Assembly: GCA_038245195.1 (NCBI GenBank)
Contig: JBBRSU010000002.1
Span: 35,091-99,090, forward strand
Length of the DNA: 64,000 nucleotides
Direction of reading: 5' to 3'
DNA from: Candidatus Saccharimonadales bacterium
GTDB taxonomy: Bacteria > Patescibacteriota > Saccharimonadia > Saccharimonadales > UBA10212
Both the position numbers and the translations under genes were made by a program. The notes under the pieces are model-generated. The model was not told the origin of the DNA. It made no database searches and was given only the letters and a program-made list of their open reading frames with translations. Every line of letters begins with the position of its first letter. Positions within the stretch are counted from its first letter, which is position 1. Of this stretch, positions 1-64,000 are shown piece after piece.

Positions 1-720
1 TGGCTTTACATACTGGTCAAAGTACCCCTGAGTTAACGGATAGACTGGACCAATGATTAATAATCGATGATTTGTGCTTTTAGCGACTTGGATAGCTTCA
101 CGAACTCCCTTTTCGGGGGCAATCCGACCAGCAAATAGCAGGTAATCTTCTGGTTCATCACAGAAGGGATAATCGCTAGGGTTAACGCCGTTATATATTG
201 TCCCAATATACGGCAGGTCTGTACCATCCCGTCTTTGATTGTTGGAGATAGAAACGAACCTTTGATTAGGTGTACTGTAAAGCTCAAATATTTCTTTTGA
301 CCAGTCGTGAATTGGGTCGTGAAGAGTATATAAAACCGGTACATCTTGGTAGATTGACCCAAGCAGCAGTGCGGTCTCGGGGTGATGGAAATGCAGTACG
401 TCATACCTACCCATTCTGGCTCGCTCAAACATCTCCTTAACCATTCGGCTTTCCCACATTCCCGGAAAGTAGTGGACCATTCTATCGATGTTAGTTATGA
501 GCTCGTTGAAATCGTGCTCATTTTCAGCTAACGGCCTAAGGCCAATAGATTCAATATTGATCTTTTTTAACTTACTACCCAATGGTGCAAAAAAATCTAC
601 GGAATGACCATGTTTGGTTAGACCTTCGGCAATTGCTACTGCTAGGTCAATTGGGGCATAAATCATGTCGGACGGTGTGGGCACTGGTAAATAACCACGA
701 ACCATCATCGCAATTTTCAT
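1..720 (-). CDS. Glycosyltransferase family 4 (GT-B fold), N-terminal ~240 codons; the 3' end runs off the left window edge
   Basis: It is absent from the ORF track because it has no in-window stop. Manual translation of the minus strand from the ATG at 720-718 gives an uninterrupted frame: MKIAMMVRGYLPVPTPSDMIYAPIDLAVAIAEGLTKHGHSVDFFAP...YDVLHFHHPETALLLGSIYQDVPVLYTLHDP...RFVSISNNQR...LLFAGRIAPEKGVREAIQVAK. This is a typical GT4 N-domain plus the start of the GRxxxxKG motif. Confidence 0.8.
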   Translation of the reverse strand, partial: MKIAMMVRGYLPVPTPSDMIYAPIDLAVAIAEGLTKHGHSVDFFAPLGSKLKKINIESIGLRPLAENEHDFNELITNIDRMVHYFPGMWESRMVKEMFERARMGRYDVLHFHHPETALLLGSIYQDVPVLYTLHDPIHDWSKEIFELYSTPNQRFVSISNNQRRDGTDLPYIGTIYNGVNPSDYPFCDEPEDYLLFAGRIAPEKGVREAIQVAKSTNHRLLIIGPVYPLTQGYFDQYVKP

Positions 721-814
721 AGATTTACTTTAGAAACACCTCAAAAATTTTCACTCTACTTAATATAATAACTCCTTTGCAAGTAAATAGTGAGTATCTG
801 GATTGTTTAATAGA

Positions 815-2902
815 TTACTTGCCAGCTTTGGCGATGATGTTTTGAGTAACGTTTGGTGGAACATCGGCATAATGATCTAACTCCATAGAAGAACTAGCTC
901 GGCCCTGTGTGCTGCTACGAAGTTCGGTTGTATAGCCAAACATCTCGCCTAAAGGCACGAAGCCCGTTACTTCCTTGATCCCAACACTCAAATCTTCCAT
1001 TGATTCAATCCGACCACGTTTGGCATTTAAGCTACCGATGACATCACCCATGAAATCTTCTGGAGTGACCACTACAACTTTCATTATCGGTTCTAGAAGT
1101 ACTGGTGACGATTTTTTGACGCCTTCCTGCAAAGCCATTGAACCAGCGATTTTAAAGGCCATCTCTGATGAGTCGACATCATGGTAAGACCCGTCGTATA
1201 ACTCGGCTTTAACATCCACTACCGGGTATCCAGCTAAAACACCATTGGACATGGCTTCTTCAATACCAGATTTAACTGCCGGGATGTATTCACTTGGAAC
1301 AGAGCCGCCTTTAATACTATTGATGAATTCAAAACCTTTGCCGGCTTCGTTTTGGGACAAGCGTAACCACACATGGCCATACTGACCACGACCGCCCGAT
1401 TGACGGATAAACTTACCCTCTTGCTCAACAGCGTCTTTACGAATGGTTTCGCGATAGGCAACCTGTGGTTGGCCGATGTTGGCTTCTACCGTAAATTCGC
1501 GCTTCATTCTATCAACAATGATTTCCAGGTGTAGCTCGCCCATTCCAGAAATGATTGTCTGGCCGGTCTCGTGGTCTACTTTAATCCTAAACGTCGGGTC
1601 TTCTTCGGCTAGTCGTTGAAGAGCTAGACTCATTTTTTCTTGGTCGGCCTTTGTTTTTGGCTCAATCGCAATGCTAACTGGTGGCTCTGGGAAAGTGATG
1701 CTTTCTAGAATAATTGGATGATTGGTATCACAAAGAGTGTTACCAGTTGTTGTGCCTTTCAGGCCGACAATCGCAGCGATATCACCGGCTTCTACTTCTG
1801 TTACGTCCTCGCGTTTATCGGCTTGAAGCCGTACAATCCGCCCAACTCTCTCTCGTTCGCCTGACGAACTGTTTAAGATATAGCTGCCTGCTGTAACCTT
1901 GCCGGAATAAACTCGAAAGAAAGCCAGTTTGCCAACGAATGGGTCAGTGGCAATTTTAAATGCCAGTGCAGCAAACGGTTCGGACTCTGATGGTTTGCGC
2001 TCAATTTCATCGCCGTTTTTAGGGTTTGTGCCCCAAGTTGAACCACGGTCTAGTGGATTCGGCAAATAATCATTTACCAAATCTAGTAACTTCTCAACAA
2101 TTACTCCTCGACCGTCACCGCCGGAAACCACGAAAAACTTACCCGATAATACGGCTGTTCGAATAGCTTGCTTGATTTCAGTTTCGGACAAACCGTCTTC
2201 GCCGACTTCAAAATACTTCTCTAAAATGGTCTCGTCTTCAGCCACAGCGTTTTCAACCAATAAACTGCGATATTTTTTAACTTGATCCATCATGTCTGCC
2301 GGAATTTCAGCTTCGACTAATTCGTGGTCTGTAAAATCTTTGTAGCTATAACTTTTCAGGCTGACTAAGTCCACAACCCCTGAAACTGATTGCTCAAAAC
2401 CGATTGGAAGATGAATCGGCAATGCTCTTTTAGATAAGCGATTATGAATGCTGTCTAGGCTTTTGTAGAAATCACCGCCGGTTTGATTGATTTTATTAAT
2501 AAAACAAATTCGCGGGACATTGTACTTGTCGGCTTGACGCCAAACTGTCTCAGATTGGCTTTCCACACCCATTTTGCCGTCAAAAACCACTACAGCTCCA
2601 TCTAGTACCCTCAGTGAGCGTTCAACTTCAACTGTGAAGTCGATATGGCCCGGTGTATCAATGATATTAATTTTATGATCTTTCCAGAAACAGCTAACAG
2701 CGGCGGCGGTAATAGTGATACCCCGCTCTTTTTCTTGGGCCATCCAGTCGGTAGTGGTTTCGCCTTCATGGACTGCACCGATTTTGTGCTTTAGGCCGGT
2801 CCGATATAAGATCCCTTCAGTTGTAGTCGTCTTTCCGGCGTCAATATGAGCAATAATGCCAATGTTTCGGACGTCTTTTAGGTTGTACTTCTTCTCTGCC
2901 AT
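815..2902 (-). CDS. fusA: Translation elongation factor G
   Basis: 695 aa. G-domain motifs [14 protein letters not shown] and NKID-like NKIN are present, with full-length EF-G domain order. It sits downstream of rpsL-rpsG. Confidence 0.97.
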
Positions 2903-3111
2903 TATTTATTGTCCAACTTTCTTATTGCATTTTCCATGATGCTTGAATCTGTGTAACCCTTTCGCTTATAGCCAACATGCTTTACAGCTAGACCGCCTAG
3001 ATCAAGTGAGGCGGCCACCGACAGGGCGTCTCTGCCACTTATTTCAATTATTAATTCGCTCAGGCTGTTGTTGGGTATAATATTCACGATCTCACCCTTT
3101 TTTAAGTCCAC
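2902..3111 (-). CDS. Hypothetical 69-aa protein exactly filling the rpsG-fusA gap
   Basis: The GTG start at 3111 directly abuts the rpsG stop (3112-3114). Its TAA stop shares one base with the fusA ATG (TAATG). Amino-acid composition is not low-complexity and I recognise no family. Confidence 0.5.
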
Positions 3112-3591
3112 CTAAGTCCTAGCAAAGTGGGCGAAGGCTCGGTTGGCGTCAGCCATTCGATGGGTATCTTCTTTTTTCTTAACTGCCGAACCGGTATTGT
3201 TATAGGCATCGACTAGCTCGAGGGCAATCCGATCCTCCATACTCATCCCTTTTCGAGACCGAGCAGCTTCCACGAACCACATAGTGGTAAGGTGTTGCTG
3301 ACGCTGACCTTTTACCTCGAACGGTATCTGATAGTTTGCTCCACCAACTCGGCGAGAACGGGTTTCCAGATGTGGTTGAACATTTCGCATGGCTTGTTCA
3401 AAAACCTCTAGCGGGTTTTGGACTTTGAGCTTATCAGCAGCTTTTTGCATACCGTTGTAGACTAGTCTCTCTGATAGTTGTTTTTTGCCATCTTGCATTA
3501 CTCGGTTAATTACTTTGGATACAGTACTGCTACTATACAGACGGTCGGGTGCAGCTGGCCGAATCAAAGCTTTGGTGGTTTTACGCGGCAT
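3112..3591 (-). CDS. rpsG: 30S ribosomal protein S7
   Basis: 159 aa, MPRK...PDRLYSS...GGANYQIPFEV...AHFAR, which is canonical S7. The ATG overlaps the rpsL stop by 1 nt. Confidence 0.97.
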   Translation of the reverse strand: MPRKTTKALIRPAAPDRLYSSSTVSKVINRVMQDGKKQLSERLVYNGMQKAADKLKVQNPLEVFEQAMRNVQPHLETRSRRVGGANYQIPFEVKGQRQQHLTTMWFVEAARSRKGMSMEDRIALELVDAYNNTGSAVKKKEDTHRMADANRAFAHFART

Positions 3592-4001
3592 TATTTGGGC
3601 CTCTTAGCGCCATATTTGCTTCGGCCCTGCTTACGGTTCTGGACACCCTGTAAGTCCAGTGAACCACGCACAATGTGATATCTAACGCCAGGTAAATCTT
3701 TAACTCGGCCACCACGAACCAGTACAACGGCGTGCTCTTGGAGATTGTGGCCTTCACCACCAATGTAGGCCCAAACTTCGTGGCCATTGGTGAGACGTAC
3801 GCGAGCAACTTTACGTAGAGCTGAGTTAGGTTTCTTAGGCGTCTTGGTAGTAACCCGTACGCAAACACCGCGTTTGAATGGTGCTTCCTTTTCATAGCTA
3901 CGAGTTTTCAGATTATTAGTAACTCGAAGCAGAGCCGGCGATTTACTCTTGTCGGTGGTACTTTTACGCGGTTTTCGAACTAATTGATTGATTGTTGGCA
4001 T
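3591..4001 (-). CDS. rpsL: 30S ribosomal protein S12
   Basis: 136 aa, [12 protein letters not shown]...[19 protein letters not shown]...[15 protein letters not shown], which is canonical S12. Confidence 0.97.
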
Positions 4002-4045
4002 ATATTGTTACAGATTCCCAAATTCAAGTGTTAACTTTAGCAAAT

Positions 4046-7000
4046 TTACTCCTTAGAAGCAACCATTTCTGAACGTTGAACTGCTTCGCGCTCGTCTTCA
4101 AGCTCTTCAAGTGGCTTAGCTCCAGTACCCACCGGTATCCTTCGGCCGAGAATTACATTTTCTTTTAGGCCGTACAAATGATCAACCTTACCACTGGTAG
4201 CGGCGGCAATTAAGACTCTGGTGGTGTCTTGGAATGAAGCGGCCGATAGGAAAGAGTCGGTTGATAGTGAGGCTTTGGTTATTCCCAAAAGTAACTGAGT
4301 GTATTTAACGATGTTTTTACCAGCTTCGGCTAAATTGGTGTTGGCGTCTTCGACGGCCAGCTTGCTGACAACATCGCCAGTGATGAACTCGCTGTTCCCA
4401 GCATCCTCGATTTGAACTCGGCTGAACATCTGTCTCACGATGACTTCAAGGTGTTTATCGGCAATTGTTTGGCCTTGACTAGCGAAGATGTACAGGATTT
4501 CATTCATGATATAACGCTGCGTAGCATCAACGCTTTGCAGACGCATTAAGTCATGTAAATTAATAGAGCCATTGGTTAAACGTTGACCAGCTACGACTTC
4601 GTCACCATCTGCGACCTGCATCTGTTTAAAGCCGGGAATTTCGTAGCGCATCATGGTTTTGGCGGTAGGTGTGATTGTGATTACACCGTCTTGGACATGA
4701 GCCTTGCCAGTCATTGGTGCAGTGATTGGCTCGCTTTGGTCTTCCTGAGCGGCTACAACATCACCAAGATTAACTTCGTTGCCATCTTTGATTTGGGCAG
4801 TTCGGCCGTTGAGCTCAATTTCTATGGCCTTTTGCTTCTTTGCGGTTACCTGAGCGATATAATGATCGCCTTCTTCCCAAAGATTTACCTTGCCAGAGAT
4901 ATCTGTGAGATAAGCTTGGCCTTTAGGAATCCGGACTTCTAGAAGCTCTTCTACGCGGGTAAGGCCCTGCGTAACGTCATCGCTAGCAGTTACAGCACCG
5001 GCACGGTGCTTAGAGTCAAGTGACAGCTGAGTACCAGGCTCACCGATAGACTGAGCGGCCACAACCCCAATTGGATAATCGGAAGCTACTAGTTCTCTGG
5101 TAGCTAGATCAACCCCATAACTTTCACGGCTGACGCCCCGAGTATTAATGTTTGATAGAACGCTCTTGATACGAACCGTGGCAACCGCAGCGTCTTCGTG
5201 AATGGCTTTGGCGATTTTCTCCGTGATTAGCTCACCAGCCTTAACATGTTTCTTGACATTTTCGGCGGCAAATCGGCCCTCGAGACGATTGCCGAAGTCG
5301 ATGCCTATCGCCTCTGATTCGACTCGTCGGAGCTCAAAACCGGGGTCACCAGCGTCTTGCTCGACAGTGAACACGTCTTGGGCAACGTCTACTAAGCGGC
5401 GAGTAAGATAACCTGAATCGGCGGTACGCAAGGCAATGTCGATTAGAGACTTACGGGTACCTCTTGTGGCCGTAAAGTATTCCAGCGGATTGAGGCCGTA
5501 CTTATAGTTAGATCGAACTGGTAGCTCCATAGCTCGGCCAGTGGCATCGGCTCGAATGCCAATCATGCCAACCGAGTCTTTCATCTGGCTCAAGTTACCT
5601 CGAGCACCGGAAGCCACTGCGATTGACATGGTGTTATCTTCAGTGGCGAACTGCTCGGCTAACGCTTTTTCGACTCGACTGTCAACTTCCGACCAAGCTT
5701 CCACTGTTAAGCGATAGCGCTCGTCGTCGGTAATGAAACCGGAGGCGTATTGCTTAGAAACTTCGGTGGCATTCTTTTCGCCTTCGTCAACAATGCCGGA
5801 TAGAACCTTTAGGTCCGAGAAGTCGTCCATGCCTATAGAGATTCCAGACGCGGTGGCGTACTTAAAGCCGAGGTCTTTCAAATCATCGGCAATTTCGGCG
5901 GTCTTTTCCTGACCATAGTTTTGGTGAGTATAACTCATCACAAAATCAAGTTTCTTGTTGTTCATAGTCACATTCTGGAAAGGAAAACCTTCTGGCAGAA
6001 TTTCGTTGAACAATATTCGCCCTGCGGTAGTCTTTTGGATTTCACCACGGAATGGGGCTTCAACTCTAGTCTGTAGGGTAATCTTGTTATCATCTAGGGC
6101 TAGAATTATCTCTTCAACACCGCTGAACTGTCGATATTTGGTTTTTTCGCTACCTGGTCGCTCGTAGGTTAGGTAGTAGCAACCCAAAACAATATCTTGT
6201 TCAACGTGTAGGATCGGTGAGCCATCGGCTGGCTTAAGTAAGTTTTTATTAGCCGCCATAATGTCGCGGGCTTCGGCCTGGGCTTGATCGCTTAATGGTA
6301 AGTGGACAGCCATTTGATCGCCGTCAAAATCGGCGTTAAAACCCTTGCAGACTAATGGGTGAAGCTGAATCGCTTTACCTTCAATTAGCACTGGTTGGAA
6401 AGCCTGGATGCTCAATCGGTGTAGACTGGGTGCTCGGTTTAAAAGCACATACTTACCCTTGATGACTTCATCGAGTGCATCCCAAACAGCAGCTTCGTTT
6501 GATTCAATCATTCTAGTGGCGCTTCTAATATTATGAGCTAATTCTTGGTCGATTAATCGGCCGATTACGAACGGCTTGAACAGTTCCAGGGCCATCGTTT
6601 TAGGCAAACCGCATTGGTGCATCTTTAGTTCTGGACCGGCCACAATTACAGAACGACCAGAGTAGTCTACGCGCTTACCGAGTAGGTTCTGACGAAAACG
6701 ACCCTGTTTACCCTTTAGCATATCGCTAAGGCTCTTTAGACGGCGGCGTTGGCCGGTGGCAGCTACGGCTCGGCCAGAGCGAGTGGAATTATTATCGATT
6801 AGTGCATCGACCGCTTCTTGTAGCATTCGTTGTTCGTTTCGTCGAATAACTTCTGGGGCATTAAGCTCCATCAGTTTTTTGAGTCGGTTATTACGGTTAA
6901 TTACACGACGGTACAAGTCGTTTAAGTCGGAGGTGGCAAAACGGCCACCGGTAAGTTGAACCATCGGCCTTAGATCTGGAGGTATCACCGGTAGCACGCT

Positions 7001-7888
7001 AACCGCTAAACTACTGGGTTTAATCCCGGCCCGTTCCATACTTTCTAGCAGGCGCAAACGCTTCATAATTTTCTTTTTGCGCTGGCCCTTTGCCTCTTCG
7101 GCTTCTTTGTTCAAATCATCAATTAGTTTTAGTAAATCAACTTCTTCGAGCAACTCCTTTAGGGCTGAGCCACCCATGCCGACAGCAACTAATGCTCGTA
7201 ATTCTAACGGCAAGTTACGAAAATCGGTTTCACTCATTAATCGAAATTTTTCTAAGCTTTCGATTTGGGCATTAAAGACTTCGAACTCTTTGGCTAACTC
7301 TTCTAGCTCTTTGGTACGAGCTTCGGCTAACGCATGAACATCAGTGCCGTCAGTCTTGGCTTCGTCTTCGTAGCGAGCATTAATGGCGGTTTCAGCAGCA
7401 GTGAATTCAGCTTGGCGATCGGCCTTAATTTTGTCACGCTCTTCGATATTTACCGATTTTACGATGTAGCTGGCAAAGTAGGCCACTCTTTCAAGGTTCT
7501 TAACAGTTAAACCTAAAAGTAGGCCCATGGCACTAGGTGTACCTCGCAAGAACCAGATATGAGCCACCGGCGCGGCCAGGCTGATATGGCCCATACGCTC
7601 ACGCCGAACTATGCTCCGGGTAACTAGCTCACCGTTCTTATCAACAGCTGCTTCGCGGGAGCGAACTCCCTTGTATTTAGCGTCGTGGGGGTTAATATCC
7701 TTAACCGGGCCAAAAATTCGCTCACAGAACAAGCCATCACGTTCTGGTTTCTGGGTACGATAATTTATGGTTTCAGGTTTTGTAACTTCGCCGTAGCTCC
7801 ATTCCAAAATATCGTCGGGACTAGCAATCGCCAGCCTAACGGCATCAAAATCGGCAATATTGGTTCCACTAGTAGTATATTGACGCAT
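4046..7888 (-). CDS. rpoC: DNA-directed RNA polymerase subunit beta-prime (both Zn-site cysteine sets absent)
   Basis: 1280 aa. It has the catalytic [12 protein letters not shown] motif, [21 protein letters not shown], and trigger loop/bridge helix regions. It lies directly downstream of rpoB with a 2-nt gap. Confidence 0.98.
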   Translation of the reverse strand: [1280 protein letters not shown]

Positions 7889-7890
7889 GG

Positions 7891-10800
7891 TTAAGCCTCC
7901 TCTATGGTTTGGTTTTCTAAATCGTCGAGCTCGGGAGCGACCGTCTCTATAGTAATGCCCTCGTCGTCAGTAATGTGTAGCATATCTTCGGCTACCGACT
8001 CTTCAATCACAGCATTATCGATTACGCTCGGTAGAACGTCGATTGTCGGGATAGTTTTGGCCTCTTCTTTGATATTTTGAGCTAAGATTTCCTCAGCATC
8101 AACCATCTGATTGTTGGCTAAAAGATCAACTTTTAACCCTAAGCCCTGCAACTCTTTAACTAGAACATTGAAGCTCTCTGGAACCTTTGGCCCCTGGATA
8201 GCCGTACCTTTAATGATTGATTCGTAGGCTTTGGCTCGACCGTAAACATCGTCGGATTTGATAGTCAGCATTTCCTGCAGAGTGCTGGCAGCTCCGTAAG
8301 CCTCAAGTGCCCAGACTTCCATCTCACCAAAGCGCTGGCCACCGTTTTGGGCTTTTCCGCCCAGCGGCTGTTGAGTAACCATAGTATATGGGCCGGTTGA
8401 GCGGGCGTGAATTTTATCGGAAACCATATGATTAAGTTTGATGATGTACATACTACCGACGGTAGTTCGCTCGCTAAATGCTTCGCCAGTCCGCCCATCA
8501 TATAGCTGTTGTTTACCGTCTCGAGGTAAACCGGCTTCAACTAACAAGTCCTGAATCTTAGTAATTGGCACACCGTTAAAGGCTGGACTGGCAACTTTTA
8601 TACCAAGGGCACGGGCTGCCATTCCTAAGTGGGTCTCAAACAGCTGGCCGATATTCATACGGCTAGGAACTCCAAGCGGGTTCAAAACAATGTCTATTGG
8701 TGTGCCGTCTTCGTTGAAGGGCATATCCTCGACAGGTAATATTCGAGCGATAACACCCTTGTTACCGTGTCGGCCACCTAATTTATCGCCAACACTAATT
8801 TTGCGCATTTGTGCTACAAACACTTGTATCTGCATTATTACGCCAGCTTTTAGTTCGTGGCCATTAGCTCGGCTGAAAACTTTCACACCGACCACTTTTC
8901 CGTGGCGGCCAGTACTCATACGCTGAGAGGTATCCCGAACTTCTTTAGCTTTTTCACCAAAAATAGCCCGTAGTAACCGCTCTTCGCTAGATAATTCTTG
9001 TTCACCCTTAGGGGTAATTTTTCCGACTAAGATATCTCCTGGGTGAACTTCAGCCCCAATCCGGACAATACCGTCTTCATCAAGGTGCCGTAATGCTTCC
9101 TCTGAAACATTCGGAATATCACGAGTGACGATTTCTGGGCCTAACTTGGTTTCTCGGACTTCGGTCATATAGTCCACAATGTGGATCGAGGTTAGGGTGT
9201 CATCTTCAACTAGTTTTCGACTGAGGATAATAGCGTCTTCGAAGTTATAGCCAGCCCAGGGCATGAATGCCGTCAATAAGTCTTTTCCGAGGGCTAATTC
9301 GCCGTCGGCTATGCTCATACCTTCAATTAGCGAATCGCCGGCTTTGACTTTATCGCCACTTCCAACCACGACTACTTGGTTGATTGAACTGCCTTCATTA
9401 CTCCGGGCAAAATGTATAGGATAATAGGTTGTTTTTCCGGCTTTTTTGTAATTAACAATTACTTCATCTGCGGTGGCTTTTTCAACCACACCATCTTCTT
9501 CAGCGACGGTTAGCTGGCCGGTGTTATGGGCAACAATTGACTCCATGCCAGTTCCGACAATCGGAGACTGTGGTTTGATGAGTGGCACAGCTTGGCGTTG
9601 CTGGTTAGAGCCCATCAGTGATCGTAGGACGTAGTTTTTTTCGACAAAAGGAATTAGACCAGCACTGGAGCCGATAGTTTGGCTTTGGGCGGAGTCCATA
9701 TAAGTGACATCGTCGGCATCAACTTCGCCGGCTTCTAGGTTGGTCCGGGCACTAACTCGACCATCTTTAAAGTAGCCTTTGGTGTCGAGTTCATTACCTG
9801 CACCTGCTATAACTGAGGTCTCCTCTTCGGCAGCATCTAAATAGATGATCTGTTCGGTAACTTTTGCCTTAACCGGCCAGGTGGCTCGACTTTTGACAGT
9901 CGCTAGTCGTTTGGCCGCTGCATCGTTGATGACAGCATCGGCTTTAACAATCACTTTGCCTTTTTCATCTTCTAAATCTACCCGAGCAATGTGGCCAACG
10001 GCGTCTTTTGGTGTCACAGCGTTAATTACTTTTCGATAAGGTGTCTCAACAAAACCATACTCGTTAATTCGAGCGAAGCTAGCTAGGTTTAAGACCAGGC
10101 CAATGTTGGCACCTTCGGGAGTTTCAACAGGGCAAATTCGGCCATAATGGGTGGCATGGGCGTCACGCACTTCAAAACCAGCACGTTCTCGGCTAAGGCC
10201 ACCCGGGCCCATCGAACTTAAACGACGTTTATGAGCTAGTTCTGATAGGGGGTTAATCTGATCCATGAACTGGGACAGCTGGGAGCTAGCAAAGAATTCG
10301 CGGACAGCCGCTACTACCGGTCGAGCGTTGATTAGCTGAGCCGGAGTTACCGTTTCGATTTCGCTCATGCTCATCCGGTCTTTGGCGTTGCGCTCCATGC
10401 GTAGTAGGCCAATTCGGAATTGTCGCTGAACCAGCTCGCCGACCAATTTAACTCGACGATTGGCCAGACTGTCGATTTCATCGGCTGGGTCCTGAGTAAT
10501 ATTTAGTCTGATAATCTCGGCAATAACCGCGATTAAGTCCTCGATTCGCATTACTCGATTATCGATAGTGTTGGTGACATCTAGGTTGAGCCGTTTGTTT
10601 ATCTTGTAACGACCAACTTTCCCAAAATCAAAACGCTTAAAATTATAGAACATGTTCTCTATTAAAGAACGGGCGTTCTCAACGGTCGCCAAATCACCTG
10701 GTCGTAAGCGACGATAAACTTCAATTAAGGCTTCATTGCCGGTGGTTGTTGGATCTTTGACAAAAGTGGCATCAATGTAGTTAAGCTCGCCTTGATCGAC

Positions 10801-11427
10801 ATGCTTAAAGGAATCTTTGATTTGCTCATTGGTTAAACCAAGGGCTTTTAGAAGAGTTGTTACGGCAATTTTGCGTTTACGGTCAATCTTTACGAATAAA
10901 GCACCGTTGGCTGAGGTCTCAAATTCTAACCACGCACCACGGACTGGGATTATTTTGGCACCGTATAGGCTAGTGCCACCGTGAGGATCAGCAGTGAAAA
11001 AAACACCAGATGAGCGAATTAACTGGCTGACTACAACCCTCTCAGCCCCGTTAATTACAAAGGTGCCGCGGCTGGTCATCCAAGGATAGTCGCCCAAATA
11101 GATTTCAGATTCTTTAATTTCACCGGTAACTTTATTGGTTAATTCGATGGTAGCTTTAAGCGGGGCGTCGTAGCTAACATTGTTCTCACGTGCCTCGGCT
11201 TCAGCCATCTTAGGGCTTTCAAAATGATAGTCTTTAAAGCTGATACTTAGTTTTGTGCCGGTATAGTCATCGATTGGACTAATTTCGGCCAATAGCTCAC
11301 CCAAACCTTCATCAACAAACCACTGGAAAGAGGTATTTTGGTGTGAAACCAGGTTGGGAGGATTAATAACATCGTCTTGGTTGGTAAAGTACGTGCGCTT
11401 TGCAATAGTTGCCGAATTTTTTGCCAT
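7891..11427 (-). CDS. rpoB: DNA-directed RNA polymerase subunit beta
   Basis: About 1178 aa with conserved beta motifs (GRHGNKGV, NPLGVPSRMNIGQ, FGEMEVWALEAYGA). The ORF track starts at TTG 11436. I prefer ATG 11427, which lies 11 nt after AAAGGAG, or TTG 11430. The start is uncertain by 3 codons. Confidence 0.96.
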   Translation of the reverse strand: MAKNSATIAKRTYFTNQDDVINPPNLVSHQNTSFQWFVDEGLGELLAEISPIDDYTGTKLSISFKDYHFESPKMAEAEARENNVSYDAPLKATIELTNKVTGEIKESEIYLGDYPWMTSRGTFVINGAERVVVSQLIRSSGVFFTADPHGGTSLYGAKIIPVRGAWLEFETSANGALFVKIDRKRKIAVTTLLKALGLTNEQIKDSFKHVDQGELNYIDATFVKDPTTTGNEALIEVYRRLRPGDLATVENARSLIENMFYNFKRFDFGKVGRYKINKRLNLDVTNTIDNRVMRIEDLIAVIAEIIRLNITQDPADEIDSLANRRVKLVGELVQRQFRIGLLRMERNAKDRMSMSEIETVTPAQLINARPVVAAVREFFASSQLSQFMDQINPLSELAHKRRLSSMGPGGLSRERAGFEVRDAHATHYGRICPVETPEGANIGLVLNLASFARINEYGFVETPYRKVINAVTPKDAVGHIARVDLEDEKGKVIVKADAVINDAAAKRLATVKSRATWPVKAKVTEQIIYLDAAEEETSVIAGAGNELDTKGYFKDGRVSARTNLEAGEVDADDVTYMDSAQSQTIGSSAGLIPFVEKNYVLRSLMGSNQQRQAVPLIKPQSPIVGTGMESIVAHNTGQLTVAEEDGVVEKATADEVIVNYKKAGKTTYYPIHFARSNEGSSINQVVVVGSGDKVKAGDSLIEGMSIADGELALGKDLLTAFMPWAGYNFEDAIILSRKLVEDDTLTSIHIVDYMTEVRETKLGPEIVTRDIPNVSEEALRHLDEDGIVRIGAEVHPGDILVGKITPKGEQELSSEERLLRAIFGEKAKEVRDTSQRMSTGRHGKVVGVKVFSRANGHELKAGVIMQIQVFVAQMRKISVGDKLGGRHGNKGVIARILPVEDMPFNEDGTPIDIVLNPLGVPSRMNIGQLFETHLGMAARALGIKVASPAFNGVPITKIQDLLVEAGLPRDGKQQLYDGRTGEAFSERTTVGSMYIIKLNHMVSDKIHARSTGPYTMVTQQPLGGKAQNGGQRFGEMEVWALEAYGAASTLQEMLTIKSDDVYGRAKAYESIIKGTAIQGPKVPESFNVLVKELQGLGLKVDLLANNQMVDAEEILAQNIKEEAKTIPTIDVLPSVIDNAVIEESVAEDMLHITDDEGITIETVAPELDDLENQTIEEA

Positions 11428-11546
11428 CAAAAGCAATACTCCTTTATTAATAAATTAGTTGTCGCTAAATGCGAAGCCCACTACGTTCGGCGATGCTATT
11501 AGTTCCCCACAGCGCAAGCACCAAAGTACACTACTTCTTACGCTAC

Positions 11547-11575
11547 ATTCTGAACTATGCTTGCGTAAGAGTCAA
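11547..11575 (-). promoter_or_regulatory. Candidate sigma70-type promoter for rpoBC (TTGACT-17-CAGAAT) with a ~115-nt leader ending in AAAGGAG
   Basis: Read on the minus strand: TTGACT (11575-11570), a 17-nt spacer, then CAGAAT (11552-11547). Sequence match only. Confidence 0.35.
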
Positions 11576-11613
11576 TAACTTTCTGTGTGATATTGCTCAC
11601 TAAACGTAAGGGA

Positions 11614-12243
11614 TTAGGCCGTTTTGGGAACCGATTGAGCCAGCTTTCGGCTATCAATTACTTTATCGACGAGGCCGTATTTTTCGGCCTCTTGGGCGCT
11701 CATCCAATAGTCTCTATCGACATCTGACTCTACTTTGGATAGTTTTTGGCCGGTGTTTCTGGCCAAAATCTCGTTCAATAGTTTCTTTAGGCGAATACCT
11801 TCTCGTAAATCAATCTCTAGATCGGTTATTTTTGAGCGTTGGCTACCACTGCTGGGCTGATGAATCATGACGGTGGCATGAGGTAAGATTAATCTTTTCC
11901 CTTTCGTGCCCGAACTAAGCAGAAAAGCTGCGGCACTGGCTTGTACGCCGATACCAACTGTTTGGATGTCGGGTTTAACAAACTGCATAGTGTCATAAAT
12001 TGCAAAAGCATCATAAACACTTCCACCTGGACTGTTTATATAAAAAATGATGTCCTTGTTGGGGTCTTGATTTTCTAAAAACAGCATTTGGGCCACCACT
12101 AAGTTGGCGGTATGCTCATTAACATCGTCGCCTAGGAATATAATCCGGTCTTTGAGCAAACGGCTAAATATATCGTAGGCCCGTTCCATGCGACCTTCGG
12201 TTTCAATAACAGTTGGTACTAAAGTTTGAGATTTTCTATCCAT
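11614..12243 (-). CDS. clpP: ATP-dependent Clp protease proteolytic subunit
   Basis: 209 aa. N-terminal VPTVIE...[19 protein letters not shown]. Ser (GVQASAAAF), His (IMIHQPSSG) and Asp ([10 protein letters not shown]) triad contexts are retained. Confidence 0.95.
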
Positions 12244-12252
12244 GTAGCCCCA

Positions 12253-12281
12253 ATTATACGCATCAAATTGGCACTCGTCAA
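12253..12281 (-). promoter_or_regulatory. clpP promoter: TTGACG-17-TATAAT, with the -10 ending 9 nt before the ATG
   Basis: Minus-strand read: TTAGCACTCTGGGTTGACGAGTGCCAATTTGATGCGTATAATTGGGGCTACATG. The hexamers are near-consensus and the spacer is optimal. The -35 lies inside the CIRCE-like repeat. Confidence 0.6.
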
Positions 12282-12294
12282 CCCAGAGTGCTAA
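12268..12294. promoter_or_regulatory. CIRCE-like inverted repeat (HrcA-type operator) upstream of clpP
   Basis: The plus strand reads TTgGCACTC-N9-GAGTGCTAA against the consensus TTAGCACTC-N9-GAGTGCTAA, so 17 of 18 arm positions match. It overlaps the tig stop codon and the clpP -35. Confidence 0.65.
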
Positions 12295-13571
12295 TTTTTG
12301 GTGGCGTAGTCGATAAGTTTGGCCAGGGTTTTTTCGGTAAGTAAACGTGATTGGATGTCTCTTTGATTATCAGGTTTATCTAGTTCACTTTGCATCTGGG
12401 GGTCTTGGTATTGGCCTTTTAGGAGTTGCATTCTAAGCTCTATTTCCTCAGGGGTAACCACCAAGCCTTCTTTACTAGCAATCTCGCTGAGTATTAGGCC
12501 AACTTTTACTCGCTCAAGCGCTTCTGGGTAGTGTCTTTTACGATGCTCGGCCTCATTAATCCCCTCTGAATCCAGATGTTCTTGCCAGGTTTCTCCGCGG
12601 TAAGCCAGGTTTTGCTTTTCTTGTTCCTCAAGGTGCAAGTTTTCTTCTTGAACTAAGCTTTCGGGTACTTCAATCTCAGTTTGTGCGGCAATTTTCCTGA
12701 CGATTTCGTTTTGGTAATCAATTTTGGCCTGATTCTGTTTCTCGACCAATAGCTGCTTTTTAATGTCAGTCTTGAGCTCAGCCAGGCTCTTAAAAGGGCC
12801 GCTTTTACTGGCGAGCTCATCATCAGCTTTGGGCTCCTTCAACTCGGTAACCTTGTTAACATCAACCTTAAAGCTAACTTTTTTACTCTGAAGAACGGCT
12901 ACACCGTAATTTTTGGGAAAGGTAATTTCGAACTGCTTAGTCTCTCCGGGCTTTAATCCAATCAAGTTTTCTTCGAAACCGGGTATGAAGCTTTTACTAC
13001 CAAGAACTAGTGGGTAGTCTTTGCCATCAGCACCACCAACTGGTTGGCCATTTTCATCCGAACCAACAAAATTAATGATTAGTTCATCGCCGGCTTTGGC
13101 GGCTCGTTCCACCTCAGCTCGCTCGGCCAACCTCGTTTGAAGCGACCTAATTACCCCGTTGATGTCAGCAGTAGTGACTTCTGGCTTCTTCATAGCAACT
13201 TTAATAGCTTTATAGTTAGGTAATTTAACCGGTCCCAAGATTTCAGTTTCGGCCTCAAATTCCATATTGGTATATGGCACAAATTTTTTGAGTTGAACGT
13301 TTGGTGTGGAAATTGGTCGGGCTTGTTCTTGGTCGATGGCTCGCCGATATAGCTCGTTTAAGGCATGCTCCATAAACTCGTCTAATAAGGCCTGGTGGCT
13401 AATATTTTGTTCGACTAAGTGAGCTGGAGCTTTGCCGGCCCGGAACCCTGGAACTTTAACTGTCTTAAAATGGCTGAGTACATGTTTTCGGATTGGCTCT
13501 AAGTCGCTGGCATCAGCCACCACTTTAATCACAATCTTAGTAGGGGTTTTATCTTCTCTAATTACTCGCAT
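12291..13571 (-). CDS. tig: Trigger factor
   Basis: 426 aa. It has the N-terminal ribosome-binding GFRxGKAP motif ([14 protein letters not shown]), a central FKBP-like domain and a C-terminal arm domain. The tig-clpP order is conserved. Confidence 0.93.
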
Positions 13572-13579
13572 AGGCGATA

Positions 13580-13609
13580 ATTATATCTTAAAAACCTTTA
13601 AATTTCTAA
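13580..13609 (-). promoter_or_regulatory. Candidate tig promoter (TTAGAA-18-TATAAT), with the -10 ending 8 nt before the ATG
   Basis: Minus-strand read: TTAGAAATTTAAAGGTTTTTAAGATATAATTATCGCCTATG. There is no Shine-Dalgarno sequence. Confidence 0.4.
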
Positions 13610-13623
13610 TTGAGTATTTTGAT

Positions 13624-14922
13624 TTAACTTTGGATGTGCCGGACGGCCAAGCTGCTGGCAATTTGTTCAAGGCTTAGGCTTTTTTCTTCACCTTTTTGTA
13701 AGTCGCGTAGTTTAAAAGTTTGAGATTCAAGTTCTTCATCGCCAATGAATAAGCAGTAACGAATACCTGATTTTACAGCGTTTTTAATTTGAGAGTCTAG
13801 TTTACGGGTACTGGTATCTACCGCTACATTTACAGCCATACCCCGCAGTTCTTTAACGACGATTTGTGCTTTTTGATAAACCTCACCAATTAAGATCACC
13901 ACTACATCGGTCTCAGGCTCGAGCTTAGGCAATAGCTTATGGGCTTCTAAAAACCTCAGGAGAGTCACGTCGCCCATCCCAAAACCAACAGTAGCAATCG
14001 GCTCAACTCCAAATAAACCGACTAAACCGTCGTAACGACCACCACCAAACATCGAACGAATATTCTCGGGTTTGGAATCAAACACTTCAAATACAATCCC
14101 ATTGTAATAATCCATGCCACGGATAACCGAGAAGTCAAAGACAGCGCTTTTTACTCCCGAACTGGCCAGCAATTCCATCAGTTCATTAAGATCTTTAACC
14201 GACTGGTGGTTTCTTATTTCAGTTGGCAATGTGCCCAAATCTTTGGACTCCATCAGTTCAATTAATTCCCTATAGAGTTTATCGTCGTTTAGGATTTCTG
14301 AGGCGTGCTGATGAAACTCAGCCTTTTCGATTTTGTGCCAACGATCTATCAGTTTGGTTGTCTGATAAACCTGCTGGTCACTCAGTTTCATATAGTCTTT
14401 AAGATATAAATCAACTAGTTGACGGCTGTTAATCCTGATTACGTAGTTATTACTATGTGCTCCAAAGGCTTGCAAAATAGCATCGGCGATTTGAATAATC
14501 TCATGGTCGGCGGCTAGGCTTTCAACGCCAAACAGATCGACGTTTAACTGCCAATGCTCCCTTAGCCGACCAGCCTGGGGTCGTTCGTATCGCCATAGAT
14601 TTGGTAGGCTATACCAACGTAGTGGATAAGCGAGTTCTTGGCGTTTGGCCGCCACCATTCGGCTAACCGAAGGCGTCATTTCTGGTCTGATAGCAACCTG
14701 GCGCCCCCCCTTGTCTTGGAAAGTATAAAGTTGCTGGTTAACAATTTCCTCACCGGTTTTGGCTTGATAAATCTCAAGTGATTCCAGTATCGGTGCGTCA
14801 TACTCTAAGTAGCCAAAACTTTCGGCCACTTTACGCAAGACTCCAAACATATACTTTTGAAGCTGTTTGTCTTGGGGGTAAAAATCCCTCGTTCCTTTGT
14901 AGGGCTGCGTTTGTAAGCTCAT
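13624..14922 (-). CDS. hisS: Histidine--tRNA ligase
   Basis: 432 aa. Class II HisRS motifs are present (GTRDFYP, RPEMTPS, RWYSLPNLWRYERPQAGRLREHWQ, GGGRYDGL), followed by a C-terminal anticodon-binding domain. Confidence 0.95.
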   Translation of the reverse strand: MSLQTQPYKGTRDFYPQDKQLQKYMFGVLRKVAESFGYLEYDAPILESLEIYQAKTGEEIVNQQLYTFQDKGGRQVAIRPEMTPSVSRMVAAKRQELAYPLRWYSLPNLWRYERPQAGRLREHWQLNVDLFGVESLAADHEIIQIADAILQAFGAHSNNYVIRINSRQLVDLYLKDYMKLSDQQVYQTTKLIDRWHKIEKAEFHQHASEILNDDKLYRELIELMESKDLGTLPTEIRNHQSVKDLNELMELLASSGVKSAVFDFSVIRGMDYYNGIVFEVFDSKPENIRSMFGGGRYDGLVGLFGVEPIATVGFGMGDVTLLRFLEAHKLLPKLEPETDVVVILIGEVYQKAQIVVKELRGMAVNVAVDTSTRKLDSQIKNAVKSGIRYCLFIGDEELESQTFKLRDLQKGEEKSLSLEQIASSLAVRHIQS

Positions 14923-14929
14923 ATATTTA

Positions 14930-14976
14930 GCCTAATTATAACGGACAAAAAAATTAAAACCGATATATAATTAGGC
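14930..14976. promoter_or_regulatory. Divergent promoter pair built from an 11-bp perfect inverted repeat (GCCTAATTATA ... TATAATTAGGC), each arm carrying TATAAT
   Basis: The arms are at 14930-14940 and 14966-14976. The plus-strand TATAAT (14966-14971) ends 7 nt before ATG 14979. The minus-strand TATAAT (14940-14935) ends 12 nt before the hisS ATG at 14922. Confidence 0.45.
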
Positions 14977-14978
14977 GG

Positions 14979-15713
14979 ATGGCCAGAAAAAGTAAACGAC
15001 CAAGGAAAAATTCCCCACTTAATTTTCCTGGAGCCTTTGGGCTCTTTAAGCCAAGTAAAGAACTAGTACTAAAGAATGCTTGGATTTTTGGACCGCTGTA
15101 TGCAACTCCATTGATTTTTGGGATCCACAGCTGGATATGGACTCCAGCCAATGTTAATGGTCATAGCTGGCAGCACAGTTACAGCCTAAATTGGCCAGGC
15201 GGGCCACTGCCGACTTACGATTCCTCAATATTTATTGGTTTTTCGATTTTTTGGTTAATATTTGTTCTGGTTGCTGGTACCCTTGCCTCAGTGATGTCCC
15301 AAGCTGCTCAGCTAGATGCGGTTGAAGGCAAACCATTGGATTTTCAGATTCTATGGCAAACTGTTAAAAAAGTTGGGCTGAGATTGTTTGGCTTATACAT
15401 AGCGACCGGCATAGTAGTGATTTTAGGTCTATTCCTTTTAATCGTACCTGGCCTAATCTTTATTCGTAGGTATTTCTTGGCACCTTATATAATGATAGAA
15501 AAACAAATCGGGATTCGTGAAGCTATGGATCAAAGTGCCGAACTGTCGAAACGAAACACTGGGTCGGTCTGGGGAGTAATTGGTGTAATGGTTTTAATCA
15601 GTATGATTGCCATTGTTCCATTTATTGGCGGGTTGGTAGCTTTTATCCTAGGTAGTTTGTATTCGGTCGCACCGGCCTTGCGCTACCAACAGCTTAAGCG
15701 GTTAGCTGTTTAG
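14979..15713 (+). CDS. Hypothetical polytopic membrane protein (DUF975/YciC-like topology)
   Basis: 244 aa with a basic N-terminus and four to five long hydrophobic segments (e.g. IFIGFSIFWLIFVLVAGTLA, LYIATGIVVILGLFLLIVPGLIFI). I recognise no catalytic motif. Confidence 0.8.
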   Translation: MARKSKRPRKNSPLNFPGAFGLFKPSKELVLKNAWIFGPLYATPLIFGIHSWIWTPANVNGHSWQHSYSLNWPGGPLPTYDSSIFIGFSIFWLIFVLVAGTLASVMSQAAQLDAVEGKPLDFQILWQTVKKVGLRLFGLYIATGIVVILGLFLLIVPGLIFIRRYFLAPYIMIEKQIGIREAMDQSAELSKRNTGSVWGVIGVMVLISMIAIVPFIGGLVAFILGSLYSVAPALRYQQLKRLAV

Positions 15714-15715
15714 CT

Positions 15716-16912
15716 TTAGTTAGATAGATTAGTTATGGCTTCAGCGAAGGCCGCTTCTTTAAGTGGCACTTTATCTTTTTGTGAGCGCTCAAAAACTTTG
15801 GCTGTGGCATCGACTAAGTATTTTTCTAGTTGCTGGTTAACCTTGTCTTCGATCCAGTGCTCACCTTTTTTATTTTGGTCCCATTCTAGGTAGCTGACTA
15901 TCACACCACCGGCGTTAGCAAGGATATCAGGGATGTCCGTAATGTTTTGTTTGTCCAAACTTTCGTAGGCCGAATATGTGACAGGCCCGTTGGCTAACTC
16001 CAAAATAATCTTTGATTTTATCTTGCTGACGTTAGTCTCATCTACGGCATTTTCTAAAGCTGCCAGAACTAAAACGTCAACATCTAAAGCTAGTAATCCG
16101 TTGTTATCGACCTTTTGGCCGGATTTGTAATCAGCCAGTTTGCCACCTTGCTTCTTATATTCATCCAGCGCACTTGCTGACAGGCCGGCAGGTTCATAGA
16201 TCCCACCGCTAGAATCAGTGGCGGATACTAATTTCCAGTTTGGATGTTCCTTTTCGGCTATCAAAGCAAAGTAAGAGCCCACATTGCCCCAACCTTGCAC
16301 CGCATAAGTTACTCCTTCTAAAATGCTTGACTTGTTAAGTATTTCTCTGAGGACGATTACCCCACCGCGACCAGTGGCGGCGTCACGGCCCAAACTGCCG
16401 CCATTACCTATACTTTTGCCAGTAAAGCTGGCCTTGGTCTTGTCGCCGCTTAAGTTTTGGTATTCGTCTGTCATCCAATCGATTATCTGGGCGTTGGTGT
16501 TAACGTCCGGCGCCGGCACGTCTTTGTCCGGGCCGATATGGTCTTTTAGCCCCCTAACGTACTTACGGGAAAGCTCCTCTAAAGCTTCTTTAGAAAGTTG
16601 GCGGGGGTCTACAGCTATGCCACCCTTGCCTCCGCCCATTGGGATGCCAACGACGGCTGTTTTAAAACTCATTAATGTTGCCAGGGCTCTAACTTCGTCA
16701 TAATCAACCTGCGGATGAAAGCGGATGCCGCCTTTATACGGGCCGCGCTTATTACTATGCTGGACGCGGTAAGCGTCGTATTTACTGCCGTCTGTCAGCT
16801 CTATTTCAAAATTATGCTCGGCATCGGTTTTAATAAGTTCTTCGATTTGCTCATCACTTAAGCCCATTTTTTTGCCGGCTTGCCGAATCAATTTACGCGC
16901 CGTATCTAACAT
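15716..16912 (-). CDS. gdhA: Glu/Leu/Phe/Val-family (glutamate) dehydrogenase
   Basis: Motifs present: GPYKGGIRFHP, the GGGKGG catalytic-Lys region, and the Rossmann segment VQGWGNVG. I trimmed the start to ATG 16912, which is preceded by AGAGGGA. The longer track ORF (to 16984) overlaps the tRNA-Leu gene. Confidence 0.93.
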   Translation of the reverse strand: MLDTARKLIRQAGKKMGLSDEQIEELIKTDAEHNFEIELTDGSKYDAYRVQHSNKRGPYKGGIRFHPQVDYDEVRALATLMSFKTAVVGIPMGGGKGGIAVDPRQLSKEALEELSRKYVRGLKDHIGPDKDVPAPDVNTNAQIIDWMTDEYQNLSGDKTKASFTGKSIGNGGSLGRDAATGRGGVIVLREILNKSSILEGVTYAVQGWGNVGSYFALIAEKEHPNWKLVSATDSSGGIYEPAGLSASALDEYKKQGGKLADYKSGQKVDNNGLLALDVDVLVLAALENAVDETNVSKIKSKIILELANGPVTYSAYESLDKQNITDIPDILANAGGVIVSYLEWDQNKKGEHWIEDKVNQQLEKYLVDATAKVFERSQKDKVPLKEAAFAEAITNLSN

Positions 16913-16942
16913 TATCCCTCTTTCTTTGTTACTAACTTCTTC

Positions 16943-17027
16943 TGGTGGGGATGAAAGGACTTGAACCTTCACGTCTTGCGACACCAGGTCCTAAACCTGG
17001 CGTGTCTACCAATTCCACCACATCCCC
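16943..17027 (-). tRNA. tRNA-Leu (anticodon UAG), type II with a long variable arm and encoded CCA
   Basis: Minus-strand sequence: GGGGATGTGGTGGAATTGGTAGACACGCCAGGTTTAGGACCTGGTGTCGCAAGACGTGAAGGTTCAAGTCCTTTCATCCCCACCA. It has a 7-bp acceptor stem and the anticodon stem-loop CCAGG-TTTAGGA-CCTGG, with a GTC-GCAA-GAC variable arm and a T-loop TTCAAGT. Confidence 0.92.
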
Positions 17028-17049
17028 GTTTTGAATTAACAGATGTATT

Positions 17050-17583
17050 TTACTTGATTTTACGATAAAAAACTAGCTGGGCATCACCGTAATTTTTATC
17101 AGCCACCACCTCAGTATTATCGAACTCCGGCGGTTTAATGTGGCCTGGGTATGACAATACAGCTAAACCTGTTTTTTTAACATGACGCTTGATAAGCCGA
17201 TTAAGTAAATCGGTTTGGAGTTCTTCGTAGGGTGGGTCCAGTAAGACAATATCGAACCGCTTCTCCATATTGTGAAGACTCCAACCACCGGCATTGGCTT
17301 TGACAGCTTTTACTAACTTAGGGCACAGTTGTTTAATGTTTTGCTCCAATACTTTGTGGGCGGCACTGTCCCTATCAATAGCAATGACCGACTTGGCCCC
17401 TCGACTGGCGGCTTCGAAAGCCAAAGCCCCGCTGCCAGCGAAAGCATCCAAAAAGCTCAGCCCTTCTATATCACCTAAAACATTAAATAACGCCCCTCTA
17501 ACTTTGTCACTCATTGGATGGGTCTTATGGCCGTGAGGAGAATGAAATTCTCGATTTTTGAGTTGGCCAGCAATTACTCTCAT
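17050..17583 (-). CDS. rsmD: 16S rRNA (guanine966-N2)-methyltransferase
   Basis: 177 aa with SAM-binding LDAFAGSGALAFEAASRGA and a DPPY motif (LLDPPYE). Confidence 0.9.
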   Translation of the reverse strand: MRVIAGQLKNREFHSPHGHKTHPMSDKVRGALFNVLGDIEGLSFLDAFAGSGALAFEAASRGAKSVIAIDRDSAAHKVLEQNIKQLCPKLVKAVKANAGGWSLHNMEKRFDIVLLDPPYEELQTDLLNRLIKRHVKKTGLAVLSYPGHIKPPEFDNTEVVADKNYGDAQLVFYRKIK

Positions 17584-17594
17584 AGTCTATACTC

Positions 17595-19631
17595 CTAGTT
17601 TAAATTAGTTACAGCCCGCAAAGCTGTAACTTTGCCCACAAGCTGGGGATAACTGTTAAAATCCTCGTTTTTGTCTAAAAATTGTTGAGCAGCCGACCGG
17701 GCAGCTGCGATTAGTTTTGTATCCGTTAGCTGGGCAATTCGAAGATCTAGAGCTCCATGCTGCATAATGCCGTAAATGGCACCTGGACCACGTAAAGCCA
17801 GGTCTAGCTCAGCAAGCTTAAAACCATCCGTGGTATTCTCTAAAGCTTTCAACCGTTGAGATGAAGCTTTATGGTCGCCCAGCATTAAGTAACAATAGCT
17901 CTGGTGTGCTCCTCGTCCCACCCTACCCCTTAGCTGGTGAATTTGGGCCAGCCCAAACCGCTCGGCCCCTTCTATTAACATGATGGTAGTGTTGGGAATG
18001 TCTACCCCAACCTCTATTACGGTGGTGCTAACTAAAATATCGTACTTTTTTGCCAGGAAATCGGTCATGACTGCTTCTTTATCGACTGACTTCAGCTTGC
18101 CGTGCAGCAAAGCCACTCGACGGTTTTTAAATTCAATCTGAGATAATTTATCATAAACCTCCTCAGCACTCAGCCCATCACTAGTTCCAGTATCAGTAAT
18201 TAAAGGACAGACAACAAACATTTGCCGGCCGGCTTCAAGCTGTTCGTCAATAGTCTGATAAAGTTTTTTTCGAGAGATAGGAGAAACTATCTTAGTCTCA
18301 ATGGGTGGGCGGCCGGGGGGGAGTTCATCCAGGACTGATATATCTAGCTCGCCATATAGAGTTAGTGCCAGGCTTCTGGGAATCGGGGTGGCTGTCATAT
18401 GAAGTACATGTGGCATGTGCCCGGCTTTGGCTTGGAGTTTCTTTCGTTGTTCAACGCCAAACCGGTGTTGTTCATCAATAATTATTAGTCCGAGTTTGTG
18501 CATATCAACTTTTTCGGAGATTAAAGCATGAGTTCCAATAATTAGTTTTATGGTCCCATCAGCAATTTTTTGATGAGCTAAGCTTTTTTGAGCTGGCTTT
18601 AAGCTACCGATTAATAGCCCGACTTGGTCTTGATAGCTAACACTTTGCAGTAATTTTAATAGAGTTTCGGCATGTTGACGGGCTAAGATTTCGGTGGGGG
18701 CCATGAAGGCCACCTGGAAACCTTGTTCCATTGCCATTACCGCTGCCATAGCTGCCACCACAGTCTTACCAGAGCCAACATCGCCTTCAATTAACCGATT
18801 CATTGGCTGGCTTTTAGCCATGTCTTGATATATTTGCCAGACACTTTTGCGTTGGGCGTTGGTAAGTTTAAATGGTAAAGAATTAACAAAATCTTGGGCT
18901 AACTGCTCTTTAAATGGAATTATTAAACCGGCTTGATGGGCCACATCCCGCTTATTTAGCAGAGCCGCCAATGATAACTCAAAAACTTCGTCAAACGATA
19001 AACGATGCCTTGCTTCGCTCAAAGCTTCGGACGACGAAGGAAAATGAATTTCGGTAACCGCGTTAACATAGTTTTTCAAATTATTAGCTTTGACAAGCCA
19101 AACCGGTAAGTGTTCTGGGAAAACAGATACTTGAACTAATGCCTCGCGAAGCAAGCGACGGATTTGGTTCGATTTTAAACCTTTGGTTTCCCGGTAAACC
19201 GGGATTATCCTAGCGGTATTAACCGGAAAGTCACTAACCAACTCGACTGAGGGGTTGGTAATTGAGAATCTCCCCCGCCGGAGGGCATATTCACCGGCAA
19301 TAAAGTACTCTTGGCCGGCTTTTATACCACTGGCTCGATAGGGTTGATTGAACCAAACCAATCTAACACTGGCCGTATCGTCTGATGCAATAGCTTCAGT
19401 AATATGCATCCCCCGGCGAACATAGCGACCAACAGTAGAACTAATTTTAGCTTTCATAGTTACTGGGCCAGGCCGTAAATCTTTAATGGAAACCACGTTG
19501 GAATAGTCTTCATAACGTCGAGGATAGTCGTTAATCAAATCATTTATAGTTTTAATGCCAAGTATAGCCAACTTTTTAGCTAGCTCGTCTCCCACCCCTT
19601 TAAGCTCGGTTATTGAATCCGTTATCTGCAC
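17595..19631 (-). CDS. recG: ATP-dependent DNA helicase RecG
   Basis: 678 aa. It has a wedge/OB N-domain, Walker A GDVGSGKT, DEQHRFG and a TATPIPR motif. It starts with GTG, and a TGCTACACT extended -10-like box lies 9 nt upstream. Confidence 0.95.
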   Translation of the reverse strand: MQITDSITELKGVGDELAKKLAILGIKTINDLINDYPRRYEDYSNVVSIKDLRPGPVTMKAKISSTVGRYVRRGMHITEAIASDDTASVRLVWFNQPYRASGIKAGQEYFIAGEYALRRGRFSITNPSVELVSDFPVNTARIIPVYRETKGLKSNQIRRLLREALVQVSVFPEHLPVWLVKANNLKNYVNAVTEIHFPSSSEALSEARHRLSFDEVFELSLAALLNKRDVAHQAGLIIPFKEQLAQDFVNSLPFKLTNAQRKSVWQIYQDMAKSQPMNRLIEGDVGSGKTVVAAMAAVMAMEQGFQVAFMAPTEILARQHAETLLKLLQSVSYQDQVGLLIGSLKPAQKSLAHQKIADGTIKLIIGTHALISEKVDMHKLGLIIIDEQHRFGVEQRKKLQAKAGHMPHVLHMTATPIPRSLALTLYGELDISVLDELPPGRPPIETKIVSPISRKKLYQTIDEQLEAGRQMFVVCPLITDTGTSDGLSAEEVYDKLSQIEFKNRRVALLHGKLKSVDKEAVMTDFLAKKYDILVSTTVIEVGVDIPNTTIMLIEGAERFGLAQIHQLRGRVGRGAHQSYCYLMLGDHKASSQRLKALENTTDGFKLAELDLALRGPGAIYGIMQHGALDLRIAQLTDTKLIAAARSAAQQFLDKNEDFNSYPQLVGKVTALRAVTNLN

Positions 19632-19654
19632 TGTTCATTAAGTGTAGCAATAAT

Positions 19655-20368
19655 CTAATAGGTCCGGCGTCGAGCTGCCGAGCGCGTTATCAAACTAAGC
19701 GAGTCATCGATGTCTTTTGGCTGGAACTCACCGCAGCGGTTGATAACTGCCAGTTTAATCAGCTCATCACAAAACACTGGATTATTAGGTAAAAACGGAC
19801 CGTGTAGATAGGTTCCAAACACGTTGTTAAACCTAGCGCCTTCGGTTTTATCCTTGCCGTTATTGCCATTACCCCTCTTGACTGTCCCAAGGGAAAGCTG
19901 GCCTTTGGCTAAAAATGTCTGGCCACTATGGTTTTCAAAGCCAAACAAGACCCCAAAATCAGATTTAACCATGACATTGCCAATCATTCGTTTGGTCCCA
20001 CCTATAGTTTCGGCATCGAATACGCCAATGCCTCTAACTTCAGCTCCTGTGCTGGTCACAAAGCGGTGACAAAATAGTTGGTAAGTGCCACAAATTAAAA
20101 CCATTGGGATATTGGCTTCTGCTAGTTGATGTAGAGTGTCGCCAATTCTTAAAATGTCGGCCTGAACATCAACTTGGGCCGAATCTTGACCGCCACCGCC
20201 AATGACTAAATCAATTTGGTCGGGTATTTTAGAGCCCGGATGATGGAAATGGACTTTAGGCTCAAACCCCTGCTTTTGAAAGCGCTTAGAGAGTGTTAGC
20301 ACGTTCCCATGATCGCCGTAGGTATTAAGTTCATTCGGATACAGGTGCATAATATTTATCGACTTCAT
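19655..20368 (-). CDS. gatD: Lipid II isoglutaminyl synthase, glutaminase subunit (CobQ-type GATase)
   Basis: 237 aa: LYPNELNTYGDHGN, catalytic-Cys context ICGTYQLF, and YLHGP. It overlaps murT by 4 nt. Confidence 0.88.
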   Translation of the reverse strand: MKSINIMHLYPNELNTYGDHGNVLTLSKRFQKQGFEPKVHFHHPGSKIPDQIDLVIGGGGQDSAQVDVQADILRIGDTLHQLAEANIPMVLICGTYQLFCHRFVTSTGAEVRGIGVFDAETIGGTKRMIGNVMVKSDFGVLFGFENHSGQTFLAKGQLSLGTVKRGNGNNGKDKTEGARFNNVFGTYLHGPFLPNNPVFCDELIKLAVINRCGEFQPKDIDDSLSLITRSAARRRTY

Positions 20369-21636
20369 CGACTGTCCTGTTTGGCCAGCTGCTTATGTAA
20401 AACCAGCATGGCAGTATAAGTTGCAAGTATAACTTTTTTACCCTTGGTTTGACTCAACAGCTTTAGACCTGAAATTAGATTTGGCTCAATTGTCGAAACG
20501 GAAACTTCTGAATAGCTGAGCCTAAGAGCCAGGTCAGCCGCACGTCGACCAGAAGCGATGGCAACGACTTTAGTATTTAGAGCCGAAAAATCAACGTCCC
20601 ATAGCCATGAAACGTCGCGACCATCGGCAATATTATCGTTAATGGCAATCATTAAGTTTTGTTTAGCGGCTCCGTACGAAGCCAGGGCCTGACTAAAACT
20701 AGCCGGATTTTTGACTAAAACTAGCTCGATAACTGACCCGTTGCTCAGCTTATAGGTTTCGCCTCTGCCGAATGCTAGCCTAACGTCTGCCAATTGATTT
20801 ATAAGTGTTTGGTCGCTTACTCCGTTTAGTAAGTGTCGAACCAAGGCTAGTGCCGCTGCCCCATTCAGATAATTGTGCTGTCCGGTTAGTTTTAGGCTTG
20901 TCTTATATTTTTTACCATCGATTAAATAAGTCACTAGTTGTCCGTCAAAGTCATAAAGCTCCACATCGGGTAATAGGCTATCGACAGGTTTTTGGACCTT
21001 AGAGTCAACCGAGGCTAAGTCGTAATCGCTAGGAAAAAACTTAGCTAGTCTAGGATTAACTCCAAAGTAATGTAAGTCTGCATTATTTTGTTGCTTAATC
21101 TTCTTTGCCCAGTCTAGAAGGTGTGGATCGTTAGCATTGGTAACTACTCCATTGGCAGCTTGCATGGCCGTTCCAACATAAGCCGCCACTGTATCAACTT
21201 CGCCAAACCTATCCAACTGGTCTCGACTAACATTTAGGCCAAGCACCCAGCGTGGCTTCACCTGTTTCACTAACTGCCTGGCGGTGGCTTCATCGACTTC
21301 CAAAACTGCTAAGTCATATGGTAGTTTTCCACTAATTTTTGCGTGTTGGGAGAGTGATGAAGCGATACCTCTGACCAAATTACTCCCGGTAGAATTTGTT
21401 AAGACTTTTTTGCCGTTAACTTTAAGTAAATGGGTAACAATTTTGGTTGTTGTTGTTTTACCATTCGTGCCGGTTATAATAATGACCCCGTCAGGCAATT
21501 TTTTTAACATTGAGGCCACGTAGCTTGGGAATAAACTCTCAATTACCAGGCCAGGTAGAGCTTGACCACCCGCTTTTCTAAATGATAAACCAAATTTCAG
21601 CGATTTTCCGACTAATGTGCCTGCCACATCGCGCAT
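20365..21636 (-). CDS. murT: Lipid II isoglutaminyl synthase, Mur-ligase-like subunit
   Basis: 423 aa with the Mur ligase P-loop ITGTNGKTTT and the C-terminal DUF1727 signature DGRDVSWLWDVDF. Confidence 0.9.
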   Translation of the reverse strand: MRDVAGTLVGKSLKFGLSFRKAGGQALPGLVIESLFPSYVASMLKKLPDGVIIITGTNGKTTTTKIVTHLLKVNGKKVLTNSTGSNLVRGIASSLSQHAKISGKLPYDLAVLEVDEATARQLVKQVKPRWVLGLNVSRDQLDRFGEVDTVAAYVGTAMQAANGVVTNANDPHLLDWAKKIKQQNNADLHYFGVNPRLAKFFPSDYDLASVDSKVQKPVDSLLPDVELYDFDGQLVTYLIDGKKYKTSLKLTGQHNYLNGAAALALVRHLLNGVSDQTLINQLADVRLAFGRGETYKLSNGSVIELVLVKNPASFSQALASYGAAKQNLMIAINDNIADGRDVSWLWDVDFSALNTKVVAIASGRRAADLALRLSYSEVSVSTIEPNLISGLKLLSQTKGKKVILATYTAMLVLHKQLAKQDSR

Positions 21637-21644
21637 AGTGAACT

Positions 21645-22889
21645 TTAAGCCAACTCGATTAAAGCCGAGTCTTTAAAAGCCTTGCCACGACGCAACATTA
21701 AACGACCGTTGCTGAAATCACTGCTTTCTAAGTGGTCTCTGTCGGCGGCCTGGTCGTTAATATAAATCGCCTTAGCTATAATAAGGCGACGAGCTTCAGA
21801 GTTAGAGTTAACTAAACCAGTAGTAACTAGTACTTCGCTCAAAGGAGTCCCCGGCTGCACGGTGGTATGAGTTAAAGCTTTTTTAACTTCCTCTATAGTT
21901 GGTTTGTCGGCTTCGACGATTGGTGACTGACCCGTTAAGTACTTGGTAACTTTTTGGGAGAATTTGAGTGCAGCTTTTCCATGGACTAACTCAGTAAGTT
22001 CTTTAGCTAACTCAGTTTGAGCCAGTCTTTTTTCGGGGTGTAGGTTATGTTGTTTAACAATCTCTTCAATTTTAGTTCGTGATAAAACTGTGAATATTTT
22101 TAAATAATCTTCGGCATCAGCGTCATCGATATTAATCCAAAACTGGTAAAACTCGGTGACAGAAGTTCGTTTGGGATCCAGCCAGATTGCCCCAGTTTCG
22201 GATTTGCCAAATTTTTTGCCTGTAGCTTTATTTATTACCAGTGGCATACAAAAAGCCTGGACTTGCTGGCCTTCTTTTTTGCGGATTAGAGGCACCCCAG
22301 ACAACATGTTCCCCCACTGGTCGGACGCTCCAATTTGCATCTGAACCTGTTTGTTCTTAAATAACCACCAAAAATCATAACCCTGTAATAAAGAGTAGCT
22401 AAATTCGGCATAGCTAATGCCAGCGGCCTGCTCCCCCATCCTAGTACTAACAAATTCTCGCTGCATGAGCTCACTCATGGGGTACTGTTTGCCAATGTCG
22501 CGTAAGAAATCCAGGTATTTGAGATTGTCTAACCAATTAAGGTTATTGACCATTTCGTGTGGCTTGCCCTCAAACAACTTTTCGATTTGAGCTTTAATAC
22601 CGGCCACATTTTTGGCTATCTCATCATGACTCTTAAGTTCACGTTCTTCGTCCTTACCACCGGGGTCGCCAACCAAGCTGGTGGCGCCACCGGCTAACAG
22701 CACAGCTTGCCATCCGCCGTCTATCAATCGCCGAGCCAACATCAAAACCGCCAAATTACCGATAGTCAAACTGTCCGTGCTGGCATCAATACCCAGATAA
22801 AATTTCTGAGGTTTGTCTAGCCATATGGGGTCATCAAAAGTTTTATCTTTAATTAACCCACGCCAAATTAGGTCTTGGCTTAAACTCAT
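21645..22889 (-). CDS. tyrS: Tyrosine--tRNA ligase (degenerate HIGH signature)
   Basis: It is colinear with bacterial TyrRS: GGATSLVGDPGGK, LLQGYDFWWL, GASDQWGN, KFGKS and a C-terminal S4 domain. I prefer the ATG at 22889; the track starts at TTG 22895. Confidence 0.93.
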   Translation of the reverse strand: MSLSQDLIWRGLIKDKTFDDPIWLDKPQKFYLGIDASTDSLTIGNLAVLMLARRLIDGGWQAVLLAGGATSLVGDPGGKDEERELKSHDEIAKNVAGIKAQIEKLFEGKPHEMVNNLNWLDNLKYLDFLRDIGKQYPMSELMQREFVSTRMGEQAAGISYAEFSYSLLQGYDFWWLFKNKQVQMQIGASDQWGNMLSGVPLIRKKEGQQVQAFCMPLVINKATGKKFGKSETGAIWLDPKRTSVTEFYQFWINIDDADAEDYLKIFTVLSRTKIEEIVKQHNLHPEKRLAQTELAKELTELVHGKAALKFSQKVTKYLTGQSPIVEADKPTIEEVKKALTHTTVQPGTPLSEVLVTTGLVNSNSEARRLIIAKAIYINDQAADRDHLESSDFSNGRLMLRRGKAFKDSALIELA

Positions 22890-22979
22890 AAGCAATTCTT
22901 CAGCATAATTATCATTACTTAATACATAGTATAACCGAAATATGCTGTGTCCGTTTCCGCTAGTAAGACCTAAGCATTT

Positions 22980-22988
22980 TGCTATAAT
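22980..22988 (+). promoter_or_regulatory. Candidate extended -10 promoter (TGCTATAAT) for the PBP gene
   Basis: TGCTATAAT is followed by a ~30-nt leader containing GGAG 12 nt before ATG 23019. Confidence 0.35.
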
Positions 22989-23018
22989 AAATCTGAAACT
23001 GTGGAGTATATAAATTAG

Positions 23019-26000
23019 ATGAGAAAAGTCCCTAATAGATCAGGTAGCCGTCCAATAACAACCCGGAGTGGTAAGGTGTTAAAAGTCAACCGCTCTTTAG
23101 GTGAACGCTACGTTGCCATGCGACAAGCAAAGTCTTTGCGAAAAGTGAACCGCTTACGGGGTCTCCCTAAATCTCGTATAAAACGGCTAGCTTGGCACTT
23201 GCAACCAAAACGCTTGGCTAACTATTGGTTTAGCCGAGACGGTGGAATCATGGCCCTGAAACTCACCGGCATTGCCATCTTAGCAATGTTTGTAGTTACT
23301 TTGGGGGTTTTTGCCTATTTCAGAAAAGACCTAAAGAGTGTGACGGATGTTTCGGGCAGTAACCTGGGGGGCAGTATTAGTTACTACGACCGTACCGGTC
23401 AAACCCTACTATGGCAAGATTACAATGTTAACCGCCGGATTCCAGTCCAAAGCCAAGATATTTCGCCTTATATAAAGGAGGCAACTGTGGCAGTCGAGGA
23501 CAAGGATTTTTATAAACACCGCGGTTTTGATATCAAGGGTATTGTTAGGGCAACACTGGTTGATGTACTGCACCGAGGCGGTACCCAAGGTGGTTCTACT
23601 ATTACCCAACAGTTAGTTAAACTCACCCAGGACTTTAATCAAAACCGGAGCATTGCCCTCAAAATTAAGGAGCTAATCTTGGCAGTCGAGCTGGAGCGGA
23701 ACTATACCAAGGACGAGATTTTAAAGAGTTATCTTAATGCCGCACCCTATGGCAGTGTGGATTACGGAGTTCAATCGGCGGCTAGTGACTATTTTCATAC
23801 ATCCGCTAAAAACCTAACCCTACCCCAAGCCGCTTTCCTGGCTGCCATTCCTAAGGCTCCGGCCTATTACTCAAAATATAGCCCGTACTTTGATGAAAAA
23901 CTGTTCCTAGACCGAGAACATTATGTCTTAGACCAGATGGCCAACCAAGGCAAGATCACTAAAGCCCAGGCTGCCGCGGCTAAAAAAGTCGACGTTCTAG
24001 CCCAAGTTCAGCCCCAACAGAACCGCTACGCTGGCATACAAGCACCATACTTTGTATTGGCCGCTCGTGATGAGCTTAACGCTCGATTTGCTAGCCAGAC
24101 CGCCAAAGTTGGCGGTTGGAAGGTTATTACGACCATGAATGCTGACCTACAGGCCAAAGCCGAAGATACAGTCCAGAAGAATGTAGCTAACATTACCCGT
24201 TATGCCGGCGATGAAGAAGCCTTGGTAGTAGAAGATGTTAAAACCGGCCAAATGTTGGCGTCGGTGGGCGGGACCGATTTTAACAATGCCGATCACGGCC
24301 AGCTAAATTATGCTCATGATGTAAATATCTCACCCGGCTCAAGCTTCAAACCCTATGACTATGCGACCCTAATTGATAATAACGTTAATGCTGGTGCCGG
24401 TTCGGTTTTGTACGATAGTCAAAGCCCACTCCCAGGCTATGCTTGCACCAATAAAAGTAATCCTCGAGGTAACCCTAATGCCAACTGTTTATGGGATTAC
24501 GATTTTAGATACCCTGGCCCAGAAACGCTTCGCTACGCTCTCGGCGGGTCAAGAAATGTTCCGGCTGTAAAAGCCATGCTACAATCTGTGCCCAACGATA
24601 CCAGTAGCGGCCGGACAAAGTCGGTAAACAAAACAATCAGTACAGCCAATGCTCTAATGGCGGCACCAGACGCTTATCGTTGCTTTAAAGACGGGGTAGA
24701 CGTCAGTGTTGCTAAAACAACCGACGAATCACAGTGTTATGGTGCTTCGGCTATCGGCGATGGAGCTTATCTTCACCTCGATCAGCACATTAACGGCGTG
24801 GCTAGTTTGGCTCGCTTGGGTAACGCTTTTGCCAATACCTACATACTCAGTATTGCCAATTCCAATAATAAAACTTTCTACGAGTTCAAGCAGCCTAAAG
24901 GTACCCAAGTTGTCCGCCAAGAGTCAGCTTATATAGTCGACAATATGGTATCTGACCCAGCTGCTAGCTATTTAACTGGTTCCTATAAGTGGCATCGCTA
25001 TAAAGGCTGGTCTACGGCTGTTAAAACTGGAACAACTAACGATAGTTTTGACGGTTTGATGATGAGCTGGAACCCCCAATATGCTGTTGGCAGCTGGGTT
25101 GGTTACCACACTCGCAATAAAGCTCTAACCACCTTCATGGAAAACCTAACTATCCCACTAACCCGAACTATGATGGAATACGCCATCGATAAAAGCAATC
25201 TGCCGGCTCAAACCTGGACGGCACCGCCCGGAATTCAAACCCTGCCAGCCTTTGTGGTCAGAAACAAACTCAGTTCTAATGGTGAGATAGTTCCCAGTCC
25301 GACAACCGACATTTTCCCGTCTTGGTATAAGCAAAAATCGTCATCTAGCGCCAATTCTGTAATAGATAGGGTATCCAATAAGCTAGCTACCAGCTGTACT
25401 CCAGATGCCGCTAAACAAAATCTAGGTGGGAATGCCGCACCTAATGCATTTTCGATTGATGTCTTTTATCCGCCTGGAGCTGGGGCTAATAGTTCATCTA
25501 CTGACACTAGTGCCCAAGATGATGTGCATCATTGTGGAGATAATCCACCGTCAATTACATTGACCGCTACAGATAAAGGAAATGGCACCTACAATCTAAC
25601 CGCCTTTGTTAGTGCTGGGACCCATCCATTCAATGACTCAAACTACTCTCAGTTCCCCGGAACGGTTACTTTTTCTTTCGGTGGTCAGACAATTCATACA
25701 TCCCAGCCGAGTGATCCTCAGGACAATATCAGCTTTGATTTCACTCCAACCGCTAGTGGGACTGTAACTGCAACTGTAACTGATAGTGTGCTATATAGTG
25801 CAAGTGATTCCAAAGATGTAAATTTTACGCAAGCGGTGGCGGGGCCGCAAATCACAACGGCCACGGCCACGGGGGGGACAACAACAATTAGCTGGAGTGG
25901 CGGTACAGGTCCTTTTACGGTTAAAAATGGTGCTGTAACGGTCTGTTCCGCACCAGCTGGAGCCACATCATGTAGTGGCCCATCAGCACTAGCACCCAAG

Positions 26001-26063
26001 AATAGCACAGTGACCTTAACTGATAGTGCAGGCAACTCTGATAGTAAGAAAGTCAGCAGTTAG
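23019..26063 (+). CDS. Class A penicillin-binding protein (transglycosylase/transpeptidase) with a long C-terminal Ig-like/Thr-Ser-Gly-rich extension
   Basis: 1014 aa with a basic cytoplasmic N-terminus and one TM helix. GT51 motifs: EDKDFYKHRGFD, GGSTITQQ. Transpeptidase motifs: SxxK (SPGSSFKP), SRN, KTGTT. Confidence 0.93.
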   Translation: MRKVPNRSGSRPITTRSGKVLKVNRSLGERYVAMRQAKSLRKVNRLRGLPKSRIKRLAWHLQPKRLANYWFSRDGGIMALKLTGIAILAMFVVTLGVFAYFRKDLKSVTDVSGSNLGGSISYYDRTGQTLLWQDYNVNRRIPVQSQDISPYIKEATVAVEDKDFYKHRGFDIKGIVRATLVDVLHRGGTQGGSTITQQLVKLTQDFNQNRSIALKIKELILAVELERNYTKDEILKSYLNAAPYGSVDYGVQSAASDYFHTSAKNLTLPQAAFLAAIPKAPAYYSKYSPYFDEKLFLDREHYVLDQMANQGKITKAQAAAAKKVDVLAQVQPQQNRYAGIQAPYFVLAARDELNARFASQTAKVGGWKVITTMNADLQAKAEDTVQKNVANITRYAGDEEALVVEDVKTGQMLASVGGTDFNNADHGQLNYAHDVNISPGSSFKPYDYATLIDNNVNAGAGSVLYDSQSPLPGYACTNKSNPRGNPNANCLWDYDFRYPGPETLRYALGGSRNVPAVKAMLQSVPNDTSSGRTKSVNKTISTANALMAAPDAYRCFKDGVDVSVAKTTDESQCYGASAIGDGAYLHLDQHINGVASLARLGNAFANTYILSIANSNNKTFYEFKQPKGTQVVRQESAYIVDNMVSDPAASYLTGSYKWHRYKGWSTAVKTGTTNDSFDGLMMSWNPQYAVGSWVGYHTRNKALTTFMENLTIPLTRTMMEYAIDKSNLPAQTWTAPPGIQTLPAFVVRNKLSSNGEIVPSPTTDIFPSWYKQKSSSSANSVIDRVSNKLATSCTPDAAKQNLGGNAAPNAFSIDVFYPPGAGANSSSTDTSAQDDVHHCGDNPPSITLTATDKGNGTYNLTAFVSAGTHPFNDSNYSQFPGTVTFSFGGQTIHTSQPSDPQDNISFDFTPTASGTVTATVTDSVLYSASDSKDVNFTQAVAGPQITTATATGGTTTISWSGGTGPFTVKNGAVTVCSAPAGATSCSGPSALAPKNSTVTLTDSAGNSDSKKVSS

Positions 26064-26074
26064 TTACACTTTGA

Positions 26075-27421
26075 CTAGTCTTTTTCTAAGAAGGCATTTA
26101 GGGCACTGCGAACATCTTTAACTGAAGTTAATAACGTTGGTTGTTTAGCACCCCGAATCGCTGGCCCAACCGCCACTTCAAAGCCCATTTTTTTGGCTTC
26201 GGCAATCCGTTTTTCAGCAAACGGTACATGGCGAACTTCGCCAGATAATCCAACCTCCCCGAAGACTACGGCGTTTTTCTTTAACTGCATTCCCTTGGCG
26301 GCGCTGGCAATTGCCATACAGATCGCCAAATCGGCGGCCGGCTCACTTAGGCGAATACCGCCCACAATATTTATATAGATATCTTTATCACCAAGTTTTA
26401 ACTTGGTGCGACGTTCCAGCATAGCCACTAATAGGTTGACTCTGTTTAAATCAATACCACTAGCAGTTCGCTTTGGATAACCGTAGCTAGTCGGATTAAC
26501 CAAAGCCTGTACTTCAACTAAGATTGCCCGGGTGCCCTCCATTGTAGCGTGGACAATCGAGCCGTCACTAACTTGCCGTTCGGCCAGCAAAGCCGCCGAA
26601 GGATTATCAACTGGGCGTAATCCTAGTTCAGTCATTTCAAAAATGCCGGCTTCGTTGGTTGATCCGAAACGGTTTTTAACACCCCTTAATATCTTAAACC
26701 CACCGTATCTGTCACCTTCCAGCTGTAATACCACGTCAACCATATGTTCCAGAACTTTAGGTCCAGCAATCGAGCCCTCTTTGGTGACATGTCCGACTAA
26801 AATCAAGGCTGTGTTACTGCCTTTGGCAGCAGCAGTTAGCAATTGGGCACTGTTGGTTATTTGACTGACATTCCCAGCTGCCGAAGCCACTTCATTGACT
26901 GCAACCGCTTGGATTGAATCTACAATGGCTAGCTCATAACCTCCCGCACCAATGGTGGAAGCGATATCATTAGCCACCGTCGAAACAGCTAATTCCAATG
27001 TTTTATCTTCAACTTTAAGCCGTTCTGCCCGTAAGGCAATTTGTTGGGCGGACTCTTCACCGCTCACATACAGTACTTTATGAGTTTTAGCCAAGTTGTG
27101 AGCCAACTGCAGTAGAAGGGTACTTTTTCCTATCCCTGGTTGTCCGGCTAGTAGATTTACGCTGCCGGCCACAAAACCGCCCCCCAGTACCTCGTCCACT
27201 TCTGTTATTCCGCTTTTCAGACGTGAAGTTTTGGCACTCAAAGCAGCCGATACGGTCTCGGTTGGTAATTTCTTACCACTGCGTCCTGCAGTTGCTGAAC
27301 TTATCTGAACTTGCTCAACTAAACTATTCCATTGGCCACAAGTAGTACAGCGCCCTGACCACTTAGAATAAGTTGCACCGCAATTTGAACAAACAAATTT
27401 TATTCCCAAGGATTTGGCCAT
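26075..27421 (-). CDS. radA: DNA repair protein RadA/Sms
   Basis: 448 aa. It has a C4 zinc finger (CSNCGATYSKWSGRCTTCGQWN), Walker A GQPGIGKST, a KNRFG motif and a Lon-like C-domain. A strong AGGAGGA Shine-Dalgarno sequence lies upstream. Confidence 0.95.
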   Translation of the reverse strand: MAKSLGIKFVCSNCGATYSKWSGRCTTCGQWNSLVEQVQISSATAGRSGKKLPTETVSAALSAKTSRLKSGITEVDEVLGGGFVAGSVNLLAGQPGIGKSTLLLQLAHNLAKTHKVLYVSGEESAQQIALRAERLKVEDKTLELAVSTVANDIASTIGAGGYELAIVDSIQAVAVNEVASAAGNVSQITNSAQLLTAAAKGSNTALILVGHVTKEGSIAGPKVLEHMVDVVLQLEGDRYGGFKILRGVKNRFGSTNEAGIFEMTELGLRPVDNPSAALLAERQVSDGSIVHATMEGTRAILVEVQALVNPTSYGYPKRTASGIDLNRVNLLVAMLERRTKLKLGDKDIYINIVGGIRLSEPAADLAICMAIASAAKGMQLKKNAVVFGEVGLSGEVRHVPFAEKRIAEAKKMGFEVAVGPAIRGAKQPTLLTSVKDVRSALNAFLEKD

Positions 27422-27442
27422 AGTCCTCCTACTTTAGCAGAT

Positions 27443-28423
27443 TTATTGGGCAGTTTGTGGGGTCAAGCGAGTATCTAGCGCTTGCGATAAGCTGGCAAGT
27501 TCTTTGGCGATAGTATTACGAGCTTCTACCAGCTGATTGTAAGTAGTTATATTACCTCGCAATTGTCCGACACCGTTATTGTAGTTGTTAACCTCGTTGT
27601 TAAAACTATTCACACTAGCATTATATTGGCTAATTTGACCGGCTGAGCGCTGTGAATCCAGCTTTGTTCTATCGGAACTAATTTGATTTAGTTGTTGATT
27701 TAGCAGGTTTTCTTCTTGATCGATTACCACTTTCAGCTGGGCCAGCTGAATATCATCAGCTTTTATTTGGTCTGAGCGGCTGGTGAATTCAGCCTGATAA
27801 GAATTGGCGAAGTTGGTTACGGTCTGACGATTCAAAAAATAGCGTGCATAGTAGGTTTGCAGGCCTGTTGGCAAGCTAGCAACTTCAGTACCAAAAATTG
27901 AATGCATTTCATTTACAACATCGTTCGGTTCGCTTTGTTTATAAGAGTTTATAGTATCGATGATGCGTTGGTCATGGAGGTCGTGGTCATAATAATTCTG
28001 AAGTAGTCCATCTATATAATTCTTGTCCTTACTGCTTAGCCGGTCGTAAACCGCGTGCAACATTTCGTGTGCGGCTGTAACTTGCTGGACTCCAGCCAGC
28101 CGAGGATCATTAACGTTATACACAAAAATGCCAGCTTGATTACCATGATAACACCCCAAAACAATTGTTTTTTCGGTTTCATTACAATCGGTTCTAAATT
28201 GACTAGCATCAGTTTCCAGGCTAGGATGATTTACGTAAAACACATGTCTGGCATATGGGGTAAATGTGTCCTGGGTGGCTAGATTGACCACGCTGGATGA
28301 TGGGATGTAATTACGCAGCTGCCACCAATCGGTAATAGCCTGGGCTTTAAAAAATATAACAAACGGTGCCGCCAGCATGGCTAACGTTAATATAAATAAA
28401 AAGGCTCGTTTAAAAGCTGTCAT
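27443..28423 (-). CDS. Hypothetical membrane-anchored protein with an HExxH motif and a Q/N-rich coiled-coil tail
   Basis: 326 aa. It has an N-terminal TM helix (FLFILTLAMLAAPFVIFF) and a central domain with AAHEMLHAVY and a Cys pair. The C-terminal ~120 aa are heptad-like and Gln/Asn-rich. It sits between clpC and radA. Confidence 0.75.
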   Translation of the reverse strand: MTAFKRAFLFILTLAMLAAPFVIFFKAQAITDWWQLRNYIPSSSVVNLATQDTFTPYARHVFYVNHPSLETDASQFRTDCNETEKTIVLGCYHGNQAGIFVYNVNDPRLAGVQQVTAAHEMLHAVYDRLSSKDKNYIDGLLQNYYDHDLHDQRIIDTINSYKQSEPNDVVNEMHSIFGTEVASLPTGLQTYYARYFLNRQTVTNFANSYQAEFTSRSDQIKADDIQLAQLKVVIDQEENLLNQQLNQISSDRTKLDSQRSAGQISQYNASVNSFNNEVNNYNNGVGQLRGNITTYNQLVEARNTIAKELASLSQALDTRLTPQTAQ

Positions 28424-28450
28424 CTTATAAGACTTTATTATAGCTTAAGA

Positions 28451-30943
28451 CTACTCTAGGGCGGCGGCGTATATTAGCTCAACCACTTGCTGTTTACCGC
28501 GTTTGGCGTTGACAGTAACAACATCGCCAGTATGATAATTATCTTCTAGCAGGCCGCCGGCAATGGCATCTTCTAGAGTTTCTTGGAGTAATCGTCGCAT
28601 TGGTCGGGCTCCGTTAAGTGCATCATAACCGCTTTCTAAGAGGAATTGCTTAGCCTTAGGACTAACTTGTAAACCGATGCCTTTTTTTACTAAACGACTC
28701 CGTAGGTCCTCTAACTGAATATCTAAAATCTCTAAAGCATCTTTTCGAGTTAAGGCTCTAAAGACGATTACCTTATCGATTCGATTCAGCAGCTCCGGAC
28801 GCATCATCTTTTTAAGCTCATCCAAAACTTTGGTTTTGTTGGCTTCATGTAGCTCATCCAGATTATCAAAGTCGGCTGATTTTTGGGCCGAAAATCCGAA
28901 GCTAGCCTCTTTTTGAAGTTTTTCGGCACCAATATTACTGGTCATGATGATTATAGTGTTGGTAAAGTCGATTTTCCGACCTTTGGCATCACTCAATACA
29001 CCATCCTCCAAAATTTGAAGTAACATATTAAACACATCGGGGTGGGCTTTTTCAATTTCGTCAAATAGCACTACGCTGTAAGGCTGACGCCGGATACGGT
29101 CAGTTAACTGGCCAGGGTCATCGTAGCCCACATAGCCGGCCGGTGCACCGATCAGCCGTGCCACCGTATGATGCTCACCAAATTCACTCATATCAATTTT
29201 GACCAGAGCTTCTTCACTGCCAAAGAACTCTCTGGCCAGTACTCGCCCCAGCTCGGTTTTACCCACGCCAGTTGGACCCATAAAAATGAAGGAACCGATT
29301 GGTCGTTTTTCGCTAGAGATGCCCGAACGAGACCGCCGGACGGCTTTAGCAACGGTTTCCACAGCCTCTTCTTGGCCGATAATATACTTGCCAAGGTTCT
29401 TTTCCAGCCCCACAAGATACTTGGCTTCCGAGCGAATCACTTTGGTAACTGGAACGCCGGTAATCCTAGCTACCGTCTCGGCCATATCATCAGTTGTTAA
29501 CTTTATTGGCTTGCCAGTTCGGCTGGTAGCCTCTAACTGTTTAATCCGCTCGCCTAACTGAGAAGCTTTTTGTTTCTCACGGGCGGCTTTTTCATAATCT
29601 TCGGCGTCAACTGCATCATCAATCCGTGAATTTATTAGTTTTAACTCTTTTTGCAATTGTCGTAACTCCGGTGGGGTCTTACCCTTATTAACGCGTAAGT
29701 AAGCCGAGGTTTCATCTAGTAGGTCGATAGCTTTATCAGGCATGTAGCGATCGTTAATGTATCGCCTGGCAAATTGGACAGTGTCTTCTAGAACTTCGTC
29801 GCTAACCTTAACCCCGTGGAAATCTTCATAATGCTTGCGAAGCCCCTTTAGAATGGCCAGAGTTTCACTGGGTGTGGTTTCTGGCACTTTAACCGGCTGG
29901 AAACGTCGCTCTAAAGCGGCGTCTTTTTCGATATACCGGGTATATTCATCGGTTGTAGTCGCCCCAATCATTTGGATTTTACCGCGGGCTAGACTAGGTT
30001 TTAGAATATTTCCGGCGTCCATGGAGCCCTCCGCCGCTCCGGCACCAACAATCAAATGTAGCTCATCGATAAACACAATCGCATTTTTGTCCTGTTCTAA
30101 CTCAGCAATCACTTTTTTGAGTCGCTCTTCAAACTCACCGCGATACTTGGTTCCAGCTATCATGCCGGCCAAATCTAGAGTAACGAGGCGCTTTTCCATC
30201 AAACTATCCGGTACATCTTCGTTCACAATTCTTTGAGCTAGGCCTTCAACGATTGCGGTTTTACCAACGCCTGGTTCGCCAATCAGAACTGGATTGTTTT
30301 TGTTACGCCGATTTAGGATGGTAATAACTCGCTTGATTTGTGGTTCTCGCCCAACGACTGGGTCTAACTTCTTTTCTCGAGCTAATTTTGTCAAATCTGT
30401 GCCAAAAAAATCTAAGGCACTCTTTTTGCCACTTTTTCCTCGCCGGCGACTATTGCCGTCAGTTTCGTCGGTTTCGTATTGTTGTTTTTGCAGAAACTGC
30501 TCAACTTCGCCACTTAATCGATCAATATCAACGCTCATGTCACGCAGTAATTGTGTGGCCCGAGCGTTTTTTTGGCTAAGAATGCTGTAAAGAACATGTT
30601 CAGTGCCACAATAGTCTTGGTTGAACTCTTGGGCAATTTCCCAAGCCATCTTAAGAGTCAGTTTGGCGGTTTCGGATAAACCTTTGCCACCCATGTTAAT
30701 AACTAGAGTCTTCGGGGTTAAATTCAGTGCTAATCGAGCTCGTTCGAGAGTTACACTAGCCCCATCAAGTATTTTGGCGGCCATTGAGCCTTCTTGAGCT
30801 AAGACTCCCAGTAATAAATGCTCCGTCCCGATATAGGCACTGCCGCTAGCCCTAGCGATGGCATCGGCGTGCCGTAAACTATGGAGCGCATTGTTAGTTA
30901 AATGGCTCAAAAATTCTTGAAAATCAGGTGAATTTGGAATCAT
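28451..30943 (-). CDS. clpC: ATP-dependent Clp protease ATP-binding subunit ClpC
   Basis: 830 aa. It has two Clp_N repeats, two AAA+ modules (GEPGVGKTA and GPTGVGKTE) and a UVR-like linker between them. Confidence 0.95.
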
Positions 30944-31010
30944 ATCTTTTAGTTTAATCCCTCAATCTTATTTTTAGCTGTAAGCTGTTTTAAAAAAACG
31001 CTACTTAAAC

Positions 31011-31041
31011 ATGATACCACGAATTAGCACTCGCGTGTCAA
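31011..31041 (-). promoter_or_regulatory. Candidate clpC promoter (TTGACA-19-TATCAT, with an extended -10 TGGTATCAT)
   Basis: Minus-strand read: TTGGCACTCTTGACACGCGAGTGCTAATTCGTGGTATCAT. The -35 sits in the CIRCE spacer. The spacer length is suboptimal, but a TGn extension is present. Confidence 0.4.
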
Positions 31042-31050
31042 GAGTGCCAA
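31024..31050. promoter_or_regulatory. CIRCE-like inverted repeat (HrcA-type operator) upstream of clpC
   Basis: The plus strand reads TTAGCACTC-N9-GAGTGCcAA, so 17 of 18 arm positions match the consensus. It lies ~80-105 nt upstream of the clpC ATG, just downstream of the nusA stop. Confidence 0.65.
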
Positions 31051-31064
31051 TTTAGCTGGTTATT

Positions 31065-32270
31065 CTACTCTTTTGGTTCGGTACTGTGCTCTTCGATAGC
31101 TTCGAGCAGGGAGCTTTCTAGCTCACTTTTTCGTTTTAGCTTTTGGACTACTGGCTTGGATTCTACACTAATCGGTTCAGTCACTTCTGGTTCAATCTCG
31201 GCATTAACCTCAGGTTCTGACTGCGGACTACCGGCAGGTTTGTTAGGTTCGACATCCAGCTCAAAACCACTCAATTTACCCGCCAAACGGACATTTTGAC
31301 CCGATTTACCAATCGCAATACTTAATTGATCTTCTGGAACTATTACAGTTGCCTTTCCGTCCTTTAGCACGACCTTTGTAACATTGGCTGGTTTCATAGC
31401 GTTAGCCACAAAAGTGGCGGCGTCAGCGTCCCAAACTACAATATCAATCATTTCTTGATTACCGATTTCATCACGTACAGCATTAATTCGAGTACCGTGT
31501 CCGCCGACAAAGGTTCCAACCGGATCTACACCTTGGACATTGGAAGCCACAGCAATCTTGGACCTCACACCTGGCTCCCTAGCAACTTCTTTAATTTCGA
31601 CTGCCTTATTTTCCATTTCTGGTACTTCAGATTGGAACAATAATTCAATGAATTCCTTGGAGCCACGACTAACGATTAGTTGGGGTCCGCGGAAACCCTT
31701 TTCGACATCTTTTAGGTATAGTTTTAGGCGTTGGCCGGGATAATAGCGCTCACCCTGAATCTGTTCACTAACCGGCAAAATACCTTGGGCTCGGCCTAGT
31801 TCAACCCTGACCATTCGGCCTTCAACCCGGGTTACAACACCGTTAACTAATCCGCCAATCTTATCCTCATATTCGGCTAGCACAATTTCCCGCTCAGCTT
31901 CGCGCAAACGCTGTAGAATAACTTGCTTAGCAGTTTGAGCCGCCACTCGGCCAAAATCTTTAACCGGTTGTTCAAGCTCAACGGTTTCACCGACTTTGGC
32001 ATTTTTTCGCATAACTTGAGCCTGGGCTAAGCTAATTTGAGTGTGCTCGTTTTCAACTTCATCGACTACTTCCTTGGTAACAAAAGCCGTGACATCACCA
32101 GTATTTAAATTCATGGTGATGCGAACATCTTGCTCGCGATCGCCATAGTCACGCCGCCAAGCGGCCGCTAGGGCCTGTTGGACTACATCCTGAACTTGAT
32201 CTTCTGGTAAGTTCTTCTCCTCAGCTATTACCTTAATAGCCTGAGCTAATTGTTTAAAATCCATTTCCAT
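31065..32270 (-). CDS. nusA: Transcription termination/antitermination factor NusA
   Basis: 401 aa with an N-terminal RNAP-binding domain, S1 and two KH domains (GKSGQNVRLA), followed by an acidic Pro/Glu-rich tail. Confidence 0.95.
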   Translation of the reverse strand: MEMDFKQLAQAIKVIAEEKNLPEDQVQDVVQQALAAAWRRDYGDREQDVRITMNLNTGDVTAFVTKEVVDEVENEHTQISLAQAQVMRKNAKVGETVELEQPVKDFGRVAAQTAKQVILQRLREAEREIVLAEYEDKIGGLVNGVVTRVEGRMVRVELGRAQGILPVSEQIQGERYYPGQRLKLYLKDVEKGFRGPQLIVSRGSKEFIELLFQSEVPEMENKAVEIKEVAREPGVRSKIAVASNVQGVDPVGTFVGGHGTRINAVRDEIGNQEMIDIVVWDADAATFVANAMKPANVTKVVLKDGKATVIVPEDQLSIAIGKSGQNVRLAGKLSGFELDVEPNKPAGSPQSEPEVNAEIEPEVTEPISVESKPVVQKLKRKSELESSLLEAIEEHSTEPKE

Positions 32271-32425
32271 AGTCTGTGTCCTTTCAGCCGAAATAATTAT
32301 ATTTTTTGCTCAATGAATGATTAAAGAATCATTTTTCTGAGGTTTTTTAAGAAAAAAGCCGACCATTGTGGCCGGAGTTCAATAATTAATATATCAAATC
32401 CGCCACCGAATGGCAAGCTGTTACA

Positions 32426-35008
32426 ATGGTTGCAGTGAAGCAGGTAAAACGACTCTACTCGGAATTTAAGCCCGAGCGGTATGAAGTTTTTTTGGAGCCA
32501 AATGCCGAAAAAAAAATATTTTCGGGACGGGTCATTATTACTGGTCGAAAAACCGGACGGCCTAGCCAGCGGATTACGCTGCATCAAAAAAGTTTAAAAA
32601 TTACCAAAGTCGAGATTTTAAAATTAAACAAATCTGGCGACGAACCCCAGGAACTAGATCGTATAAATACTCACGGTAGCTACGATGAAATCCGCTTGCA
32701 CACTAAGCAACCAATCCATTCGGGGCAATATAAAATAATTATTGAATTTAACGGCCGAATTACCGAACCGATGCACGGCATTTACCCCTGTAATTTTGAG
32801 CTAGATGGACAAAAGAGGCAATTAATCGCTACTCAGTTTGAGAGCCATCATGCCCGAGAGGTCTTTCCTTGCATAGATGAGCCAGAAGCTAAAGCAGTTT
32901 TTAGTCTCAGCCTAAAAACTCCGGCCGGCCAAACGGTCATATCAAATACCCCGTCTTTGTCAGTAGAAAACTCTGGCCCAACAAAACTAACGGTTTTTGA
33001 AGATACCCCAAAAATGAGTACTTACTTACTGGCTTTTGTTTACGGTGATTTAAGTTTTTCTGAAGCCAAAACTACGAACGACACCGACGTAAGAGTATAT
33101 TCCACACCTGACAAGGCTGATCTAACCGCTTTTGCACTTGAAACGGCAGTTAGGTGTTTAGAATTTTTCGAAGATTATTTCGGCATAGCCTATCCTTTAC
33201 CGAAACTGGATATGATTGGGTTGCCGGATTTTTCATCTGGTGCCATGGAAAACTGGGGCTTAATTACTTTCCGTGAACAAGTACTGTATGTTGACCCAAA
33301 AACCACCGGGATAGACACCAGGCAGTTTGTGGCCATGGTGGTCTGTCACGAAATTGCCCACCAGTGGTTCGGCAACCTGGTCACCATGAAATGGTGGAAT
33401 GACCTATGGCTAAATGAGAGTTTTGCTAATTTAATGGAGTACCGTGCCGTCGACGAGTTATTCCCAGAATGGAAAATCTGGGAAGAATTTACAACTCGTG
33501 AAATGGGCCAAGCCTTATACCGTGATGCATTACCAACCGTACAAGCTGTCCAAACCGCTGTTAATCATCCAGATGAGCTAAGTTCTTTATTCGACCCTTC
33601 AATTGTTTACGCTAAAGGCGGTGCCTTGCTCAACATGGTACGACATCTAGTCGGCGAAGCAGCCTTTAGGTCTGGTCTTAAAGCCTACTTCGAACAGTTT
33701 AAATACTCCAATACTACAGCTGACGATTTATGGACCCACCTAGAAAAGACCAGCGGGTACAAGATCGGTTCGATTATGCAGAACTGGCTTAGCAGATCCG
33801 GTTTCCCTTTACTAAACATCAATCATCAACCCGGTGATACGAAAATTGAAATATCCCAGCAAAGATTGGTGATTGGTGAATCTGGGAAAATTACTAAGAC
33901 TATCTGGCAAGTACCACTGGCGGCTAGCCAAACACTCGATAATCCCATGCTTACACGACCGAGCCAGACATATCAAATTACCCAACAAACCGATTCGCCA
34001 TTAGTGTTTAATCACAATGCCCGCAGTTATTTTGCCGCCCATTATTCCAACCCGGGACATTTTGAAGTTATATTAAGGGCGGCTAAAGAACAGATCTTGG
34101 GTCCAATCGACAGATTGTTATTGGTTCAGGGTTACTCACTGATGGAAAGGGCTGGATTGGTCCAAACCGTCGAAAACCTACGCTTGGTCGAAGCTTTAGC
34201 CAAAGACCGTGAACCGGCGGTCTGGAGCATTTTGGGTGGCATTCTCGGTGGCGTACGGTCATTACTCGATAAAGATGAAGTTTTGCAGCAAAAATATGAT
34301 TCTTTTATTAGGCCACTGGCCGCTCCCTTGGTGGCCGAACTCGGCTGGAGAGGTAAGGATGGGGATAGTTCTCAAATTCAAAAATTTAGAGCGATGGCTC
34401 TTGATTTAGCCGCCGGAGCCGAAGATGTGAAAGTTATCGAGCATGGACTAAAGTTATTCGCTAAGTTTTCTAAGCCAGCCGATTTGGCATCAGATATAAG
34501 ATCGAGTGTCTACTTTATTGCAGTTCGCTATGGTACGAAAGCCGACTTTGATAAATTACTAAAGTTACACAAAAATTTAGCTAATGCTGAAGAAAAAGAA
34601 GCTGTAGCATTTGAACTTACCACCACCAGGGATTTAGCCCAAATTCAACGACTGAGCCAAATTCTTACTAGCACTGATGTACGCCTACAGGACACGCCAA
34701 CTTGGTTTGGATTATTAATGCGTAATCGGTTTGCGACCGAAACGGCTTGGGCCTGGCTAAAAGCCAATTGGGATTGGATTGAAGATAAATATGGCAGCGA
34801 TAAATCTTACGACCGATTTCCAAGATATGCAGCTATGGCTTTTTCGTACCCAGAACAGTTAGCTGATTATAAAAGTTTTTTCAAATCGAAATCGAACTTA
34901 GCATTAGAACGCTCGATTTTACTTGGTATAGAAGAAATTGAAGGCCGAATAACCTGGCGACAAAAAAACCAATCGGCTGTCGTCGAATGGGTCAGCCAAC
35001 TTCAGTAA
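32426..35008 (+). CDS. pepN: Aminopeptidase N (M1 family zinc metallopeptidase)
   Basis: 860 aa with GAMENWG, HEIAHQWFGN...WLNESFA and a C-terminal ERAP1-like domain. The start may instead be the in-frame GTG at 32435, because a TGTTACAAT extended -10-like box overlaps the ATG. Confidence 0.93.
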   Translation: MVAVKQVKRLYSEFKPERYEVFLEPNAEKKIFSGRVIITGRKTGRPSQRITLHQKSLKITKVEILKLNKSGDEPQELDRINTHGSYDEIRLHTKQPIHSGQYKIIIEFNGRITEPMHGIYPCNFELDGQKRQLIATQFESHHAREVFPCIDEPEAKAVFSLSLKTPAGQTVISNTPSLSVENSGPTKLTVFEDTPKMSTYLLAFVYGDLSFSEAKTTNDTDVRVYSTPDKADLTAFALETAVRCLEFFEDYFGIAYPLPKLDMIGLPDFSSGAMENWGLITFREQVLYVDPKTTGIDTRQFVAMVVCHEIAHQWFGNLVTMKWWNDLWLNESFANLMEYRAVDELFPEWKIWEEFTTREMGQALYRDALPTVQAVQTAVNHPDELSSLFDPSIVYAKGGALLNMVRHLVGEAAFRSGLKAYFEQFKYSNTTADDLWTHLEKTSGYKIGSIMQNWLSRSGFPLLNINHQPGDTKIEISQQRLVIGESGKITKTIWQVPLAASQTLDNPMLTRPSQTYQITQQTDSPLVFNHNARSYFAAHYSNPGHFEVILRAAKEQILGPIDRLLLVQGYSLMERAGLVQTVENLRLVEALAKDREPAVWSILGGILGGVRSLLDKDEVLQQKYDSFIRPLAAPLVAELGWRGKDGDSSQIQKFRAMALDLAAGAEDVKVIEHGLKLFAKFSKPADLASDIRSSVYFIAVRYGTKADFDKLLKLHKNLANAEEKEAVAFELTTTRDLAQIQRLSQILTSTDVRLQDTPTWFGLLMRNRFATETAWAWLKANWDWIEDKYGSDKSYDRFPRYAAMAFSYPEQLADYKSFFKSKSNLALERSILLGIEEIEGRITWRQKNQSAVVEWVSQLQ

Positions 35009-35333
35009 TTTGGATTTCCTGACAGTTGGCCCCACTAACAGCAGCCGCCATTAGCAGGTAGTCCTTGCTCCATTTGTGATGTTGGGTCCATAGTTCAGCT
35101 GCAAAAGCCATTCTTTTAAGTTTTTTATTAGTGATGTATTCAAAGCCACTGCCTTGATCTTGGCTAGCTCGATACTTTACTTCAATAAAGTAAACGACGT
35201 TGGTTTTTTGCATTATTAAATCAATTTCACACAGCTTAGTCTTCCAGTTCCTGTCAATTAACAATAGGCCTTGTTGTTCAAGCAGTTCGGCCACAGCGGT
35301 TTCGGCAGCTAAGCCTTGGGCTGTGGTTTTCAT
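34992..35333 (-). CDS. YraN-family (UPF0102) endonuclease-like protein
   Basis: 113 aa: GLAAETAVAELLEQQG...CEIDLIM...VYFIEVKYR, the typical YraN/PD-(D/E)xK pattern. It overlaps the 3' end of pepN convergently by 17 nt. Confidence 0.85.
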   Translation of the reverse strand: MKTTAQGLAAETAVAELLEQQGLLLIDRNWKTKLCEIDLIMQKTNVVYFIEVKYRASQDQGSGFEYITNKKLKRMAFAAELWTQHHKWSKDYLLMAAAVSGANCQEIQITEVG

Positions 35334-35905
35334 TATTGTCTTACCAGACTTTTAATTGGAGAAAATGAGTAACGGTGATGCTTAGGGATTGCACCGAATA
35401 GTTTAAGTGCATTTTGATGTTGGGGAGTACCATAGCCGACATGCTTTTCAAAAAAATAATTTGGATAGGTTTTGGACAGCTTTTGCATGTACTCATCACG
35501 TTTTACTTTAGCGTAGATACTGGCAGCCGAAACTATCGGCACTGAATTATCTGCTTTAATAACCGCTTTTGAGTCCGTGTACTTTTTGGGAATGTAATTT
35601 ATTTTACCATCTATAATAATATTTTCGTCAGTTCCAGCCGCAACCTGGCGTAGTGATCTTGCGACACCTAGCTTTAAAGCCCTAGCCAATCCCATACTAT
35701 CGATCTCAACATTACTCACCCAGCCCTCTCCGAAATCACAACAAGTATGTAACAGCTCGTATATTTGCCAGCGTTGGATTTTACTCATTAGTTTAGAATC
35801 GCGTACTCCCTCTGGCAGTTCACCATTTTGGCGAGCAGCTACAACTAGTAATGGTCCCGCCCAGCACCCTCTGCCCACTTCATCAATCCCAATTAAATAA
35901 CCCAT
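35333..35905 (-). CDS. rnhB: Ribonuclease HII
   Basis: 190 aa with GIDEVGRGCWAGPL, DSK and ASIYAK motifs. Confidence 0.93.
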   Translation of the reverse strand: MGYLIGIDEVGRGCWAGPLLVVAARQNGELPEGVRDSKLMSKIQRWQIYELLHTCCDFGEGWVSNVEIDSMGLARALKLGVARSLRQVAAGTDENIIIDGKINYIPKKYTDSKAVIKADNSVPIVSAASIYAKVKRDEYMQKLSKTYPNYFFEKHVGYGTPQHQNALKLFGAIPKHHRYSFSPIKSLVRQ

Positions 35906-35940
35906 GTTTCTAAGATAGCATGGGTCCTGTTAGTTAGGCT

Positions 35941-36522
35941 TTAGTTTTGGTCTTCGGCGGGAACTTTAGCTTCGGCTTTTTCAGTAGGTTGTGCTTCTAG
36001 TTTTTCGGCGTCCGTTTTCGGAGCCTCGGCGGTCGCAGCACTGGCTTCGGCCTCTTCGGCTTGTTTTTCGGCCTTAGCGGCCTCAGGATCATATGCTTCG
36101 ACTTGTTCTTCGTGAATTCGTTCTTCTTCGGCTTCGGCAATCTCGTCATGAATAGCATTAACAGATTCTTTATCGAACTCCACACCTGATAAGCGGGCAC
36201 TTTTACCAGTTAAGTTTCGCATATAGGTTAGGTAATTACGACGGACTTTGCTACGACGAACCACTTCAATCTTTAATATATTGGGTGAGTGAATCAAAAA
36301 AGTTTTTTCAACACCGACGCCACTGGCAATTCGTCTAACGCAAAAATTACTGGTTAAACTACCTTTGCGGCTGGCTTTTATAACAAGACCTTCAAAAATC
36401 TGGATGCGCTCTTTGCCACCTTCACGGATTTTTTGGTGAACTTTAACCGTATCGCCGCTTTTTACGTCGATAACCGCCTTTTTCTTATACTTGGTTCCGA
36501 TTTGTTCTGCTACACTCGCCAT
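35941..36522 (-). CDS. rplS: 50S ribosomal protein L19 with an ~80-aa acidic C-terminal extension
   Basis: The N-terminal ~115 aa are canonical L19 ([23 protein letters not shown]...[14 protein letters not shown]). The remainder is Glu/Ala/Lys-rich. Confidence 0.93.
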
Positions 36523-36531
36523 AACCGATAA

Positions 36532-36560
36532 ATTTTACCGTAAAAACACCTTTAAATCAA
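36532..36560 (-). promoter_or_regulatory. Candidate rplS promoter (TTGATT-17-TAAAAT), with the -10 ending 9 nt before the ATG
   Basis: Minus-strand read: TTGATTTAAAGGTGTTTTTACGGTAAAATTTATCGGTTATG. There is no Shine-Dalgarno sequence between the -10 and the start. Confidence 0.5.
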
Positions 36561-36563
36561 CAG

Positions 36564-38159
36564 CTAGCCGACAACTCGGTAGACTTCTTCAATAGTTGTT
36601 AAGCCGGCAATGGCTTTTAAGACTCCGTCGTGAAGCATGGTACGCATGCCCTCTTCTACTGCTTTGGCTTGGAGCATTTCGGTGGTGATTTGGTTTGGTG
36701 ACAAGCGAAGCAGTTGTTGAACACCATTAGTCATTTGTAGTTGTTCGCGCAAAGCCAGTTGACCAGAATAGCCGAAGGGGTTTGCGGTTGAAGCGGCAGG
36801 TTTATAAAGAGTTAGATTGTCTAGATTTGGTTTTTGAATATGTTGTGGCATACCGTCGATCACGGCTTTAATCTGAGCTTTGAGGGCCGAATCAGGCTGA
36901 TAGGCCTGTTTACTATCGGCGTCCAGGCGACGAACCAGTCGTTGAGCCATCACCAGGTGCATTGCACTGGCAAACAGCGGATTGATTCCAACCATATCCA
37001 GCATCCGGGTCAAAGCGGCTGCCGCACTGGAGGCGTGAAATGTGCTTAGTACTAAATGGCCTGTTAGAGCACCTTGCAAAGCGGTCTTAGCAGTATCTTG
37101 GTCCCTTATTTCGCCCACCATAACCACATCGGGGTCCAAGCGTAGCACCGCCCTTAGCCGTTCGGCAAAATCATGGCCCTCCAGCTCGCCCTCAACTGGG
37201 ATTTGGACTACTCCGGGTAGATTGTACTCAACCGGATCTTCTAGGGTAATTATTTTTCGTTCAGGAGTATTTAAAGTGCTAATTAATGAATAAAGTGTAG
37301 TTGTCTTACCGGACCCAGTCGGGCCAACAATTAGCACCATGCCAGTGGGGTGCTGAATAATATCATTAACCACGGCGGTTTCTTGCCCGCTCAAGCCTAG
37401 ACTACTAAGGTTCAATAGCTCTAGGTTCATATTAAACAGTCGCATCACCACGTCCATGCCGTAGACCGTTGGAACAGTTTCAACTCTAAGATTTATGGTA
37501 ACTTCCTCACCGGTCGCCATTTTATATGCTCGGCTAATATGGCCGGTTTGAGGATCTTTTTCTTGAGTCGAAATATTGGCAGCACTGGCCAAGCTGGCAC
37601 TAAGATGTCGATATTTTTCATGGCTAATATAGGCGACGGGGTGTAGCACTCCATCAACCCTAAACCGGGCCCGAATATTGTCCTTTTGGCACTCTAGGTG
37701 AATGTCGCTGGCTTTTAACTCGTAAGCTTGTTGGACCAAAAACGCCAACATATCATCGGGGCGGACTTTTTCCAGAGTTTGAGAAACTTCGTCGACAATT
37801 TTGGTTTGATCATTCCCACTGATGCTAATATCTTCGTACTCGACTTTTTTAGGCGGATCGTACAGTACCATATATTCGCGATAGCCGGTCTCAGAGATAA
37901 TTGAGAATTCTAAGCGTTGGTCGGTAAATCGACGGGTTAGGTTATTAAGCGTTTGTTGAGAAGTTGTGGTAGTTATACCGAAGTGAATATTATGTTCATC
38001 GGCAGTCAATGGAATGGCTCTAAAATTTCGTAGCTCGTCAAGGTTTAGCACGTTTTTAAAAAGTTGTTTTTGAAGTTTTGAACTATCTACATAGCTCATT
38101 CCCAAAACCGCCGCTCGATGAGCGGTGATTTGTTCTTCCTGAGTCCTAGCATCTTGCAT
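36564..38159 (-). CDS. GspE/PilB-family type IV pilus / type II secretion assembly ATPase
   Basis: 531 aa with an N-terminal GSPII_E-type domain, Walker A GPTGSGKTT, an Asp box, Walker B DPDVVMVGEIRD and a His box LSTFHA. The usual C-terminal tetracysteine positions are not Cys. Confidence 0.9.
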   Translation of the reverse strand: MQDARTQEEQITAHRAAVLGMSYVDSSKLQKQLFKNVLNLDELRNFRAIPLTADEHNIHFGITTTTSQQTLNNLTRRFTDQRLEFSIISETGYREYMVLYDPPKKVEYEDISISGNDQTKIVDEVSQTLEKVRPDDMLAFLVQQAYELKASDIHLECQKDNIRARFRVDGVLHPVAYISHEKYRHLSASLASAANISTQEKDPQTGHISRAYKMATGEEVTINLRVETVPTVYGMDVVMRLFNMNLELLNLSSLGLSGQETAVVNDIIQHPTGMVLIVGPTGSGKTTTLYSLISTLNTPERKIITLEDPVEYNLPGVVQIPVEGELEGHDFAERLRAVLRLDPDVVMVGEIRDQDTAKTALQGALTGHLVLSTFHASSAAAALTRMLDMVGINPLFASAMHLVMAQRLVRRLDADSKQAYQPDSALKAQIKAVIDGMPQHIQKPNLDNLTLYKPAASTANPFGYSGQLALREQLQMTNGVQQLLRLSPNQITTEMLQAKAVEEGMRTMLHDGVLKAIAGLTTIEEVYRVVG

Positions 38160-38230
38160 GTACCTCTATTAAAACATAAGCGGATAGTTTAGCGATAGAC
38201 TGATAAAGCTACCGGTTGTAGACTTATCAA

Positions 38231-38725
38231 ATGACGAAAGTCGATTTGGTGGTTTATAACGTCCGCTCGGCCCACAATGTTGGTAGTTTGCTAAGAACCG
38301 CCGACGGGCTAGGTATTAACCAGGTTTGGTTGTGTGGCTATACTCCCTACCCAGCTAGCCCAGACGATGAGCGGTTGCCTCACGAGGCTAAGAAAATTAC
38401 TGAACAGATTCATAAAACGGCTTTGGGTGCCGAAGATAGCATTAAATGGCAGAGGCTTTCCAGATTGGAGGACTGCTTTGAAATGTTAAAACAGCGAGGA
38501 TACCATTTAGCAGCTCTGGAGCAAACTAAGTCTGCTCAGCAGCTCAAGGACTTCAGACCACCCGCAAAGTTAGCTTTAATAGTTGGCAATGAAGTTGCCG
38601 GGTTAGATAAAGCTATTTTAAATATTGTCGATAGTCACCTAATAATACCTATGCACGGGCAGAAAGAATCATTTAACGTATCAGTGGCCGCCGCCATTGC
38701 TTTGTACCATTTAATTAATCTCTGA
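38231..38725 (+). CDS. SpoU/TrmH-family RNA 2'-O-methyltransferase
   Basis: 164 aa: NVGSLLRTADGLG, LIVGNEVAGL and IPMHGQKESFNVSVAAAIALY, which are SPOUT motifs. Confidence 0.85.
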   Translation: MTKVDLVVYNVRSAHNVGSLLRTADGLGINQVWLCGYTPYPASPDDERLPHEAKKITEQIHKTALGAEDSIKWQRLSRLEDCFEMLKQRGYHLAALEQTKSAQQLKDFRPPAKLALIVGNEVAGLDKAILNIVDSHLIIPMHGQKESFNVSVAAAIALYHLINL

Positions 38726-38729
38726 AACC

Positions 38730-38758
38730 TAGACAAACAAACAGCTTAAGTTTAAAAT
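38730..38758 (+). promoter_or_regulatory. Candidate promoter of the CAP-domain gene (TAGACA-17-TAAAAT), with the -10 ending 8 nt before the ATG
   Basis: TAGACA is at 38730-38735, followed by a 17-nt spacer and TAAAAT at 38753-38758, then ATAGCTAA and ATG 38767. There is no Shine-Dalgarno sequence. Confidence 0.5.
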
Positions 38759-38766
38759 ATAGCTAA

Positions 38767-39801
38767 ATGGCTAAAATAAAAAAATACGGTTCAGATAGTC
38801 ATAAAGCCCGTCCCAGGGGAATCAATCGGCACGCCTTCGAACGGGTTTACTGGCCCTATATACCAATTGTCCTAGCAATCAGCTTGTTGTTAGTAGCCGG
38901 TGGGCGAGGTGGTGCTTTGCAAGCGGCTTACCATCATCCGTTTGGTAAAGTTTTAAGTTATTCAACCAGCATGGGAATAGATGCTTTGCTAAGCGATACA
39001 AATTCGCAACGGTCTGCCAATGGGGTTGCCGGACTGAGCCTCAATTCGAAACTTGATGCTGCCGCTCAAGCCAAAGCTGATGATATGGCCACCCGAAATT
39101 ATTGGAGCCACTACACACCCGAGGGCAATCCGCCCTGGATTTTCGTAAATGACCAAAGCTACTCTTACCAAAAATTAGGGGAAAATCTAGCCACCGGATT
39201 CAGCGACGAACAGTCGACCATAAACGGCTGGATGGCTAGCCCGCCACACCGAGAAAATTTATTAAATCCAGCGTTTAGTGAAGTTGGTTTCGGGTATGCC
39301 AATAACCCAGATTACACGGCTGCTGGTGGAGGCCCAATGACAATCGTGGTAGCTTTTTATGGTCAGCCACAAGTTTTAGGGGCTTCAACTACGGCAGCCG
39401 CTTCGCCCGCTAATAGTCCACCGGCAGCGGTAGTCCCAAACACCCCTGCTCCAAAAAGCTCAACAGCACCGGTTGCCCCCATAGAAGCACAGCCCGCAAC
39501 CCCAACCAAACAACCAGCCACCACTGCCACTCCTAAAAAGAATTTAGTATCACCGGTAAAAACCTCACATATTCAACTAGCCGCTCCAAAATTGGGCTAT
39601 GGGGCACTAATCACATCTCTGAGTATCATTACTGCACTAGGTCTAGGCGGTTTCTGGTTAAGCCGGCACTTACGAGCCCTTAAGAAGTTTTTACTAAACG
39701 GCGAGCGATATGCCATTGGACATCCGCTAACCGATTTGGGCTTAGCCATGATAGCCGCCCTTCTGTTTATCCTCAGTCAAACGGCTGGTCTAATTCAATA
39801 A
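38767..39801 (+). CDS. CAP/SCP (YkwD-like) domain protein with a Pro/Thr/Ala-rich linker and C-terminal TM helices
   Basis: 344 aa. It has an N-terminal TM helix and a CAP domain (LNSKLDAAAQAKADDMATRNYWSH...GWMASPPHRENLL). A PATP-rich stretch follows, then two hydrophobic C-terminal segments. Confidence 0.85.
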   Translation: MAKIKKYGSDSHKARPRGINRHAFERVYWPYIPIVLAISLLLVAGGRGGALQAAYHHPFGKVLSYSTSMGIDALLSDTNSQRSANGVAGLSLNSKLDAAAQAKADDMATRNYWSHYTPEGNPPWIFVNDQSYSYQKLGENLATGFSDEQSTINGWMASPPHRENLLNPAFSEVGFGYANNPDYTAAGGGPMTIVVAFYGQPQVLGASTTAAASPANSPPAAVVPNTPAPKSSTAPVAPIEAQPATPTKQPATTATPKKNLVSPVKTSHIQLAAPKLGYGALITSLSIITALGLGGFWLSRHLRALKKFLLNGERYAIGHPLTDLGLAMIAALLFILSQTAGLIQ

Positions 39802-39809
39802 TCCTTCTA

Positions 39810-42800
39810 CTATCTAACGACTACGTTTGTCGAACCAAATATTGTGGCTAGCTCGCGCAAACTTTCTTCGTTAATACTAATCATTTGGGGTAGCTTGATA
39901 ACCTGTTTATCGGAACTTTCACCAGTTACTAAAACCACCTCGGTCTCCCCAACATAGCCGTCTAGTTTTTGCTTTAGATCTAGAAGCTTAGGTTGGTCCT
40001 GGCTGTCTTCCAGCCTTATATATAATCTTTGCTTGATAATATTGGTGATTGGGTCAGAAACTGTAGCTTCCTCACTGTTCTCTGATTGATTATTAATATT
40101 TTTGGAATTTTCGAGATTAATGTCAGTAACATCCTCGACTAATATTTTCAGGTCTTCGTTGCGACTGAAATCAACTTTGCCTTTAGCGATAATTATATTA
40201 TCAACCCGCCAAAGTTCAATGGTTTTGGCATAGATTTTGGGAAAGACTATTAGCTCGCCCTCAGAATCCAAATCGGCCAATTTTACAAATGCCATTTTTG
40301 CACCTTTTTTAGTTGAGATTTCTCTAATCTGATTAATCGTACCGCCAACAGCCACCACCCGTCCATCTAGGGATTTGTTCAATGAACTCATGGCTGTAGC
40401 TCTTTTTTGTAATAAAGCTCGGTAGCTCTCCAGTGGATGGCTACTTAAATATATTCCCAGCAACTCTCTTTCCCAAGCTAATTGCATAGGTGTACTAAGA
40501 GGTGGCCCTTGCTGGTCCATCATTATTCTAACTGCCGCCGTTTCACCACTTTGACCACCAAATAAATCTACCTGGCCAGCACTTAAATCCCGTTGAAAGC
40601 GATTAGAGGCCGATAGTATACTATCGGTGTTATTTGCTAATAATCCGCGATCGCCGAAACTATCAAAGGCACCCGACTTAACTAAACTTTCTAGGGCTTT
40701 CTTATTTACGATCTGAGAGTTTACAGTCTTACAATAATCCGTTAGGTCGCAAAATTCACCACCGAGGGTTTGTCTGGCACGAAGTATCTCCTCGACTGCT
40801 CCATGACCAACATTTTTGATAGCGTCTAAGCCAAATCGGATTTGGCGAGTACCAGGGACTACCGCGAATTCATGGAAGGATTGGTTAATATCAGGAGCCA
40901 AAACCTCTATTGCCATTTTTTTACATTCAGTTATTTCGATTGCAAGCCGATCGATATTGTCATAATCGCTGGTCATCAAAGCCGCCATATAGGCCATTGG
41001 GTAATTGGCTTTTAGATAGGCGGTCTGATAAGCGATCAAGCCATAGCAGGCAGAGTGCACTTTATTAAAACCATAATCCGAAAAGGTTTCTATCTGAGCC
41101 CATATCTTTTCAGCAATTCTGGTGGTGGTCTGACTGTTTTTAATCATACCGCTAATAAAATCCTGCTTCATTTTAGCCATTGTTTCGCGCTGTTTTTTGC
41201 CAGCCGCTTTACGGAGTGTATCGGCCTGACCACCACTAAAGCCGCACATGTCCTTACTAATCTGCATAAACTGTTCTTGGTAGACTAAAACCCCATAAGT
41301 ATTCTTCAGTGAGGCTTCCATTTTAGGGTGGATATATTCAATTTTTCTGATGCCATGTTTTCTAGCAATAAAGTCATCGATAAACTGCATCGGTCCGGGC
41401 CGGTATAACGCAACCATAGCGATAATGTCCTCAAAGACCGTTGGCTTTAGCTGCTTTAAGTAGCGCTTCATGCCGGCCGACTCTAGCTGAAAAACGCCAG
41501 TTGTGTCGGCTCGCTGTAGTAGTTCAAAGGTTGGTTTATCGTTAAGTGGAATAGTGTTAATACTGATGTCTTCGCCGTCAACTTTTTTGATAATTCGGAG
41601 CGTATTTTTTATTGTCGTTAGGTTCGATAAGCCCAAAAAATCCATTTTTAGAAGGCCTAAATCTTCCACTGGCCCCATCGAGTACTGAGTAGCAATGACG
41701 CCTTTTTGGGCCATTTCTAAAGGTGTAAACTTAACAATCTCGTCCGGGGCTATAACCACCCCAGCAGCGTGAACTCCGTGGCTACGAATTGTGCCTTCTA
41801 ATTTTATAGCTAGATCGAAAACCTTTCTGGACTGCTTATTATCGGCATATTCACTTTTTAGCTCAGGGTTTTCCTTTATTGAGGTCTCGAGTGGAATATG
41901 TCGGCCCTGGACAGGTAGTGGGATCATTTTAGCCAATCTATCGGCCTCAGAATATGGTACTTGCAAAACCCTCGCGACGTCCCGAACCGAGTTGCGGGCT
42001 GCCATCCTTCCGAAGGTTACTATATTCGCGACCCTGTCGTCGCCATATTTTTCAATACAATATCGGATAACTTCATCGCGTCGGCTATCCTGTATATCGA
42101 TATCCATATCCGGCATACTTATGCGGTCTGGGTTTAAAAACCGTTCAAACAATAAATCGTATTTGAGGGGATCGATCTCCGTTATTCGTAGAGCGTAAGC
42201 CAAAATCGAACTTGCAGCACTGCCGCGGCCCGGACCAAAAACTATTCCTTTGTCCTTACCCCAATTTATAAAGTCCGAAACTATTAGAAAGTAGCCGTTA
42301 AAGCCCATTTTATTAACCACGCCGAGCTCGAATTCAGCTCGCTCGGTTACCTTCTTGGGGATCTTAGACTTAATTTCCGCGACGCTTTGGTTTTGGGTTT
42401 CAAAAGGGTTACTGGAGCCATATCGCCATGACAATCCTTGCCAAACTTTTTCCTCTAAATAGGTTTTTTCGTTTTGACCTTTAGGGGTTGGGAATTTAGG
42501 AATTAGGATCTGGCCAATTTCTAACTCTATGTTACAGCGCTCGGCTATCTGAGATGTATTTAATATTAATTCTGGGTAATCTTTACCCCATCTTTTAATA
42601 ATTTCTTGTGGCTCGGCCACTTGTAGTTCAAAATCTTTCAAAGAAAAACGTTGTTCATCGCTCAAAAATGAGCCAGTCTGGACGCAAAGTAGTATTTCGT
42701 GGGCTTCTTGGTCGTCGTGCATTAAATAGTGAGCATCACAGGTCAAAACTGCCGGAATATCTAACTCACTCGACAGTTTTAGTAGTTGTTGGTTAATTTT

Positions 42801-43409
42801 GATTTGCTCTTCCCATGGCTTAGGATGATCCTGGTGGCCGTGGTCCATAAGCTCAATATAGTATCTGTCACCAAACACTGTCTTATACCACTCGGCAGTT
42901 TTTTTAGCCATCTGATATTGGTCTTGTCGCAAAGCGTCGCTAACTTCGCCACCTATGCAACCGCTGAGTACAATCAAACCTTGGTTATAGCGCTCTAAAA
43001 GCTTATGGTCTATTCTTGGACGATAATAAAATCCATCTAAATTTGCTAGGCTAGATAGCTTCATCAAATTCTGATAGCCTATATTGTTCATGGCTAGCAA
43101 AGTTAGGTGATAGTACTGCCGGTCTTGGGCCGGGTCTTTGTCTTTATGACCACGAGGAGCGACATAGGCTTCCATGCCAATAATTGGCTTAGTGCTGTTT
43201 GCGTTCGCGGTTTTGTAAAATTCGATTACTCCACTCATTGTGCCATGGTCGGTTACAGCTACAGATTTCATTCCAAGGTCTTTAACTCGATTGATTAAAG
43301 CCGGAATTTTAGTTAAACCATCCAATAGGCTATATTGGGTATGGTTGTGTAGGTGTACAAAATCAGAGGTTTTCAAACTAATTCCTGGTTTGGGTCCCCT
43401 GGCTTTCAT
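39810..43409 (-). CDS. dnaE: DNA polymerase III subunit alpha
   Basis: 1199 aa with a PHP domain (HLHNHTQYSLLDG), the polymerase core (PDMDIDI, GLLKMDFLGL), an OB fold and a C-terminal domain. Confidence 0.97.
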   Translation of the reverse strand: MKARGPKPGISLKTSDFVHLHNHTQYSLLDGLTKIPALINRVKDLGMKSVAVTDHGTMSGVIEFYKTANANSTKPIIGMEAYVAPRGHKDKDPAQDRQYYHLTLLAMNNIGYQNLMKLSSLANLDGFYYRPRIDHKLLERYNQGLIVLSGCIGGEVSDALRQDQYQMAKKTAEWYKTVFGDRYYIELMDHGHQDHPKPWEEQIKINQQLLKLSSELDIPAVLTCDAHYLMHDDQEAHEILLCVQTGSFLSDEQRFSLKDFELQVAEPQEIIKRWGKDYPELILNTSQIAERCNIELEIGQILIPKFPTPKGQNEKTYLEEKVWQGLSWRYGSSNPFETQNQSVAEIKSKIPKKVTERAEFELGVVNKMGFNGYFLIVSDFINWGKDKGIVFGPGRGSAASSILAYALRITEIDPLKYDLLFERFLNPDRISMPDMDIDIQDSRRDEVIRYCIEKYGDDRVANIVTFGRMAARNSVRDVARVLQVPYSEADRLAKMIPLPVQGRHIPLETSIKENPELKSEYADNKQSRKVFDLAIKLEGTIRSHGVHAAGVVIAPDEIVKFTPLEMAQKGVIATQYSMGPVEDLGLLKMDFLGLSNLTTIKNTLRIIKKVDGEDISINTIPLNDKPTFELLQRADTTGVFQLESAGMKRYLKQLKPTVFEDIIAMVALYRPGPMQFIDDFIARKHGIRKIEYIHPKMEASLKNTYGVLVYQEQFMQISKDMCGFSGGQADTLRKAAGKKQRETMAKMKQDFISGMIKNSQTTTRIAEKIWAQIETFSDYGFNKVHSACYGLIAYQTAYLKANYPMAYMAALMTSDYDNIDRLAIEITECKKMAIEVLAPDINQSFHEFAVVPGTRQIRFGLDAIKNVGHGAVEEILRARQTLGGEFCDLTDYCKTVNSQIVNKKALESLVKSGAFDSFGDRGLLANNTDSILSASNRFQRDLSAGQVDLFGGQSGETAAVRIMMDQQGPPLSTPMQLAWERELLGIYLSSHPLESYRALLQKRATAMSSLNKSLDGRVVAVGGTINQIREISTKKGAKMAFVKLADLDSEGELIVFPKIYAKTIELWRVDNIIIAKGKVDFSRNEDLKILVEDVTDINLENSKNINNQSENSEEATVSDPITNIIKQRLYIRLEDSQDQPKLLDLKQKLDGYVGETEVVLVTGESSDKQVIKLPQMISINEESLRELATIFGSTNVVVR

Positions 43410-43416
43410 TAGTTTA

Positions 43417-43422
43417 ATTATA
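43417..43422 (-). promoter_or_regulatory. Consensus -10 box (TATAAT) ending 7 nt before the dnaE ATG
   Basis: Minus-strand read: AAGCTATAATTAAACTAATG. I found no convincing -35 and no Shine-Dalgarno sequence. Confidence 0.3.
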
Positions 43423-43484
43423 GCTTATATGACGACTCGAAAGTGGCCGCTCATGTAGTGAAAAATTATTTAACTTTGTTTATC

Positions 43485-43901
43485 TTAAGTCTTTAAGTAT
43501 TTGCCGAGATTTTTTACGGCTTGCTTTGCTTGTTTCACGGCTCTATTTAAATCTGGATCGTTGGCTTCACCATTCTTAACGGCCTTTAGGACCTGGGAAG
43601 ATTTATCTTGGGCATCCTTAGCTTTCATAACTGCTTCATTAAAATCAGCCCTGGCAGTCGAGCTAAGTGCCACAGTTTTTAGCTTAGTTGATTTAATCAA
43701 GTCTTTTAGCTCTAAGTTAAGTTCATCCAGTTGGTCCTCTACTGAGAGCTTTACATCATCGGCCTTAGAGGCAATATCGCCTCTAGTTTCTTTACCACTT
43801 TTAGGAGCCGTTAATATACCCGCTAGGTAGCCAGCTGCACCAGCTATGGCCGAGCCTATCGCTAGTTTTCGAACAGTGTTCTCTTTTCGTCTAAATGCCA
43901 T
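43485..43901 (-). CDS. YtxH-domain protein
   Basis: 138 aa with an N-terminal hydrophobic Gly-zipper segment (AIGSAIAGAAGYLAGILTAPKSGKETR), then helical Lys/Asp-rich repeats. Confidence 0.8.
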   Translation of the reverse strand: MAFRRKENTVRKLAIGSAIAGAAGYLAGILTAPKSGKETRGDIASKADDVKLSVEDQLDELNLELKDLIKSTKLKTVALSSTARADFNEAVMKAKDAQDKSSQVLKAVKNGEANDPDLNRAVKQAKQAVKNLGKYLKT

Positions 43902-43905
43902 TTAA

Positions 43906-44166
43906 TTAATCCTTTCTTTTACGGAATTTGGTGGTTTGCTCAACTATATTACCAATTAGTTTGAGGACTGCAAGCGGTGAGGCTGCTTTTTCGAAGGTGT
44001 TGGCAGCTGAAGCTACCGAGTCGGCAACGGTTTCGGCTTGCTCTGTAATCCTACGTAATTGCTTTAAGATTTTTACGACATAAACCATGGCTACTATTAA
44101 GACAACTAGAAACAGGGCTAATACCGAGCTAACAATTATTACTAAAACTTCAGACGCTGTATTCAT
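43906..44166 (-). CDS. Small membrane protein (DUF948-like)
   Basis: 86 aa with one N-terminal TM helix followed by an amphipathic helix. Pairing with a YtxH gene is a common arrangement. Confidence 0.7.
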   Translation of the reverse strand: MNTASEVLVIIVSSVLALFLVVLIVAMVYVVKILKQLRRITEQAETVADSVASAANTFEKAASPLAVLKLIGNIVEQTTKFRKRKD

Positions 44167-44216
44167 AGTTGCAGTATAAACCTATAATACTTCGGCTAGC
44201 AAATATGTTACTTATT

Positions 44217-45641
44217 TTACAGCCCAAGCTGTTTTTTTATGAGTTGTTGGGCTATTTGGGGATTAGCTTTTCCTTGACTATTAGCCATAACCTGTCCAAC
44301 CAAAAAACCAATAGCTTTTAGTTCACCGCTTTTTACGTCGTTAGCAGCTGATTGATTTTGAGTTAATACTTCGGTAACAATTCCGTTTAAATCTGCTTCG
44401 TCGGAAACTTGTGAATTATCAGATATTAATTTCGTAACATCACTGTCTGGATTCTTTATAAGCTTTTGTAATGCGTCGTTAGCTGCATTACTACTTAAAG
44501 TTTTTGATACTACGCTCTCGGCGACTTTGATATGATCTTGGACTCTTATTTTCAAAGTTGCCGAATTTTCGAGTGAGTCAAACGCCAATCGGCGGGCCAC
44601 TTCTTCATTTATTCCTAAGTTAAGAGCGGACGATAGTTTATTAAAAACCTCTGAATTGTCTAAGATGTCTTCGGCAACATTTTTAGTAATGCTTAACTTG
44701 TTAAGTATTCTACGGATTTCGCTGGGTAGTTTGGGTAGTTCAGATTTAATTCGATTAACCAGTTTTTGATCTAGTTCTATTGGTGGAATATCGGGTTCTG
44801 GCATGTACCGATAGTCGTGGGCTTCCTCTTTTCCCCGCTGTGGAATAGTTTTTTGAGTAGCTTCATCCCAACCTCGGGTTTCTTGAACTACCGCCTCACC
44901 TTTTTCGCTAAGTTCTATTTGTCTATCGATTTCGTAAGCTACTGCACTCTCTACGCTTCTAAAACTATTTAAGTTTTTAATCTCGGTTCGATTCCCAAAT
45001 CTACCGACTTGTTGGCTGACACTAATATTTACATCAAACCGCATATTTCCAAGGTATAAATCTACATCACTAACTTCGGCGTATTTCATAAGTAGGTAGA
45101 GCTCACGAGCAAAAGCTTTGGCTTCGACTGGCGAGGCTATTTCTGGCTCGCTAACAATTTCTAGCAGCGGCGTACCGGCTCGGTTTAAATCGACTAATGA
45201 GTAGTCGGTGCCGGCTGGGTGAGTATTTTTACCAGCGTCTTCTTCTAAATGGGCCCGAGTTATATTGATTTTTTTGATTATACCGTCGACTCGAATCTCA
45301 ACATAACCACCTTTAATAAACGGGTCTTCGTATTGGGTAATTTGGTAGCCCTTGGGTAAATCGGGGTAATAGTAGTGCTTGCGGTCAAATTTGCTAAATG
45401 TTTGTGGTGATGTATTAAGCGCAAAAGCTGCCCGGGTGGCTAACTCTAAGGCAGCTTGGTTCAGAACTGGCAAAGCTCCAGGCAGACCCACGTCTATATG
45501 GCTAATTAAGGTGTTTGGTTTAGCGTCTCTGGCATCATTAGACACTGCCGAGAACAGCTTGGTTTTGGTTTTGAGCTGTACATGACATTCGATGCCAATA
45601 ACCGGTGTATAAGTCTGTCGAATTTTATCAGACACAGCCAC
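44217..45641 (-). CDS. gatB: Asp/Glu-tRNA(Asn/Gln) amidotransferase subunit B
   Basis: 474 aa: VIGIECHVQLKT, RFDVNIS, and a C-terminal YqeY/GatB tail. The GTG start overlaps the orf134 stop by 1 nt. Confidence 0.95.
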   Translation of the reverse strand: MAVSDKIRQTYTPVIGIECHVQLKTKTKLFSAVSNDARDAKPNTLISHIDVGLPGALPVLNQAALELATRAAFALNTSPQTFSKFDRKHYYYPDLPKGYQITQYEDPFIKGGYVEIRVDGIIKKINITRAHLEEDAGKNTHPAGTDYSLVDLNRAGTPLLEIVSEPEIASPVEAKAFARELYLLMKYAEVSDVDLYLGNMRFDVNISVSQQVGRFGNRTEIKNLNSFRSVESAVAYEIDRQIELSEKGEAVVQETRGWDEATQKTIPQRGKEEAHDYRYMPEPDIPPIELDQKLVNRIKSELPKLPSEIRRILNKLSITKNVAEDILDNSEVFNKLSSALNLGINEEVARRLAFDSLENSATLKIRVQDHIKVAESVVSKTLSSNAANDALQKLIKNPDSDVTKLISDNSQVSDEADLNGIVTEVLTQNQSAANDVKSGELKAIGFLVGQVMANSQGKANPQIAQQLIKKQLGL

Positions 45642-46045
45642 TACAGCGCCCCTAGGTCTTTCAGGCCTTGCTTAAAACCGGCTAAAGCCGTCTGGGCTTC
45701 GCGTTTTTTTAGCCGAACGCCCGGTTCGTGGACTAAACGATTCCGCAGTTTATGGGCATACCATACCGAGTCGTTATCGCTAATAATTCGTTGAGCCGAA
45801 ACTAGCCTCTCGCCCATAGTTTTGCCTCTAAAATGACGTTTTTTAAGAGCTAGATCAAGAAGTTTATCAGCATCGACAATTGCTAGAATCATACCCTCAG
45901 GGGTTTTGACTCTAGATAGAAGCTCTAGCCACTGGTCATGGAAATATCTTTGGTCAAGTCTGGGTTGACGAAGTCGGCCAAAGCGATTAATGATTAGCAA
46001 TGCCATAACCCCAAAAATAATAATGATTACTAGAAAGATTGTCAT
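45641..46045 (-). CDS. Membrane-anchored HEPN/DUF4145-like protein (Rx4H motif) embedded in the gatCAB operon
   Basis: 134 aa. It has an N-terminal TM helix (IFLVIIIIFGVMALLII) and a ~100-aa helical domain with ADKLLDLALKK...GERL...AHKLRNRLVHEPG. It has an ATGA overlap with the gatA stop and a 1-nt overlap with the gatB start. Confidence 0.7.
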   Translation of the reverse strand: MTIFLVIIIIFGVMALLIINRFGRLRQPRLDQRYFHDQWLELLSRVKTPEGMILAIVDADKLLDLALKKRHFRGKTMGERLVSAQRIISDNDSVWYAHKLRNRLVHEPGVRLKKREAQTALAGFKQGLKDLGAL

Positions 46046-47445
46046 ACCAGTGCCTCAAAAGCTTTAGCCAAGCCAAGCATCTGCCTATCACCCTTCATTG
46101 GAGCGATTATTTGTAGTCCGACCGGCAAGCCATCCGCCACACCAGCCGGTACACTTATGGCTGGGTTGCCCGACATATTAGCAGCCACGGTCATAATATC
46201 GGTAAGGTACATCTTTAGGGGGTCTTTTGTGCGTTCGCCAATCTTGAAGGCAGTTTGCGGGCAGACTGGACCGACCAAAAAATCAAATTTGCTAAAAGCT
46301 TCAGCAAAATCGTTAATAATTTTAGTTCTAACGATTTGTGCTTTCTTGTAATAAGCGTCGTAGTAGCCACTGGATAAAACGTGGGTGCCAATCATAATTC
46401 GACGCTTGGCTTCGGCACCAAAACCTTCTTCGCGGCTAAGCTCATAGGTCTCATCTAAGTTTGAAGCGGTCTTGGCACTATGACCGTATCGCTGGCCGTC
46501 ATAACGGCTCAAATTACTGCTAAGCTCGGCCGGGCAGACAATGTAGTAAACCGCCAGAGCTAGCGGCAAGCTGGGCAAGCTGATTTCTTGGATTTGGGCT
46601 CCGGCTTGGGCTAGTTTTTCAATTGAGCCATTAATAACTGTTTCGACGCCTGAGTCCAGGTTGTCCATATATTCATTAACAACGCCGATTTTCATGCCTC
46701 TAATCTGAGTATCTAGTTTGGAGTAGGTCATTTTATCTCGTTCGATAGTAGTACTGTCTAGCTCGTCTTTGCCAGATATAACATCCAAAACCAAAGCGAC
46801 ATCTTCTACATTTGATGCCAACGGCCCAACTACATCGGTACTACTAGCCATGGCAACTACACCACTACGGCTAATTAGGCCATAAGTTGGCTTTAAGCCG
46901 ACCACCCCGCTGAAACTAGCTGGCAAACGGACTGAGCCGCCGGTGTCTGTGCCAAGTGCAAACGGTGCAATTCCTAAAGCCACGGCCGCGGCTGAGCCGC
47001 CAGAACTACCACCAGCAACCCGGGTCTTATCGTAAGGATTTTTTGTGACGAACCAATCAGAATTTTCAGTACTAGACCCATGAGCGAAGGCATCTAGATT
47101 AGCTTTGGCTACGCAGATGGCGCCCTCGGCCTCCAGCTTTTCGATAACTGTAGCTTGATACGGTGCTTCGAATGACCGCAAGATGTTACTGGCGGCTGTA
47201 GTCTTGCCGCCGTAAGTTAAAAAATTATCTTTGGCAATAAACGGGACGCCTGCCAAACGACCTTTAGGCTGTTTATCAATCTTTGCGGCTCGCTTTAAGG
47301 CCGATTCCTCCAGGGTTGAAATTATGGCTCCATATTCCTGGTTGTCTTTGATAGAACTTAGCGATTGTTTTACCAAATCACTGGCTTTGAGTTTTCCAGC
47401 TCTAACTTCCTCGGCAATTTGGGCAATTGGTTGCCAGCTTGCCAT
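46042..47445 (-). CDS. gatA: Glu-tRNA(Gln) amidotransferase subunit A
   Basis: 467 aa with the amidase signature GGSSGGSAAAVA and a Ser-cisSer-Lys context. Confidence 0.95.
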   Translation of the reverse strand: MASWQPIAQIAEEVRAGKLKASDLVKQSLSSIKDNQEYGAIISTLEESALKRAAKIDKQPKGRLAGVPFIAKDNFLTYGGKTTAASNILRSFEAPYQATVIEKLEAEGAICVAKANLDAFAHGSSTENSDWFVTKNPYDKTRVAGGSSGGSAAAVALGIAPFALGTDTGGSVRLPASFSGVVGLKPTYGLISRSGVVAMASSTDVVGPLASNVEDVALVLDVISGKDELDSTTIERDKMTYSKLDTQIRGMKIGVVNEYMDNLDSGVETVINGSIEKLAQAGAQIQEISLPSLPLALAVYYIVCPAELSSNLSRYDGQRYGHSAKTASNLDETYELSREEGFGAEAKRRIMIGTHVLSSGYYDAYYKKAQIVRTKIINDFAEAFSKFDFLVGPVCPQTAFKIGERTKDPLKMYLTDIMTVAANMSGNPAISVPAGVADGLPVGLQIIAPMKGDRQMLGLAKAFEALV

Positions 47446-47446
47446 A

Positions 47447-47737
47447 CTATAGGACCCGCTTAACTTTAAATTGGCCGTCTTGAATCACCGGAGCGTTCTT
47501 TAATAAGTCCTTGGTTTGATAACCATAGTCTTTTACCACGTCTTGGCGGCTAACATTTTTAAGCCCGGTAACTTGATAGGTCGGTGACAACCCGGTCACA
47601 TCAACTTTATCAAGCGTTTCGACATAGTTGAGTATTTCAGATAGTTCACTTCGAAGCAGTTCGACCTCACTGTCACTTAAGCGTAATTTGCTCAAAGCAG
47701 CCAATTTTAAGACGTCGTCTCGACTCAATTTACTCAT
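47447..47737 (-). CDS. gatC: Asp/Glu-tRNA(Asn/Gln) amidotransferase subunit C
   Basis: 96 aa: VLKLAALSKLRLSDSEVE...ILNYVETL. It lies directly upstream of gatA. A TGCTATAAT box sits 13 nt upstream of the ATG. Confidence 0.9.
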   Translation of the reverse strand: MSKLSRDDVLKLAALSKLRLSDSEVELLRSELSEILNYVETLDKVDVTGLSPTYQVTGLKNVSRQDVVKDYGYQTKDLLKNAPVIQDGQFKVKRVL

Positions 47738-47769
47738 AATATTAACTTCAATTATAGCAGGTTTAGCCC

Positions 47770-49728
47770 CTATAACTTGGCTTTAACTTCGGCAATTACA
47801 TCCCGCAGCTCAGCGGCTTTTTCGAATTGTAAATTAGCCGATGCCAAATCCATCTGGGAGGTTAGGTCTTTAATCAAATGATTATACTCGTCCTTCGGAA
47901 TTTTCTTAAGGTTAAGTTTGGGGGCTTCGGGCTTGGCTTCGTGTGGCAACATATCGCCGACTGCCCGGCTAATACTGGTGGCAGTTATATTATGCTTAAG
48001 ATTATATTCTTTCTGAACTAAGCGGCGTTGATTTGTTTTATCAATTGTCCTCTCCATACTCCCAGTAATTCTATCAGCATACATAATTACTCGGCCTTCT
48101 TGGTGGCGGGCTGCTCGGCCAACTGTTTGAATTAGGGCTTGTTCACTGCGTAAAAATCCCTCTTTATCAGCGTCTAATATGGCTACTAAGCTGACTTCTG
48201 GTAAATCTAGTCCCTCCCTGAGTAAGTTTATGCCGACCAATACGTCGTACACTCCTAAACGCAAATCACGTAATATATCGGTTCTATCCAGAGTGTCTAC
48301 TTCGCTATGGATATAAGCCACTTTCATGTTTAATTCTTGTAAATATTCCGCAAGATCTTCGCTCATTCGTTTTGTTAGAGTTGTTACCAAAACTCTTTGT
48401 TTCTTCTTAGTAATTAACTTAATCTCTCCTATCAAGTCATCAACTTGGTTCCCTACCGGCCGAACTTCAATGATTGGATCCAGCAATCCAGTTGGTCGAA
48501 TAACTTGCTGGGTTGGCTCTGGGCTTCGGCTTAGCTCATACTCTGCCGGTGTGGCACTTACATAAACAACTTGGTTCATGTGTCTCTCAAATTCACTGAA
48601 AGTTAGTGGTCGGTTATCCAAAGCACTCGGCAACCGAAAACCATGCTCAATCAGTACTTCTTTACGAGCCCGGTCGCCGTGATACATACCCCGGGTTTGG
48701 GGGATGGTCATATGTGATTCATCGACAAACATTAGATAATCATCCGAGAAATAATCAAGCAGTGTGGCCGGTTGCTCGCCTTCTTCGCGGTTTGTCAAAT
48801 AGCGACTGTAGTTTTCAATACCTTTGACAAAACCGGTCTGTTCTAACATCTCTAGATCAAATTTGACCCTTTGCTCTAAGCGCTGAGCTTCGATAAGTTT
48901 GTTATGTTTTTTAAACCAACCGGCTCGGTCTTCGGTCTCTTGCCTGATTTTGTCGAGGGCCACCTGCAGTTTTTCTTGGGGGGTAACATAGTGCGATCCT
49001 GGAAAAATAGTTAGCTTGTTAAGAGTTTTTTCAATTTCGCCGGTTAATGGATTAATTTGAGTAATGCGTTCTAGTTCATCTCCAAAAAATTCAATTCTAA
49101 AAGCCGCTTCTTCGCCGGCCGGAAAAACATCAACTACGTCACCCCTCACTCTAAAAGTACTGCGGTGAAAATCAATGTCATTGCGTTGATATTGTATATC
49201 GGTGAGCTGTCGCAACAGCTTATCGCGGACCCGACGTTCGCCAGTTGAGATTCTTAATGCCAAGCCATTATAGTCTTCGACTGAGCCAATGCCGTAAATA
49301 CAGGACACACTGGCGACTATAATCACATCTTCTCGAGACAACAAGGCGGCAGTGGCAGCGTGTCGCAAGCGATCTATTTCTTCGTTGATATCACTATCTT
49401 TCTCAATATAGGTGTCGCTACGCGGCACATAAGCCTCGGGTTGGTAGTAATCAAAATAACTAACAAAATAATGGACAGCGTTGTTGGGAAAAAACATCCT
49501 AAATTCGTTATAAAGCTGGGCCGCCAGGGTTTTGTTATGAGATAGAACCAAGGTTGGCTTTTGAGTGTTTTGAATCAGATTGGCCATGGTAAATGTTTTA
49601 CCACTGCCCGTAACTCCTAAGAGTGTCTGGTTTTTTTCGCCTTTGTTAAGTCCTTTGGTCAATCGAGCAATTGCCGATGGCTGGTCGCCGTCCGGTTTAT
49701 AATCACTCGTTAGTTTGAACTCACTCAC
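47770..49728 (-). CDS. uvrB: Excinuclease ABC subunit B
   Basis: 652 aa with [12 protein letters not shown], helicase motifs, and a C-terminal UVR domain ([13 protein letters not shown]). It starts with GTG. Confidence 0.97.
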
Positions 49729-49735
49729 TTAATAG

Positions 49736-49744
49736 ATTGTAGCA
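49736..49744 (-). promoter_or_regulatory. Candidate extended -10 promoter (TGCTACAAT) ending 7 nt before the uvrB GTG start
   Basis: Minus-strand read: TTGCTACAATCTATTAAGTG, inside the 24-nt gap after the pilin gene stop. Confidence 0.4.
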
Positions 49745-49752
49745 AGAAGGAT

Positions 49753-50331
49753 TTAGGGCACCGCCGATAATTTTGTAGTCGTCGACTTAACGGCATCGTT
49801 TGTACTGCTTTGGAGAGTCCCTGCCGCAGAGTTGGGATCTGATATAGCCGGACATAATGCTTGCGAATGGACATAGATATAATAGTACCCGTTTACGATA
49901 GAGTACGGTGGTGGGTTTTGATCTTTAATGACTTCAGAAGCGGTTGTTCCTGTCTGATAAATATCGTTAGGCCCAAGCTTCTCTATTGCTCCACCATAAT
50001 CCGAGCATTTTCCATTAGTCGCGTTGTCAAATTCAACCGAAGAAAAGGACGCAGTGTTATTAGCAATTGAATATTTAAGATTCAAGACTCCATTATAAGG
50101 TGCACTTACTCCCCATTCCTTGAGAGTTAGGTGTCTTTGAGTTTGAATCCCAGGACTTGATTTAAGACTACCGCTAGGAGCACTCTGGCTGATTTTGTCA
50201 GATTGGGCTAAAATTTTATCAGTTTGGTGTTTGGTATGAACGACGTACCAGCCTACGCCTCCAACTGTTATCAAAATTATTAATATAAGAACTGCTTCTA
50301 GTGCAGCGAAGCCTTTTTGAGTTTTATTCAT
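49753..50331 (-). CDS. Type IV pilin-like protein (prepilin N-terminal cleavage/methylation motif)
   Basis: MNKTQKG/FAALEAVLILIILITVGGVG matches the class III signal (G-F-x-x-x-E plus a hydrophobic helix). A C-terminal Cys pair is present. I trimmed the start to ATG 50331; the track ORF begins at an upstream TTG. Confidence 0.8.
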   Translation of the reverse strand: MNKTQKGFAALEAVLILIILITVGGVGWYVVHTKHQTDKILAQSDKISQSAPSGSLKSSPGIQTQRHLTLKEWGVSAPYNGVLNLKYSIANNTASFSSVEFDNATNGKCSDYGGAIEKLGPNDIYQTGTTASEVIKDQNPPPYSIVNGYYYIYVHSQALCPAISDPNSAAGTLQSSTNDAVKSTTTKLSAVP

Positions 50332-50372
50332 AATCATAAATATAAATGGGGTGTTGTCAAAACACAAGCAGT

Positions 50373-50942
50373 TTACTGATAGAGTTGATGGTAATTAGCG
50401 TGGGTTTTATCTAAGATTGCCGTTAACTTTTCGATCAGTCTATCGGCATCAGTATCGGATACCACTAACTCGGGGTCGGCGTTGGGTAATAGCTTAAGCA
50501 AACCTTCGATTTGATCTCCGATTCCGCCAGCTCCACTGAGCAGTCCAAGTGGCGTACGGGTTTCCATCGCAACCGTAAATTCATGCAAAGTGCCCAGCCG
50601 TCCACCAATACTCACTACAGCGTCGGCCGAATTAACTAATAACGCATCACGACCTGAATAGTGCAGGCCAGTATAAAGAATTGCATCATAGGCTTCGGTC
50701 GGTAAATGATACTTCATAACATGCTCTACTTTGGTAGCGGCCGGACTAATCCCAAGGCTCATTTTGCCGCCAGCTTTTTTATAGCCTTCGGCCGCCGAGT
50801 TTGGCAGCCCGGTAGTCGCCCCAGTCATTAAACTATGCCCAGCTCGGGCAATCGCCGCCCCGGCTAGCTCGGCAATTACTTTACCTTGCTCGGCACTTGC
50901 CCCTTTTGCGGCCCCAGAAACACAAATCTGATACTTTCCCAC
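50373..50942 (-). CDS. LOG/TIGR00725-family (SLOG Rossmann) protein
   Basis: 189 aa: ICVSGAA...SLMTGATTG...SIGGRLGTLHEF, which aligns with the GGGxGTxxE LOG-family motif. Confidence 0.8.
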   Translation of the reverse strand: MGKYQICVSGAAKGASAEQGKVIAELAGAAIARAGHSLMTGATTGLPNSAAEGYKKAGGKMSLGISPAATKVEHVMKYHLPTEAYDAILYTGLHYSGRDALLVNSADAVVSIGGRLGTLHEFTVAMETRTPLGLLSGAGGIGDQIEGLLKLLPNADPELVVSDTDADRLIEKLTAILDKTHANYHQLYQ

Positions 50943-51977
50943 CTAAACTCCTTCTACGTACTCGAAGACCGGTTGATTTACTAGCGTTAAATTGCCGATT
51001 GGTTTGAAGATGGCTGGTAGGTTATCTTCATCTGGTAGTAACTGGTTTTCATAGAGGTTCACTAATTGTCTCCAGAATGATTTTTGAGCCGATCCCAAAA
51101 CTGAAGTATCCGAAGATTGCCCTAAACTGTGATTTGTAGCGACATCATACAAGTTAAATGAAACTTTTTGGTCACCGATCATTGCCATTAAGCCATCGCT
51201 GTCCGCCCACCAGCTCAGAGTCGAGCTAAACTGAGCAACCACTTCTGACACATCTAGTTGTTTAAACTCAGAAAGCCGCTCTAGCAACTCTAAAACAATC
51301 ATCAGTAAACTTACCGATTTGTTTTCGGAGAACTCTAGTACTCCAATGGCACCAAGTTCGTTATTATATAGCACGCTTGATTGGTCTTGATCAGTTTTCG
51401 ATTCAAGTCTGGAGATAGTACTTATATTTAATTTCCGTCTTTCAAAAGCTGTGGAGTCTAGCACTGAAACCAACTTTAAATGAGTTTTGTTCCAGGCCGG
51501 AGTTTCTGCCCGAGCCAGGTTTAGATAGGTAGCTGTTAAGACTTGGCGTTTTATTAATGATTCAACCGAGCGGTAATGCAATTGTTTCATCAATTTGCGT
51601 GGAGGATGTTGCTGGAGTAAGGCTTTGGCTACTGGACATTTCAAGACCCATCTGTCGGGCAAATCTAAATTATTGGAGATAATTTCTACAGCTTTTTGGG
51701 CTTTTTGGCTATTACTACTCTTTGTAGTACCGAAATATTCGTCAAAGCGCCTTGAATCGGTTTGGAATTTTATCAATAAAGCCTGATAAAGCTCTGGAGC
51801 AGTTGTATCGTTGGGATCAAGCTGAAGTTGACTAATTTTTAATCGAGTTTTCTGAATATGTTCAGCTAATTGACGGACATCGTTACTGGGATGGCCGTTA
51901 TTTTGCTCCAAAAGATTGATAGCATTTTTAATTTCGCGCTCTGGATAAGCCAAGATTTCCGAGATAAACTTAGACAT
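50943..51977 (-). CDS. Hypothetical protein, 344 aa, no recognisable motif
   Basis: It is a long intact ORF that abuts the LOG-like start with a 0-nt gap and overlaps the kinase stop by 1 nt. I could identify no family. Confidence 0.7.
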   Translation of the reverse strand: MSKFISEILAYPEREIKNAINLLEQNNGHPSNDVRQLAEHIQKTRLKISQLQLDPNDTTAPELYQALLIKFQTDSRRFDEYFGTTKSSNSQKAQKAVEIISNNLDLPDRWVLKCPVAKALLQQHPPRKLMKQLHYRSVESLIKRQVLTATYLNLARAETPAWNKTHLKLVSVLDSTAFERRKLNISTISRLESKTDQDQSSVLYNNELGAIGVLEFSENKSVSLLMIVLELLERLSEFKQLDVSEVVAQFSSTLSWWADSDGLMAMIGDQKVSFNLYDVATNHSLGQSSDTSVLGSAQKSFWRQLVNLYENQLLPDEDNLPAIFKPIGNLTLVNQPVFEYVEGV

Positions 51978-52987
51978 TACTTTATCTTCTCCGGATGATA
52001 CCAGTGTGGAGCATCACGTAAAAACTTATTGATTTCGGCTTCGCTTAACAATCCGGCTTGGGCACCAACTTTTTGTACAACGCTCATTGAATTTATCGGT
52101 GCCCAAAGCAAAGCCCCTTCAATATCAGCACCTTTAGCCAAAGCGGCAACAAAAGTTGATGTAAAAGCATCACCTGCGCCAGTTCGCTCAAACGGTGGCT
52201 TTGGATCGGGGTAAATTGGCATCTTGTATCGATTTGTGCCGTCGCTAGCATATGCCCCAGCATGGCCATCACTAATTAGTACGATTCTAGGCCCAAGGGC
52301 GTGTAATTTGTCGAATAAATCATGAATATCGTGAATATCACCGTTTGATATAGTTGTAGCTTCTTCGCGGTTTACCGCCAAAACTTCAGTTTTTTTATAA
52401 AGCTTGCCTAGTCGTTTAGTACCGGCTTCGATCTGGAAGGTACCAGGCTGGAAAGCTAGTTTAACGGTCTTATGGGCTTCTAGCCAGGCTGAGATCTCGT
52501 CGTGATACTCCATAGCATTTTCACTAATTGAGCTAAAATATATCCATTTCGGTATATCGATGATTCGAAAGTCTGGCCAGCGATAGTCATATTCTTCATG
52601 TTTAATTAAAATGGTTCGTTCTTCTTTGTACCAAAGTACATAGTGATAATTGCTTTTTTTACCAGGGTTAGTATGGATAAATCGACTATCAACTTTGTTT
52701 TGCTCGAGGGCAATTATAATATCTCGGCCAGATTGATCTGCCCCAACATTGGCCGCTAATCCGCTATTGAGTCCTAATCGGGCTATGGCGACCGAGGCAT
52801 TAGCCGCGTTTCCTACCCCTTCTACAACTTCGGCGTGGTCGAATGGAATTTTAACACCGAACGGAATCGCTAGCCACACACTGCCATCGCGTTGATGCTC
52901 AATTTTTTCTTCTTTGTCAAAAAGTTTAATAAAAGCGTCAGTTACGACATCGCCTACAGATAGAATGTCAAGTTGATGCTGTGCCAT
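51977..52987 (-). CDS. PfkB-family carbohydrate/nucleoside kinase
   Basis: 336 aa with an N-terminal di-Gly region (GVGNAANASVAIARLG) and the C-terminal anion-hole motif TGAGDAFTSTFVAAL. Substrate is unknown. Confidence 0.88.
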   Translation of the reverse strand: MAQHQLDILSVGDVVTDAFIKLFDKEEKIEHQRDGSVWLAIPFGVKIPFDHAEVVEGVGNAANASVAIARLGLNSGLAANVGADQSGRDIIIALEQNKVDSRFIHTNPGKKSNYHYVLWYKEERTILIKHEEYDYRWPDFRIIDIPKWIYFSSISENAMEYHDEISAWLEAHKTVKLAFQPGTFQIEAGTKRLGKLYKKTEVLAVNREEATTISNGDIHDIHDLFDKLHALGPRIVLISDGHAGAYASDGTNRYKMPIYPDPKPPFERTGAGDAFTSTFVAALAKGADIEGALLWAPINSMSVVQKVGAQAGLLSEAEINKFLRDAPHWYHPEKIK

Positions 52988-53041
52988 ATTAAACCTGAAC
53001 TTCGATTTTTATTTGTATCATGCTTATGAATATTTTAACGC

Positions 53042-53953
53042 TTAAACTCGGGCTTTACCAGAGGAATTGAACATCTCAATTTTCGCTTCAACTACTTTTT
53101 GAACCGCTGCGATGACTTCGTCCATTAGCTTCACTACTGCGTATTCCGATTTATTTTCATTTAGAACCTTTTCTAAGGTGTCCCGATAAGCAATCCGCAT
53201 GTCGCTATTGATATTAATTTTGGTAACACCTATCTTGGCGGCCTCTACAAAATAGTGTCCCGGTGTCCCACTGCCCCCGTGAAGTGAAATATTACAATTC
53301 AAAGCCGCTCTAATTTGTTTGAGTAAATCAAGATGTAGGACTTTCGGTGCCGGATAATGCCCATGGAGATTACCAATGGCAGCCGCATAGGTATCAATCC
53401 CGGTTGCTTGAACAAAGGCTTTTGCTTCATCGGGTTTGGTGAAATATTTTTTAATTTCTCCATAGTCGATTTTTTCGGTATGCAAGTTAGAGCTGCCCCC
53501 AAAATAATGTGGTTCGGCTTCAACCAACGCACCAGTTAGTTTGGCCGCCGATACTACTTCTTTGGTTTTAGCGATAATTTCTTTATCAGGGGCCTCGTGG
53601 TCAGCTTGGGAAATATCTATATGTATACATTCAAAGCCGGCGGTTATGCCAGCAATAGCATCCTCTACGCTCGGGCTGTGATCAAGATTGATATACATTT
53701 CAACTCCGTAATCGGCTTTATAGTTATCAACTAAATCTCGAACGTTATCTAAGCCTAGGGCATCGGCTTCACCTTTGCTGACTTCCACCAAAACTGGAGC
53801 GTTTTTGGATTTGGCCGCAAAAACCACTGCCTTTAAAGTTTCCTGATTGTCTAAATTAAAAGCCCCCAGCGCGTAATGGCCAGCTCGGGCTCGCCCAAAT
53901 GCCTCACGGGCTGCCGCACAATCTTTCCTAATTTTCGTGTAATTAGACGGCAT
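53042..53953 (-). CDS. fba: Class II fructose-bisphosphate aldolase
   Basis: 303 aa: GAFNLDN, INLDHSPS, LHGGSG and NINSD, which are class II FBA/TBP aldolase motifs. Confidence 0.93.
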   Translation of the reverse strand: MPSNYTKIRKDCAAAREAFGRARAGHYALGAFNLDNQETLKAVVFAAKSKNAPVLVEVSKGEADALGLDNVRDLVDNYKADYGVEMYINLDHSPSVEDAIAGITAGFECIHIDISQADHEAPDKEIIAKTKEVVSAAKLTGALVEAEPHYFGGSSNLHTEKIDYGEIKKYFTKPDEAKAFVQATGIDTYAAAIGNLHGHYPAPKVLHLDLLKQIRAALNCNISLHGGSGTPGHYFVEAAKIGVTKININSDMRIAYRDTLEKVLNENKSEYAVVKLMDEVIAAVQKVVEAKIEMFNSSGKARV

Positions 53954-53954
53954 A

Positions 53955-54935
53955 TTAATGTTTGTGGCCTGAATGGTCTATTAATAATCGGTGAGCAGTC
54001 ATGGCAATGTGACCTGAAGTTAGACCAAAGTGCTTGAGGAGTTCATTAGGTTGGCCGGACTCGCCGAAACGGTCGTTCATGCCAACCCGAATCATTGGAG
54101 TTGGCAAATTCTCTCCTAAAAGTTCGGCCACAGCTCCGCCCAAACCGCCATTAATCTGGCCTTCCTCAGCTGTTACGACATGGCCAGTCCGCTCAGCACT
54201 TTCCAGAATAATAGCGTGGTCAATCGGTTTAATGGTCGGCACATGAACTACTTCGGCGCTTATGCCGTCTTTAGCTAATGCTTCGGCAGCCTTCATAGCT
54301 TGATAAGTCATTGTGCCCGTAGCAATCAAGCTTACATCTTTGCCAGCTCGAAAAATGTAAGCTCTACCAATTTGAAAAGGCGTTTTATCGGTCGTTAAAA
54401 TTGGTGTGGCTTCACGGGTAACTCGCATGTAGTTCGGCCGTAGATCTTTAGCCATGGCTAGGGTGGCCTTAGCAGCCTCCATGCTGTCGCACGGAGCTAA
54501 AACCACCATATTAGGTAAGGCTCGCATGATTGATAAATCTTCCAACATTTGGTGAGTAGCCCCATCTGCACCCGTGTAAATACCAGCGTGCGAACCAATA
54601 ATTTTAACCGGCTGATTATTCAGACAAATTGTAGTGCGAATTTGTTCCCAATTGCGACCCGGGCTAAAAGCCGCGTAGCTGGAAACGAAGGGTATTTTGC
54701 CCATAGCTGCCAGGCCGGAGCCAACCGTCACTAAGTTTTGCTCAGCTACTCCGACTTCAACGAATCGTTCTGGAAAAGCCTCGGCAAACAGATGCATTTG
54801 GGTAGATTCGGTCAAATCAGCACAGGCCGCAACCACATCTTCATTCAGCTGACCGGCTCGTAGCAAAGCCCGCCCGAAACCTTTCCGTATGGCCTCGGAA
54901 GCCAAAGCGTGCTCGGCTAAATGGACGTCGTTCAT
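53955..54935 (-). CDS. Transketolase, C-terminal (pyrimidine-binding) subunit
   Basis: 326 aa: FVEVGVAEQN and GADGATHQ. It is paired with the N-terminal subunit by a 4-nt overlap. Confidence 0.93.
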   Translation of the reverse strand: MNDVHLAEHALASEAIRKGFGRALLRAGQLNEDVVAACADLTESTQMHLFAEAFPERFVEVGVAEQNLVTVGSGLAAMGKIPFVSSYAAFSPGRNWEQIRTTICLNNQPVKIIGSHAGIYTGADGATHQMLEDLSIMRALPNMVVLAPCDSMEAAKATLAMAKDLRPNYMRVTREATPILTTDKTPFQIGRAYIFRAGKDVSLIATGTMTYQAMKAAEALAKDGISAEVVHVPTIKPIDHAIILESAERTGHVVTAEEGQINGGLGGAVAELLGENLPTPMIRVGMNDRFGESGQPNELLKHFGLTSGHIAMTAHRLLIDHSGHKH

Positions 54936-55798
54936 TCTTGCTCCGATCGGATTTTGCCACCCAAAGTCCGCAGTTCTTTCAAAGCTTTGATGGCCTGTTC
55001 GTGATTAGGCGGAGCACCATGCCAATGAAAATCATATTCCATAAAATCAACGCCCTTGCCAGGCACAGTGTGAGCGATTATCATTACCGGTTTTTCAACG
55101 ATAGCCTTAGCCATTTGGCAGGCATCAACAATCGCCTCAACATCGTTACCATCAATCTCTAGTACATGCCAGCCAAAACTCTCCCACTTATCTCGTAAAT
55201 TTTCCAAAGGCATGATGGTTTCGGTTGGTCCATCAATTTGAATATTGTTTCTATCAGTTATAGCAATGACATTATTAAGATGATACTTGCTAGCTAGCAT
55301 GGCGGCCTCCCAAATATTGCCTTCGTCTTGTTCACCGTCGCTCATGCCAACATAAACCCAGCGGTGCATTTGTTTATCCATCCTCATTGCCAAAGCCATA
55401 CCTACAGCTTGCGATAGACCTGAACCCAGCGGTCCACTAGTGGTTTCCAGGCCCGGTAAGCGCTGGCGTTCTGGGTGACCCTGCAAGCGCGTCCCAAACT
55501 GGCGAAGAGTCATCAGTTCTTTACGCGAAAAATAGCCAGCATTAGCCATAGCCGCATAGCGTACCGGCACACAGTGGCCATTAGATAGGACCAAAATATC
55601 GCGTTCTTCCCAACTAGGGTTATCCGGATCGTGCTTTAGGACTTTAAAATATAGGGCCGCATAAATGTCAGCCAGCCCCAGCGGCCCAGCACTATGCCCA
55701 CTACCAGCATGTTCCAGCATTTTTATAATATCGATTCGAATTTGATTGGCTTTTCGTTCGATGTCAGCTATTGAGTAATTTTTTTTAGTTTTGGGCAT
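54932..55798 (-). CDS. Transketolase, N-terminal (TPP-binding) subunit
   Basis: 288 aa: GHSAGPLG, and GDGEQDEGNIWEA-like (SDGEQDEGNIWEA), the TPP motif. Confidence 0.93.
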   Translation of the reverse strand: MPKTKKNYSIADIERKANQIRIDIIKMLEHAGSGHSAGPLGLADIYAALYFKVLKHDPDNPSWEERDILVLSNGHCVPVRYAAMANAGYFSRKELMTLRQFGTRLQGHPERQRLPGLETTSGPLGSGLSQAVGMALAMRMDKQMHRWVYVGMSDGEQDEGNIWEAAMLASKYHLNNVIAITDRNNIQIDGPTETIMPLENLRDKWESFGWHVLEIDGNDVEAIVDACQMAKAIVEKPVMIIAHTVPGKGVDFMEYDFHWHGAPPNHEQAIKALKELRTLGGKIRSEQE

Positions 55799-55825
55799 TG
55801 TGCTTATGCATTATATCTTAAAAGC

Positions 55826-56470
55826 TTAGGTCGTACCGGTTTCTTCGGCAATTCGCTCTAGCACTTTATAGGCGTGTTCCGGATTGGTAGAGTTTTGGAT
55901 ATAACCGCCGACATTAAGCACATCAACTCCACCACCAGCCAAACGCGAGGCGTTCTGATCGTTTACTCCACCGTCCCAACCAATTTCAATCGAGGGCTTG
56001 TGATGTTTAAGTATCTGAGCATGGTTAAGTAAACCAAGGTTAGCATGGCCGCCGAACTTACCTAAATCTCCGCTAAATATCAAAACATGGTCAATCCTAG
56101 GTAGTGCCGAGATAATTGATTCGATAGGAGTTTTTGGTAAAACCGCCACGCCAATTTTAACCCCCTGCCGGTGGCATATTTCAGCAAACGAAGCAAAGTT
56201 ACCATCGGCTTCAGCGTGGACGATAATCATATTAGGTTTGTGCTGTAAAATAATGTCGACTGCCGAATCAGGCCGATGGAACATTAAATGAAAGTCAGCT
56301 AACACACCAACTGGCCACCATGCATCATCGGGTTTTATGGTTTGGGTTTGGGCAAATCGGCCATCTGTTAAGTCAATTTGAATCCGCTTTGCAAACTGAC
56401 CAACCTTTTCCATTTGGCTATGATACTGCTGGGTAGTTTCGGCCAAAATCGAGGGGCTGACAATGGCCAT
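55826..56470 (-). CDS. rpe: Ribulose-phosphate 3-epimerase family protein (divergent)
   Basis: 214 aa and colinear with RPE: SPSILA, IDLTDG, FHLM, KFGG, WDGGV. The first His of the H-x-D motif is Gln. Confidence 0.75.
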   Translation of the reverse strand: MAIVSPSILAETTQQYHSQMEKVGQFAKRIQIDLTDGRFAQTQTIKPDDAWWPVGVLADFHLMFHRPDSAVDIILQHKPNMIIVHAEADGNFASFAEICHRQGVKIGVAVLPKTPIESIISALPRIDHVLIFSGDLGKFGGHANLGLLNHAQILKHHKPSIEIGWDGGVNDQNASRLAGGGVDVLNVGGYIQNSTNPEHAYKVLERIAEETGTT

Positions 56471-56967
56471 TAATGTTCCAGTCTGTCGAGCTTATCAATC
56501 CGCCGAACATGTCGCGATTCTTCGCTAAATGGGGTCTCTAACCAAATTTTAATTACTTGTTTCATGTCATTTAGAGAAACGAACCTGGCCGCTAGACTCA
56601 ACATATTGGCGTTATTATGTTGGCGGCTGAGTCTAACTATTTCATAAGGACTGCTGCTAACTCGCCCGTTGGCATCGATAATCCGTCCAACTACGGCCGG
56701 GCCATAAAATACTGCACACCTCACACCTTTAAAGCGATTAGCTGCCATGGCTTCGCCTTGCCCACTGCCACCCAAAATTATACCCATATCAGCACTGCTC
56801 TCCGATACCGACTGTGCAGCTTTAAAAATAAAATCTGGATAATCATCGCTAAGATTTAGAGTCTCTGGCCCATAATTACTACACTCATGGCCCAGCTCCT
56901 CTAAATACAGCTGCAGATCTTTCAGCTGTTCATAGCCGGTATGGTCGGTTGCTAGAGCAATTTTCAT
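56470..56967 (-). CDS. rpiB: Ribose-5-phosphate isomerase B
   Basis: MKIALATDHTGYE...GILGGSGQGEAMAANRFKGVRCA, which is the RpiB/LacAB family. I trimmed the start to ATG 56967. The longer track ORF overlaps the gap 3' end. Confidence 0.9.
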   Translation of the reverse strand: MKIALATDHTGYEQLKDLQLYLEELGHECSNYGPETLNLSDDYPDFIFKAAQSVSESSADMGIILGGSGQGEAMAANRFKGVRCAVFYGPAVVGRIIDANGRVSSSPYEIVRLSRQHNNANMLSLAARFVSLNDMKQVIKIWLETPFSEESRHVRRIDKLDRLEH

Positions 56968-56980
56968 ATTAATACTTTCG

Positions 56981-58273
56981 CTAAAAGTTGTGGGCCTGAG
57001 TTGAGCCACTAGATGTTGGGTAAATCGCCGGCGGGTTATCGCTACGGGTGTGAGCACCTTCATCTAAAGGCTCGGTAGCTGTTGTTCCCTCAGCTGGTGA
57101 ATGGACTTCAGTCGATAAGTGCGGTTGTTCAACAACTGCACCAACTGGTGGTGGTAAGAAATCTCCCACTTTTGGCGAGCTTAAAAGCTCTTCGGGCTCC
57201 GGAAGTTCTTGTTTAGGTTTATCGTCGGTTTCCAGCACAACATCATTGCCACCATTTAATATCCGACCGGTATCGGCCGTTAACTCAACCAAACGGTTTG
57301 AATAACCCCACTCGTTGTCATACCAAGCCACTACTTTCAATAAATTGCCGCCGACAACATTAGTTAGGCCCAAATCCACAATCGCCGAGTGGCTATTGCC
57401 AATAAAATCAGTGCTAACTAGTTCCTCTTCGGTCACGTCCAAAATACCCTGATAAAACGGATTCTGTGAAGCTTTTTTGAAAGCGTCGTTGACTTCTTCA
57501 ACTGTCACCGCGCGCTTAGTGACAATTACGAAATCGGCCAATGATACGACTGGGGTCGGTACACGAACTTCAAAACCACCAAAAATCCCTTTGAGTGATG
57601 GTAGGGCTTTAGCTGCGGCTATCGATGCACCGGTGGTAGTCGGGACGATATTTTCAGCGGCCGCTCGGCCATCACGCAGAGCTTTACCTCCCGGAGCGTC
57701 TTGTAATTTCTGACTGGCTGTATAGCTATGGATGGTTGTCATCATCAGCTTCTCGATACCAAAAGTGTTTTGAATAACTGCCGCTACCGGTGTTATACAG
57801 TTAGTAGTACAGCTGGCATTGCTAATGATATCAATGCCGTCCTTAAGCTTATCTTCATTTACGCCCAGCACGATTGTGTCGGCCGAATCAGCATTATCGC
57901 CTTTGGCGGGGGCACTAATAATAACTCGTTTGGCACCAGCCGTTATATGAGCCCGGGCTTTATCAGGATCCACAAAAAACCCAGTCGATTCTATAACTAC
58001 ATCTATTGCCATATCCTTCCATGGCAAATTAGCCGGGTCTTTTTCGGCTAGAACTTTGATTGGTTGGCCGTTAACGATTAGGTTGTGCTCGTCATAAGTA
58101 ACTTCGTGCTGATAAGCCCCGTAAGCACTATCGTGCTTTAGTAAATAAGCCAGAGTTTTTGTATCAGTTAAGTCGTTAAGCGCCACAACTTCTAGATCAG
58201 GTCGCTGAAAGGCAATCTTAAAAGCATTACGCCCAATCCGGCCAAACCCATTAATCGCAATCTTTGTCTTCAT
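56981..58273 (-). CDS. gap: Glyceraldehyde-3-phosphate dehydrogenase with a ~91-aa Pro/Glu-rich C-terminal extension
   Basis: 430 aa: INGFGRIGR, SNASCTTNC, WYDNEWGYSNRLVEL, then a non-homologous tail to the stop at 56981. Confidence 0.95.
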   Translation of the reverse strand: MKTKIAINGFGRIGRNAFKIAFQRPDLEVVALNDLTDTKTLAYLLKHDSAYGAYQHEVTYDEHNLIVNGQPIKVLAEKDPANLPWKDMAIDVVIESTGFFVDPDKARAHITAGAKRVIISAPAKGDNADSADTIVLGVNEDKLKDGIDIISNASCTTNCITPVAAVIQNTFGIEKLMMTTIHSYTASQKLQDAPGGKALRDGRAAAENIVPTTTGASIAAAKALPSLKGIFGGFEVRVPTPVVSLADFVIVTKRAVTVEEVNDAFKKASQNPFYQGILDVTEEELVSTDFIGNSHSAIVDLGLTNVVGGNLLKVVAWYDNEWGYSNRLVELTADTGRILNGGNDVVLETDDKPKQELPEPEELLSSPKVGDFLPPPVGAVVEQPHLSTEVHSPAEGTTATEPLDEGAHTRSDNPPAIYPTSSGSTQAHNF

Positions 58274-58310
58274 TCCACCACCTTTTTTAACATAATCGTT
58301 TTATGCTCTT

Positions 58311-58339
58311 ATTGTACGGTCTGAGAGAAGTATTGGCAA
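58311..58339 (-). promoter_or_regulatory. Candidate promoter of the gap-rpiB-rpe-tkt-fba operon (TTGCCA-17-TACAAT)
   Basis: Minus-strand read: TTGCCAATACTTCTCTCAGACCGTACAAT. A ~37-nt leader follows, with AAGGTGGTGGA directly before ATG 58273. Confidence 0.55.
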
Positions 58340-58873
58340 CTATTTGCCGGTGGCCCGGGCCTGTGAGTCGATGATAACTTTTTTAGCATCGTCCGAGTTA
58401 CCCCAGCCTTTGAATTCAACTTTTACACCCTGCCAGTTATTCTTCCAATCTTTGTAGTGAGTATAAAATTGCTCTACCTGTTTTTTAAAGTTAGGGTCGA
58501 TATCATCCAGCTCTTTAATGTGCTCGTGGCTAATGTCTTTGGCTGGCACACAAATAAGCTTTTCGTCGCCTTCACCATCGTCAATCATGTAAAGTACGCC
58601 GACTGCCCTGGCTGGCACCACGGCACCGTGGACTACTGGCTCGTCAATTAAAAGTAGGGCGTCCAGTGGATCACCGTCTTCGCATAGGGTGCCCGGAACA
58701 TAACCGTAATCTGCTGGATAAGTTGCCGTGGTGGCATTAACTCTATCGAGGGTTAAACGCCCAGTGTCTTTATCGAATTCGTACTTATTTTTCCCACCAC
58801 CTTTTTGAATCTCAACTATAATATTCACTTCTTCCGGTACATTATTGCCAATCGCCACGTCTTGGTATGCCAT
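58340..58873 (-). CDS. ppa: Inorganic pyrophosphatase (family I)
   Basis: 177 aa: YPADYGYVPGT, DGDPLDALLL and DEKLI motifs. Confidence 0.95.
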   Translation of the reverse strand: MAYQDVAIGNNVPEEVNIIVEIQKGGGKNKYEFDKDTGRLTLDRVNATTATYPADYGYVPGTLCEDGDPLDALLLIDEPVVHGAVVPARAVGVLYMIDDGEGDEKLICVPAKDISHEHIKELDDIDPNFKKQVEQFYTHYKDWKNNWQGVKVEFKGWGNSDDAKKVIIDSQARATGK

Positions 58874-58907
58874 TATCTACTCCTTGTTACCTGTAATTTT
58901 AACTAGT

Positions 58908-59894
58908 TTATGCTTCGCCGTAAAGGGTGGCAACGGCTGAGGTGCTGGTTTTTTCGTGGTTTTCTAAATATTCACGAATCATTAGGGCCGAGGTAGCTCC
59001 TTCGCCAGTAGCGCTGGCAATTTGCATGGTAGCACCAGATCGAACATCGCCGGCTACAAAAATCCCAGGAACATTGGTCATCAACCGTTCGTCACTTTTA
59101 ATGAATCGTCTTTCGTCTAGTTCAATTCCCGAACCGTCCAAAAACTTGGTGTTAGGATCAAGGCCTACAAAGACAAATACACCATCGGTTTCAATCTCTA
59201 CCCTCTTACCAGTGGTCTTATCGCTACCAATTACCTTAACAACGTGGTTGTCTTGGCCGATAATTTCGTCAGTTGTAGTATTGAAGTGAACAGTTATTTT
59301 GTCTTTATGTTTTTCCACTAGCTCCTGCTGTAACACCTCACTAGCCCGAAGTTTATCACCTCGAACCAATAAATCGATGTGGCTCGCAAAACGAGTTAAA
59401 AACATGCCTTCTTGGACAGCCGAATTACCGCCACCTACCACCACTAGCCGTTTATCCCGATAAAACGCCCCGTCGCAAGTCGCGCAGTAGTGCACTCCGC
59501 GAGCGTAGTATTCCATTTCGCCAGGCACTCCGATTTTTCGATAATCACTCCCAGTGGCTACCAAGACCGCTTTGGCTTTAATTTCACCACTAGTTGTCTC
59601 GAGTTTTATTAATTTATCAGCTTTGGAGATTTTCAAAACTTCACCAAGCTCAATTTTGGCACCAAAGCGTTCGGCTTGGGCTCGCATTGCATCACCTAGT
59701 TCTAAACCAGCTATGCCTTTTGCGAAGCCCGGATAGTTATCAATCCAGTCTGTTACCGCCGCAAGGCCGCCAATTGCACCTTTTTCGAATAATAAAGTGT
59801 CGATGTCCTCGCGCGAGGTATATAACGCCGCACTCAGCGCTGCCGGGCCGGCCCCTACAACAACTAAATCGTATTCCTTCTTTTCGAGTTCCAT
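58908..59894 (-). CDS. trxB: Thioredoxin-disulfide reductase
   Basis: 328 aa with FAD GxGxxA (VVGAGPAALSAA), the redox CATCDG motif, and NADPH GGGNSAVQEG. Confidence 0.93.
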   Translation of the reverse strand: MELEKKEYDLVVVGAGPAALSAALYTSREDIDTLLFEKGAIGGLAAVTDWIDNYPGFAKGIAGLELGDAMRAQAERFGAKIELGEVLKISKADKLIKLETTSGEIKAKAVLVATGSDYRKIGVPGEMEYYARGVHYCATCDGAFYRDKRLVVVGGGNSAVQEGMFLTRFASHIDLLVRGDKLRASEVLQQELVEKHKDKITVHFNTTTDEIIGQDNHVVKVIGSDKTTGKRVEIETDGVFVFVGLDPNTKFLDGSGIELDERRFIKSDERLMTNVPGIFVAGDVRSGATMQIASATGEGATSALMIREYLENHEKTSTSAVATLYGEA

Positions 59895-59902
59895 TGGCCT
59901 TA

Positions 59903-60154
59903 TTAAGCCACCGCCGGTGCTAGTTGGCCTAAGTTGTAACCGACTACTACTTGTCTGGTGTTATCGTCTTTAGTTACAACCGTGATAGGGACGGTTAGTG
60001 CACCATTGCTCAGCTCGTAAGCCTCTTGATTTCGCTCGGGGTTGTCGTCTAGATTAACCACTTGGTAACTATGACCTTTTAGATCTAAAAAGCGCTTGAC
60101 CATTCCGCAGTAGGAACAAGCGTTAGTAGTAAATATCGTGATGTCTTTAGCCAT
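59903..60154 (-). CDS. nrdH: Glutaredoxin-like protein (NrdH-type)
   Basis: 83 aa with a CSYC redox motif in a thioredoxin-fold context and TVPITVV. It is adjacent to trxB. Confidence 0.8.
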   Translation of the reverse strand: MAKDITIFTTNACSYCGMVKRFLDLKGHSYQVVNLDDNPERNQEAYELSNGALTVPITVVTKDDNTRQVVVGYNLGQLAPAVA

Positions 60155-60197
60155 CGTATACCCCTTTATTGAGTGTTAATTTTGGTGTCTTTAAACT

Positions 60198-60226
60198 AGT
60201 TTAGCTAGCGTAGCGGTCTAAGTCAA
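60198..60226 (-). promoter_or_regulatory. Candidate promoter for nrdH-trxB-ppa (TTGACT-17-TAAACT)
   Basis: Minus-strand read: TTGACTTAGACCGCTACGCTAGCTAAACT. The -35 lies in the loop of a 7-bp hairpin (TAGCGGT...ACCGCTA). AAGGGG lies 7 nt before ATG 60154. Confidence 0.4.
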
Positions 60227-60263
60227 TACCGCTAGATGTAGTGTTTTTAGCACCATTGCGGCA

Positions 60264-60821
60264 CTATTTTACGGCCAGTAGTGTGATGTCAAAAACTAAA
60301 TCAGAGTTGGGTGGAATTCCGGCCACACTTTGGGCACCATAAGCGTATTGGGCCGGGATTAGCAGTCGGCGTTGGCCGCCAATTCTCATGCCAGGAATGC
60401 CGGCAGTCCACCCCTGAATGACTCCACCGCTTAAGCTGGCCGTGAATGGTTGTCCAGTGTCCTCAGAGCTTTGGAAAATCGTGCCATTGGAAGCTAAGGC
60501 CCCAGTGTAAATAGCGGTTACGGATGAGGTAGCTGTGGCGATTGTGCCGTTGCCAACTTTCATATCCTGGCATTGTAAATAATCGATATGCTTAATCGGA
60601 GTAAAGCCAGCCAGCTTAGCACCTTCTAGTTTGCCGTTCTTCTTAGACTGTTTGGCGGTAACAGGTTTAATTGGACATTTTAAATAGTTATGGGCCTGGG
60701 CATTGCTGCCCCCGTTATGAGTATTGGTCCAAAATGCATAGACTCCAACGCCCAATGCTGTCACCACGAATAGCAGTGCCATAAAGCCCCATATTGCTCG
60801 ATGAACGTGTTCCTTTTTCAT
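60264..60821 (-). CDS. FKBP-type peptidyl-prolyl cis-trans isomerase, membrane-anchored
   Basis: 185 aa with an N-terminal TM helix and an FKBP C-domain (GGVIQGWTAGIPGMRIGGQRRLLIP...LVFDITLL). Confidence 0.88.
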   Translation of the reverse strand: MKKEHVHRAIWGFMALLFVVTALGVGVYAFWTNTHNGGSNAQAHNYLKCPIKPVTAKQSKKNGKLEGAKLAGFTPIKHIDYLQCQDMKVGNGTIATATSSVTAIYTGALASNGTIFQSSEDTGQPFTASLSGGVIQGWTAGIPGMRIGGQRRLLIPAQYAYGAQSVAGIPPNSDLVFDITLLAVK

Positions 60822-63317
60822 TTATATCCTTTCAGCCTTTAACTTAGTTTTTGCCTTTGTGCTTAGCTCGTCCAAAATCTTGTTAGATTCATCGGTGGTC
60901 AATGTTCTATTTGGTTGAGACAACGATATTCGCCAGGTTATCTGGTAGTGGGAAGCGTCTTTAGTGCGCTCAAAAATATCTAATGTCTCAATATCGTAAC
61001 GATAACCATCTTTTACAGATATCTTATCTAGCTCATCCCAAACAAACCTATCAGCCTGACCATATTTTATTGTAGCTGGCAGCCGTAGGCAAATGTCTTG
61101 GGTAAGCGATGGGAATCGATTCAGCATCCTATAGATTAGTTCTTGTTGAGCTTCATAAAGATTCGGAATATCTAGCTCGAACATCGATGTACTTGCCGGT
61201 AATTTAAGAGTTGTTCTTAAGTTTAAGTTTGGCTCGCCGATAATTCCAAGCATCTTATCCCCTGAGCAAACGACGGCCGAGCGTGACGGCTCAAAGCTAT
61301 TCATCCAGGTTGTTTTGGTTGTTTTTTCGACGTCCGTAAGTGGCAGGTATTCTATGTCAGTTATGTTTAAACGGCCAAACAGATACTCGGCAATTGCTAC
61401 AGCCTGATAATAAGCGGCCCCTTTAGTATATGGGTTAACGGCAACTAAACTGAGAACCTCATTTTCAATCGGCAGGCCGGTTTGATCTAAACGACCTTTT
61501 AGGTGAAATTTACCGATCTCAAATAAACCGAAGACATCAAAGCCAGCCTTTTGGTTGGGATGGATTTTTTCTAACAAACTAGGGACTAAACCTAGACGAT
61601 AATATTGTAGCTCGGGACTGACGGCGTTCCGGATGTGAAAGGCTTCGCTTGAGTCCTGACCGGCAGTTTCAATCAAACGCTCTGGCACGAAGCTATAAGT
61701 TAGTACCTCATTTGTCCCAGCACTTGCCATGATGTTTCTAAGCTTAGTCTTGAATTCGGTGCCAACATCTTTAGTCGCTGGTGTTAAGTCTTTTTTAGGC
61801 AGAGTAATTGGCAACTTGTCGTAACCAAACAAACGACCGACTTCTTCAACAATATCTTCCGGAATTTCAATATCAGTCCGCCAGAATGGCACTGTGACCA
61901 CTAAATCATGATTGCCATTGACTTCGAATTCGACGTTTTGAAGTAACTTTTTGATTTCGCTAGGGCTCAGCTTTAGGCCAAGACGGTCATTAACGAAACC
62001 GACACTGACTTTTACGGTTTGTTTTTTGGCTTTAAAGTGGATGTCGTCAATTAGCGGACTTGCTAGCCGGCCACCGGCTAGCTCCAACAAATCATGAGCA
62101 GTTTTTACTAAAACTGGGAGGTTTTGACGGGGACTCTGGTTTTTAGTAAACCGAGTAGCAGCATCTGTAAATAAGCCATACGCCATAGCTGTGCGACGAA
62201 TGGTGTTCATGTCAAAGTTAGCGCACTCTAAAATAATATTCATGGTGCACTCATCAACTTCGGTGTCGGCACCGCCCATAACTCCAGCCAAACTAATTGG
62301 TTTGTGGCCATCTGTAATCACAACCGCTGGTTGGTCAAACTTTATGGTCTTGCCATTTAACAGCTTTAGCGTCTCGCCGGTTTTACTCATCCGAGTGCCT
62401 AAAACTCCAGTTTTTACTTTGTCATAATCGTAAGCGTGCAGAGGCTGGGCTGTAGCTAACATAAACCAGTTGGTTATATCCACAATATTATTGATTGGTC
62501 TAACTCCAGAGCGGATCAAAAAGCTTTGCAACCAAATCGGGCTGGGACCAACTTTGATATTTTTAATAGCAACGGCACAAAACCGCGGGACCATATCGGG
62601 CAGTTGGTTTTTAATCGATAATTTTAAGACATTTTTACGCCCATCGATAGGCAAACTGGCATTTTCTTTGTACCAATCGGGGCTTTTGAAAGCTTTATGT
62701 GATATGCCGGCCAGCTCACGAGCTACTCCAAGAATCCCGAAGCAATCAGGTCTATGGGTAAACATCTTGTTTTCGATATCAATTACTACGTCATCGAGTT
62801 GTAAGTTTTTGGCAAAACTATCACCTGGTCGGCCGGAATCTAAAACCATTATGCCTTCGTGATTATCGCCGAGAGCTAGTTCTTTGGGGCTAGCCAGCAT
62901 GCCGTGGCTGGTTTTATTCCTAATGGGACGGGATTCAATCACAAATGGTTCTTTATCAAACGATACTGGAACCGTCGCTCCTGGTGGAATCCAAACCGCC
63001 AGCTGGCCGGTTCTAACATTGGGAGCACCACATACCACCTGGATTAAGTTGTTATCGTCTCGCTTTACTGTTTTGTTGGCGCCGCCATCATCCACCAAAC
63101 ATAGGCTGAGCTTATCGGCATTGGGATGTTTAACACAGCTAACCACTTCTATCACCAAGATACCCTTGTAGCGCTCGCCGAGTTTTATGACTTCCTCAAC
63201 CGCACCTAACTGAGAGCCTATTTTATCTATTAATTTATCAACGTCGGTTAGCTCAGAACTGTTACTCGTTCCGTAATTGGTGTTCATCAAGCGAATCCAA
63301 TTTAAGCTAACTTTCAT
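60822..63317 (-). CDS. pheT: Phenylalanine--tRNA ligase beta subunit
   Basis: 831 aa with an N-terminal tRNA-binding OB domain and B3/4, B5 and FDX-ACB domains. It has an ATGA overlap with pheS. Confidence 0.95.
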   Translation of the reverse strand: MKVSLNWIRLMNTNYGTSNSSELTDVDKLIDKIGSQLGAVEEVIKLGERYKGILVIEVVSCVKHPNADKLSLCLVDDGGANKTVKRDDNNLIQVVCGAPNVRTGQLAVWIPPGATVPVSFDKEPFVIESRPIRNKTSHGMLASPKELALGDNHEGIMVLDSGRPGDSFAKNLQLDDVVIDIENKMFTHRPDCFGILGVARELAGISHKAFKSPDWYKENASLPIDGRKNVLKLSIKNQLPDMVPRFCAVAIKNIKVGPSPIWLQSFLIRSGVRPINNIVDITNWFMLATAQPLHAYDYDKVKTGVLGTRMSKTGETLKLLNGKTIKFDQPAVVITDGHKPISLAGVMGGADTEVDECTMNIILECANFDMNTIRRTAMAYGLFTDAATRFTKNQSPRQNLPVLVKTAHDLLELAGGRLASPLIDDIHFKAKKQTVKVSVGFVNDRLGLKLSPSEIKKLLQNVEFEVNGNHDLVVTVPFWRTDIEIPEDIVEEVGRLFGYDKLPITLPKKDLTPATKDVGTEFKTKLRNIMASAGTNEVLTYSFVPERLIETAGQDSSEAFHIRNAVSPELQYYRLGLVPSLLEKIHPNQKAGFDVFGLFEIGKFHLKGRLDQTGLPIENEVLSLVAVNPYTKGAAYYQAVAIAEYLFGRLNITDIEYLPLTDVEKTTKTTWMNSFEPSRSAVVCSGDKMLGIIGEPNLNLRTTLKLPASTSMFELDIPNLYEAQQELIYRMLNRFPSLTQDICLRLPATIKYGQADRFVWDELDKISVKDGYRYDIETLDIFERTKDASHYQITWRISLSQPNRTLTTDESNKILDELSTKAKTKLKAERI

Positions 63318-64000
63318 CGGAATTGCCTCAGGAATTTTAAATTTGCGGATTCAAAATAGCGAACATCCTCGATGCCATACTTCATCATAACTAGCCGATC
63401 AATGCCCATACCCCACGCGAAACCGCTGTACACAGCTGAGTCTACACCGCCTTCTTTTAAGACATTAGGGTGAATCAAGCCACAGCCAAGTAGTTCAATC
63501 CAACCCGTATAACTACAAATGTGACAGCCTTTTTTCTGACAGAACGGGCAGGAAATAACAAACTCAAAACTGGGTTCCGTGAAAGGGAAATAAAACGGCT
63601 GGGTTTTAACTTCCAAGTTTTGGCCAAAATATTCTTCCAAAAAAGTCTTGAGTGTGGCTATTAGGTGTCCAGCGTTTATGCCTTTATCGACGTAAATGCC
63701 TTCTAGCTGGTAAAAAGTATGTTCGTGGCGAGCATCCAAATCTTCGTTTCTAAAAACCCGGCCTGGAATCACGGCTCTGATAGGCGGTTTGCCGGCTTTA
63801 AGCACCCGGTTTTGCATAATGCTGGTATGGGCAGGGGCAATTAGGCCTTCGTCGGTTAAAAAAGTATCGTATTCGTCGCGAGCTGGGTGATCCGGGGGGA
63901 AGTTTAGGCTGGTAAACATATGGTAATCGTCATCGATTTCGCGCGATTCTACGGATGTAAATCCCATCCTATAGAAAATGTCCAGGATTGTTTCAAGTTC
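63314..64000 (-). CDS. pheS: Phenylalanine--tRNA ligase alpha subunit (5' end beyond the right window edge)
   Basis: Class II motifs are present (FPPDHPARDEYDTF, RVFRNE, GFAWGMGIDRL). The frame stays open upstream of the track's internal Met to position 64000 (ELETILDIFYRMGF). Confidence 0.93.
   Translation of the reverse strand, partial: ELETILDIFYRMGFTSVESREIDDDYHMFTSLNFPPDHPARDEYDTFLTDEGLIAPAHTSIMQNRVLKAGKPPIRAVIPGRVFRNEDLDARHEHTFYQLEGIYVDKGINAGHLIATLKTFLEEYFGQNLEVKTQPFYFPFTEPSFEFVISCPFCQKKGCHICSYTGWIELLGCGLIHPNVLKEGGVDSAVYSGFAWGMGIDRLVMMKYGIEDVRYFESANLKFLRQFR

Follow-up and report, generated by a model that had tools for sequence, protein, structure and literature searches.

In bacterial RNA polymerase, the two zinc sites of the β′ subunit are regarded as constant, and the second of them, Zn-II, formed in E. 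coli by C814, C888, C895 and C898, is reportedly needed for the folding and assembly of β′ (PMC11340326). Replacing these cysteines by themselves reportedly leaves E. coli β′ defective in assembly. Zinc-independent 'C-minus' versions are known among the paralogs of the ribosomal proteins L31, L33, L36 and S14. DksA2 is likewise a zinc-independent 'C-minus' version of a zinc-ribbon protein (PMC11672702). RpoC itself has been described as a client whose correct folding depends on zinc (PMC11340326, which cites Markov et al. 1999, Genes Dev 13:2439), and also as a major consumer of cellular zinc (PMC11340326). In the N-terminal site, Zn-I, residues K74 and K87 of E. coli β′ contact upstream DNA in σ28 complexes (bioRxiv 10.1101/2020.01.02.893370). 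The searchable full-text literature yielded no report of a β′ without zinc from either Saccharibacteria or CPR.

Here we report on the β′ subunit encoded in a stretch of 64,000 nucleotides (hereafter, the window) from a Candidatus Saccharimonadales bacterium (Saccharibacteria, TM7; Patescibacteria), in which the cysteines of both zinc sites are replaced by other residues.

The rpoC gene and its product

The window contains a single copy of rpoC, within the gene arrangement rpoB-rpoC-rpsL-rpsG-fusA, in which rpoC lies upstream of rpsL, rpsG and fusA, and the end of rpoB, at 7891, is three bases from the rpoC start. The main features are:

4046..7888, minus strand: rpoC, β′ subunit, 1280 aa (ORF and translation, Pfam, phmmer, BLASTP)
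7891..11436, minus strand: rpoB, β subunit, directly upstream of rpoC, with one Cys in total
6317..6337, minus strand: catalytic NADFDGD motif, intact, residues 518-524 (translation and alignment)

The rpoC product contains the Pfam domains RNA_pol_Rpb1_1/2/3/5 (PF04997, PF00623, PF04983 and PF04998), all above their gathering scores and with E-values from 1.7e-70 to 2.2e-25, and it matched more than 100 solved β′ chains at E=0 in a phmmer search against PDB. It is 41% identical to the E. coli RpoC of a RefSeq genome (BLASTP), and the stretch that holds the Mg-binding catalytic motif, FNADFDGDQMAVH, spans residues 517-529. The rpoC of the window is an intact gene that clearly evolves under purifying selection. 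Its product has four Cys in total (residues 55, 426, 514 and 570), none of them near Zn-I or Zn-II.

Neither zinc site retains its cysteines

The ligand positions of Zn-II were placed by three independent alignments, with phmmer to PDB β′ chains, with BLASTP to E. coli RpoC and with MAFFT, all of which agree. The E. coli motif TEDDCG pairs with VEQDAG of the window, which makes A846 the equivalent of C814, and E. coli SVVSCDTDFGVCAHCYG pairs with SVLSNINTRGVSRESYG, which makes N913, S920 and S923 the equivalents of C888, C895 and C898:

5063..5383, minus strand: former Zn-II domain, residues 836-942 (~100 residues), flanked by the bridge helix and the trigger-loop helix
5351..5353, minus strand: A846, equivalent to E. 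coli C814 (Zn-II ligand 1)
5150..5152, minus strand: N913, equivalent to E. coli C888 (Zn-II ligand 2)
5129..5131, minus strand: S920, equivalent to E. coli C895 (Zn-II ligand 3)
5120..5122, minus strand: S923, equivalent to E. coli C898 (Zn-II ligand 4)

The canonical Cys4 set is therefore absent from Zn-II, and the domain has zero Cys and no conserved His. It is nevertheless homologous to the canonical Zn-II domain, with the same place between bridge helix and trigger loop, the same length and the same predicted fold, and both share the flanks RRLVDVAQD..., ...YGxDLA... and AAQSIGEPGTQ. In contrast to the canonical domain, it lacks all four Cys, has another residue in place of Arg883, and carries F840, T841, D848, P849 and F851. 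The site that in E. coli is reportedly needed for folding and assembly is unusable in the window β′.

At the N terminus, a 23-residue module of equal length and in the same place as the canonical Zn-I domain was identified by phmmer, BLASTP and MAFFT, with the E. coli Zn-I stretch pairing with KDINPHDAKYKGVRSREAAVDKNG in the BLASTP alignment:

7631..7699, minus strand: former Zn-I zinc-binding domain, DINPHDAKYKGVRSREAAVDKNG, residues 64-86
7688-7690, minus strand: P67, equivalent to E. coli C70 (alignment)
7682-7684, minus strand: D69, equivalent to E. coli C72 (alignment)
7643-7645, minus strand: V82, equivalent to E. coli C85 (alignment)
7634-7636, minus strand: N85, equivalent to E. coli C88 (alignment)

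The Cys4 set of E. coli Zn-I (C70/C72/C85/C88) is thus replaced by P/D/V/N, whereas E. coli K74 and K87 are kept as K71 and K84. Because these two lysines are conserved, the Zn-I domain appears to have preserved its nucleic-acid-binding surface though not its metal.

These alignments bear out the initial annotation, which had named the same four Zn-II replacements (5120-5353), here recovered in all three alignments with exact codon limits, had described conserved flanks, SGYLTRRLVDVAQDV upstream and AAQSIGEPGTQLS downstream, both of which are present, and had held the N-terminal site to be cysteine-free as well. It had also proposed that the claim would fall if a correct alignment placed Cys/His ligands at the Zn-II positions, and no alternative alignment yields them. 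From the residues at the ligand positions of both sites we infer that the window β′ lacks structural metal.

Both losses are shared by the Saccharibacteria sampled

The relatives examined came from assemblies of NCBI, JGI, ENA and Logan. Among the database proteins, the 120 closest ones (79-90% identity), named 'Candidatus Saccharibacteria' or 'Saccharimonadales' wherever a name is given, are all without Zn-I Cys, and none of them has more than two Cys among its four Zn-II positions. Two more searches, seeded with the most divergent zinc-free sequences, added 118 and 119 cluster representatives, again named Saccharibacteria, and the lowest identity reached in the sample was about 47-50%. None of 361 Saccharibacteria β′ cluster representatives (49-90% identical) has a Cys at any Zn-I position, and at Zn-II they have no Cys (212 sequences), one (138) or two (11), and never more. 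The lone Zn-II Cys of these relatives is nearly always the equivalent of C888, where the window has Asn, and it looks like a relic. The most frequent residues at the four Zn-II positions are A, V and T (58, 11 and 6%, and others) for C814, C, T and S (41, 35 and 10%, and others) for C888, P, S and G (50, 30 and 10%) for C895, and S, A and C (66, 32 and 1%) for C898. The module that replaces Zn-I, DINPHD...REAAVDKNG, is nearly invariant among 241 Saccharibacteria, with H68, D69 and D83 conserved at 96-100%.

Compared with the consensus of 241-361 Saccharibacteria sequences, the window β′ is of the same type, with DINP[HF]D...AVDK at Zn-I, no more than two Zn-II Cys, and D848-P849-G850-F851. That the loss is shared by all 361 Saccharibacteria sampled indicates, at the level of sequence, that both zinc sites were lost before these lineages diverged. 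The initial annotation had considered that cysteines retained in relatives of otherwise identical sequence would point to a sequencing error, but the close relatives among the 361 examined do not keep them. The trait is not peculiar to this genome, being common to all the Saccharibacteria sampled.

Zinc sites in other bacteria

In a domain alignment, 162 canonical β′ from outside the Saccharibacteria all have Cys (100%) in every one of the four Zn-II columns, and hence the change observed at Zn-II is not due to chance. An exhaustive HMMER search was carried out against one representative per 50%-identity cluster, and the best 150 matches were read at the eight ligand positions. All eight Cys were present in 131 of these 150 representatives, in agreement with the earlier view that a β′ devoid of them is unusual for a bacterial RNA polymerase. 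Among the best 150, both sites were lost in the four sequences nearest to the query (P0121-P0124) and in a fragment (P0153), Zn-I was kept and Zn-II lost in four others (P0165, P0174, P0190 and P0210), and the remaining deviations corresponded to truncated proteins or local misalignments. The named representatives of other CPR lineages, i.e. Peribacteria, Parcubacteria/Paceibacterota and 'Patescibacteria group', have all eight Cys.

Among the matches listed from named GTDB species genomes, which are a sample of 80 loci rather than a census, all eight Cys were found in 78, one ORF was truncated, and one showed loss of Zn-II only. The latter is a Verrucomicrobiota MAG (JBCDIN010000033.1, L005; locus L005:201-4259), and among the matches listed it is the closest named relative of P0165, P0174, P0190 and P0210. 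The other loci sampled from Verrucomicrobiota, Kiritimatiellia and Lentisphaerae have retained the Cys4 set. Within a census that beyond Saccharibacteria comprised ~230 sequences rather than all bacteria, these sequences indicate that loss of Zn-II alone arose once elsewhere, independently, in a Verrucomicrobiota-like group. The five Verrucomicrobiota-like β′ resemble that of the window in having lost all Zn-II Cys, but, unlike Saccharibacteria, they keep the full Zn-I Cys4 set and are without the Saccharibacteria-specific F840/T841/D848/P849.

Substitutions and predicted fold of the Zn-II domain

The length of the Zn-II domain is maintained in Saccharibacteria, with an insertion of one residue only, and D848, P849, G850, S909, L911, G918, Y924, G925, D927 and P939 are 90-100% conserved in a clade that is only ~50% identical overall. 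A column-by-column comparison of 358 Saccharibacteria with 162 canonical β′ revealed five residues adjoining ligand 1, each present in 89-100% of the former and in less than 15% of the latter, together with changes at two further positions:

5336..5371, minus strand: F840, T841, D848, P849 and F851, adjoining ligand 1 (E. coli V808, V809, H817, E818 and I820)
F840: 96% in Saccharibacteria; I/V in canonical β′
T841: 96% in Saccharibacteria; I/V in canonical β′
D848: 100% in Saccharibacteria; variable in canonical β′
P849: 96% in Saccharibacteria; variable in canonical β′
F851: 89% in Saccharibacteria; I/L/V in canonical β′
P939: 100% in Saccharibacteria; A in canonical β′
5165..5167, minus strand: K908, equivalent to E. 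coli R883; M 58%, Q 33% and L 5% in Saccharibacteria; Arg 98% in canonical β′

From this contrast we infer that F840, T841, D848, P849 and F851 are candidate compensating residues. Among the five Verrucomicrobiota-like sequences that are independently Zn-II-less, P0165 keeps Arg883, and the other four have M, L, L and C at this position.

Modelling of the segment had been suggested in the initial annotation as a way of seeing what replaces the metal cluster. AlphaFold2, run on residues 836-942 with an alignment of cysteine-free Saccharibacteria only, gave a canonical-like fold with a mean pLDDT of 85.5 and a pTM of 0.76, and the blocks holding the former ligand positions reached a pLDDT of 83-90. 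In Foldseek, the domain model aligned with solved zinc-containing β′ chains at a TM of 0.72-0.80 (TMq) and an rmsd of 2.3-3.3 Å. The domain-only model was used instead of one covering residues 760-1000, whose bridge-helix and trigger-loop flanks, taken in isolation, did not reach a pLDDT of 50 and whose global rmsd amounted to ~19 Å. The model supports the view that the Zn-II domain would retain its fold without metal ligands, although the training of AlphaFold included zinc-containing β′ and the fold may be reproduced whatever the input.

A salt bridge of K922 was considered as a substitute for the metal and rejected because Lys is also the commonest residue at this position in canonical β′ (46%).

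How β′ may dispense with zinc

We consider it probable that both β′ zinc sites underwent a metal-independent remodelling that was fixed at the base of the Saccharibacteria while the small domains themselves were kept. At Zn-II, small non-ligating residues (A/V/T, C/T/S/N, P/S/G and S/A) stand in place of the four thiolates, whose loss is accompanied by bulkier hydrophobic neighbours (F840, F851 and M/L/Q at the Arg883 position), by the invariant Asp-Pro turn D848-P849 and by loss of the nearly universal Arg883. Judging from the conservation patterns, this arginine would normally counterbalance the negatively charged Zn(Cys)4 centre, and a packed hydrophobic and hydrogen-bonded mini-core would take over the cross-linking job of the metal, such that β′ could fold and assemble into the core enzyme without structural zinc. 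The small residues at the ligand positions, the hydrophobic neighbours, the D848-P849 turn and the loss of Arg883 together make such a protein-only mini-core the most likely mechanism by which the metal would be replaced at Zn-II. Two observations count against this explanation: P0165, which lacks Zn-II, retains Arg883, and the window itself has Lys there.

Alternatively, the old sites or their immediate surroundings might continue to bind a metal, either through other ligands (Asp/Glu/His/Ser) or through ligands that a different subunit or factor contributes in trans. Candidates would be D848, D/E857 and D927 at Zn-II, where the former ligand positions are close to the invariant D848 and to conserved acidic residues, and H68, D69 and D83 at Zn-I, whose conservation has been given above. 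Nevertheless, the positions equivalent to the ligands include Pro, Val, Ala and Gly, which are unable to ligate, neither His nor Cys is conserved in the Zn-II domain, a site made up of carboxylates alone would prefer Mg/Ca to structural Zn, and β has only a single Cys; we regard continued metal binding as unlikely.

The Zn-II domain might instead be a decaying, dispensable remnant whose ligands were lost by relaxed selection in a reduced genome. In agreement with this possibility, the identity to the window is lower in the domain (41-75%) than over residues 760-1000 (49-87%), and the ligand-equivalent positions vary among Saccharibacteria. However, the maintained domain length, the many highly conserved positions in a divergent clade and the confidence of the predicted fold all speak against decay, which we hold to be very improbable. 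Finally, an artefact, whether an error in sequencing or assembly, a pseudogene or a faulty alignment that hides the true ligands, can practically be dismissed, given that the four changed Zn-II codons are separate and could not all result from one sequencing error, that the ORF is intact with its catalytic motif and all Pfam domains, that 361 independent relatives are in the same state, and that the three alignment methods concur on a Zn-II domain without any Cys.

With metal-independent remodelling as the preferred explanation, a broader proposal is that Saccharibacteria possess a naturally zinc-free cellular multisubunit RNA polymerase, in which packing of protein alone took the place of both β′ metal centres at the root of the class; we see the arguments for and against this proposal as evenly balanced. 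The window β′ resembles the 'C-minus' proteins (the L31/L33/L36/S14 paralogs and DksA2) in having given up a structural Cys4 zinc site without losing fold and function, but those proteins are extra paralogs induced by zinc starvation, whereas the only rpoC seen in the window is the zinc-free form, fixed class-wide. As it reads, the sequence of the window β′ would contradict the expectation that RpoC needs zinc to fold. If the proposal is true, the zinc requirement for β′ folding and assembly would be contingent rather than fundamental, and a class without both sites would constitute a natural experiment on the actual role of the metal. F840, T841, D848, P849 and F851, together with the Arg883 position, provide a short list of candidates that could be transplanted into E. 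coli β′. Annotation and modelling pipelines that assume the β′ zinc sites would be wrong for Saccharibacteria. Zinc scarcity, or the avoidance of oxidation-sensitive thiolates, might tie the trait to the way of life of ultra-small epibiotic cells, but this is a matter of speculation.

Other features of the window and of its RNA polymerase

Cys accounts for 0.50% of the 20,427 residues encoded by the 51 ORFs of the window. RadA (26075-27421) keeps a CxxC...CxxC zinc ribbon at residues 9-36 (27314-27397, minus strand; Pfam Zn_ribbon_LapB), and an M1 zinc peptidase is also encoded. A genome-wide avoidance of zinc or Cys was therefore rejected as a full explanation on the basis of this Cys content and of the RadA ribbon, whose retention indicates that the loss of zinc sites is selective. 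The MurT homologue (20365-21636, minus strand; Mur_ligase_M and MurT_C) has zero Cys. Solved MurT proteins align with it except for a central segment (query 160-230), which in those proteins we take to carry a Cys4 zinc ribbon, and the window MurT may thus represent a second lost zinc site.

Downstream of fusA, a directly adjacent ORF of 123 aa (57-428, minus strand) has no Pfam match, and the usual tuf/S10 operon was not found after fusA within the window. The annotated start of rpoB is a TTG located three codons ahead of an ATG (MAKNS), and the C terminus of β (7891-8100, minus strand) is a strongly acidic tail of ~70 residues, …DAEEILAQNIKEEAK…DDLENQTIEEA.

The trigger loop of β′ (residues 955-962; 5003-5026, minus strand) reads TQLSLDSKH in the window vs the near-universal bacterial TQLTMRTFH, with E. 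coli M932, R933 and F935 corresponding to L957, D958 and K960. The variants among the 361 Saccharibacteria are LSLDSKH (178), LTLDTKH (119), LTLKTFH (24), LTLRTFH (20) and LKLDSKH (14), and the Asp/Lys form was found only in Saccharibacteria-type sequences among the best 150 cluster representatives. This remodelling, equivalent to R933D and F935K, suggests that the catalytic cycle may differ, and that the Arg which contacts the NTP is missing may be no less notable than the loss of zinc. A further peculiarity concerns residues about 144-211 of β′ (about 7256-7459, minus strand), which do not align with Firmicutes or E. coli β′, the matches resuming at 209-212. The same residues fall inside a single matched stretch with actinobacterial β′ chains (query 12-590/613, phmmer), and other CPR representatives also have sequence there in the MAFFT alignment. 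The region may represent a clamp insertion that is lineage-specific and resembles the actinobacterial type.

Follow-up and report, generated by a model that had tools for sequence, protein, structure and literature searches.

The rpoC locus

The window, i.e. the whole 64-kb stretch of DNA analysed here, carries the genes for the beta and beta-prime subunits of RNA polymerase on its minus strand:

4046..7888, minus strand: rpoC, encoding the RNA polymerase beta-prime subunit of 1280 aa; the ORF is intact and has the NADFDGDQM catalytic motif at residues 518-526
7891..11436, minus strand: rpoB (beta subunit), directly upstream of rpoC in the same operon; 1 Cys in total

The two genes follow each other with a 2-nt gap, in an order shared with relatives, and relatives also have the gene order rpoB-rpoC-rpsL-rpsG-fusA of the window. 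RpoC of the window is a full-length homologue of beta-prime, matching PDB beta-prime chains in phmmer with E = 0 over residues 7-1259. Relatives with 79-90% identity to it carry the domains PF04997, PF00623, PF04983, PF05000 and PF04998. The catalytic Mg-binding motif NADFDGDQM has a mean majority frequency of 0.956 across the clade described below. A protein identical to window RpoC was not found in protein cluster records. Among the matches listed, the nearest named relatives are Candidatus Saccharibacteria / Saccharimonadales, and a genome scan yielded, again among the matches listed, at least two species representatives with an rpoC that is Cys-less at the zinc-binding positions. The rpoC gene is genuine, occurs in a single copy within the window and belongs to a member of the Saccharibacteria (TM7, Saccharimonadales).

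RpoC contains four Cys (55, 426, 514, 570), none of which occupies a ligand position. An earlier, sequence-only reading of this DNA had reported the same, a protein of 1280 aa with four Cys and none of them at Zn positions, and this was borne out; it had not spelled out that the loss includes the second zinc site of beta-prime. At the ligand positions window RpoC reads PDVN in the N-terminal zinc-binding domain (ZBD) and ANSS in the second site.

The cysteine-free N-terminal domain

The ZBD region comprises the following features:

7574..7714, minus strand: cysteine-free homologue of the beta-prime ZBD segment; residues 59-105, corresponding to E. coli 62-108
7682..7690, minus strand: first knuckle P67-H68-D69, in place of E. 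coli C70-x-C72; P in 377/379, H in 367/379 and D in 377/379 sequences
7634..7645, minus strand: second knuckle V82-D83-K84-N85, in place of E. coli C85-x-x-C88; V82 in 374/379, D83 in 378/379 and K84 in 377/379 sequences

The stretch 7619-7711 (minus strand) encodes RpoC residues 60-90. HMMER gave a gapless alignment of the ZBD segment to the solved beta-prime chains 8i23_D and 7l7b_D at the highest posterior probability, which places P67, D69, V82 and N85 at the positions of the E. coli ligands C70, C72, C85 and C88. These are the four replacements proposed in the sequence-only reading, whose quotation of window residues 59-105 is also exact. The E. coli numbering used there is right, as the string it quoted represents residues 62-108 of full-length beta-prime chains, and its view that the conserved flanks speak against a frameshift or a misalignment agrees with the gapless, high-posterior alignment and with the conservation of this state across hundreds of assemblies. 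It had also considered that Cys or His ligands shifted by a few residues could compensate for the loss. No Cys was present within residues 60-95 of window RpoC or of its 379 relatives; H68 lies between the two former ligands of the first knuckle and thus off the ligand positions. Neither the four Cys of an RpoC ZBD nor the two knuckles of a zinc ribbon with two Cys or His ligands each exist in the window protein, the knuckles reading P-H-D and V-D-K-N. The segment is homologous to a Cys4 ribbon, has all ligands substituted and contains no indels; it is a C-minus form.

The canonical E. coli ZBD and the window ZBD have the same position in the protein, the same length and the same flanks, FGP.KD among them. 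They also share the turn glycine after the second knuckle and the residues of the basic face that binds nucleic acid: K71, Y72, K73, R76, R78 and K84 are the counterparts of E. coli K74, Y75, K76, K79, R81 and K87. In contrast, where the E. coli domain has its four Cys the clade has P, D, V and N/E/D/K, and the conserved core I65-N66-P67-H68-D69 ... A80-A81-V82-D83-K84-x-G86 (INPHD...AAVDK) is new. Compared with the C4 consensus, 16 of 26 ribbon-core positions differ, including the four ligand positions; among the non-ligand positions the consensus differs at 12 of 22. The exceptions at V82 (5/379) are all I, H68 is replaced by F or N in 12/379 and D69 by S in 2/379 clade sequences. Position 85, which covaries with position 87, holds N, E, D, K or H; about 21 of 379 sequences have K or R there, and in 350/379 the positions 85 and 87 together hold one amide and one acid.

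All four ZBD cysteines were absent from 379 of 390 non-redundant full-length relatives. These 379 sequences come from assemblies of NCBI, JGI, ENA and Logan, with contigs reaching 1.25 Mb. In a neighbour-joining tree calculated with the zinc regions removed, the Cys-less sequences formed one clade inside the Saccharibacteria (200/200 bootstraps), whose sister was the Saccharibacteria MAG L002 with both sites intact (C4/C4; 186/200 bootstraps). In other lineages 77 of 80 species-representative loci keep all four ZBD Cys; the 78th is a truncated sequence that retains the one ligand position it covers. From the sequences, the Cys ligands of both zinc sites appear to have been lost in the common ancestor of this large clade. 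The loss is the norm there and not a peculiarity of the window genome.

A general cysteine depletion of RpoC was considered and rejected. The number of non-ligand Cys per RpoC matches that of the C4 relatives (median 5 in Cys-less versus 3-10 in C4 sequences), and the conserved non-ligand cysteines C55 and C426 are retained.

The replacement residues are strongly conserved. P67, H68, D69, A81, V82, D83 and G86 are 97-100% conserved in the 379 clade sequences, within which pairwise RpoC identity falls as low as 49%. The mean majority-residue frequency is 0.92 for the segment 59-105 and 0.91 for the ribbon core 65-90, as against 0.745 for the whole protein. ZBD codon differences between the window and three relatives were predominantly synonymous (26 synonymous to 2 non-synonymous with L001, 23 to 6 with L003, 24 to 7 with L081). 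Because of this synonymous excess and the 97-100% conservation, we conclude that the domain is kept by selection: the Cys-less ZBD is a C-minus form under purifying selection.

The second zinc site

The second site of E. coli beta-prime is formed by C814, C888, C895 and C898. Its counterparts in the window are:

5351..5353, minus strand: A846, at the position of E. coli C814; 'EQDAGD' versus 'ETDCGT'
5120..5152, minus strand: N913...S920..S923, at the positions of E. coli C888/C895/C898; the window stretch compares with 'SVLTCHSEYGVCAKCYG'

All four ligands are gone from window RpoC (A846, N913, S920 and S923 in the gapless HMMER alignment to solved chains), which accordingly has no second Cys4 zinc site. 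The segments around the site are present and alignable, and they are the same conserved segments that surround the canonical site. Whereas the latter has four Cys and the window A, N, S and S, the ligand positions are variable across the clade. Of the site-2 Cys, none of the four is kept in 222, one in 146 and two in 11 of the 379 sequences; thus 157/379 have one or two relict cysteines, and no sequence among the 379 has three or more. The conservation percentile in 26-aa windows was 45th for the site-2 knuckle versus 88th for the ZBD ribbon core. By its sequence, then, the second site has simply decayed, unlike the remodelled ZBD. Loss of the second site alone was seen in an unrelated genome, the Acidimicrobiales MAG L070. 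Markov et al. in 1999 reportedly found the second beta-prime zinc site to be required for folding and assembly of beta-prime.

Probable metal independence and its possible driver

The ZBD is described as conserved among bacterial RNA polymerases (PMC5302886), as the sequence-only reading had maintained. The domain found here is a lineage-wide, probably metal-independent variant of it. Our preferred interpretation, to which we give a probability of roughly 0.7, is that rpoC is genuine, that both zinc sites were lost in the ancestor of the clade, that the ZBD was remodelled and folds metal-free, and that site 2 decayed. P67 and V82 would then make a hydrophobic contact that fills the former metal position, and D69 together with residue 85/87 would supply hydrogen bonds. 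Through this packing and these hydrogen bonds the ribbon could fold without a metal and go on acting at the RNA exit channel and at upstream DNA, and we predict an enzyme free of tightly bound zinc. In E. coli, K74 and K87 contact upstream DNA (bioRxiv 10.1101/2020.01.02.893370), and their counterparts in window RpoC are conserved lysines. Transcription from lacUV5 persists when the four Cys of the E. coli enzyme are changed to Ser (bioRxiv 10.1101/2020.01.02.893370); hence catalysis is independent of the ZBD zinc.

Alternatively, the ZBD could still bind a metal with changed ligand chemistry, at a non-thiolate site made up of H68, D69, D83 and N/E/D85 (plus E/N87). Zinc, iron and manganese sites often have His and carboxylate ligands. 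H68 (367/379), D69 (377/379) and D83 (378/379) are near-invariant potential ligands, N, E or D occupies position 85 in 350/379, and exactly one acidic residue is kept at 85/87 in 350/379. However, P and V, neither of them able to bind a metal, now occupy two of the four ligand positions, and zinc-ribbon geometry suggests that H68 and D83 would sit in the outward-facing middles of the knuckles if the backbone is kept. The sequences with F or N for H68 (12), S for D69 (2) and K or R at position 85 (about 21) also argue against such a site, which we consider unlikely.

The structure models bear on a further possibility, namely that in this reduced-genome lineage the former ZBD has degenerated into a mostly unfolded remnant and no longer performs the functions that depend on zinc. 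With AlphaFold2, the isolated residues 1-145 reached a mean pLDDT of 44.8 (35-sequence alignment of Cys-less sequences only) and residues 1-1200 one of 72.9 (127 sequences), with low values in the first 100 residues. In the 1-1200 model, residues 32-62 and 93-99 were below pLDDT 50 and residues 61-90 at 56-61, where, of the three-stranded antiparallel sheet of a zinc ribbon, only the 80-82/88-90 hairpin around the second knuckle was recognisable; the models say little on the fold of the ZBD. These values would fit a remnant, as would the 12 of 22 non-ligand ribbon-core positions that depart from the C4 consensus. Yet the active-site region 500-533 of this single-chain model was also below pLDDT 50, so that the low values are not specific to the ZBD; presumably they are due to the absence of the partner beta subunit. 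Moreover, few parts of RpoC are as conserved as the ZBD segment in a clade diverging to 49% identity; the segment has the synonymous excess described above, accumulated no indel and retained its basic residues. A remnant is therefore quite improbable, and we regard it as similarly improbable that the contacts with sigma region 4 and upstream DNA, hairpin-dependent termination and antitermination were lost with it. That the gene is an artefact of sequencing or assembly, a pseudogene or an additional divergent copy beside a canonical C4 rpoC can be dismissed almost entirely, as an intact ORF with every catalytic motif lies in a canonical rpoB-rpoC operon and the same state recurs in 379 non-redundant sequences from several assembly sources, in clusters with hundreds of identical or near-identical members; the hundreds of independent assemblies and the many synonymous differences exclude the assembly artefact with which the sequence-only reading had reckoned.

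Replacement of a Cys4 ribbon by a Cys-free homologue has parallels. Makarova, Ponomarev and Koonin are said to have described C-minus forms of the zinc-ribbon ribosomal proteins L31, L33, L36, S14 and S18 in 2001. Topoisomerase I has cysteine-free Topo_C_Rpt repeats (PMC9369019). In these cases, too, the Cys-free homologue is under selection in an essential information-processing protein. They are, however, usually zinc-switched paralogue pairs or scattered across phyla, whereas rpoC is a single-copy essential gene with one change in one clade. In MurT, the Cys tetrad of a zinc-ribbon-like insertion is replaced in Oenococcus, Weissella and Leuconostoc, zinc binding being an inference by the authors (PMC6085368). 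As in rpoC, a Cys tetrad was lost in a particular lineage that kept the protein itself, and MurT of the window is also Cys-free; but MurT is another protein with another role (GatD interface). In the literature searched on RNA polymerase zinc sites and on Saccharibacteria/CPR/Patescibacteria no account of beta-prime Cys loss was found, and we know of no earlier description of a Cys-less ribbon replacement in RNA polymerase. Within this literature nothing refutes the novelty proposed in the sequence-only reading: the loss is the norm of the clade, yet no paper documenting it was found.

The ZBD has been implicated in open-complex formation at promoters with weak -35 contacts and in elongation complex stability, and further in hairpin-dependent termination, phage antitermination and the binding of RbpA-type factors (PMC5302886; bioRxiv 10.1101/2020.01.02.893370). 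A natural clade without both ligand sets is a ready-made experiment on the purpose of the metals. The remodelled ZBD would reveal which features are indispensable, i.e. the basic face, the length and the turn glycines, and the decayed second site suggests that zinc there can be given up outright. The Cys-less rpoC is moreover a sharp sequence signature of this Saccharibacteria clade and leads to a testable hypothesis, namely that ultra-small epibiotic bacteria economise on zinc or thiols. Some relatives are now culturable and genetically manipulable.

Speculatively, zinc sparing or the avoidance of Cys4 sites, which are sensitive to oxidation, may have driven the change in an epibiont with a reduced genome. 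Consistent with this, Cys4 motifs are also missing from MurT, which has no Cys at all in the window, and from PilB, in which both CxxC pairs are absent in the window and in 57/57 relatives. A wider and rather tentative proposal, which we think may well prove wrong, is that a large branch of the Saccharibacteria/TM7, and as far as sampled to date possibly the whole class, has an RNA polymerase free of structural zinc and sheds Cys4 sites lineage-wide as an adaptation to zinc scarcity or oxidants in an epibiotic lifestyle. The class includes human oral epibionts. If the proposal is true, the INPHD...AAVDK core would be a new way of building, without metal, the ribbon lining the RNA exit channel, and the Cys4 sites shed in the window alone would be two in beta-prime plus those of MurT and PilB. 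The sequence-only reading had held that the organism has not given up Zn fingers in general; this is right for RadA, whose C4 motif is retained, but not for the second beta-prime site, MurT and PilB, all without Cys4. The retained RadA C4 finger and the motif of a zinc-dependent M1 peptidase, which is intact in the window, are counter-observations to a zinc-economy driver.

The N-terminal zinc-binding domain of beta-prime

The two large subunits of RNA polymerase are encoded on the minus strand, with rpoC directly downstream of rpoB:

4046-7888, minus: rpoC (beta-prime), 1280 aa, from ORF and translation
7891-11436, minus: rpoB (beta), 1181 aa, from ORF and translation

In a phmmer search of all PDB chains the 1280-aa protein matched only beta-prime chains (E = 0). 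The rpoC of the window is a real, essential-looking gene. Its residues 60-90 are encoded by 7619-7711 (minus). The sequence-only reading had reported that the N-terminal zinc-binding domain (ZBD) lacks its cysteines. The residues it quoted (59-105) are identical to the translated ORF, and the E. coli string it gave occurs letter for letter at 62-108 in full-length beta-prime chains from E. coli; thus the ligands are C70, C72, C85 and C88. Their replacement by P67, D69, V82 and N85 was confirmed by HMMER alignment to the solved beta-prime chains 8i23_D and 7l7b_D, which is gap-free in this region with maximal posterior probability. The count of four cysteines in the whole protein was also correct (55, 426, 514 and 570), and relatives with all four ligands (C4) have Cys at all of these positions as well. 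Of 390 full-length sequences, 379 are Cys-less: all four ZBD cysteines are absent and residues 60-95 contain no Cys at all, which leaves no compensating shifted cysteines.

Conservation of ZBD positions among the 379 Cys-less sequences
P67: 377/379
H68: 367/379
D69: 377/379
R78: 379/379
A81: 379/379
V82: 374/379, plus 5 I
D83: 378/379
K84: 377/379
G86: 379/379

Positions 85 and 87 (window 7628-7636, minus) swap amide and acid, with N/E in 216, E/N in 94 and D/N in 40 sequences (kinship ignored); N/N or E/E did not occur across the clade. Such a swap in step suggests a common structural role for both side chains. Probably, the ribbon folds metal-free, held by packing of P67 and V82 and by hydrogen bonding of D69-N/E85-E/N87. 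That the ZBD instead holds a metal through non-thiolate ligands, in favour of which the nearly invariant H68 and D69 would speak, is unlikely for a ribbon whose former ligand positions 67 and 82 are occupied by P and by V or I.

The mean majority-residue frequency of the ribbon core (residues 65-90) is 0.91 versus 0.745 for the whole of beta-prime, which places the core at the 88th percentile among 26-residue windows. In the 47-codon ZBD segment, synonymous and non-synonymous codon differences to three relatives were 26/2, 23/6 and 24/7, at a third-position identity of 0.40-0.47. Compared with the C4 consensus, 16 of the 26 core positions are changed in the Cys-less consensus, including the four ligand positions; H68, K71, Y72, K73, V75, R76, D83, G86, V89, T90 and both flanks are kept. 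The ZBD has been remodelled and is under strong purifying selection, and its basic face was retained. In E. coli, K74 and K87 contact the upstream non-template strand (bioRxiv 10.1101/2020.01.02.893370), and their counterparts here are the conserved K71 and K84. The E. coli enzyme with all four cysteines changed to serine lost sigma28-dependent activity and retained lacUV5 transcription; earlier work summarised in the same paper ties the ZBD to product RNA and to the salt stability of elongation complexes. The domain is described as conserved among bacterial RNA polymerases and as the place where RbpA docks (PMC5302886). Given the conservation and the codon differences of the Cys-less segment, a degenerate, non-functional remnant is improbable.

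A model of the isolated N-terminus was unusable (pLDDT 44.8). The model of residues 1-1200 had a mean pLDDT of 72.9, with low values in the first 100 residues, the beta-contacting segments and the active-site region 500-533. Residues 61-90 reached 56-61, with a predicted hairpin 80-82/88-90 around the former second knuckle. For a charged insertion of ~70-90 residues at ~145-235 (window 7184-7456, minus) the prediction gives a long hairpin of helices (148-177 and 184-210, pLDDT 85-90). The insertion is missing from clostridial chains (alignment breaks 143/212), while actinobacterial chains align to it without interruption; it has the look of a clamp insertion specific to the lineage.

The second zinc site

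In solved chains the second site comprises the stretches 'ETDCGT' and 'SVLTCHSEYGVCAKCYG' (HMMER alignments). The window has 'EQDAGD' at the first of these, and a multiple alignment places A846, N913, S920 and S923 at the ligand positions. Since both the ZBD and this site are without Cys, no ligand is left at either bacterial beta-prime zinc site. The protein belongs to the RpoC family, yet it lacks two of the features by which bacterial RpoC is usually described. Judged from its sequences, the RNA polymerase of the clade would be zinc-free. One might speculate that zinc economy, or avoidance of oxidation-prone thiolate sites, was the driver.

Unlike the ZBD, the second site has decayed. Its ligand positions vary among relatives (A/V/D/T and others; C/T/A/S/N; P/S/G/N; S/A), and conservation of the knuckle is only average (45th percentile). 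Among the 379 Cys-less sequences, the site's cysteines are all gone in 222; a single one is left in 146 and a pair in 11, and no sequence has three or four. Residue 913 (window 5150-5152, minus; E. coli C888) is N in the window and a lone Cys in many close relatives, including P0002, P0108 and P0120; a few relatives keep two of the four. These lone or paired cysteines look like leftovers from before the site decayed.

Distribution and origin of the Cys-less state

The nearest named relatives of the protein are Candidatus Saccharibacteria/Saccharimonadales, and all of the 120 closest non-redundant proteins (79-90% identity) have the Cys-less segment. When the N-terminal 145 residues were scanned against 1.84 billion cluster representatives (HMMER), much more divergent Cys-less clusters were found (P0123, P0129, P0131, P0132); every other top match was C4. 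Searches seeded from P0131 and P0123 listed 120 matches each, all Cys-less. Pairwise identity among Cys-less sequences goes down to 49%. With hundreds of members in some 90%-identity clusters and contigs of up to 1.25 Mb, an artefact or a second rpoC copy is very unlikely.

Neighbour joining of 41 full-length sequences, with both zinc regions removed, put all Cys-less sequences in one clade (bootstrap 200/200). Its sister (186/200) is L002, a Saccharibacteria MAG with both sites complete and 53% identity to the window beta-prime. No ZBD intermediate between C4 and Cys-less was present among the sequences sampled. Hence the loss of both ligand sets goes back to a single origin, in one clade of Saccharibacteria; remodelling of the ZBD and decay of the second site would then have followed.

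Cys-less versions of zinc-ribbon ribosomal proteins exist as homologous, selected, ligand-free ribbons. The Cys-less ZBD resembles them in that such a ribbon stands in place of a zinc ribbon, and the same applies to Cys-less C-terminal repeats of topoisomerase I. We found no description of zinc-ligand loss in beta-prime in the full-text collection searched, which takes in few subscription papers. The finding should clearly interest specialists in RNA polymerase and researchers of CPR/Patescibacteria biology.

A survey of 80 species-representative genome loci across many phyla gave 75 with C4 at both sites, two that were truncated, and two Saccharibacteria/Patescibacteria MAGs (L001, L003) that were Cys-less at both. 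The remaining one, an Acidimicrobiales MAG (L070, JAKZTU010000237.1; rpoC at 3001-6753 of the locus), keeps the C4 ZBD, whereas none of its four second-site cysteines is left ('EEDPFD' and 'PLTDDSAFGISAKSYG'; PDSS at the ligand positions). This is an independent loss in a phylum unrelated to Saccharibacteria.

Other zinc sites and neighbouring genes

A general purge of cysteines from beta-prime was rejected: non-ligand counts are alike, with a median of 5 in Cys-less and 3-10 in C4 sequences. Cys content of the window proteome is 0.50%. The sequence-only view that zinc fingers were not generally abandoned was right for RadA (C11-x-x-C14...C25-x-x-C28 intact) but does not extend to MurT and PilB, whose Cys motifs are missing. 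The zinc motif HEXXH...E of an M1 aminopeptidase is intact.

20365-21636, minus: MurT (lipid II isoglutaminyl synthase subunit), no Cys at all
19655-20368: GatD-like partner of MurT
36564-38159, minus: PilB/GspE-type ATPase, one Cys in total; motif region ~36750-36947

Having no Cys, MurT lacks the tetrad which S. pneumoniae MurT carries in a zinc-ribbon-like insertion; residues ~173-226 did not align to solved MurT chains. The ATPase has 'RRLDADSKQ' and 'AASTANPFGY' where PDB PilB chains carry a tetracysteine motif made up of two CxxC pairs, and the region is Cys-free in all 57 metagenomic relatives covering it (L092-L163; 68-87% identical to the window protein).

Wedged between rpsG and fusA is a 69-aa ORF (2902-3111, minus) with abutting start and stop codons and no Pfam match. 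The mechanical rpoB ORF starts at a TTG (11428-11436, minus; 'LLLMAKNS...'); a likelier start is the ATG that follows three codons later. Upstream of rpoB are clpP (11614-12243) and trigger factor (12291-13571), a difference from the usual neighbours rplJ-rplL. The sole Rfam match in the window, a tRNA (16946-17027, minus, 60 bits), overlaps the 5' end of a mechanical ORF for a Glu/Leu/Phe/Val dehydrogenase (15716-16984), and thus the true start of that gene lies further downstream.

Follow-up and report, generated by a model that had tools for sequence, protein, structure and literature searches.

The repressor HrcA and its operator CIRCE are classically restricted to the groE and dnaK operons; the one constant member of the regulon is said to be groESL (PMC545781). 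In Bacillus subtilis, the CIRCE elements of dnaK and groE follow the consensus TTAGCACTC-N9-GAGTGCTAA (Zuber & Schumann 1994; Mogk et al. 1997). The HrcA regulon of Mycoplasma pneumoniae and other mollicutes comprises dnaK, dnaJ, clpB, groESL, lon, pepA and pip; there, a CIRCE element occupies the short gap between tig and lon, with transcription of lon attributed to the tig promoter (PMC7737663). As cited in later papers, clpP of Streptococcus salivarius is under the dual control of CtsR and HrcA (Chastanet & Msadek 2003, J Bacteriol 185:683; via PMC3842655 and PMC6305308), and clpL of Lactobacillus gasseri is a potential member of the HrcA regulon (Suokko et al. 2008; via PMC3192767 and PMC3231925). 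Transcriptional regulation is still largely uncharted in Saccharibacteria and in the candidate phyla radiation (CPR), and the literature searched contained no paper linking HrcA to either of them.

Here we analysed a 64-kb stretch of saccharibacterial DNA (the window; G+C content 44.7%), in which a CIRCE element lies between tig and clpP. From the sequence evidence, we estimate a probability of about 0.8 that this repeat is a functional HrcA operator repressing clpP. The features of the locus are as follows.

12268 to 12294, minus strand: CIRCE operator sequence with one mismatch; its distal arm holds the tig stop codon, and it is kept in relatives
12276 to 12281, minus strand: clpP -35 hexamer TTGACG, part of an 11/12 promoter match
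12253 to 12258, minus strand: clpP -10 hexamer TATAAT, 17 nt past the -35 and ending 9 nt before the clpP ATG
11614 to 12243, minus strand: clpP (NF001368, 290 bits, cut-off 249), with its ATG at 12243
12291 to 13571, minus strand: tig (trigger factor), upstream of clpP, with its 3' end inside the CIRCE

The plus-strand sequence from 12268 to 12294 is TTGGCACTCGTCAACCCAGAGTGCTAA, or TTAGCACTC-TGGGTTGAC-GAGTGCCAA when written on the clpP strand, and it differs from the consensus at one position, as the first-pass annotation had reported. We found two matches with at most three mismatches in the window, compared with 0.01 expected from 100 dinucleotide shuffles. The mismatch counts are bimodal: both sites have one mismatch, the next best has six, which is the chance level, and a search relaxed to six mismatches returned no CIRCE with two to five mismatches in the window.

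An independent scan for the sigma-70 consensus recovered the promoter TTGACG-17-TATAAT on the minus strand (12281 to 12253). This agrees with the earlier claim that the -35 straddles the spacer and the proximal arm of the repeat, since TTGAC fills positions 5-9 of the CIRCE spacer and the final G of the hexamer opens the proximal arm. The element overlaps the promoter of a protein-quality-control gene, namely the -35 hexamer and promoter spacer of clpP. Because the -10 hexamer ends so close to the ATG, an mRNA started at this embedded promoter would be leaderless or nearly so. At the other end, the tig stop codon TAG (12291-12293) falls within the distal arm, and the gap between tig and clpP is 47 nt in total. 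A terminator scan returned no terminator between the two genes. An intrinsic terminator of tig, consisting of a GC-rich stem-loop and a U-tract, was also considered for this position and was rejected, as there was no terminator-like site and the fold had z = -1.7.

The conservation of the element was assessed in one genome per species, using a scan seeded with the ClpP protein and therefore unbiased as to the upstream DNA. The closest ClpP relatives came from Candidatus Saccharibacteria and Saccharimonadales MAGs, with 66-81% ClpP identity. The first-pass annotation had expected the repeat to recur upstream of clpP in related genomes, and this was borne out: CIRCE with at most three mismatches is present in 14 of the 18 saccharibacterial species, ending 20-191 nt upstream of the point where the ClpP match begins, and a fifteenth locus (L014) carries a site with four mismatches. 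It is missing from L012, L015 and the distant L054 (3/18 saccharibacterial loci), so the element is not universal in Saccharibacteria. None of the 62 loci from other phyla has a CIRCE at clpP; these loci contain only two CIRCEs in all, thousands of bases from clpP. The gene upstream of the clpP element is tig in some species and an unrelated gene elsewhere, indicating that CIRCE travels with clpP and not with tig. Across 15 sites, the information content is 1.96 and 1.72 bits per position in the two arms and 0.22-0.49 in the flanks and spacer, the arm values being somewhat inflated since the sites were chosen by motif match.

The embedded promoter is also kept. Every related clpP CIRCE with at most three mismatches has TTGACn in its spacer (TTGAAG in L008), in registers 1-5, 2-6, 3-7 or 5-9, together with a TAnnnT box 16-18 nt past this -35; the four-mismatch site of L014 is the exception. 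The distance between the -10 and the ClpP ATG is 6-10 nt in 12 of the 22 tabulated clpP sites, which are genomic and metagenomic and include the window (the others are L003, L004, L005, L007, L011, L018, L139, L151, L160, L179 and L180). No Shine-Dalgarno sequence was found at these 12 sites, and the combination suggests that their clpP mRNAs are leaderless. The clpP genes of the remaining species have leaders of 15-74 nt with GGAG-type sites.

These observations bear on the possibility that the CIRCE is real and serves mainly to stop transcription arriving from a tig promoter, while the TTGACG/TATAAT pair is unused. Such an arrangement would resemble lon of M. pneumoniae, for which transcription from the tig promoter is reported and which has a CIRCE just upstream (PMC7737663), and the window does contain a promoter-like site upstream of tig (13608 to 13580, 10/12) and no terminator after tig. 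However, the -35/-10 pair stays in register with CIRCE at the 21 related clpP sites, the L014 exception aside, including those behind unrelated upstream genes, and this register and the short distance to the ATG (at most 10 nt in 12/22 sites) are sensible only if transcription starts there. We consider it unlikely that the promoter is idle, and a block to read-through and occlusion of the promoter are in any case not mutually exclusive.

The second match in the window lies upstream of a Clp ATPase gene. Its features are as follows.

31024 to 31050, minus strand: second CIRCE with one mismatch, between nusA and clpC, the sole other CIRCE in the window
31036 to 31041, minus strand: clpC -35 hexamer TTGACA, within the spacer of the second CIRCE
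31011 to 31016, minus strand: clpC -10 hexamer TATCAT, an extended -10 (TGG before it), 19 nt past the -35 and 67 nt before the ATG
28451 to 30943, minus strand: ClpC-type double-AAA+ ATPase of 830 aa, with Clp_N repeats and a short middle domain
31065 to 32270, minus strand: nusA, located upstream of the second CIRCE

Written on the clpC strand, the element is TTGGCACTC-TTGACACGC-GAGTGCTAA, which places a perfect TTGACA inside its spacer. The spacing of 19 nt between -35 and -10 is suboptimal, and the promoter is absent from the output of the scan, which covered spacings of 16-18 nt; since that scan did not return the -10, the clpC promoter is the weaker evidence of the two. The 830-aa protein has an FGF tripeptide at residues 682-684, where a ClpP-docking loop is expected. 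ATPases of the ClpC, ClpA and ClpX types carry such a loop at this position. From its length, the loop motif and established knowledge of the family, the protein is most readily assigned as ClpC and not ClpB. Both CIRCE copies in 64 kb thus precede the two subunits of one protease.

We also scanned metagenomes with the pattern TTAGCACTCN{0,4}TTGACN{0,4}GAGTGC, which describes a CIRCE with embedded TTGAC. The scan yielded 120 loci, each having a 9-nt spacer; as it is motif-seeded, it tells which genes follow such operators and not how often, and frequencies are taken from the ClpP-seeded scan only. Ten metagenomic contigs have the order nusA-CIRCE-clpC(-hyp-radA), with 55-74% ClpC identity and the same gene order as in the window. 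CIRCE-clpP was found on six contigs flanked by tig, rpoB, hisS or radA, and one of the six ClpPs is named Candidatus Saccharibacteria.

The same scan recovered CIRCEs with TTGAC in the spacer before genes of other kinds, including clpB (L108, L137, L138, L182, L187), small heat-shock proteins of the hsp20 type (about 25 loci), RpoH-like sigma factors (L124, L126, L128, L152) and FmdB-type zinc-ribbon proteins (L097, L101, L136, L193). These contigs had no match to the window proteins, so an embedded -35 is probably not confined to Saccharibacteria.

Control by CtsR was considered as another candidate for the Clp genes. In agreement with the first-pass annotation, which had seen no CtsR-type repeat, the CtsR heptad operator RGTCAAANANRGTCAAA gave seven matches at three mismatches in the window compared with 7.9 expected, none of them near clpP or clpC. 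The gene ctsR is typically arranged as ctsR-mcsA-mcsB-clpC; here nusA is the gene upstream of clpC. CtsR, HspR, ClpX and Lon are all without an annotated gene in the related Southlakia epibionticum (PMC10633639 supplements). We rejected a class III (CtsR) regulon on account of the chance-level boxes, the upstream nusA and the missing CtsR annotation in Southlakia.

Two start-site questions were noted elsewhere in the window. A GAPDH-like ORF (56981-58273) encodes 430 aa and overlaps the called start of an rpiB-like ORF (56470-57063) by 83 nt. A typical GAPDH is about 95 aa shorter, so either this ORF has a C-terminal extension or the true rpiB start is the internal MKIALATDH. The gene for tRNA-Leu (16943-17027) overlaps the GTG start of the ORF called as glutamate dehydrogenase (15716-16984), whose true start is probably a downstream Met.

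The first-pass annotation had also expected further CIRCE copies in the genome. In addition to the copy at clpC, saccharibacterial contigs carry CIRCE before hrcA-grpE, dnaK and dnaJ. In the metagenome loci, CIRCE precedes short HrcA genes (217-245 aa) that have grpE and dnaK behind them, and it also precedes dnaK alone (often in tandem), dnaJ and groES-groEL. The hrcA and dnaK contigs were assigned to Saccharibacteria through synteny with Southlakia and through the names of exactly matching sequences; the homology of flanking genes on the hrcA, dnaK and groES contigs to the window and clpP loci gave no useful overlap.

The contig L146 has the order CIRCE-hrcA-grpE-lemA-TPM-CIRCE-CIRCE-dnaK. 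Its 236-aa HrcA matches PF01628 (8e-18) and PF03444, and the N-terminal winged helix aligns to HrcA of Thermotoga maritima (1STZ) with E = 1.7e-15. The DnaK encoded on this contig is identical to MBF1024482.1 from Candidatus Nanogingivalaceae, phylum Saccharimonadota. The DnaK of L155 is 98% the same as that of L146, and its contig continues with tsaE-tsaB-rny-sortase-eno, which is the order of SEML1_0710-0718 in S. epibionticum. L190 has the order 2xCIRCE-hrcA-grpE-dnaK-dnaJ, and its HrcA (232 aa) falls in the same 90%-identity cluster as MEI6169835.1 from Candidatus Saccharibacteria. Across L146, L178 and L190, the canonical HrcA targets with CIRCE in the lineage are hrcA-grpE, dnaK (with tandem elements) and dnaJ. 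CIRCE-groES was found only in a 'Patescibacteria group' MAG (L099) and in unassigned contigs, and could not be placed in Saccharibacteria; L092 has no recognisable synteny with Southlakia, and the named GroELs belong to the Patescibacteria group MAG or to Coprothermobacterota/Caldisericota.

Tandem CIRCE pairs, 18-19 nt apart, are located upstream of saccharibacterial dnaK and, in L190, upstream of hrcA (L146 at 2960-3031, L084, L144, L145, L155, L158, L163, L178, L190 and L198). At dnaK of L146, the first CIRCE covers the -35 of the promoter TTGACA-17-TATACT and the second begins 7 nt past the -10, so the lineage uses both operator positions. The hrcA start in L146 has the form TATAAT-6 nt-ATG, like that of clpP.

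A tblastn search with an approximate B. subtilis HrcA query against the window and all clpP loci gave a sole match, in a Latescibacterota locus, so hrcA is not near clpP. In S. epibionticum, SEML1_0720 is labelled merely 'transcriptional regulator' and is assigned to K03705, PF01628 and PF03444 (PMC10633639 supplements). It is located within hrcA-grpE-dnaK, and each of the three Tn-seq columns lists it as essential (ES); clpP and clpC are called NE (SEML1_0493 and SEML1_0512; PMC10633639, supplement 1). The gene neighbourhoods tig...clpP...rpoB and nusA-clpC-hyp-radA are common to Southlakia and the window (PMC10633639). An ES call for hrcA together with NE calls for clpP and clpC would fit a harmful effect of regulon de-repression, as a correlation only.

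The HrcA proteins of the lineage are truncated. Short HrcAs of 217-245 aa behind CIRCE are encoded in L146 (271-981), L190 (4378-5076), L194 (5148-5885), L096, L090 and others. Aligned to the 353-aa HrcA of L200 and to the approximate B. subtilis HrcA, they are without about 100 central residues. In the 1STZ structure described by Liu and colleagues in 2005, the missing region is said to correspond approximately to the inserted dimerising domain together with a portion of the GAF fold. With these residues absent, oligomerisation and DNA binding may differ from those of full-length HrcA. The 242-aa HrcA of Southlakia was parsed into just two 1stz domains, A1 and A3.

We also weighed whether the repeat acts on RNA, as a terminator, attenuator or stability hairpin on a tig-clpP transcript that would set the ratio of tig to clpP. 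The repeat overlaps the tig stop, can form a 9-bp RNA stem, and is followed by clpP with no other terminator-like site after tig. However, no U-tract follows the stem, the terminator scan was empty at the repeat, and the fold is unremarkable (z = -1.7; 10 of 200 shuffles fold as well). The exact CIRCE sequence is conserved and not mere pairing, the element stays with clpP where the upstream gene is not tig, and the same motif precedes clpC, hrcA and dnaK. In addition, the hairpin would lie outside the clpP mRNA if the embedded promoter is used. A role at the RNA level is thus very unlikely. That the palindrome is a chance or relic feature, or is bound by another regulator, with no HrcA-dependent function, hardly deserves weight: no hrcA turned up in the window or the clpP-flanking loci with the approximate tblastn query and the lineage HrcA is truncated, but 0.01 such sites are expected per window, the repeat is conserved in about 15 species and six metagenomic clpP contigs, the same sequence precedes hrcA itself and dnaK in saccharibacterial contigs, and the winged helix of their HrcA aligns with that of T. 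maritima (E = 1.7e-15).

Taken together, these data make it very probable that HrcA shuts off clpP and clpC by occluding their promoters. The clpP operator encloses the -35 and most of the promoter spacer, a geometry typical of the lineage. In unstressed cells, an HrcA dimer on the two CIRCE arms would cover the clpP -35 hexamer and the promoter spacer and keep RNA polymerase off the promoter, and it could block read-through from tig as well. Under stress, unfolded proteins would draw away the chaperones on which the activity of HrcA depends; the repressor would then leave the operator, and clpP would be transcribed as a leaderless or near-leaderless mRNA, probably from the embedded promoter. 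The stress signal is assumed for clpP by analogy with the GroE titration model of HrcA, reportedly put forward for B. subtilis by Mogk and colleagues in 1997. A second operator of the same design would control clpC. With operators at both genes, the whole ClpCP protease would join hrcA-grpE, dnaK and dnaJ in a single HrcA regulon. This reduced-genome lineage thus probably keeps the one Clp protease it has under the chaperone repressor HrcA, in line with the suggestion of the first-pass annotation that the protease belongs to an HrcA regulon, a suggestion supported by the CIRCE at clpC, the conservation of the element, the HrcA of the lineage and the chance-level CtsR boxes. More tentatively, the truncated HrcA may serve Saccharibacteria, and perhaps much of the CPR, as the single repressor of the cytosolic proteostasis machinery (DnaK, DnaJ, GrpE and ClpCP, the only Clp protease annotated) through operator-embedded and often leaderless promoters. 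If so, hrcA would be called essential in Southlakia because uncontrolled expression of ClpCP or of the chaperones is toxic.

The analysis yields a concrete candidate regulon (hrcA-grpE, dnaK, dnaJ, clpP and clpC) and a defined promoter architecture, with sigma-70-like -35 and -10 hexamers, the -35 in the operator, and frequent leaderless starts. Both can be used for promoter annotation, for reading transcriptomes of TM7x and Southlakia, and for designing inducible or repressible expression tools for these bacteria, which have only recently become tractable.

Compared with B. subtilis, the repeat has the same 9-N9-9 form and the repressor belongs to the same family (HrcA, winged helix plus PF01628). 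CIRCE precedes hrcA-grpE and dnaK in Saccharibacteria also, which would point to autoregulation. In contrast, the putative saccharibacterial targets include clpP and clpC, both of which belong to a separate CtsR regulon in Bacillus, and the saccharibacterial HrcA is about 100 residues shorter. The dnaK and groE operators of B. subtilis lie downstream of the -10 and the start site, whereas the -35 of saccharibacterial clpP is built into the operator spacer.

M. pneumoniae has a reduced genome as well, its HrcA is described as the specific regulator of chaperones together with an ATP-dependent protease, and the order tig-CIRCE-protease is very similar. Its protease is Lon, however, and not ClpP/ClpC, its phylum is unrelated, and lon reportedly uses the tig promoter, whereas a near-consensus promoter is embedded in the saccharibacterial clpP operator. 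Saccharibacteria would be the second independent reduced-genome lineage, after the mollicutes, with an ATP-dependent protease in the HrcA regulon.

As in S. salivarius, clpP itself appears to be an HrcA/CIRCE target, but CtsR is involved there, whereas the window has no CtsR box and the related Southlakia no annotated ctsR. In L. gasseri, the gene behind CIRCE likewise encodes a Clp-family ATPase; ClpL, however, is a stand-alone chaperone ATPase and not a partner of ClpP, in a Firmicute that also has CtsR. The first-pass annotation was fair in calling HrcA control of clpP unusual, but S. salivarius clpP and the tig-CIRCE-lon order of M. pneumoniae are precedents. HrcA control of proteases is therefore already known, and it would be new for Saccharibacteria and the CPR. 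What sets the present case apart is the combination of ClpC and ClpP as joint targets, a -35 inside the operator and a truncated HrcA, a result previously undescribed for the phylum but mechanistically expected.

Follow-up and report, generated by a model that had tools for sequence, protein, structure and literature searches.

What does a small, membrane-anchored protein do between two subunits of an enzyme of aminoacyl-tRNA synthesis? In many bacteria, Gln-tRNA(Gln) and/or Asn-tRNA(Asn) can be made only through GatCAB, which is regarded as a soluble three-subunit enzyme. We examined this question in a Candidatus Saccharimonadales bacterium (GCA_038245195.1), using a window of 64,000 nt (contig JBBRSU010000002.1, positions 35,091-99,090 of the forward strand) in which the minus-strand gene order is gatC, gatA, a 134-aa open reading frame here called X, and gatB. 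The genes and the signals at their junctions are as follows.

47447-47737, minus strand: gatC (96 aa), which opens the cluster (Pfam GatC, 3.4e-19)
46042-47445, minus strand: gatA (467 aa), glutaminase subunit (Pfam Amidase, 2.2e-135)
46053-46056, minus strand: SD-like GAGG within the 3' end of gatA, 7 nt 5' of the X ATG (sequence read; resemblance to consensus only)
46042-46045, minus strand: ATGA, overlap of the X start codon and the gatA stop codon (sequence read)
45641-46045, minus strand: X (134 aa), putative membrane-anchored HEPN-fold protein, stop codon included (open reading frame, homologues, AF2 model)
45649-45652, minus strand: SD-like GGGG, 7 nt 5' of the gatB start (sequence read)
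45639-45643, minus strand: TAGTG, 1-nt overlap of the X stop codon and the gatB GTG (sequence read)
44217-45641, minus strand: gatB (474 aa), kinase/transamidase subunit with a GTG start (Pfam GatB_N, 7.4e-111, and GatB_Yqey, 2.9e-24)

The original prediction, made from the letters of the window, had X overlapping both neighbors and translated together with them, and its gene coordinates and both codon overlaps agreed in full with the list of open reading frames and the raw sequence. Only 1 nt separates the end of gatC from the start of gatA. The X ATG (46045-46043) and the gatA TGA (46044-46042) share bases, and the final G of the X TAG (45643-45641) is the first G of the gatB GTG (45641-45639). 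A promoter and terminator scan from 43.3 to 50 kb returned sites no more numerous than those in shuffled controls, with no minus-strand site, terminators included, inside the gat cluster. The window holds a single tRNA gene, a tRNA-Leu at 16943-17027 that is unrelated to the cluster. A weak Pfam GatF match was also recorded on the GatC of the window.

Translational coupling of X within gatC-gatA-X-gatB was upheld when other genomes were considered. The gatA-gatB interval of relatives had been pointed to as informative, and X was found there in all 80 of the Saccharibacteria genome loci examined. Among the 77 of these loci that could be measured, 44 had the 4-nt gatA/X overlap, the X stop and gatB start overlapped or lay no more than 10 nt apart in 78%, and junctions of X with its neighbors were overlapping or no longer than 10 nt in about 80% of genomes. 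Because X has 1,431 close homologues, forms a family of 1,867 representative clusters (50% identity), and keeps the gatA-X-gatB order in 80 of 80 loci, it is a real gene, far beyond chance, and not a fortuitous open reading frame. It is single-copy, fixed in position, and vertically conserved in at least 524 species genomes, and its divergence matches that of the amidotransferase subunits (mean identities: X 56%, GatB 57.5%, GatC 61.5%). No domain fusions were seen in the family; longer members carry only N- or C-terminal low-complexity or transmembrane (TM) extensions, or are chimeras.

The protein itself has the following parts.

45971-46042, minus strand: N-terminal TM helix, residues 2-25, predicted N-out/C-in (AF2 model)
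45644-45964, minus strand: predicted HEPN-fold domain, residues 28-134 (domain-only AF2 model and Foldseek)
45866-45868, minus strand: codon of D60, invariant acidic residue of helix 2 (alignment)
45752-45754, minus strand: codon of H98, invariant His, one turn from the Rx4H motif on its N-terminal side (alignment)
45728-45745, minus strand: R101-N102-R-L-V-H106, HEPN R-[polar]-x3-H motif at the C terminus of helix 3 (sequence and model)

A single N-terminal TM helix followed by an all-helical domain of about 100 aa had been proposed, and both are present. The AF2 helix at residues 2-25 coincides with strong hydropathy (Kyte-Doolittle 3.2) and is followed by a net charge of +4. Across the family, the TM segment has a mean Kyte-Doolittle value of 2.84, the N-terminal stub has a median length of 4 aa, the net charge over the 15 aa after the TM segment is +3.3, and 95% of members obey the positive-inside rule. 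With an N-out/C-in anchor, the HEPN domain of X is probably cytoplasmic.

HEPN domains, as defined by Anantharaman et al. (2013; PMC3710099), are four-helix up-down bundles of about 100-120 aa with an insert between helices 2 and 3 (H2 and H3). An Rx4-6H motif closes helix 3 or opens the H3-H4 loop, its Arg followed by a polar N/D/H, and an auxiliary acidic residue, typically in an Ex3[KR] context, lies in helix 2; the RNases among them are metal-independent endoribonucleases, usually with a composite dimeric site. The full-length AF2 model of X (pLDDT 96.5) shows one TM helix and a four-helix bundle, and the domain-only model (pLDDT 97.6, pTM 0.90) places H1 at 32-44, H2 at 49-69, H3 at 91-106, and H4 at 114-130. 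The H2-H3 insert, residues 70-90, contains a short helix (77-83) and the conserved G74-x-T-M-G-E-R-L. In the model, the topology thus agrees with the published definition in its four helices, its H2-H3 insert, its Rx4H ending H3, and the polar N after the Arg. The helix 2 acidic residue is D60 in a local A-D-K-L-L-D, not Ex3[KR]. When the domain was compared by Foldseek with 350,542 PDB chains, the best 16 matches were all HEPN proteins, including 5yep_C (TMq 0.67, prob 0.99), 7bxo (TMq 0.69), 2hsb, and 1wty. Probabilities for these HEPN matches were 0.95-0.99 and TMq values 0.56-0.69, but E-values were only 0.26-1.

Sequence comparisons were weaker. Single-sequence searches of Pfam, NCBIfam, and PDB sequences with X gave no match, and no Pfam or NCBIfam model reached its curated threshold with any family member. 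Below threshold, the recurrent matches were all to HEPN families and came from three independent libraries: HEPN_Swt1 (best E 0.0088, 16.8 bits against a cut-off of 27.5) and Hypoth_Ymh (0.0022), both centered on H3-H4, together with RiboL-PSP, Cthe2314, cas_csm6 (0.001), Csx1, and CARF_HEPN. An hhalign comparison with a Ymh/TIGR02391 alignment gave a probability of 0.1 over 11 columns, a weak negative since that alignment, built from one bona fide PF09509 protein, was narrow (71-100% identity). The X-family profile matched no HEPN entry among PDB sequences. Its sole match there, to the C-terminal domain of RanGAP1 (E 0.003), covered helices 1-2 and the insert and was set aside as chance helical similarity. 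On the strength of the structural model, the soluble domain of X is a HEPN-type fold with the motif at its defining position. The predicted HEPN similarity therefore stands in the fold and in the place of the Rx4H motif, whereas every sequence-profile match is sub-threshold. The more specific suggestion of a DUF4145- or DUF86-type layout failed: X matches neither Pfam model, and it has neither the RX4HXY Tyr of HepT nor an MNT partner. The DUF4145 model (PF13643) did not match the window X at E ≤ 1 and was absent among the matches listed for 45 profiled members (25 of 92 families).

The proposed R-x4-H motif at R101-H106 is present in the sequence and lies at the end of helix 3 in the model. 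Among 151 representative sequences, R101 was kept in 128, N102 in 125, and H106 in 121, and the full pattern of H98, R101, N102, and H106 in 119. The invariant residues are D60 (151/151), G74, W95, and H98, the last being His in 150 of 150 aligned sequences, including those of a clade that has no H106; D64, also in helix 2, was conserved in 135 of 151. Conservation of the motif among orthologues was thus borne out for about 80-85% of clusters but not for a single coherent clade of roughly 20%, in which R, N, and H106 are gone (AHNLAKKILED and GHKLKKRIIEE are examples of the stretch) and D60, W95, and H98 are retained. Members of this clade have K or R at position 101 or 102 alongside the invariant H98 and still overlap gatA and gatB at the same operon position. 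Since a whole clade lost the site and kept both gene and position, the conserved role of X cannot depend on R/N/H106, and the canonical RNase site is, judging from these alignments, dispensable for that role.

Our literature search found no paper discussing a HEPN-like gene within gatCAB, in line with the unfamiliarity of the arrangement to the original prediction. The fold and a "DUF4145" label had, however, already appeared in supplementary Table S2 of Wang et al. (2023). That table lists SEML1_0535 of Southlakia epibionticum, a gene at the operon position of X that we matched to it by position, size, and fold only. DPAM assigned it automatically to ECOD e1wtyA1 at 0.99; its name, "DUF4145 domain-containing", came from the language model ProtNLM and was not an HMM match, the Pfam column being NA; and it was never discussed despite the fold assignment (Wang et al., 2023). 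In the same study it was scored GD/GD/ES by Tn-seq, in the range from growth defect to essential, and flagged as core and Patescibacteria-enriched, with normalized reads falling from 126.6 to 5.9 to 2.8, much as for GatB and GatA (Wang et al., 2023). The depletion may reflect a polar effect on gatB.

We tentatively favor a reading in which X is a housekeeping accessory factor linked to GatCAB, whose membrane-held HEPN domain binds RNA or tRNA and/or GatB; we judge this plausible, if somewhat short of probable. X would be confined to Patescibacteria (CPR) and serve a housekeeping function, its single-pass N-out/C-in anchor keeping a minimal HEPN domain on the cytoplasmic side of the membrane. 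Saccharibacteria would make it from one mRNA with GatC, GatA, and GatB, its translation coupled to that of both neighbors, and it would assist tRNA-dependent formation of Gln or Asn. The HEPN domain might contact GatB, RNA, or both, the likeliest RNA being tRNA close to its acceptor end, and might thereby keep the amidotransferase, or the tRNAs that serve as its substrates, at the membrane. Because the R-N-x3-H and Asp site is intact in the window X, metal-independent RNA cleavage would also be possible. RNA or tRNA binding, association with GatCAB, and a non-toxic housekeeping status are each what we infer. The link to GatCAB is favored by the conserved synteny and coupling, and the housekeeping status by the GD/GD/ES Tn-seq score, the lack of relatives among IMG/VR viral contigs, and loci without MNT or defense neighbors. 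Against this reading, the most constant neighbor in loci of the Gracilibacteria/Peregrinibacteria type is a bPH_2 membrane protein and not gatB, and some loci have no gat gene within about 4 kb.

A competing explanation, which we consider rather unlikely but the best placed of the alternatives, is that X works close to the membrane and independently of GatCAB, for example in processing or turning over RNA or as a structural partner of the bPH_2 protein, and owes its position to the compact packing of co-expressed housekeeping genes in CPR genomes. Because these genomes are compact, tight packing is weak evidence of shared function, and the Saccharibacteria gat cluster lies in turn within a longer stretch of frozen gene order (uvrB..gatCAXB..p86-ytxH-dnaE). 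The 80 distant metagenome loci included 34 with gat(C)A-X-gatB, 28 with bPH_2-X-(coaE)-gatB, and 9 with bPH_2-X-pth. In contigs of the Gracilibacteria/Peregrinibacteria type, X adjoins gatB or, in some cases, pth. There, bPH_2 always precedes X and is its most constant neighbor, the downstream gene varies among coaE, gatB, and pth, coaE often intervenes, and gatA is not adjacent. Where there was enough flank to judge, gatB lay within 2.5 kb downstream of X in 61 of 71 loci and was absent from that interval in the other 10, and some distant loci had no gat gene within about 4 kb of X. An unrelated role fits less well with the exact placement of X between two subunits with codon overlaps on both sides, maintained class-wide, or with the recurrence of gatB or gatA beside X in rearranged contexts (gatA-X-lgt, X-coaE-gatB, and gatA-X-HisPhos-gatB).

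Another proposal, unlikely in our judgment, would make X an active tRNA endoribonuclease that cuts site-specifically and polices the GatCAB pathway. A dimeric HEPN active site of R101/N102/H106 and D60 would cleave those mischarged tRNAs, Glu-tRNA(Gln) or Asp-tRNA(Asn), that transamidation had missed, or would tune a membrane pool of tRNA. The catalytic signature is complete in the window X, as in the 119 clusters with the full pattern, at the position used by HEPN RNases (PMC3710099); the closest structures are HepT RNases, and HepT toxins have been implicated in cleavage of tRNA and mRNA (PMC11586414). X also adjoins genes for enzymes whose site of action is the tRNA end that carries the aminoacyl or peptidyl group, namely gatB and, in the nine loci above, pth. 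The motif-less clade, which keeps X coupled between gatA and gatB, nevertheless makes essential catalysis by R/N/H106 unlikely, unless H98 and a nearby basic residue form an alternative site, and we see neither an inhibitor nor an antitoxin that would restrain a constitutively produced RNase.

Much less probable is a generic four-helix bundle whose R-x4-H spacing is coincidental and which serves as a membrane-anchored scaffold unrelated to HEPN proteins. Small helical bundles converge easily, no Foldseek E-value fell below 0.26, and the sub-threshold models, the hhalign result, and the spurious RanGAP1 match all count in favor of such a bundle. Four defining features of topology and motif coincide in X, however, and the 16 best PDB chains are exclusively HEPN (prob up to 0.99). 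Weak matches from the three libraries converge on HEPN and not on random helical proteins, and DPAM put the S. epibionticum gene in the same ECOD group (Wang et al., 2023).

Although most prokaryotic HEPN proteins are toxins of conflict systems (PMC3710099), the best structural matches are HepT toxins, and the same-position S. epibionticum gene bears the ProtNLM "DUF4145" label, we rejected as extremely improbable the reading of X as a HEPN toxin or abortive-infection/defense effector (type VII TA-like, DUF4145/Abi-like) lodged in an essential operon, given a single-copy gene inherited vertically at a fixed chromosomal position, no MNT, restriction-modification, or other defense gene beside X in the loci examined, H106-E107-P108 in place of the RX4HXY Tyr, no relatives found in IMG/VR viral contigs, Tn-seq insertions that are depleted and not tolerated, divergence as slow as that of GatB, and genomic data that show no patchy, HGT-like distribution.

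The accessory-factor reading also has a stronger form, in which X would be a true fourth subunit ("GatCAB-H") of a membrane-tethered amidotransferase in Patescibacteria: an essential housekeeping HEPN domain that binds the acceptor arm of Glu-tRNA(Gln) and Asp-tRNA(Asn) and is able, in most lineages, to cleave it. We regard this form as improbable. Were it true, indirect Gln- and Asn-tRNA synthesis and its quality control would be coupled to the cell membrane, and X would be the first bacterial HEPN protein recruited from conflict systems into core translation.

Even in its weaker form, the accessory reading would make X a rare bacterial HEPN protein serving as a vertically inherited housekeeping factor. 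Prokaryotic HEPN domains are mostly toxins or RNases of defense. A coupled gene between gatA and gatB that is found class-wide in ultrasmall episymbionts and beyond, and that is depleted by Tn-seq, hints at an undescribed fourth partner of GatCAB. With this class-wide conservation, coupling, and depletion, X is a candidate, open to test, for a part of the aminoacyl-tRNA synthesis machinery that is peculiar to its lineage. Some orthologues bear the motif and others do not, so that nature itself offers a comparison of catalytic with scaffolding roles, and because genetic tools exist for Southlakia epibionticum, which is naturally transformable, the question can be put directly.

Several known systems resemble X in part. 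The best structural matches are HepT proteins (DUF86-type, of type VII HEPN-MNT toxin-antitoxin systems), with TMq of 0.63-0.69 and probabilities of 0.96-0.99 for Shewanella SO_3166 (5yep/7bxo), Legionella (8xeh/8yuf), and Aphanizomenon (7ae6) structures. HepT and X are alike in their small all-helical HEPN domain, their similar size, and an R-x4-H that ends the motif helix. The Tyr of the HepT RX4HXY motif is AMPylated by MntA (PMC11586414); X has no such Tyr (R101-NRLV-H106-E107-P108, with a family consensus of HE(x)). Nor is an MNT gene found beside X, whose neighbors are gatA and gatB (80/80) and, at a distance, bPH_2, coaE, gatB, and pth. X further differs from HepT in its N-terminal TM anchor, in leaving the Pfam DUF86 model unmatched, and in its vertical inheritance within a fixed housekeeping operon, where it is probably essential rather than toxic.

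The DUF4145 (PF13643)/Abi-like, Swt1-like, and Ymh (PF09509) HEPN families share R-[N/D/H]-x3-H with X, and the X stretch AHKLRNxxVHE resembles the motif helix of the DUF4145, Swt1-like, and Ymh families. They occur in restriction-modification, Abi, or conflict contexts, whereas X lies in a translation operon, and no X member reaches the gathering score of any of their models. The AF0298-like HEPN-T/AbiV group includes the second-best structural match (2hsb). Its members have lost the motif His and retain a second conserved His N-terminal to it with a basic residue (PMC3710099), a pattern also shown by the H106-less X clade in its invariant H98 and K/R at 101 or 102. Most X members, in contrast, hold both histidines, and the genomic context differs. 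The eukaryotic Ire1/RNase L KEN domains and the C6orf70 family are, like X, HEPN domains tethered by a single TM segment, and they serve, as X may, in housekeeping or quality control rather than conflict (PMC3710099). X differs from these proteins in being bacterial and far smaller, with no kinase or lumenal sensor and an extracytoplasmic stub of about 4 aa.

A last comparison concerns the amidotransferase itself. In yeast mitochondria, GatF takes the place of GatC in GatFAB and wraps around the interface of A and B. The cluster described here retains GatC, and X, a TM-HEPN protein without similarity to GatC or GatF, is a candidate subunit only; what it has in common with GatF and bacterial transamidosomes is the idea of a small protein, restricted to one lineage, that joins a core of GatA and GatB.

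The ORF list and the raw sequence place four closely packed genes, gatC, gatA, X and gatB, on the minus strand, joined by two overlaps:

47447-47737, minus strand, gatC (Pfam GatC, 3e-19)
46042-47445, minus strand, gatA (Pfam Amidase, 2e-135)
45641-46045, minus strand, X, an ORF of 134 aa
44217-45641, minus strand, gatB with a GTG start (Pfam GatB_N, 7e-111, and GatB_Yqey)
46042-46045, minus strand, ATGA, in which the X ATG overlaps the gatA TGA (raw sequence)
45639-45643, minus strand, TAGTG, with one base common to the X TAG and the gatB GTG (raw sequence)

Judged by Pfam, the three enzyme subunits GatC, GatA, and GatB are unambiguously identified. An SD-like element precedes each start by 7 nt, GAGG for X and GGGG for gatB (raw sequence). 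The gene order and the ATGA and 1-nt overlaps described in the original prediction proved correct in every factual element. Directly downstream of gatB are an 86-aa TM protein of no family (43906-44166, minus strand) and, further 3', a 138-aa YtxH protein (43485-43901, minus strand; Pfam 7e-13), membrane-anchored and helical like its 86-aa neighbor; the synteny of both genes is kept in most Saccharibacteria loci. Elsewhere, a SLOG cluster-4 (LDcluster4) protein (50373-50942, Pfam 5.6e-28; within 49753-51977, minus strand) is flanked by 204-aa and 344-aa ORFs, both without a Pfam match, and this trio is bounded by uvrB and by a PfkB-family kinase with a class II aldolase. Positions 36564-39801 encode a T2SSE/PilB-type ATPase (36564-38159), a SpoU methylase (38231-38725), and, at 38767-39801 adjoining dnaE, a CAP-domain protein of 344 aa (cysteine-rich secretory protein family). 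In cultivated Saccharibacteria, the genes for type IV pili are essential (PMC10633639).

X is a real gene. A word-indexed search returned 1,431 homologues; the top ones, 133-136 aa long and 72-84% identical, came mostly from Saccharibacteria metagenomes. An exhaustive phmmer search against 1.84 billion representatives gave 1,867 clusters at E<=0.001, of which 527 reached E<=1e-10; almost all measure 130-150 aa and align over their whole length. Searching with a profile built from the most divergent members brought in at least 3,867 proteins, some of them carrying the name Candidatus Gracilibacteria or Candidatus Peregrinibacteria. Mean identity to the corresponding protein of the window among 80 Saccharibacteria species genomes was 56% for X, 57.5% for GatB, 61.5% for GatC, and 45% for the YtxH neighbor, and purifying selection on X is comparable to that on GatB.

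In a pattern scan, at least 524 of 185,579 species genomes encoded a relative. The best 80 of these loci were all from Saccharibacteria and, wherever the flank sufficed, all 80 had the order gatA-X-gatB. The usual larger block is uvrB..gatC-gatA-X-gatB..p86-ytxH-dnaE. At 77 measurable loci, the gatA stop and X start overlapped in 69% (by 4 nt in 44 loci) and were no more than 10 nt apart in 81%; for the X stop and the gatB start, the figures were 57% overlapping and 78% within 10 nt. In Saccharibacteria, X is produced from the gatCAB message. Some loci with typical Saccharibacteria synteny and an X 47-75% identical (L006, L047, L059, L075; protein P0075) carry the MAG labels Binatia, Limnocylindrales, Bacillota, Limnocylindria, or Babeliales, and these MAGs are probably mis-binned or mislabeled.

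A metagenome scan seeded with a Gracilibacteria/Peregrinibacteria-type X profile yielded 80 loci: 34 with gat(C)A-X-gatB, 28 with [lepB(-)]-bPH_2 membrane protein-X-(coaE)-gatB, 9 with bPH_2-X-pth, and the remainder incomplete. Single variants were gatA-X-lgt and gatC-gatA-X-HisPhos-gatB. The block typical of this second lineage comprises a LepB signal peptidase on the opposite strand, a bPH_2 membrane protein of ~200 aa (Pfam bPH_2 2e-5; the most constant neighbor of X there), X, and coaE-gatB or pth, with gatA and gatC not adjacent to X. Examples are:

L088, 5388-8428
L167, 2679-4971
L158, 2485-5244
L135, 3148-4916

The association of X with the amidotransferase is not absolute. An unrelated membrane-proximal function, with X merely sharing an operon with the gat genes, is the strongest rival and would suit the constancy of the bPH_2 neighbor; gatB lies within 2.5 kb 3' of X in 61 of the 71 metagenome loci with sufficient flank, and this, together with the rearranged variants, shows that the link to the amidotransferase, and especially to gatB, survives rearrangement. 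We consider such a function rather unlikely. Our tentative preference, drawn from context only, is that X may be an accessory factor of tRNA-dependent amidation that would work with this machinery at the cytoplasmic membrane face.

Residue conservation in 151 representative X sequences, at the R101-x4-H106 motif and elsewhere, gave the following counts:

D60, 151/151
H98, 150/150 aligned
G74, 149/151
W95, 148/151
R101, 128/151
N102, 125/151
H106, 121/151

Conservation of the motif among orthologues held in part: the complete H98/R101/N102/H106 pattern was present in 119 of the 151, but a coherent clade has lost R, N, and H106. The sequences without the full motif are not scattered; they form this clade (Saccharimonadales) with a few related singletons. 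They read, for example, W-F-G-H-K-L-K-K-R-I-I-E-E or W-Y-A-H-N-L-A-K-K-I-L-E-D, and retain H98, in most cases with a basic residue at 101 or 102; the clade also keeps D60 and W95 and has often gained a C-terminal tail. P0128 (locus L082, 905-1333) and P0130 (locus L090, 5001-5420) still overlap gatA on one side and gatB on the other; P0123, P0135, and P0156 are further motif-less proteins. In the window's X, the R-N-x3-H plus Asp signature is complete, the canonical Rx4H site included; one clade lost this signature and kept the gene. Because that clade keeps a gatA/gatB-coupled gene, the canonical site is not needed for what keeps X in place. An obligate tRNA endoRNase or quality-control role, to which the full pattern in most representatives would be suited, is therefore unlikely; for the accessory factor, cleaving RNA would be optional and would depend on the lineage. 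The motif-less orthologues are a natural catalytic-site-loss experiment.

AlphaFold2 models of X, built with a 45-sequence alignment, reached pLDDT 96.5 for the full length and pLDDT 97.6 with pTM 0.90 for the domain only. The full-length model has an N-terminal helix (2-25) followed by helices 32-44, 49-69, 77-83 (short), 91-106, and 114-130, in agreement with the single N-terminal TM and all-helical domain originally predicted. Hydropathy and charge in 141 family members mark the N-terminal helix as a transmembrane segment: its best 19-residue window has a mean Kyte-Doolittle value of 2.84, the stub before it a median of 4 aa and a net charge of -0.4, and the next 15 residues a charge of +3.3. 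The positive-inside rule is obeyed in 95% of them, so the domain is predicted to be cytoplasmic.

HEPN domains are defined as four-helix up-down bundles of 100-120 aa in which Rx4-6H closes helix 3 and continues into the H3-H4 loop; the Arg is followed by a polar residue (N, D, or H), and helix 2 often carries an acidic one, typically as Ex3[KR] (PMC3710099). The X model shows the four core helices (with an insert at 70-90 carrying the short helix), and helix 3 ends with R101-N102-R-L-V-H106. Helix 2 carries the invariant D60, in a local A-D-K-L-L-D pattern instead of Ex3[KR]. The top 16 Foldseek matches of the domain model among 350,542 PDB chains were all HEPN, including the HepT toxins 5yep, 7bxo, 8xeh, 8yuf, 8xdj, and 7ae6, AF0298 (2hsb), TTHA 1wty, and SSO 2q00, with 4nqf, also HEPN, at rank 21. 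Probabilities were 0.95-0.99 and TMq reached 0.69, but E was only 0.26-1. Weak Foldseek E-values are common for small helical bundles. No PDB entry came as close to the X model as one domain of a 310-aa viral protein (BFVD A0A482IIS2), which gave prob 1.00, E 0.07, and TMq 0.74, with an rmsd of 2.3 A over 101 columns.

No sequence profile reached its curated cut-off for X, and a single profile-profile comparison, with a narrow Ymh alignment, gave a negative result. Fold prediction supports the HEPN proposal. The recurring sub-threshold matches were all HEPN families, in three independent libraries: HEPN_Swt1 (6/45 members), Hypoth_Ymh, RiboL-PSP-HEPN, and Cthe_2314-like HEPN in one, and cas_csm6 and the Csx1, Csm6, and CARF_HEPN models in the other two. 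In the first library, the matches with coordinates given centered on helix 3-helix 4. X is a conserved, TM-anchored HEPN-fold protein and HEPN homology is highly likely; that X is not HEPN at all is very improbable. The proposed HEPN-like layout and motif position stood, but the DUF4145 and DUF86 labels did not, since X has no DUF4145 HMM match and, for HepT/DUF86, neither the Tyr of RX4HXY nor an MNT neighbor. A toxin or defense module, suggested by the HepT matches, is scarcely credible, and the IMG/VR viral contigs yielded no member of the family. The X family profile (A1) also matched the RanGAP1 C-terminal (SUMO-acceptor) domain in PDB (E 0.003; profile positions 30-98, roughly window residues 18-87 but not directly convertible; helices 1-2 and insert, ADKLLD..G.T.GERL), probably a chance similarity of helical segments. 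On the Peregrinibacteria-like contig L158, ~2.4 kb downstream of X, lies a bona fide TIGR02391/Hypoth_Ymh HEPN protein (6757-7473, plus strand; Pfam 7.8e-21), preceded by two small, paralogous-looking ORFs and apparently unrelated to X; it served only to seed the HEPN comparison alignment.

Our literature searches found no paper combining HEPN with gatA and gatB and, for GatCAB with Saccharibacteria, none on X. SEML1_0535 of Southlakia epibionticum is entered in supplementary tables by Wang et al. (Cell 2023, PMC10633639) as a 420-nt 'hypothetical protein'. It lies between GatB (SEML1_0534) and GatA (SEML1_0536), its 4-nt and 1-nt overlaps are those of the window's X, and it is absent from the main text. 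Judged by position, size, and fold, it is a putative ortholog of X. It is flagged as a core, Patescibacteria-enriched family, and Table S2 gives ProtNLM 0.98 'DUF4145 domain-containing protein' and no Pfam match; an independent DPAM run assigned ECOD e1wtyA1 (0.99). Tn-seq HMM calls were GD, GD, and ES, with 8 insertions in the input falling to 5, 3, and 1 (normalized reads 126.6, 5.9, and 2.8), and the nearby YtxH and small hypothetical genes, in the positions of the window's two gatB-downstream genes, were called NE (PMC10633639). Transposon insertions in X could, through polarity, also disturb the coupled gatB. The fold itself is known, and an automated pipeline had assigned it to the same-position gene in another species. 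Apparently undescribed, as far as we found, are the X family, its N-terminal anchor, its phylum-scale gatCAB embedding, its alternative contexts, and the split of motif-bearing and motif-less orthologues. For CPR biology and the study of aminoacyl-tRNA synthesis, X offers a solid lead that can be tested.

In an accessory factor of amidation, the HEPN domain would serve to bind RNA and/or GatB; among RNAs, the acceptor region of tRNA is the most plausible target. Pth, the product of the alternative neighbor gene, also acts on the tRNA ester end. We base the acceptor-region proposal on this neighbor and on the implication of HepT relatives in tRNA cleavage (PMC11586414). In the HEPN families AbiV and AF0298, the motif His is lost and a conserved His N-terminal to it is used instead (PMC3710099); by analogy, H98 could play the same part in X.
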